Position numbers and translations under genes: made by a program. Positions 1 through 32,000 of a stretch of DNA of 32,000 nucleotides are shown one piece after another (position 1 is the first letter of the stretch; every line of letters begins with the position of its first letter). The DNA comes from Pseudomonas aeruginosa. GTDB lineage: Bacteria; Pseudomonadota; Gammaproteobacteria; Pseudomonadales; Pseudomonadaceae. Under the pieces are notes generated by a model, which was given only the letters and a program-made list of their open reading frames with translations, had not been told where the DNA came from and made no database searches. The stretch is taken from positions 660,001-692,000 of the forward strand of contig NZ_LN831024.1 of NCBI RefSeq assembly GCF_001457615.1, given 5' to 3'.

Positions 1-1
1 C

Positions 2-823
2 AGCTTCACCCGCGAGGACTATGAAAACGCGGTAGGAAGGATCAAGGACTACATCCTGGCCGGCGACTGCATGCAGGTGGTGCCGTCGCAGCGCATGTCC
101 ATCGAATTCAAGGCGGCGCCCATCGACCTGTACCGCGCGCTGCGCTGTTTCAATCCGACGCCCTACATGTACTTCTTCAACTTCGGCGACTTCCATGTCG
201 TGGGCAGCTCGCCGGAGGTGCTGGTACGGGTCGAGGATGGCCTGGTGACGGTGCGCCCGATCGCCGGTACCCGTCCGCGCGGGATCAACGAAGAGGCCGA
301 CCTGGCACTGGAGCAGGATCTGCTGTCGGACGCCAAGGAGATCGCCGAGCACCTGATGCTGATCGACCTGGGGCGCAACGACGTGGGGCGGGTGTCCGAT
401 ATCGGCGCGGTGAAGGTCACCGAAAAAATGGTGATCGAACGTTACTCCAACGTCATGCACATCGTGTCCAACGTCACCGGGCAATTGCGCGAGGGGCTCA
501 GCGCGATGGACGCGCTGCGGGCGATTCTGCCGGCGGGCACTCTATCCGGCGCGCCGAAGATCCGCGCCATGGAGATCATCGACGAGCTGGAGCCGGTCAA
601 GCGTGGAGTCTACGGCGGCGCGGTCGGCTACCTGGCATGGAACGGCAACATGGACACCGCCATTGCCATCCGCACCGCGGTGATCAAGAACGGTGAACTC
701 CACGTGCAGGCCGGCGGCGGTATCGTTGCCGACTCGGTGCCCGCGCTGGAGTGGGAAGAAACCATCAACAAGCGCCGGGCGATGTTCCGCGCCGTGGCGC
801 TGGCCGAGCAGAGCGTCGAATAA
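2..823 (+). CDS. trpE: Anthranilate synthase component I, C-terminal part (5' end lies outside the window)
   Basis: The frame is open from base 2 ([31 protein letters not shown]...) to the TAA at 821-823. It shows chorismate-binding motifs ([45 protein letters not shown]). Third-position GC is very high. Confidence 0.95.
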
Positions 824-848
824 GACGGCGCGAGGCGGAAGAAAAGAA

Positions 849-880
849 GGCGGATGGCGTTTGCGTCATCCGCCTTTTTT
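849..880. terminator. Rho-independent terminator between convergent trpE and prtN, probably bidirectional
   Basis: The stem GGCGGATGGCG (849-859) pairs with CGTCATCCGCC (864-874) and includes one G-U pair. The loop is TTTG. A T6 run follows on the + strand (875-880), and TTCTTTTC follows on the - strand (complement of 841-848). Confidence 0.7.
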
Positions 881-1008
881 GTGCCCGGCTGGACCCACGC
901 ATTGGCTTCGCCCTACGCGGCACCGCTTTCGTAGGGCGAATATCGCGGTGCGATATCCGCCGGGCGGAGCATGGTGTCGCTCCCGCGATGTAGGCGACGG
1001 CGGGCCGC

Positions 1009-1323
1009 TCAGGGGGCGATGCTGTCCGCGCCTGGCGGTGCTCGACGGGCGCCTCCGGCTTGGTTCGCGCGCTGGTCGACGTAGGCGGCGAGGTGATCGA
1101 GGGCCACGAACTGCATGGCCTTGTGGCTATCGTCGAGGGTCGTCACCGGCAGGGCGATCCGCCCGCATGCCAGGGCCTTGCTGAAGTTTTCCTTGTTCAG
1201 GTTGCGAAACCAGCGTTCGCGGACCTGCTCCAGCGGCACCAGGACGTCGCCGAAGATGCGGTAGACCAATTCCACGGTTTCCTGGCGTGGAATCGGAGTG
1301 CTAGGGGCGATGGATGGCTGCAT
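1009..1323 (-). CDS. prtN: Pyocin transcriptional activator PrtN (104 aa)
   Basis: The ORF is 104 aa ([47 protein letters not shown]...). The length, sequence and position next to prtR match my memory of PA0610. AGGAGGG lies upstream on the minus strand (complement of 1330-1336). Confidence 0.9.
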
Positions 1324-1358
1324 GGTATTCCCTCCTGCGGCTACACGTCGTTGAGGGA

Positions 1359-1387
1359 AATATAGCTCAGGTTGTTTTCTTGTTCAA
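1359..1387 (-). promoter_or_regulatory. Candidate sigma70 promoter of prtN: TTGAAC, 17-nt spacer, TATATT
   Basis: Read on the minus strand, the -35 TTGAAC is the complement of 1382-1387 and the -10 TATATT is the complement of 1359-1364, with exactly 17 nt between them. It lies 36 nt upstream of the prtN ATG. Both elements overlap the repeated ATAGCT-N3-GTTGT motif. Confidence 0.55.
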
Positions 1388-1401
1388 TAGCTGAAGTTGT
1401 A
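1362..1401 (+). promoter_or_regulatory. Two copies of the motif ATAGCT-N3-GTTGT(T/A), 25 bp apart. Candidate PrtR operator.
   Basis: ATAGCTcagGTTGTT lies at 1362-1376 and ATAGCTgaaGTTGTA at 1387-1401. A third copy, ATAGCTttgGTTGTA, lies at 2251-2265 inside the ptrB promoter. Confidence 0.45.
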
Positions 1402-1422
1402 GAGCGGGCGAGCGCCAGGCGC

Positions 1423-2193
1423 TCACCGCACCAGGGACGGGCCGCGCCGGTGGCGTACGGTGGACCACCAGAAGACCCAACCGATCATGCTGATCTGGCG
1501 GCTGCGCATGTCCTCCGGCGAGTACTCCTCGTCCGGATATTCCTCGCGGTTGAAGCTGCGCAGGCGAATGCCGCCGCCGGGCAGGCGATAGACGAACTTC
1601 ACCCGCAGCATGCCGTCATGTTCGAGGGCGTAGATCTCGCCATCGGTGATATGGGTGGTGGCGGTGTCCACGCCGATGGTGGAGCCATCCATGATCAGCG
1701 GTTCCATGCTGTTGCCGGTGAGTTGGGCGCAGATCGCCGCCGACGGATCGACGCCCGAGGCTCGCAGCGTGGCATAGGAAAAACGCAGCTTGCGCCCCTC
1801 TATCTCGCGTACCGCAGTGCGTCCGGCGCCGGCGGACATCTCCACTTCCTTGTACAGCGGCAGTTCCACTTCGTCTTCGTCCAGCGGTGTGTCGCTGTCC
1901 CACGGATGCAGCGGTTCCAGCACCAATGGGCTGCCATCGGCCACGGACACGGCACTGCGCGCGGCTGGAGCGCCTTCGCCGGTCTGCAGCCAGACCGGCG
2001 AGACGCCCAGGGCCGCCGCGATCTCGATCAGCTTGCGGGTGCTCTGGGCCTTGCCCGAGGTCAGCTTGTGAATGGTGTTCTGCGAAACCCCTGCCGCTTC
2101 GGCGAGGGTTTCCTGCTTCAGGTTGCGCATCGCCATGGCCTGCTTGAGGCGAGCGGCGAAGCTGTCGGGCGGGATCTGGGTGCTCTTGTCCAT
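1423..2193 (-). CDS. prtR: Pyocin repressor PrtR: lambda CI/LexA-like HTH plus S24 peptidase domain (256 aa from the ATG)
   Basis: The N-terminal HTH reads QETLAEAAGVSQNTIHKLTSGK. The C-terminal S24 autoprotease shows GNSMEP and a downstream Lys (LRVKFVY), with a candidate cleavage region SAGAG. The ORF track starts at an upstream TTG (2202). I chose the ATG at 2193 (MDKSTQIPP...), which gives the 256 aa I recall for PA0611. Confidence 0.93.
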   Translation of the reverse strand: MDKSTQIPPDSFAARLKQAMAMRNLKQETLAEAAGVSQNTIHKLTSGKAQSTRKLIEIAAALGVSPVWLQTGEGAPAARSAVSVADGSPLVLEPLHPWDSDTPLDEDEVELPLYKEVEMSAGAGRTAVREIEGRKLRFSYATLRASGVDPSAAICAQLTGNSMEPLIMDGSTIGVDTATTHITDGEIYALEHDGMLRVKFVYRLPGGGIRLRSFNREEYPDEEYSPEDMRSRQISMIGWVFWWSTVRHRRGPSLVR

Positions 2194-2200
2194 GCTCGGC

Positions 2201-2229
2201 AATCTACAGATCGATGGATTTTCTGTAAA
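2201..2229 (-). promoter_or_regulatory. Candidate prtR promoter: TTTACA, 17-nt spacer, TAGATT. The -10 ends only about 7 nt before the ATG, so the mRNA may be leaderless.
   Basis: On the minus strand, the -35 TTTACA is the complement of 2224-2229 and the -10 TAGATT is the complement of 2201-2206, with 17 nt between. No Shine-Dalgarno sequence lies between the -10 and ATG 2193. Confidence 0.4.
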
Positions 2230-2240
2230 GAGCCTAGGTG

Positions 2241-2269
2241 TTGACGATAAATAGCTTTGGTTGTAATTT
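2241..2269 (+). promoter_or_regulatory. Candidate sigma70 promoter for the ptrB/Q-like operon: TTGACG, 17-nt spacer, TAATTT. It overlaps the third operator-like motif.
   Basis: TTGACG lies at 2241-2246 and TAATTT at 2264-2269, with a 17-nt spacer. ATAGCTttgGTTGTA at 2251-2265 covers the spacer and the start of the -10. The promoter sits back-to-back with the candidate prtR promoter, with only 11 bp between the two -35 elements. Confidence 0.55.
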
Positions 2270-2650
2270 CTCTTCCGTCAGAAAGCGGAAGGGGTGGGTT
2301 CCACAACTTCCCACCCGCCTTTCAGAGATTTCACATGGGTGCAGGGACGCACCCGGTTGTCGGCGACCGACGATGCAGGTGCCGACTGCTTGGGTGCCGG
2401 GGCCATGGGAAAGCGCTCCGGCACCTGGAGGGCCGGAGCGCCGTCCATGCAGACGCTCCGTCCCGCTCATTCATTCTGTCGCCGACCTGCTTCAGGTACG
2501 GCGGCGTCGTACAGGGAGTCATTGCCATGTCGCGAGATACGCACTCGCCATTTCCGCGCAGAGGAACGCAGGTCGCCGAACCGGCGCCGCGCATCTGTCA
2601 TGTTCCATCCATTCGGCCGTCGGGCGTCGGGCACGCCAGGGAGGCTTTCC

Positions 2651-2851
2651 ATGGCTGACCTTGCCGATCACGCCAACGAACTGGTCCTGGCTCGCCTCGA
2701 CGGCCTCCTGGCGGCGCGCCCGGCGCTGGCCATCCGCGAGTCCGCGGAAGACTGCGAGGACTGCGGCGAGCCCATTCCCCAGGCGCGCCGCCGGGCGGCA
2801 CCGGGCTGCAGTCGCTGCATCGACTGCCAGGACCGCCACGAGCGCCGTTGA
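2651..2851 (+). CDS. ptrB: PtrB, a TraR/DksA-type C4 zinc-finger protein (66 aa)
   Basis: The sequence is MADLADHANELVLARLDGLLAARPALAIRESAEDCEDCGEPIPQARRRAAPGCSRCIDCQDRHERR, with a CxxC-N17-CxxC motif. GGGAGG lies at 2638-2643, 7 nt before the ATG. The same frame stays open upstream to 2294, but that stretch shows no coding bias. Confidence 0.85.
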   Translation: MADLADHANELVLARLDGLLAARPALAIRESAEDCEDCGEPIPQARRRAAPGCSRCIDCQDRHERR

Positions 2852-2898
2852 ACCGACCTCATGCCGAGCCCTCGCGGGCAGTGAAAGGAGACACGACC

Positions 2899-3258
2899 GT
2901 GATCAAAGCCATCGATGAAATGCTCAAGCTCTGGGCCGAGGAAATGCACGCGCCAGGCAGCAACGGAGGCGGCTACGCCGGCGGCAACCTGATCGCCATG
3001 CTGATCGCCAGCAAGGGCGAGGTGGTCCGCGGCCACCGTGGCAGCCGGGTGATCCTCGACCGTGTGGCGGAGGTCGATCGCCTGGTAAATCGCCTACCCG
3101 AGGAACTGAAGAACGTGGTGGTGGAGCACTATCTCAATCGCGACAGCTTCCCCGAGCAGAAGTACCGCCACTGCGGTTGCAGCCGCAACACCTTCTATCT
3201 GCGCCTGCATGTGGCGCACCAGGGTATCCAGGACGGCCTGCTGCGGCGGGTGGCCTGA
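2899..3258 (+). CDS. Phage antiterminator Q-like protein of the QuuD / phage 21-82 type (PA0613 equivalent, 119 aa from the GTG)
   Basis: AAGGAG at 2885-2890 lies 8 nt before GTG 2899. The track's ATG at 2848 overlaps the ptrB stop and has no SD. The N-terminus reads ...IDEMLKLWAEEMH... and the C-terminus ELKNVVVEHYLNRD...YRHCGCSRNTFYLRLHVAHQGIQDGLL. From memory this resembles the small Q proteins of lambdoid prophages (QuuD: ...LHDLLVDYYV...CCSDGYIGKRLQKAEGIIEGML). The size is similar (119 vs about 127 aa). Confidence 0.7.
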   Translation: MIKAIDEMLKLWAEEMHAPGSNGGGYAGGNLIAMLIASKGEVVRGHRGSRVILDRVAEVDRLVNRLPEELKNVVVEHYLNRDSFPEQKYRHCGCSRNTFYLRLHVAHQGIQDGLLRRVA

Positions 3259-3297
3259 GTTCCTGGACCGGATACCGTGTCCCCCCTGGAATTTTCC

Positions 3298-3322
3298 AAC
3301 CGGCCTTCGAGCCGGTTTTTTT
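3298..3322 (+). terminator. Intrinsic terminator immediately after the Q-like gene
   Basis: The structure is AA-CCGGC (3300-3304), loop CTTCGA, GCCGG (3311-3315), then T7 (3316-3322). It begins 40 nt after the stop codon. Confidence 0.75.
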
Positions 3323-3527
3323 ATGCCTGTCGCCCATGGAGGCGGCGAGCCCCATGCACAGCAGCGGACCCTGCACGCTAGAGGCGGGTTCGGGCTGGCG
3401 GAGCCGTCCTTTTCGTCAGTCGATGCCGGGCTTTTCCATATCGGAAGTGGGTACGCGCTTGCCCGGATGCCTGGCGAAGGTTCCCAGGGCGGTATATCAC
3501 CCTCATATCGTGGTGCGTCTCCCTCCT

Positions 3528-3575
3528 ATTGCAGTGGATTGTCGAGAAGGCATTGCCGGGCTGGGAATCGGGCGG
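3528..3575 (+). promoter_or_regulatory. P-box-like array of ATTG repeats. Candidate PrtN-dependent late promoter region.
   Basis: The array reads ATTGcaGTgg (3528), ATTGtcGAgaaggc (3538), ATTGccGGgctggga (3552), ATCGggcGG (3567). It resembles the published P-box repeat ATTGnn(n)GTnn(n) as I remember it. An A/T-rich stretch (GTAAAAAGTAGTCATTCTTGTAAAGG, 3575-3600) follows and could supply a -10. Confidence 0.5.
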
Positions 3576-3633
3576 TAAAAAGTAGTCATTCTTGTAAAGG
3601 TGCGTCCCCAGGGAGGCACTCGTGAAGCACCGG

Positions 3634-3659
3634 AACCCGGCCCTGGCGCCGGGTTTTTT
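3634..3659 (+). terminator. Intrinsic terminator in the leader between the P-box promoter region and hol
   Basis: The structure is AA-CCCGGC (3636-3641), a 6-nt loop, GCCGGG (3648-3653), then T6 (3654-3659). It lies 58 nt upstream of the hol ATG and downstream of the P-box. Confidence 0.7.
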
Positions 3660-3717
3660 ATTGCCCGGGAAAACGTTCGTGCGGACGTGCCCGGCGCTGC
3701 CTGCCAAGGAGGGACCC

Positions 3718-4071
3718 ATGGGCAACGAACCGCAGACACTGACGGAAATGCCGCTCTGGGTACTGATCCTGCTCGCCGCGCTGGGCGGCGTCAGCGGCGA
3801 GATGTGGCGTGCCGACAAGGCCGGTCTCGGCGGCTGGGCCTTGTTGCGGCGCCTGGCGCTGCGCTCCGGCGCGTCGATTGTCTGCGGCGTGGCGGTGATG
3901 CTGCTGGCATTGGCTTGCGGCGCCGCGCTGCTGTTCGCCGCGGCGCTGGGCAGCCTGACCGCCGCGGCCGGCGCGGAGATCGCAGTCGGTCTCTACGAAC
4001 GCTGGGCCGCCCGGCGCCTGGGGGTTTGCGAGCTGCCCGAGGAACAGTCGGACGACCGTGGCCCGCATTGA
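3718..4071 (+). CDS. hol: Pyocin holin (117 aa)
   Basis: AAGGAGGG at 3706-3713 precedes ATG 3718. The protein is small with hydrophobic segments (PLWVLILLAALGGVSG; IVCGVAVMLLALACGAALLFAAALGSL) and a charged C-terminus. It matches my memory of PA0614. The upstream extension to 3622 overlaps the terminator and was rejected. Confidence 0.85.
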   Translation: MGNEPQTLTEMPLWVLILLAALGGVSGEMWRADKAGLGGWALLRRLALRSGASIVCGVAVMLLALACGAALLFAAALGSLTAAAGAEIAVGLYERWAARRLGVCELPEEQSDDRGPH

Positions 4072-4092
4072 AACTGATCGAAGGAGTCAACC

Positions 4093-5162
<1,070 letters not shown>

Positions 5163-5207
5163 ACATACGACGGGGCTGCCGAAGGGCGGTCCGTCGAACA
5201 TTCAACC

Positions 5208-5234
5208 GGCCCGCGCGAGCGGGCCTTTTCGTTT
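5208..5234 (+). terminator. Intrinsic-terminator-like hairpin between the gpV-like and gpW-like genes
   Basis: The stem is GGCCCGC (5208-5214), loop GCGA, GCGGGCC (5219-5225), followed by TTTTCGTTT. Confidence 0.55.
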
Positions 5235-5314
5235 GCGGAGTTCGCCATGGGCAACACTCACAGCCATTCGGAGCCAGGCGCGGCCTGTCTCTGCCGGAGC
5301 GGGAGGGCAGGGCG

Positions 5315-5641
5315 ATGATCGGGATGGATCGCCGTAGCGGGCTACCCCTGTCCGGCCTGGCTCATCTTAAACAGTCCGTCGAGGACATCCTGACCACCCC
5401 GTTGGGCAGCAGGCGCATGCGCCCCGAGTACGGCAGCAAGCTGCGGCGGATGGTCGACATGCCGGTGAGCGAAGGCTGGAAAAGCGCCGTGCAGGCCGAG
5501 GTAGCCCGTTCCCTGGGGCGCTGGGAACCGCGCATCGGATTGTCTGCCGTGCGAGTCGTCGCGGTCGTCGATGGCCGCGTGGATCTGCTCCTGAGCGGCG
5601 TGTTCGAGGGCGAGAACATCAATATGGAGGTCTCGGCGTGA
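5315..5641 (+). CDS. Baseplate wedge protein, P2 gpW / GPW_gp25 lysozyme-like (108 aa)
   Basis: GGGAGGG at 5301-5307 precedes ATG 5315. The sequence ...LKQSVEDILTTPLGSRRMRPEYGSKL... is the typical gp25/gpW signature. The track's extension to 5159 was rejected. Confidence 0.85.
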   Translation: MIGMDRRSGLPLSGLAHLKQSVEDILTTPLGSRRMRPEYGSKLRRMVDMPVSEGWKSAVQAEVARSLGRWEPRIGLSAVRVVAVVDGRVDLLLSGVFEGENINMEVSA

Positions 5642-6525
5642 TCATCGATCTTTCCCAGTTGCCGGAGCCAGAGGTTATCGAAAACCTCGATTTCGAGACG
5701 ATTTACCAAGAGCTGTTGGGCGACTTCCGCGAAGCCATGGCTGGCGAATGGACAGCGGAGGTGGAGTCCGATCCGGTTCTCAAGCTTCTGCAACTGGCGG
5801 CCTATCGAGAACTGCTGCTGCGGGCGCGGATCAACGATGCGGCGCGGGCGGTGATGCTGGCATACGCCAGCGGTGCCGATCTCGACCAGATCGGTGCCGG
5901 CTTCAATGTGCAGCGTTTGCTGATCAGGCCCGCTCAGCCCGAGGCGGTACCGCCGGTGGAGGCGCAATACGAGAGCGACAAGTCGCTGCGCAATCGCATC
6001 CAGCTCGCGTTCGAGCAGCTGTCCGTCGCAGGACCGCGGAACGCCTATATAGCCCATGCGCTGGGCGCGGATGGAAGGGTGGCGGATGCCTCTGCGACCA
6101 GTCCGGCGCCCTGCGAAGTGCTGATCAGCGTGCTCGGGGTGGAAGGCAACGGGCAGGCACCGGAAGCGGTGTTGCAGGCAGTGCGCCTGGCGCTGAACGC
6201 GGAGGACGTGCGTCCTGTCGCGGATCGGGTAACGGTGCGCTCGGCAGGCATCGTTCCCTATCAGGTCAAGGCGCAGCTCTACCTGTTTCCCGGTCCCGAG
6301 GCCGAGCTGATCCGTGCCGCCGCCGAGGCTTCGCTGCGCGACTACATTTCCGCCCAGCGCCGCCTGGGCCGCGACATCCGGCGTTCGGCCCTGTTCGCCA
6401 CCCTGCATGTCGAAGGCGTGCAGCGCGTCGAACTGCAGGAGCCTGCGGCCGACGTGGTCCTGGATGAAACCCAGGCGGCCTATTGCACGGGGTACGCGAT
6501 CACCTTGGGAGGCGTCGATGAGTAG
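5638..6525 (+). CDS. Baseplate protein, P2 gpJ-like (295 aa)
   Basis: The GTG start overlaps the gpW-like stop (GTGA), and GGAGG lies at 5626-5630. It has the baseplate J architecture and conserved synteny. Confidence 0.9.
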   Translation: MIIDLSQLPEPEVIENLDFETIYQELLGDFREAMAGEWTAEVESDPVLKLLQLAAYRELLLRARINDAARAVMLAYASGADLDQIGAGFNVQRLLIRPAQPEAVPPVEAQYESDKSLRNRIQLAFEQLSVAGPRNAYIAHALGADGRVADASATSPAPCEVLISVLGVEGNGQAPEAVLQAVRLALNAEDVRPVADRVTVRSAGIVPYQVKAQLYLFPGPEAELIRAAAEASLRDYISAQRRLGRDIRRSALFATLHVEGVQRVELQEPAADVVLDETQAAYCTGYAITLGGVDE

Positions 6526-7051
6526 CCGACTGCTGCCGCCAAACAGGAGTTCTCTGGAACGCTCTCTGGGTGATGTATTGCCTGCCGAACTGCCGGTGCC
6601 GCTTCGTGAGCTTCACGATCCGGCACGCTGTGAGGCGGCCTTGTTGCCCTACCTGGCCTGGACGCGCTCGGTGGACCGCTGGGACCCGGACTGGAGCGAC
6701 GAGGCCAAGCGCAATGCGGTAGCGACGTCCTTCGTCCTGCACCAGCGCAAAGGCACGCTGACCGCGTTGCGCCAAGTGGTCGAGCCGATCGGTGCGCTGA
6801 GCGAGGTCACCGAATGGTGGCAGCGAAGCCCGCTTGGCGTGCCGGGGACCTTCGAGATCACCGTGGACGTCAGCGACCGTGGCATCGACGAAGGCACCGT
6901 ACTGGAGCTGGAGCGCTTGCTCGATGACGTCCGCCCGGTGAGCAGACACCTGACCCGGCTGGACCTGCGCATTACCCCGGTAATCCGGTCCCGTCACGGA
7001 CTGGCCGTGACCGACGGCGACACCCTGGAAATCTTCCCCTGGAAACAGTGA
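6518..7051 (+). CDS. Baseplate/tail protein, P2 gpI-like (177 aa)
   Basis: GGGAGG at 6507-6512 precedes ATG 6518, and the gene overlaps the gpJ-like stop. MSSRLLPPNRSSLERSLGDV...LLPYLAWTRSVDRWD is typical of phage tail protein I. Confidence 0.85.
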   Translation: MSSRLLPPNRSSLERSLGDVLPAELPVPLRELHDPARCEAALLPYLAWTRSVDRWDPDWSDEAKRNAVATSFVLHQRKGTLTALRQVVEPIGALSEVTEWWQRSPLGVPGTFEITVDVSDRGIDEGTVLELERLLDDVRPVSRHLTRLDLRITPVIRSRHGLAVTDGDTLEIFPWKQ

Positions 7052-7052
7052 C

Positions 7053-15211: not shown

Positions 15212-16201
15212 GTGCAACCGAGTTTCCGTATCGTTGCCGACGGCACCGACGTCACCCAGCGGCTGAATGACCGCCTGCTCAAGCTGACCCTGCTGGACAA
15301 GCCGGGCATGGAGTCCGACAGCCTGACCTTGAGGATCGACGATCGCGATGGACAGGTGGCCTTACCCAGGCGCGGTGCGGTGCTGGAGGTTCATCTCGGC
15401 TATGCCGGCGAGCCACTGATGCGCATGGGACGCTTTACCGTGGACACCTTGCAGTGGGCTGGTCCGCCGGACTGCCTGACCGTCACTGCCAAGGCCGGCG
15501 ACATGCGCGGCAGTGGCAAGACGATACGCAGCGGAGGTTGGGAGGGCACTACCCTGGCTCAGGTCTGCCGCGATGTTGGCGCACGCAACGGCTGGCGCGT
15601 GGAGTGTCCGTTGCAGGTGGCGATCGCCCGGGTCGACCAGGTCAATGAGTCCGACTACCACTTCGTCACCCGTCTGGCGCGCCAGTACGACTGCACCGCC
15701 AAGCTGGCCGAGGGCATGCTCATGGTGCTGCCGCGACAGAGCGGGCAGAGCGCCACGGGGCGTCGGATCGAACCTTTGGTGTTGGGACGTGCTGACGTCG
15801 GTAGCTTCGACGTTACCTTCGACGACCGCAGCCTGATGAGAACGGTGAAGACCCGCTACCAATTGCCCGGCAGCGGCGAGGTCAAGAGCGTCGAGTTGAA
15901 GAACCCGAAGGCACCGGCTACGGCTATGGGCGAGCATGTCGACCGGCACCTCTATACCAGCCGTGGAGAGGCCGAGCAGGCGGCGAAGGCTCGCCTGGCG
16001 AGCTTCAGCCGCTCCAGCGCCAGTGTGCGCCTGGAACTGCCAGGGCGTGGCGACCTGTTCGCCGAGCGCAGCCTGCTGCTCCAAGGCTTCAAGGCGGGAA
16101 TCGACGGCGAGTTCCTGATCGACTCGGTGGAGCACACCTACAGCTCCAGCGGATGGACCACTGTCGTGCAATGCAACGGCGGCCGAGGCGGCAAGGGGTG
16201 A
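15212..16201 (+). CDS. Tail/baseplate hub protein, P2 gpD-like (329 aa)
   Basis: The GTG start follows GGAG at 15201-15204. FRIVADGTDVTQRLNDRLLKLTLLDKPGMESDSLTLRIDD is the typical gpD late-control/tail protein N-terminus. Confidence 0.9.
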   Translation: MQPSFRIVADGTDVTQRLNDRLLKLTLLDKPGMESDSLTLRIDDRDGQVALPRRGAVLEVHLGYAGEPLMRMGRFTVDTLQWAGPPDCLTVTAKAGDMRGSGKTIRSGGWEGTTLAQVCRDVGARNGWRVECPLQVAIARVDQVNESDYHFVTRLARQYDCTAKLAEGMLMVLPRQSGQSATGRRIEPLVLGRADVGSFDVTFDDRSLMRTVKTRYQLPGSGEVKSVELKNPKAPATAMGEHVDRHLYTSRGEAEQAAKARLASFSRSSASVRLELPGRGDLFAERSLLLQGFKAGIDGEFLIDSVEHTYSSSGWTTVVQCNGGRGGKG

Positions 16202-16233
16202 CGCCTGAAACCCATCGGAGTGCAGGAGGATCG

Positions 16234-16863
16234 ATGAAACTGACCGAGCAGCAATTGCTGCGCATTTTTCCCAACGCCCGCCTCGTCGCGGGCGTTTTCG
16301 TTGTGGCGTTGCAACGGGCCATGGACGAGAGGGAGATCGACACACCGGCGCGGCGTGCCGCGTTTCTCGCCCAGGTCGGCCACGAAAGCAGCCAGTTGAC
16401 CCGGCTGGTGGAGAACCTCAATTACAGCGCCCAAGGCTTGGCGGCGACCTGGCCGGGTCGCTATCTCGGCCCCGACGGGCAGCCCAACGCGTTGGCCTTG
16501 CGGCTGGCGCGCAATCCGCAGGCGATTGCCGACAACACCTACGCCACGCGCAACGGCAATGGCGACGAAGCGTCCGGCGATGGCTGGCGCTTCCGCGGGC
16601 GTGGCTTGCTACAGATCACCGGGCGTGCCAACTACCGGTTGGTCGGCGAGGCCCTCGGCGAGCCGCTGGAAGCCGAGCCCTGGCGCCTGGAGCAGCCCGT
16701 GCCGGCGGCCCGCAGCGCCGCCTGGTGGTGGGCCGGTCACGGGCTCAACGAGTTGGCCGACCGCGGCGAGTTCGCTGCCATCACCCGCCGCATCAACGGC
16801 GGCCTGAATGGCCAGGCGGAGCGCCTGGCGTTGTGGCAGCGGGCCAGGGCGGTGCTGTCATGA
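16234..16863 (+). CDS. lys: Pyocin lytic enzyme, GH19 chitinase-like endolysin (209 aa)
   Basis: AGGAGG at 16224-16229 precedes the start. RRAAFLAQVGHESSQL...NYS and GRGLLQITGRANY are GH19 signatures. It matches my memory of PA0629. The track's extension to 16153 was rejected. Confidence 0.9.
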   Translation: MKLTEQQLLRIFPNARLVAGVFVVALQRAMDEREIDTPARRAAFLAQVGHESSQLTRLVENLNYSAQGLAATWPGRYLGPDGQPNALALRLARNPQAIADNTYATRNGNGDEASGDGWRFRGRGLLQITGRANYRLVGEALGEPLEAEPWRLEQPVPAARSAAWWWAGHGLNELADRGEFAAITRRINGGLNGQAERLALWQRARAVLS

Positions 16864-17222
16864 GCCGGCTCGCTCTGCTCCTGCCGGCCGTGTTGCTGGT
16901 CCTGCTGGCCGGCGCCTTGCTCGGCGGCGGCCTGGTTGCCCGCCACTATCGTCCGCAACTGGAGGAGGCCCTGGGCCAACTCACTGCCAGCCGCGTCGCC
17001 AGCGGCCAGCTCGAGGCTTTGCTCGATGAGCAGCAGCGCGCGCTGGCGGCGGTGCGGGCGAGCGCCGAGAGGCGCGCGAAGGACGTCGAGCAGGCACTCG
17101 GCGAGGCCAGGGCACAGGCCGCGGAGCAGTATGCCGCGGCCGTGCGTCTGCTCCAGGAACCCGACATTGGCGTGGACTGCCAGGCGGCAGGTGCGGCGAT
17201 CGACCGGGAGCTGGGACTATGA
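16860..17222 (+). CDS. Rz-like inner-membrane spanin candidate (120 aa)
   Basis: The start overlaps the lys stop (ATGA). It has an N-terminal TM segment (LALLLPAVLLVLLAGALLGGGLV) followed by an Ala/Glu/Arg-rich coiled coil. Confidence 0.7.
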   Translation: MSRLALLLPAVLLVLLAGALLGGGLVARHYRPQLEEALGQLTASRVASGQLEALLDEQQRALAAVRASAERRAKDVEQALGEARAQAAEQYAAAVRLLQEPDIGVDCQAAGAAIDRELGL

Positions 17223-17476
17223 CTCGTCTCCTGCTGGGGCTTTGTCTGCTTTTCGCGGGCTGCGCAGCCTCGCCGACGACACCTCGCCCCGTGCGCGTCG
17301 AGGTTCCCCTGGCAGTGCCCTGCCGTGTACCTGACGTGCGCCCGCCGAGCTGGGCCGGCGCCACGCTGAAGGCCGGCGATTCGCTGCAGGCCAAGGTTCG
17401 CGCATTGCTCGCCGAGCGCCGCCAGCGGCAGGGCTATGAACTCGAATTGCAGGCGGCATTGCGTGCCTGCCGCTAA
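17219..17476 (+). CDS. Rz1-like outer-membrane lipoprotein spanin candidate (85 aa)
   Basis: The start overlaps the preceding stop (ATGA). It has a lipobox (LLFAGC) and a Pro-rich mature region. It is a separate gene, not embedded in the Rz-like gene. Confidence 0.7.
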   Translation: MTRLLLGLCLLFAGCAASPTTPRPVRVEVPLAVPCRVPDVRPPSWAGATLKAGDSLQAKVRALLAERRQRQGYELELQAALRACR

Positions 17477-17483
17477 ACCTTTC

Positions 17484-17513
17484 GGCCGATCCTCTCGGAT
17501 CGGCCTTCCTTCC
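17484..17513 (+). terminator. Hairpin at the end of the pyocin cluster (weak U-tract)
   Basis: The stem is GGCCGATCC (17484-17492), loop TCTC, GGATCGGCC (17497-17505), followed by TTCCTTCC. Confidence 0.45.
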
Positions 17514-17584
17514 GACATCCCGCTGTTGCACCCATCCTCCCCACTGGGCTATGTTCCCCAGCATGGCTCCGTGAGACCGCTATC

Positions 17585-17653
17585 GTGATCCACCTCAGCA
17601 GCATCATCACCTCCCTCATCAAGGCATTCGCCCGTTGGCGCTGGCGCGCCTGA
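17585..17653 (+). CDS. Candidate trpGDC leader peptide with two Trp codons (22 codons, GTG start)
   Basis: The ORF reads GTG ATC CAC ... CGT TGG CGC TGG CGC GCC TGA and encodes (M)IHLSSIITSLIKAFARWRWRA. The Trp codons are at 17636-17638 and 17642-17644. A possible promoter (TTGCAC 17526-17531, 18-nt spacer, TATGTT 17550-17555) lies upstream. The SD is weak, and I could not identify a clean attenuator hairpin. Confidence 0.3.
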   Translation: MIHLSSIITSLIKAFARWRWRA

Positions 17654-17823
17654 CTTCTTCTTCGCCGGCCTGGCCGGTCACGTCTCCCTGCGTCCCCCGT
17701 TTTCCACAGGCATAATGCCGACGATCCACTCCCCCTTCCTCCGCGAGCGCGCCGGGAACCGGGTGTGGCGAAAGCCGGGTGATGCGATTCGCATAAGAAT
17801 GAAATCAAGAGGTTACAGCCAGC

Positions 17824-18429
17824 ATGCTGCTGATGATCGATAACTACGACTCCTTCACCTACAACCTGGTGCAGTACTTCGGCGAACTCAAGGCCGAGGT
17901 CAAGGTGGTGCGCAACGACGAACTGAGCGTGGAACAGATCGAGGCCCTGGCGCCCGAGCGCATCGTCCTTTCCCCCGGTCCCTGCACCCCCAACGAGGCC
18001 GGCGTCTCGCTGGCCGTTATCGAGCGCTTCGCCGGCAAGCTGCCGCTGCTCGGTGTCTGCCTTGGCCATCAGAGCATCGGCCAGGCCTTCGGCGGCGAAG
18101 TGGTGCGGGCGCGGCAGGTGATGCACGGCAAGACCAGCCCGATCCACCACAAGAACCTCGGCGTGTTCGCCGGCCTGGCCAATCCCCTGACGGTGACGCG
18201 CTACCACTCGCTGGTGGTGAAGCGAGAGAGCCTGCCGGAGTGCCTGGAGATCACCGCCTGGACCCAACATGCCGACGGATCGCTCGACGAGATCATGGGT
18301 GTACGCCACAAGACCCTGAATGTCGAGGGCGTGCAGTTCCATCCCGAGTCCATCCTCACCGAGCAGGGCCACGAGTTGCTGGCAAACTTCCTCCGCCAGC
18401 AGGGCGGTGTGCGTGGGGAGGGCAACTGA
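17824..18429 (+). CDS. trpG: Anthranilate synthase component II, glutamine amidotransferase (201 aa)
   Basis: [19 protein letters not shown]...GVCLGHQ...VQFHPES is the class-I GATase triad. AAGAGG lies at 17808-17813. Confidence 0.95.
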
Positions 18430-18430
18430 G

Positions 18431-19480
18431 ATGGATATCAAGGGAGCCCTCAATCGCATCGTCAACCAGCTCGACCTGACCACCGAGGAAATGCAGGCGG
18501 TCATGCGCCAGATCATGACCGGGCAGTGCACCGACGCGCAGATCGGCGCCTTCCTGATGGGCATGCGGATGAAGAGCGAAACCATCGACGAGATCGTCGG
18601 CGCGGTGGCGGTGATGCGCGAACTGGCCGACGGTGTGCAGTTGCCTACGCTGAAGCATGTGGTCGACGTGGTCGGCACCGGCGGCGATGGCGCGAACATC
18701 TTCAACGTATCCTCGGCGGCGTCCTTCGTGGTCGCCGCCGCTGGCGGCAAGGTCGCCAAGCACGGTAACCGCGCGGTCTCCGGCAAGAGCGGCAGCGCCG
18801 ACTTGCTGGAAGCCGCCGGCATCTACCTGGAACTGACCTCCGAACAGGTGGCGCGTTGCATCGACACCGTCGGCGTCGGGTTCATGTTCGCCCAGGTCCA
18901 CCACAAGGCGATGAAGTACGCCGCCGGTCCGCGCCGCGAGCTGGGCTTGCGGACTCTGTTCAACATGCTTGGCCCACTGACCAACCCGGCGGGAGTCAGG
19001 CACCAGGTGGTCGGGGTGTTCACCCAGGAACTGTGCAAGCCGCTGGCTGAAGTGCTCAAGCGTCTCGGCAGCGAGCATGTGCTGGTGGTGCATTCGCGCG
19101 ACGGGCTGGACGAGTTCAGTCTGGCCGCGGCGACCCACATTGCCGAGTTGAAGGACGGCGAGGTACGCGAGTACGAAGTGCGTCCCGAGGACTTCGGGAT
19201 CAAGAGCCAGACCCTGATGGGGCTGGAGGTCGACAGTCCGCAGGCCTCGCTGGAACTGATCCGCGACGCTTTGGGGCGGCGCAAGACCGAGGCTGGGCAG
19301 AAGGCCGCCGAGCTGATCGTGATGAATGCCGGCCCGGCACTGTACGCTGCCGATCTGGCGACCAGCCTGCACGAGGGCATTCAACTCGCCCACGATGCCC
19401 TGCACACCGGGCTGGCACGGGAGAAGATGGACGAACTGGTGGCCTTCACCGCCGTTTACAGAGAGGAGAACGCACAGTGA
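18431..19480 (+). CDS. trpD: Anthranilate phosphoribosyltransferase (349 aa)
   Basis: ATG 18431 follows the trpG stop by 1 nt. [20 protein letters not shown] and [19 protein letters not shown] are TrpD motifs. The track's extension to 18320 was rejected. Confidence 0.95.
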
Positions 19481-20313
19481 GTGTGCCGACGGTTCTGCAG
19501 AAGATCCTCGCCCGCAAGGCCGAGGAGGTCGCCGAGCGCCGTGCGCGCGTCAACCTGGCCGAGGTCGAGCGGCTGGCGCGTAGCGCCGATGCGCCGCGCG
19601 GCTTCGCCAATGCCCTGCTGGAGCGGGCCAAGCGCAAGGAGCCGGCAGTGATCGCCGAGATCAAGAAGGCATCGCCGAGCAAGGGCGTGCTGCGCGAACA
19701 CTTCGTCCCGGCGGAGATAGCCCGCAGCTACGAGGCGGGTGGCGCGGCGTGCCTGTCGGTGCTCACCGACGTGGACTTCTTCCAGGGCGCCGATGCCTAT
19801 CTGAAGGAAGCGCGGGCCGCCTGTGCGCTGCCGGTGATCCGCAAGGACTTCATGATCGATCCGTACCAGATCGTCGAGGCGCGGGCGATCGGTGCCGACT
19901 GCATCCTGCTGATCGTCTCGGCGCTGGACGACGTGCTGATGGCCGAACTGGCGGCGACTGCCAAGTCGGTCGGTCTCGACGTACTGGTCGAAGTGCATGA
20001 CGGCACCGAGCTGGAACGTGCGCTGAAGACCCTGGACACGCCGTTGGTGGGCATCAACAACCGCAACCTGCACACCTTCGAGGTGAGCCTGGAAACCACC
20101 CTCGACCTGTTGCCGGAAATTCCCCGCGACCGCCTGGTGGTCACCGAGAGCGGTATTCTCAACCGGGCCGACGTGGAGCTGATGGAAGTCAGCGAGGTCT
20201 ACGCCTTCCTGGTTGGCGAGGCGTTCATGCGGGCCGACGATCCTGGCCTGGAGTTGAAGCGCCTGTTCTTCCAGGAGCGTGGCGGCGTGGTGCTGGGCGC
20301 CGATCCTGACTGA
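19477..20313 (+). CDS. trpC: Indole-3-glycerol phosphate synthase (278 aa)
   Basis: The GTG start overlaps the trpD stop. [14 protein letters not shown] and [13 protein letters not shown] are TrpC motifs. Confidence 0.95.
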
Positions 20314-20328
20314 TCCGCGCTGTCGAAT

Positions 20329-20368
20329 CCCATGAAAAAGGCCGGTTGCGACCGGCCTTTTTCATGGG
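20329..20368. terminator. Bidirectional intrinsic terminator between convergent trpC and vfr
   Basis: A perfect 18-bp inverted repeat: CCCATGAAAAAGGCCGGT (20329-20346), loop TGCG, ACCGGCCTTTTTCATGGG (20351-20368). The T5/A5 runs lie within the arms. Confidence 0.8.
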
Positions 20369-20374
20369 TGCTGT

Positions 20375-21019
20375 TCAGCGGGTGCCGAAGACCACCATGG
20401 TCTTTCCTTTCACATGCACCAGGCCCTGCTCCTCCAGGCTCTTCAGCACGCGTCCGACCATTTCCCGCGAGCAGCCGACGATCCGGCCGATCTCCTGGCG
20501 GGTGATCTTGATCTGCATGCCGTCCGGGTGGGTCATGGCGTCCGGTTGCTGGCACAGGTCCAGCAAGGTGCGGGCGACGCGTCCGGTGACGTCGAGGAAG
20601 GCCAGGTCGCCCACCTTGCGGGTGGTCTTGCGCAGGCGGTCGGCCATCTGGCTGCCGAGGGTGTAGAGGATCTCCGAGTCCTGCTGCGACAGTTCGCGGA
20701 ACTTCGCATAGCTGATCTCGGCGACTTCGCATTCCACCTTGGCGCGAACCCAGGCGCTGCGTTCCTGTTCGCTGCCTTCCTTTTCGAACAATCCCAGCTC
20801 GCCGAAGAAATCACCGCTGTTGAGGTAGCCGATGATCATTTCGCGGCCGTCGTCGTCCTCGATGAGGATGGTGACCGAACCCTTGATGATGAAGAACAGC
20901 GTTTCGCAGCGATCGCCGGCATAGATGATGGTGCTCTTTGCGGTGTAGCGGCGGCGGTGACAGTGTGCGAGCAGCTTGTCTAGGTGTTTGAGTTTGGGTG
21001 TGTGGGTAATAGCTACCAT
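20375..21019 (-). CDS. vfr: cAMP-binding virulence factor regulator Vfr, CRP family (214 aa)
   Basis: [25 protein letters not shown]...FFGELGLF...[27 protein letters not shown] carries a cNMP-binding domain and a CRP HTH. The upstream in-frame extension to 21187 was rejected. Confidence 0.95.
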
Positions 21020-21290
21020 GCCCGAGTCCCGAAAGAATAAAGAATATGCCTGACGTACAAGGCGATGTTTTTTTGAGTTCTTATGGAGAGACCTGCCAGG
21101 GCCCGGGAGCTCAGCGGAGAGCTCCCCCCAACCGGGCAGATCAGGAAGTGTGCCAGTAAACCGCGTCCAGCTTAACAGACGGGCCATGAAGGTCGATGTG
21201 ATTTTGCGACGCAGCTATCAGGACTGTGATCCCGTACTGTCCTTGGGCCCTGTGCTAAGCTGGCGCCCTTTGCCGGCGGGAGTCTGAACG

Positions 21291-21713
21291 ATGAAAGCGC
21301 GTATCCAGTGGGCGGGCGAGGCGATGTTCCTCGGCGAGTCCGGTAGCGGCCACGTGGTGGTCATGGACGGTCCGCCGGACCATGGCGGACGCAACCTCGG
21401 GGTGCGCCCTATGGAGATGGTCCTGATCGGCCTCGGCGGCTGCACCAACTTCGATGTGGTCAGCATCCTGAAGAAGGCGCGCCAGCCGGTGGAGAGCTGC
21501 GAAGCCTTCCTCGAGGCCGAAAGGGCCGACGAGGAGCCCAAGGTGTTCACGAAGATCCACGTGCACTTCGTGGTCAAGGGCCGCGGTCTCAAGGAGGCCC
21601 AGGTCAAGCGCGCGGTGGAGCTGTCGGCGGAGAAATACTGCTCGGCGTCGATCATGCTCGGTCGCGGCGGGGTGGAGATCACCCACGACTACGAGATCGT
21701 CGAACTCGGCTGA
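21291..21713 (+). CDS. OsmC/Ohr-family peroxiredoxin-like protein (140 aa)
   Basis: GVRPMEMVLIGLGGCTNFDVVSILKK...AVELSAEKYCSASIML carries the two conserved Cys of the OsmC family. Confidence 0.85.
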   Translation: MKARIQWAGEAMFLGESGSGHVVVMDGPPDHGGRNLGVRPMEMVLIGLGGCTNFDVVSILKKARQPVESCEAFLEAERADEEPKVFTKIHVHFVVKGRGLKEAQVKRAVELSAEKYCSASIMLGRGGVEITHDYEIVELG

Positions 21714-21736
21714 GACGACATCCGGTCATCATAAAA

Positions 21737-21791
21737 GGGGCGCAAACTCTGGCGGAGGCTTGATTGGCTCTGCATAATGCGCCCCTTTTTT
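21737..21791 (+). terminator. Possible terminator after the OsmC-like gene, with an unusually large loop
   Basis: GGGGCGCA (21737-21744) pairs with TGCGCCCC (21778-21785). The loop is 33 nt. A4 lies upstream and T6 (21786-21791) downstream. Confidence 0.4.
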
Positions 21792-22032
21792 CGTGCCGCG
21801 CGATTCCGTCGGGCGGCCGTTCAGTTCGGAAGATTCTTCCGCTCTGATAGACGTTTCCCGAGCCATCCCGGTCGGGTGACCAATGGCGCCAGCCGGCGCC
21901 CGTGCAACTCAACAAACCACAATCGCCATCGCGAAGAGGTGTTAACCGTCCTACGCAGGTGCGTCGTTCGCATCTGACGGGCATGCCCCAACCCTGCGGC
22001 AGAGCCGCAAGCAACCGAGAGAGTTCCCCACG

Positions 22033-22827
22033 GTGAAAAGCAAACTCAAGCTCCACGGGTTCAACAACCTGACGAAGACCTTGAGCTTCAACATCTACGA
22101 CATCTGCTACGCCGAGACGCCCGAAGACCTCCAGGCCTACGTGCAGTACATCGACGAAGAGTATGACGCGGAGCGTCTGACGCAGATTCTTACCGATGTT
22201 GTCGACATCATCGGCGCCAATATCCTGAACATCGCGCGTCAGGACTACGACCCCCAGGGCGCCAGCGTGACCATCCTGATCTCCGAGCAGCCGGTCACTC
22301 CGACCGACAGCCAGATCGAAGAGTCCCCGGGCCCGCTGCCGGACACCATCCTGGCGCACCTGGACAAGAGCCACATCACCGTACATACCTACCCGGAAAT
22401 CCATCCGGTGGACGGCATCGCGACCTTCCGCGTGGACATCGACGTTTCCACCTGCGGAGTGATCTCCCCGCTGAAGGCCCTGAACTACCTGATCCACCAG
22501 TTCGACTCGGACATCGTCACGGTCGACTATCGGGTCCGCGGCTTCACCCGCGACATCGAGGGGCGCAAGCATTTCATCGACCACGAGATCAACTCGATCC
22601 AGAACTATCTCTCCGACGACACGCGCGAGGCCTACCAGATGACCGACGTGAACGTGTACCAGGAGAACCTGTTCCACACCAAGATGCTGCTCAAGGACTT
22701 CGAACTGGAGAACTACCTGTTCGGCGACGCTACCCGGACGCTCTCGGCGGAACAGCGTGAGCAGGTCACGGAACGGCTCAAGCACGAAATGCTGGAGATC
22801 TTCTACGCGCGCAACATGCCGCGCTGA
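22033..22827 (+). CDS. speD: S-adenosylmethionine decarboxylase proenzyme (264 aa, GTG start)
   Basis: (M)[26 protein letters not shown] closely parallels the E. coli SpeD N-terminus. The processing-site region ...[13 protein letters not shown] is present. Confidence 0.93.
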
Positions 22828-22842
22828 TCGCACACGAGAAAG

Positions 22843-22869
22843 AAAAAGCCCGCTTCGAGCGGGCTTTTT
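22843..22869. terminator. Bidirectional intrinsic terminator between convergent speD and coq7
   Basis: The structure is A5 (22843-22847), GCCCGC (22848-22853), loop TTCGA, GCGGGC (22859-22864), T5 (22865-22869). Confidence 0.8.
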
Positions 22870-22881
22870 CATGCGTGCGAT

Positions 22882-23529
22882 TCAGATGCGGTAGGTGCTC
22901 TTGGTCATCACCTTCGCCAGCAGGCTCATGCCCAGCTTCACCGGTGCCGGGAAGCGCAGGCCGCCGGCGGCCAGGGCGTTGCTCGAATGCTGTTCCTCGT
23001 CGATACGCATCTGCTCGAGGATGGCACGGGATTTCCGATCCTCCTGGGGAATCTGCGCCAGGTGTTCGTCCAGATGCTTGCACACCTGGTCTTCGGTGGC
23101 GGCGACGAAGCCCAGGCTGACCCGGTCGCTGACCAGCCCGGCGGCGGCACCGACGCCGAAGGACAGGCCGTAGAAGATCGGATTGAGGACGCTGGGACGG
23201 CTGCCCAACTGGCGGATGCGTTGCTCGCACCAGGCCAGGTGGTCGATCTCCTCCTCGGCGGCTTCCTCCATCGCCTCGCGGACCTCGGGCAGCTTGGCGG
23301 TCAGCGACTGGCCCTGGTACAGCGCCTGGGCGCAGACCTCGCCGGTGTGGTTGATGCGCATCAGGCCGGCGATATGGCGGGTGTCTTCCTCGCTCAGTTC
23401 GCCATCGGGTTCCACGATGGCCGGCGACGGTCGCGCCGGCTGGCCGCTGAACGGCAGCAGGGTGCGCAGGGCGGAGTCGGCCTGCAGCAGGAAACGGTCG
23501 ATGGGCGAATAGTGGCGGTCGGCGGACAT
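22882..23529 (-). CDS. coq7: Demethoxyubiquinone hydroxylase, Coq7 family di-iron protein (215 aa)
   Basis: The ferritin-like di-iron motifs are [31 protein letters not shown] and DEEQHSSNA. Confidence 0.9.
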
Positions 23530-23628
23530 GGCGCACCTCCGGAAACGAAAGATCGCACCAGTTTACCGGAAGTGCGCTGATAGCAGGATGTTGCGGACGG
23601 GCTGCGATGTCGCAGCGCCAGCAGGGAT

Positions 23629-23967
23629 TCAACCCGGCGGCCAGTGCATCTGGCGTTGACCCAGCACGTGCATGTGGATGTGGTGCACGGTCTGCCCGCC
23701 AAGGTCGTTGCAGTTCATCACCACACGGAAGCCTTCCTCGCAGCCCTGCTCCCGGGCCAGGCGCTGGGCGGTGAAGAGGATATGGCCTGCCAGCGGCCGG
23801 TCGGCCTCGGTCAGGTGCTCGAGGGTGGGAATGTGCCTTTTCGGGATGACCAGGAAGTGCACCGGCGCCTGCGGGCCGATATCGTGAAACGCGACAACTT
23901 CCTCGTCTTCGTAGAACTTGCGCGCGGGAACTTCCCCCGCCACGATCTTGCAGAACAGACAGTCCAT
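23629..23967 (-). CDS. HIT-family (histidine triad) nucleotide hydrolase (112 aa)
   Basis: MDCLFCKIVAGEVPA... with the HIT motif QTVHHIHMHVLG. GGAGG precedes the ATG. The long upstream extension to 24612 was rejected. Confidence 0.9.
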   Translation of the reverse strand: MDCLFCKIVAGEVPARKFYEDEEVVAFHDIGPQAPVHFLVIPKRHIPTLEHLTEADRPLAGHILFTAQRLAREQGCEEGFRVVMNCNDLGGQTVHHIHMHVLGQRQMHWPPG

Positions 23968-24045
23968 GGGCGATTCCTCCGGCCTCGGGTGCTTTCCCGA
24001 GTGTAGCGGTGCCCGTCGCGACCGCCCAAGCGTGAAGGAGCCGCA

Positions 24046-32000: not shown

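Follow-up and report, generated by a model that had tools for sequence, protein, structure and literature searches.

PA0613, a 119-aa protein encoded in the R-pyocin locus of Pseudomonas aeruginosa, is judged from its sequence most likely to be a Q-type phage antiterminator that would act on the R-pyocin operon. We analyzed a window of 32,000 nt (assembly GCF_001457615.1, contig NZ_LN831024.1, positions 660,001-692,000, forward strand), and all positions given below are relative to this window. The evidence supports a core reading of the locus in which a Q gene controlled by PrtR precedes a late promoter that depends on an activator; a short terminated leader comes next, ahead of the holin and structural genes (Table 1). 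This reading is supported because the PA0613 superfamily is remotely homologous to QuuD/Q21 over its full length; because PA0613 is predicted to have a sigma-R4-like fold, as reported for Q21; because its homologues hold the Q position in temperate Pseudomonas phages; because the gene and a promoter-leader-terminator element co-occur when searched for in either direction; because the terminator helix carries compensatory changes; because six distant family members with unrelated leaders share the cassette layout; and because two further terminators lie in the path of transcription within the operon. We consider it probable that PA0613 is a divergent antiterminator of the Q21/QuuD line, kept in the domesticated R/F-pyocin locus, and that the mechanism proposed below holds as a whole. 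A first-pass annotation of this DNA had pointed to a promoter, an ORF, terminators, and an ATTG array, and all four features are present at the coordinates in Table 1.

Table 1. Regulatory and coding features of the pyocin locus in the window
Feature	Position	Strand	Basis
prtN, pyocin activator	1009-1323	-	Pfam PyocinActivator, E 2.9e-30
Two operator-like 19-nt motifs (ATAGCTnnGGTTGT core) at the prtN promoter	1357-1400		repeat family D1
prtR, LexA/CI-like repressor (HTH and S24 peptidase)	1423-2202	-	Pfam Peptidase_S24 E 9e-24, HTH_3 E 3e-12
ptrB-PA0613 promoter, TTGACG, 17 nt, TAATTT	2241-2269	+	sequence; repeat D1; conserved across tailocin-class species
ptrB, DksA/TraR-type zinc-finger protein, co-transcribed with PA0613	2651-2851	+	Pfam zf-dskA_traR E 1.3e-13
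PA0613, 119 aa, proposed Q21/QuuD-like antiterminator	2899-3258	+	profile-profile match; AF2 model
Terminator T1, end of the ptrB-PA0613 transcript	3298-3322	+	7-bp stem, 7 T, -11.2 kcal/mol
P box (ATTG, ATTG, ATTG, ATCG repeats), presumed PrtN site, overlaps -35	3528-3575	+	unique ATTG cluster
Late promoter, -35 TTGCCG 3553-3558, 17-nt spacer, -10 TAAAAA 3576-3581	3553-3581	+	conserved spacing
Conserved start region GTAGTCATTCTTGTAAAGGTGCG, predicted +1 A3588; candidate loading/pausing site	3582-3604	+	invariant positions
Leader hairpin 1	3599-3620	+	predicted in displayed leader variants
Leader terminator T2, proposed first antitermination target	3634-3659	+	8-10-bp stem, 6 T, -16.4 kcal/mol
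hol (PA0614), first late gene	3718-4071	+	Pfam Phage_holin_3_5 E 4.6e-63
Internal terminator T3	9606-9629	+	8-bp perfect stem and T5
Internal terminator T4, gap before the gene starting at GTG 15212	15171-15193	+	8-bp perfect stem and T5

In the accepted scheme, which recent papers retain, pyocins are induced through RecA, PrtR cleavage, PrtN, and the P box. The first-pass annotation had noted that this scheme assigns no role to PA0613, and our literature search agreed, returning no paper that gives PA0613 a function and no experiment on it. The PrtR/PrtN/P-box regulon itself is readily recognized in the window from the PyocinActivator and S24/HTH Pfam matches and from an ATTG cluster ahead of the pyocin genes. 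Two copies of a 19-nt operator-like motif lie at the prtN promoter (1357-1375 and 1382-1400), and a third occupies the spacer of the ptrB-PA0613 promoter (2246-2264). This promoter had been described as near-consensus and operator-bearing. The motif is indeed there, but the description of the promoter was too strong: its -35 hexamer (2241-2246) matches 5/6 consensus positions, its -10 hexamer (2264-2269) is weak with 3/6, and a consensus promoter scan did not list it. Promoter and motif are kept together in P. paraeruginosa, nitroreducens, citronellolis, and delhiensis loci, and a ptrB homologue precedes the Q-like gene in 117/128 sequences. H2O2 raises PA0612 and PA0613 along with the pyocin genes, with a 2.3-fold increase in PA0613 mRNA.

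Downstream of PA0613, the ATTG array that had been likened to a P box proved to be unique, as it is the sole spot with three ATTG in 30 nt on the plus strand of the 32-kb window (59 ATTG in total). The late promoter that it overlaps is weak, matching 8/12 consensus positions and falling below detection by the consensus scan. Its spacing is conserved in about 100 distinct sequences, in which the -10 reads only TAAAAA or TATAAA. Conservation extends over a block from about -12 to +17, and within the start region C3587, A3588, T3592, A3598, and T3601 are invariant among 84 distinct sequences; the start-region pattern matches the window once, vs 0 expected. Searching by eye for a Q-binding element (a direct repeat of 8-bp subsites) gave none consistent across lineages, and a similar search for a pause element gave no clear -10-like hexamer (A at position 2, T at position 6) common to all of them. 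In prophage-class loci, the inverted repeat GGTGGCA-N15-TGCCACC stands in place of the P box, with leader and Q-like gene retained.

The leader RNA is predicted to form two hairpins. The inner stem of hairpin 1 varies in sequence by lineage with its complementarity kept, according to per-sequence folding. The second hairpin is terminator T2, which had been recognized in the first reading of the DNA and withstood closer inspection. It ends 58 nt before the hol ATG (3718) and has a strong stem followed by six T, and its 43 distinct variants have predicted energies of -10 to -21 kcal/mol. Of the cells counted in the helix, 97.8% are paired, compensatory changes occur in 3 pairs, and 0/500 shuffles scored as high. 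RNAalifold on a MAFFT leader alignment misplaced the terminator and missed hairpin 1; per-sequence folding and a count over a hand-specified helix were used instead. An Rfam search of 2200-3800 returned no leader family, only sub-threshold matches at chance level. We also considered an attenuator in which GGUGC of hairpin 1 would pair with GCGCC of the terminator and dropped it, because covariation is absent in the variants GAGCC and GUGCC.

Weak promoter, conserved start region, hairpin, and terminator together make up a leader element of ~100 nt, which we found downstream of the PA0613 homologue in 123/128 sequences, the window included. The five exceptions comprise three truncated homologues, one split by an insertion, and one that has decayed, such that every intact homologue has the leader. 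Conversely, when phage contigs were anchored on the leader, a Q-like gene lay upstream in 100/100. Gene and element stay together in tailocin loci and in prophages of Pseudomonas. Much of this co-occurrence comes from one related phage lineage, and the counts are not independent events. A strict plus-strand terminator lies 300-900 (or 1700-1900) nt past the gene in 113/127 loci. In phages U5 and LPPA36, the PA0613 homologue is the last early-right gene and is followed by the holin and terminase. The consensus prophage leader places the holin start about 25 nt past the terminator, and with so short a distance, read-through would be the only way for transcription to reach hol in many prophages. 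In each of six distant family members, whose leaders are unrelated, one or more terminators follow the gene; in four of them the gap also holds a sigma-70-like promoter, and the next gene begins 12-25 nt past a terminator. F-pyocin strains carry a second copy of the P box, leader, and terminator. The lambdoid late-gene order proposed by the first-pass annotation (Q gene, promoter, promoter-proximal terminator, lysis and morphogenesis genes) is thus seen in the window, in U5 and LPPA36, in both directions of the leader search, and in the six distant lineages.

To place these terminators against background, we scored perfect stems of >=7 bp followed by >=5 T. These strict criteria gave 8 terminators in the 32-kb window vs 0.03 expected from shuffles; a lax scan did not rise above chance (2 found, 2.3 expected). 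T1, which had been reported as a strong terminator after the Q-like ORF, is real, but it falls outside the conserved cassette because only 13/127 related loci have such a terminator <=120 nt from the gene. T3 occupies a 42-nt gap between a tail-fibre assembly gene and the sheath gene, with no room for a promoter before the ATG at 9649. Both T3 and T4 are strong and lie within the R-pyocin operon in gaps that have no promoter, an arrangement that would call for processive antitermination.

We found that the relationship of PA0613 to Q proteins is visible only through profiles. The start codon of the gene is the GTG at 2899, which an AAGGAG site precedes, and its homologues all begin with MIK or MIR. 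Databases label it 'PA0613 family' (NCBIfam), and the related PHROG 4300 is listed as of unknown function; cluster names were sought for distant family members, and none was named. The HMM search against PF06530 suggested by the first-pass annotation was negative, for a direct Pfam hmmscan of PA0613 (E<=1) gave no PF06530 match, and this sets the protein apart from Q21/QuuD. Pfam, NCBIfam, and PDB sequence searches with PA0613 likewise gave no Q match, and Pfam detected no AlpA-family (Phage_AlpA) domain in it. Within the wider family, 4/115 members match PF06530 directly (best E 3.3e-4). A profile of the 115 representatives (A2) aligned with the QuuD family, whose namesake is a PF06530 member and Q21 homologue, at an hhalign probability of 94% (E 1.4e-7) over 113 full-length columns, and with a single QuuD sequence at 76% (E 2.3e-5). 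Narrower profiles weaken the match, to 27% (E 7e-4) for a 33-sequence core and 8% for 11 close homologues, and the link of PA0613 to Q is accordingly transitive, via distant intermediates. With the A2 HMM, scores of 33-38 bits were reached by the best QuuD-like proteins, and all 117 were recovered at E<=10; ECF sigma-4 scored 23.7 bits and Q21 itself 14.5 bits. The resemblance to Q proposed for this ORF therefore stands by profile-profile comparison and is missed by a direct Pfam scan. The accompanying label of a phage 21-82 class was wrong, since the Q21 paper sets Q82 as a family without significant sequence similarity to the Q21 family.

The predicted structure of PA0613 (AF2 model, pLDDT 82) has an ECF sigma-R4-like C-terminal domain. 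Residues 50-118 superpose on the ECF sigma-R4 structures 3hug and 2h27 with TM 0.70-0.76 and an rmsd of 1.5-2.2 A. These two structures are the ones named in the Q21 paper as the structural relatives of Q21, whose fold is also ECF sigma-R4-like, and the low-confidence segment 21-48 of the PA0613 model falls at the position of the mobile torus of Q21. In the suggested comparison with Q21, the C-terminal domain of the model resembles the fold reported for that protein, but the Q21 chain itself (6p18_Q) came only at rank 42 with TM 0.51. ECF sigma-R4 domains and anonymous small sigma-like phage proteins outrank it, and for this reason the fold does not tell an antiterminator from an activator.

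The same structural matches leave room for another explanation, in which PA0613 is a small sigma-R4-like late activator that aids initiation rather than elongation, the terminators being leaky or otherwise handled. Activator-type regulators of the DUF1492/LtrC, RinA, and ArpU kind are found before terminase genes in Gram-positive phages. PA0613 has weak Pfam matches to Sigma70_r4_2 (E 0.1, 12.7 bits, cut-off 25.7) and DUF1492 (E 0.12, 13.0 bits, cut-off 21.5), which are matched by 13/115 and 5/115 family members, respectively; sigma-R4 domains and sigma-like phage proteins head the structural matches in both PDB and BFVD, and a late promoter as weak as this one plausibly needs help. Such an activator would, however, leave unexplained why a strong terminator is kept between the promoter and the first late gene in every intact locus and in six lineages with unrelated leaders, and how polymerase passes T3 and T4. 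Moreover, the full-length QuuD alignment covers an N-terminal helix and linker that sigma-R4 lacks, the A2 HMM places QuuD proteins about 14 bits over sigma-4, and P. aeruginosa already has PrtN as the activator of the late promoter. We consider this explanation unlikely, although it is the best of the alternatives.

Still less likely, in our view, is that the terminators are passive attenuators or insulators that do no more than reduce basal, lethal expression and give way to sheer promoter strength when PrtN is present, with PA0613 in another role, for instance acting with PtrB on host genes such as those of type III secretion. PtrB, which shares an operon with PA0613, reportedly suppresses type III secretion after DNA damage, a finding ascribed to Wu and Jin in 2005. 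In current reviews and research articles, PrtR and PrtN alone account for pyocin induction, and a published PA14 transposon screen for loss of R-pyocin killing, whose matches include prtN and R-pyocin genes, does not mention PA14_07980. We regard the silence of this screen on PA14_07980 as uninformative rather than contrary to a Q function. Passive attenuation is hard to reconcile with the textbook strength of T2 (-16 kcal/mol, U6), as little transcription would be expected to get past three terminators of this kind in a row. The gene-leader linkage also occurs in phages lacking any type III secretion context, and the Q-position cassette recurs among distant family members. Separately, over-expression of PA0613 was considered as a killer of cluster-less cells and rejected; the deletion PA14_07970-08300 most likely removes the gene.

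AlpA-family proteins are excisionase-like DNA binders, and phage PrtN homologues (50-66% identical, encoded in the early-left arm of related phages) are annotated as 'excisionase'. That PrtN itself is the antiterminator, bound at the promoter and riding with polymerase like AlpA while PA0613 is accessory, would fit these annotations, the overlap of the P box with the -35 near polymerase, and the AlpA precedent of a small promoter-bound antiterminator in the same species, but it is very improbable, given that PrtN has no sequence match to AlpA (solved chains included) or to any solved antiterminator, so that kinship with AlpA was rejected, that S-type pyocin genes reportedly respond to PrtN via P boxes as ordinary activated promoters (work attributed to Matsui in 1993), and that prophage-class loci swap the P box for another element and keep the leader and Q-like gene.

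If PA0613 is a Q-type antiterminator, DNA damage would lead to PrtR cleavage and derepress both prtN and ptrB-PA0613. PrtN on the P box would permit initiation at the weak late promoter near 3588, and the sigma-R4-like helix-turn-helix of PA0613 would bind the DNA in or close to the conserved block that surrounds the -10 and the start site, loading the protein onto the early elongation complex. There its flexible N-terminal segment (residues about 18-48) could fill the RNA exit channel like the Q21 torus, and the modified polymerase would ignore T2, T3, and T4 to produce one long transcript carrying the holin, tail, and lysis genes. In the absence of PA0613, only a leader RNA of about 70 nt would be made before transcription stops. 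Both the antitermination activity itself and a two-input logic requiring PrtN and Q are what we infer from this arrangement. A broader version, in which the R/F-pyocin locus is an AND gate derived from a temperate siphophage, with initiation by PrtN and Q21-like processive antitermination by PA0613, possibly with help from the co-conserved TraR-like PtrB on the same polymerase, and in which only a polymerase that has received both inputs gets past the leader terminator and those within the operon, such that the whole cluster is one Q-modified unit, seems to us evenly balanced. This arrangement would explain why internal promoters are missing, and could make the all-or-none, terminal expression of single cells sharper.

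Comparison with known systems places PA0613 nearest to Q21/QuuD (PF06530). Both are small (119 aa for PA0613, 127 aa for QuuD), and PA0613 is likewise predicted to combine a helix at the N terminus with a flexible linker and a sigma-R4-like helix-turn-helix. As in the lambdoid Q cassette, downstream of the last early gene come a promoter, a short leader with an intrinsic terminator, and the lysis and morphogenesis genes. The pyocin cassette differs in that its late promoter is weak with an activator site (the P box) rather than strong and constitutive, in the P. aeruginosa terminator between the Q-like gene and the late promoter, and in its Pseudomonas host, where it drives a tailocin. The DUF1492/LtrC, RinA, and ArpU proteins are similar in being small, sigma-R4-like, and encoded just before packaging or lysis genes, although the DUF1492 matches of PA0613 are weak; they are described as activators, and the descriptions include no conserved leader terminator.

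The first-pass annotation had cited AlpR/AlpA as a precedent for antitermination in P. aeruginosa, and published work bears this out: the small gene product AlpA lets polymerase bypass terminators ahead of lysis genes. AlpR/AlpA and the pyocin locus share the species, the trigger, and a LexA-like repressor over a small gene. AlpA, however, belongs to another protein family, without sequence homology to Q according to the AlpA paper, and the pyocin locus has the extra activator PrtN. PA0613 would make pyocin release the second DNA-damage lysis pathway of P. aeruginosa run by antitermination, after AlpA. Two-tier control of a domesticated phage-like particle has been shown experimentally for the Caulobacter GTA cluster, in which GafY and GafZ act as a promoter activator and an antiterminator through in-cluster terminators; the pyocin locus would be similar. 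GafZ is reported to resemble no known antiterminator in sequence or structure; it acts together with NusA, NusG, and NusE, and IHF is needed too.

If PA0613 is an antiterminator, the PrtR/PrtN model, now 30 years old, would gain a second regulator and may be incomplete as it stands. A second positive regulator in the locus would change how prtN-only experiments and reporter fusions containing or omitting the leader are read, and would bear on heterogeneous expression and on strains engineered for R-pyocin antimicrobials. The 'PA0613 family' and PHROG 4300 gain a concrete, testable function hypothesis, the Q21 line would extend to Pseudomonas phages, and late operons can be searched for with the conserved leader of about 100 nt.

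We found that the window contains the R-pyocin locus of P. aeruginosa, bounded by trpE and trpG; the F-pyocin genes are absent in this strain, and trpG starts directly after the lysis genes (17476-17824 region). A first-pass annotation of the sequence had described a PrtR-controlled gene for a Q-like antiterminator, followed by a terminator, a P box and a second terminator before the holin gene, and all four features are present (see table). The ATTG array of the P box is unique in the window in packing three ATTG into 30 nt. T1 and T2, the terminators after the PA0613 gene and before hol, are two of eight intrinsic terminators in the 32-kb window that satisfy strict criteria (a perfect stem of at least 7 bp and at least 5 T), compared with 0.03 expected in shuffled sequences. 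The ptrB promoter lies where it had been proposed and has a good -35, but it is not near-consensus, as its -10 is weak and a consensus scan did not list it.

Features of the R-pyocin control region and operon (window positions)
Feature	Position	Strand	Remark
trpE	end at 823		
prtN	1009-1323	-	
prtR	1423-2202	-	
ptrB promoter	2241-2269		TTGACG, 17 nt, TAATTT
ptrB	2651-2851	+	DksA/TraR zinc-finger protein
PA0613	2899-3258	+	119-aa ORF
Terminator T1	3298-3322		
P box	3528-3575		ATTG array
Late promoter -35	3553-3558	+	TTGCCG; 17-nt spacer next
Late promoter -10	3576-3581	+	TAAAAA; TATAAA in some lineages
Invariant CA	3587-3588	+	predicted start
Conserved block	to 3604	+	through GGTGCG
Hairpin 1	3599-3620	+	inner stem varies by lineage, complementarity kept
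C/A-rich linker	after hairpin 1	+	followed by T2
Terminator T2	3634-3659	+	
hol (holin)	3718-4071	+	P2-like tail genes next
Terminator T3	9606-9629	+	42-nt gap between tail-fibre assembly gene and sheath gene (9649)
Terminator T4	15171-15193	+	gap ahead of gene starting at 15212
trpG	start 17824		

The spacer of the ptrB promoter carries a 19-nt operator-like motif with a ATAGCTnnGGTTGT core, two further copies of which both lie at the prtN promoter. Because this motif is shared by the two promoters, and because it is conserved along with the ptrB promoter in other species having the same locus, direct control of ptrB-PA0613 by PrtR would fit. The mRNAs of PA0612 and PA0613 go up alongside those of the pyocin genes upon oxidative DNA damage. 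The 5' leader of ptrB is unusually long (~390 nt, 2270-2650). Rfam gives an RsmW-like match at 2330-2430 that stays below threshold, scoring 25 bits where the gathering score is 52. The leader may represent an RNA element or what is left of phage cro/cII genes.

A stretch of roughly 100 nt ahead of a phage holin gene matches window positions 3574-3662 almost base for base, while the PA0613-like proteins are 45% identical and the remaining gap is unrelated. An nhmmer model located this leader on the same strand downstream of a PA0613 homologue in 123 of 128 sequences (45 genome loci, 80 viral loci, two phage records and the window), at a distance of 280-650 nt, or 1,758 nt in one locus. The other five comprise three truncated sequences, one leader split by an insertion and one decayed locus. 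In locus L100 (2440-2950), a ~400-nt insertion after hairpin 1 splits the leader, and the terminator is kept abutting hol. Conversely, all 100 viral contigs with the leader pattern and sufficient upstream DNA have a family member ending 405-436 nt upstream.

The leader terminator occurs in 43 distinct sequence variants, every one of them stable (-10 to -21 kcal/mol). Among 84 distinct sequences of its helix, 97.8% of cells pair and three pairs show compensatory double changes; shuffled and slid controls came nowhere near. In the prophage leader consensus, the U tract and the holin start codon are ~25 nt apart, a distance into which no promoter fits, so that read-through of the terminator is the sole route to the late genes. 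The gaps holding T3 and T4 are likewise too short to accommodate a promoter upstream of the following gene. T2, T3 and T4, all of them strong, must be passed by a polymerase travelling from the P-box promoter to the lysis genes, which would be the task of a processive antiterminator. F-pyocin strains have a second P box, leader and covarying terminator stem after the lysis genes (L052 4330-4500, L053, L066). Beyond the pyocin cluster, 3' of the trp genes, the window also holds two perfect bidirectional terminators (20337-20360 and 22845-22867), which have 10-bp stems bordered by runs of A and T.

A direct Pfam search with PA0613 gave no match to the Q family (PF06530), and its only matches, Sigma70_r4_2 and DUF1492, were sub-threshold. 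The curated NCBI model is named 'PA0613 family', and PHROG 4300 has no assigned function. An exhaustive profile search widened the family to 145 representatives; among 115 of these, 13 match sigma-70 region 4 and four match PF06530. The 115-sequence profile was compared with QuuD, a Q21 homologue from E. coli prophage DLP12 that clearly belongs to PF06530. Its match reached 76% with the QuuD sequence alone (E 2.3e-5, spanning PA0613 residues 5-117) and 94% with a 117-sequence QuuD alignment (E 1.4e-7, 113 columns), and as an HMM it recovered 117/117 QuuD-like proteins at E<=10, the top ones at 33-38 bits. Against the same profile, ECF sigma-4 scored 23.7 bits and Q21 14.5 bits. Narrower profiles gave weaker matches to QuuD (27% for the 33 nearest representatives, 8% for 11 close homologues). 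By these comparisons, the link from PA0613 to QuuD and Q21 is transitive. Q21/QuuD is the closest family, and the proposed membership of PA0613 holds at the profile-profile and cassette levels but not at that of the Pfam HMM; inspection of the lineages by eye yielded no consistent Q-binding or pause element. One family sequence, P0022, is 70% identical to PA0613 with many residues changed to C, Y, W, F or V, a pattern more suggestive of damage or deamination in a sequencing read than of a genuine allele.

In the AlphaFold model of PA0613 (pLDDT 82), residues 3-17 form a helix and residues 50-118 a confident four-helix domain, with a glycine-rich stretch of low confidence (21-48) between them. 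The four-helix domain superposes on ECF sigma-R4 (3hug, 2h27) at 1.5-2.2 Å. The structural paper on Q21 relates its fold to ECF sigma-R4, citing 2H27, and builds the exit-channel torus from the mobile H1-H2 linker, H2 and the H2-H3 linker. Since Q21 ranks 42nd among structures matching the model, which also resembles many anonymous sigma-like proteins of phages, the predicted fold is consistent with Q21 without being specific to it.

A 45%-identical homologue closes the early right arm of three temperate P. aeruginosa phages, U5, LPPA36 and Haddon. It comes after a CI/PrtR-like repressor, a CII-like gene, a DksA-like zinc finger and a primase, and is followed by a 570-nt gap, a holin-like gene, terminase and portal. 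This position is the Q slot of lambdoid phages. Tailocin-class loci carry prtN-prtR, with ptrB-PA0613-leader-hol on the opposite strand, and a P box; prophage-class loci share this right arm, with an added primase, and have an inverted repeat, GGTGGCA-N15-TGCCACC, in place of the P box. The repeat overlaps the late promoter -35 (for example in L002, 7735-7765, and L030). It reads GTGGCG...CGCCAC in one lineage, so its arms change together. Many GGGACAG/CTGTCCC and GTAGGAC repeats lie between the phage Q-like gene and the late leader (L002 7380-7660; L100 2080-2350), where they might serve in packaging or as a replication site.

Six distant members of the family, all metagenomic (P0084, P0042, P0059, P0106, P0065, P0046), have leaders without sequence similarity to the Pseudomonas leader. 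All six have one to three strong intrinsic terminators downstream, and in four the gap contains a recognisable sigma-70-type promoter and a terminator that ends 12-25 nt short of the gene that follows. The best-resolved member precedes holin, lysozyme, HNH and terminase small and large subunit genes. That the layout recurs with dissimilar leaders speaks for a functional arrangement and against mere inheritance of synteny.

We consider it probable that the late operon is controlled by derepression, activation and antitermination in turn. PrtR cleavage would derepress prtN and ptrB-PA0613, and PrtN would activate the weak late promoter. Beside the observed anatomy, homology and gene-leader co-occurrence, we infer that PA0613 would bind DNA near the conserved -10 and start block and load onto the early elongation complex, making polymerase read through T2, T3 and T4. 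That PA0613 is instead a sigma-like late activator without antitermination seems unlikely, and it is somewhat less likely still that the terminators are passive attenuators and PA0613 has another role; both leave the conserved in-path terminators unexplained. PrtN itself as the antiterminator is the least probable, having no sequence support.

AlpR/AlpA of the same species works in the same mode through a protein unrelated to PA0613. In Caulobacter, GafY/GafZ is a proven activator and antiterminator control of a domesticated phage-like particle, and is a precedent for the scheme proposed here. Full-text literature searches found no paper assigning a function to PA0613, and current papers continue to present pyocin control in terms of PrtR, PrtN and the P box. 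On our reading, the pyocin locus has probably retained a divergent, unannotated Q21-like cassette of Pseudomonas phages whose late promoter depends on an activator.

At the protein level, PrtN shares 50-66% identity with the product of a phage early-left-arm gene annotated as excisionase (1009-1323 versus L002 295-612); in U5/LPPA36-type phages this gene adjoins an 'integrase' gene. Given this kinship, the pyocin control region has the appearance of a phage immunity region that has collapsed, and its two inputs, PrtN and PA0613, may both be ancestral. In 117 of the 128 sequences, the arm that carries the Q-like gene also has, upstream of it, a TraR/DksA-like zinc-finger gene (ptrB). As TraR/DksA-like proteins bind the polymerase secondary channel, PtrB and PA0613 may act on the same enzyme. 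In ~40 prophage-class loci, strict + strand intrinsic terminators cluster in the early right arm, just ahead of the ptrB-like and primase genes and 2.2-2.5 kb upstream of the Q-like gene, which hints at a second, early antitermination step.
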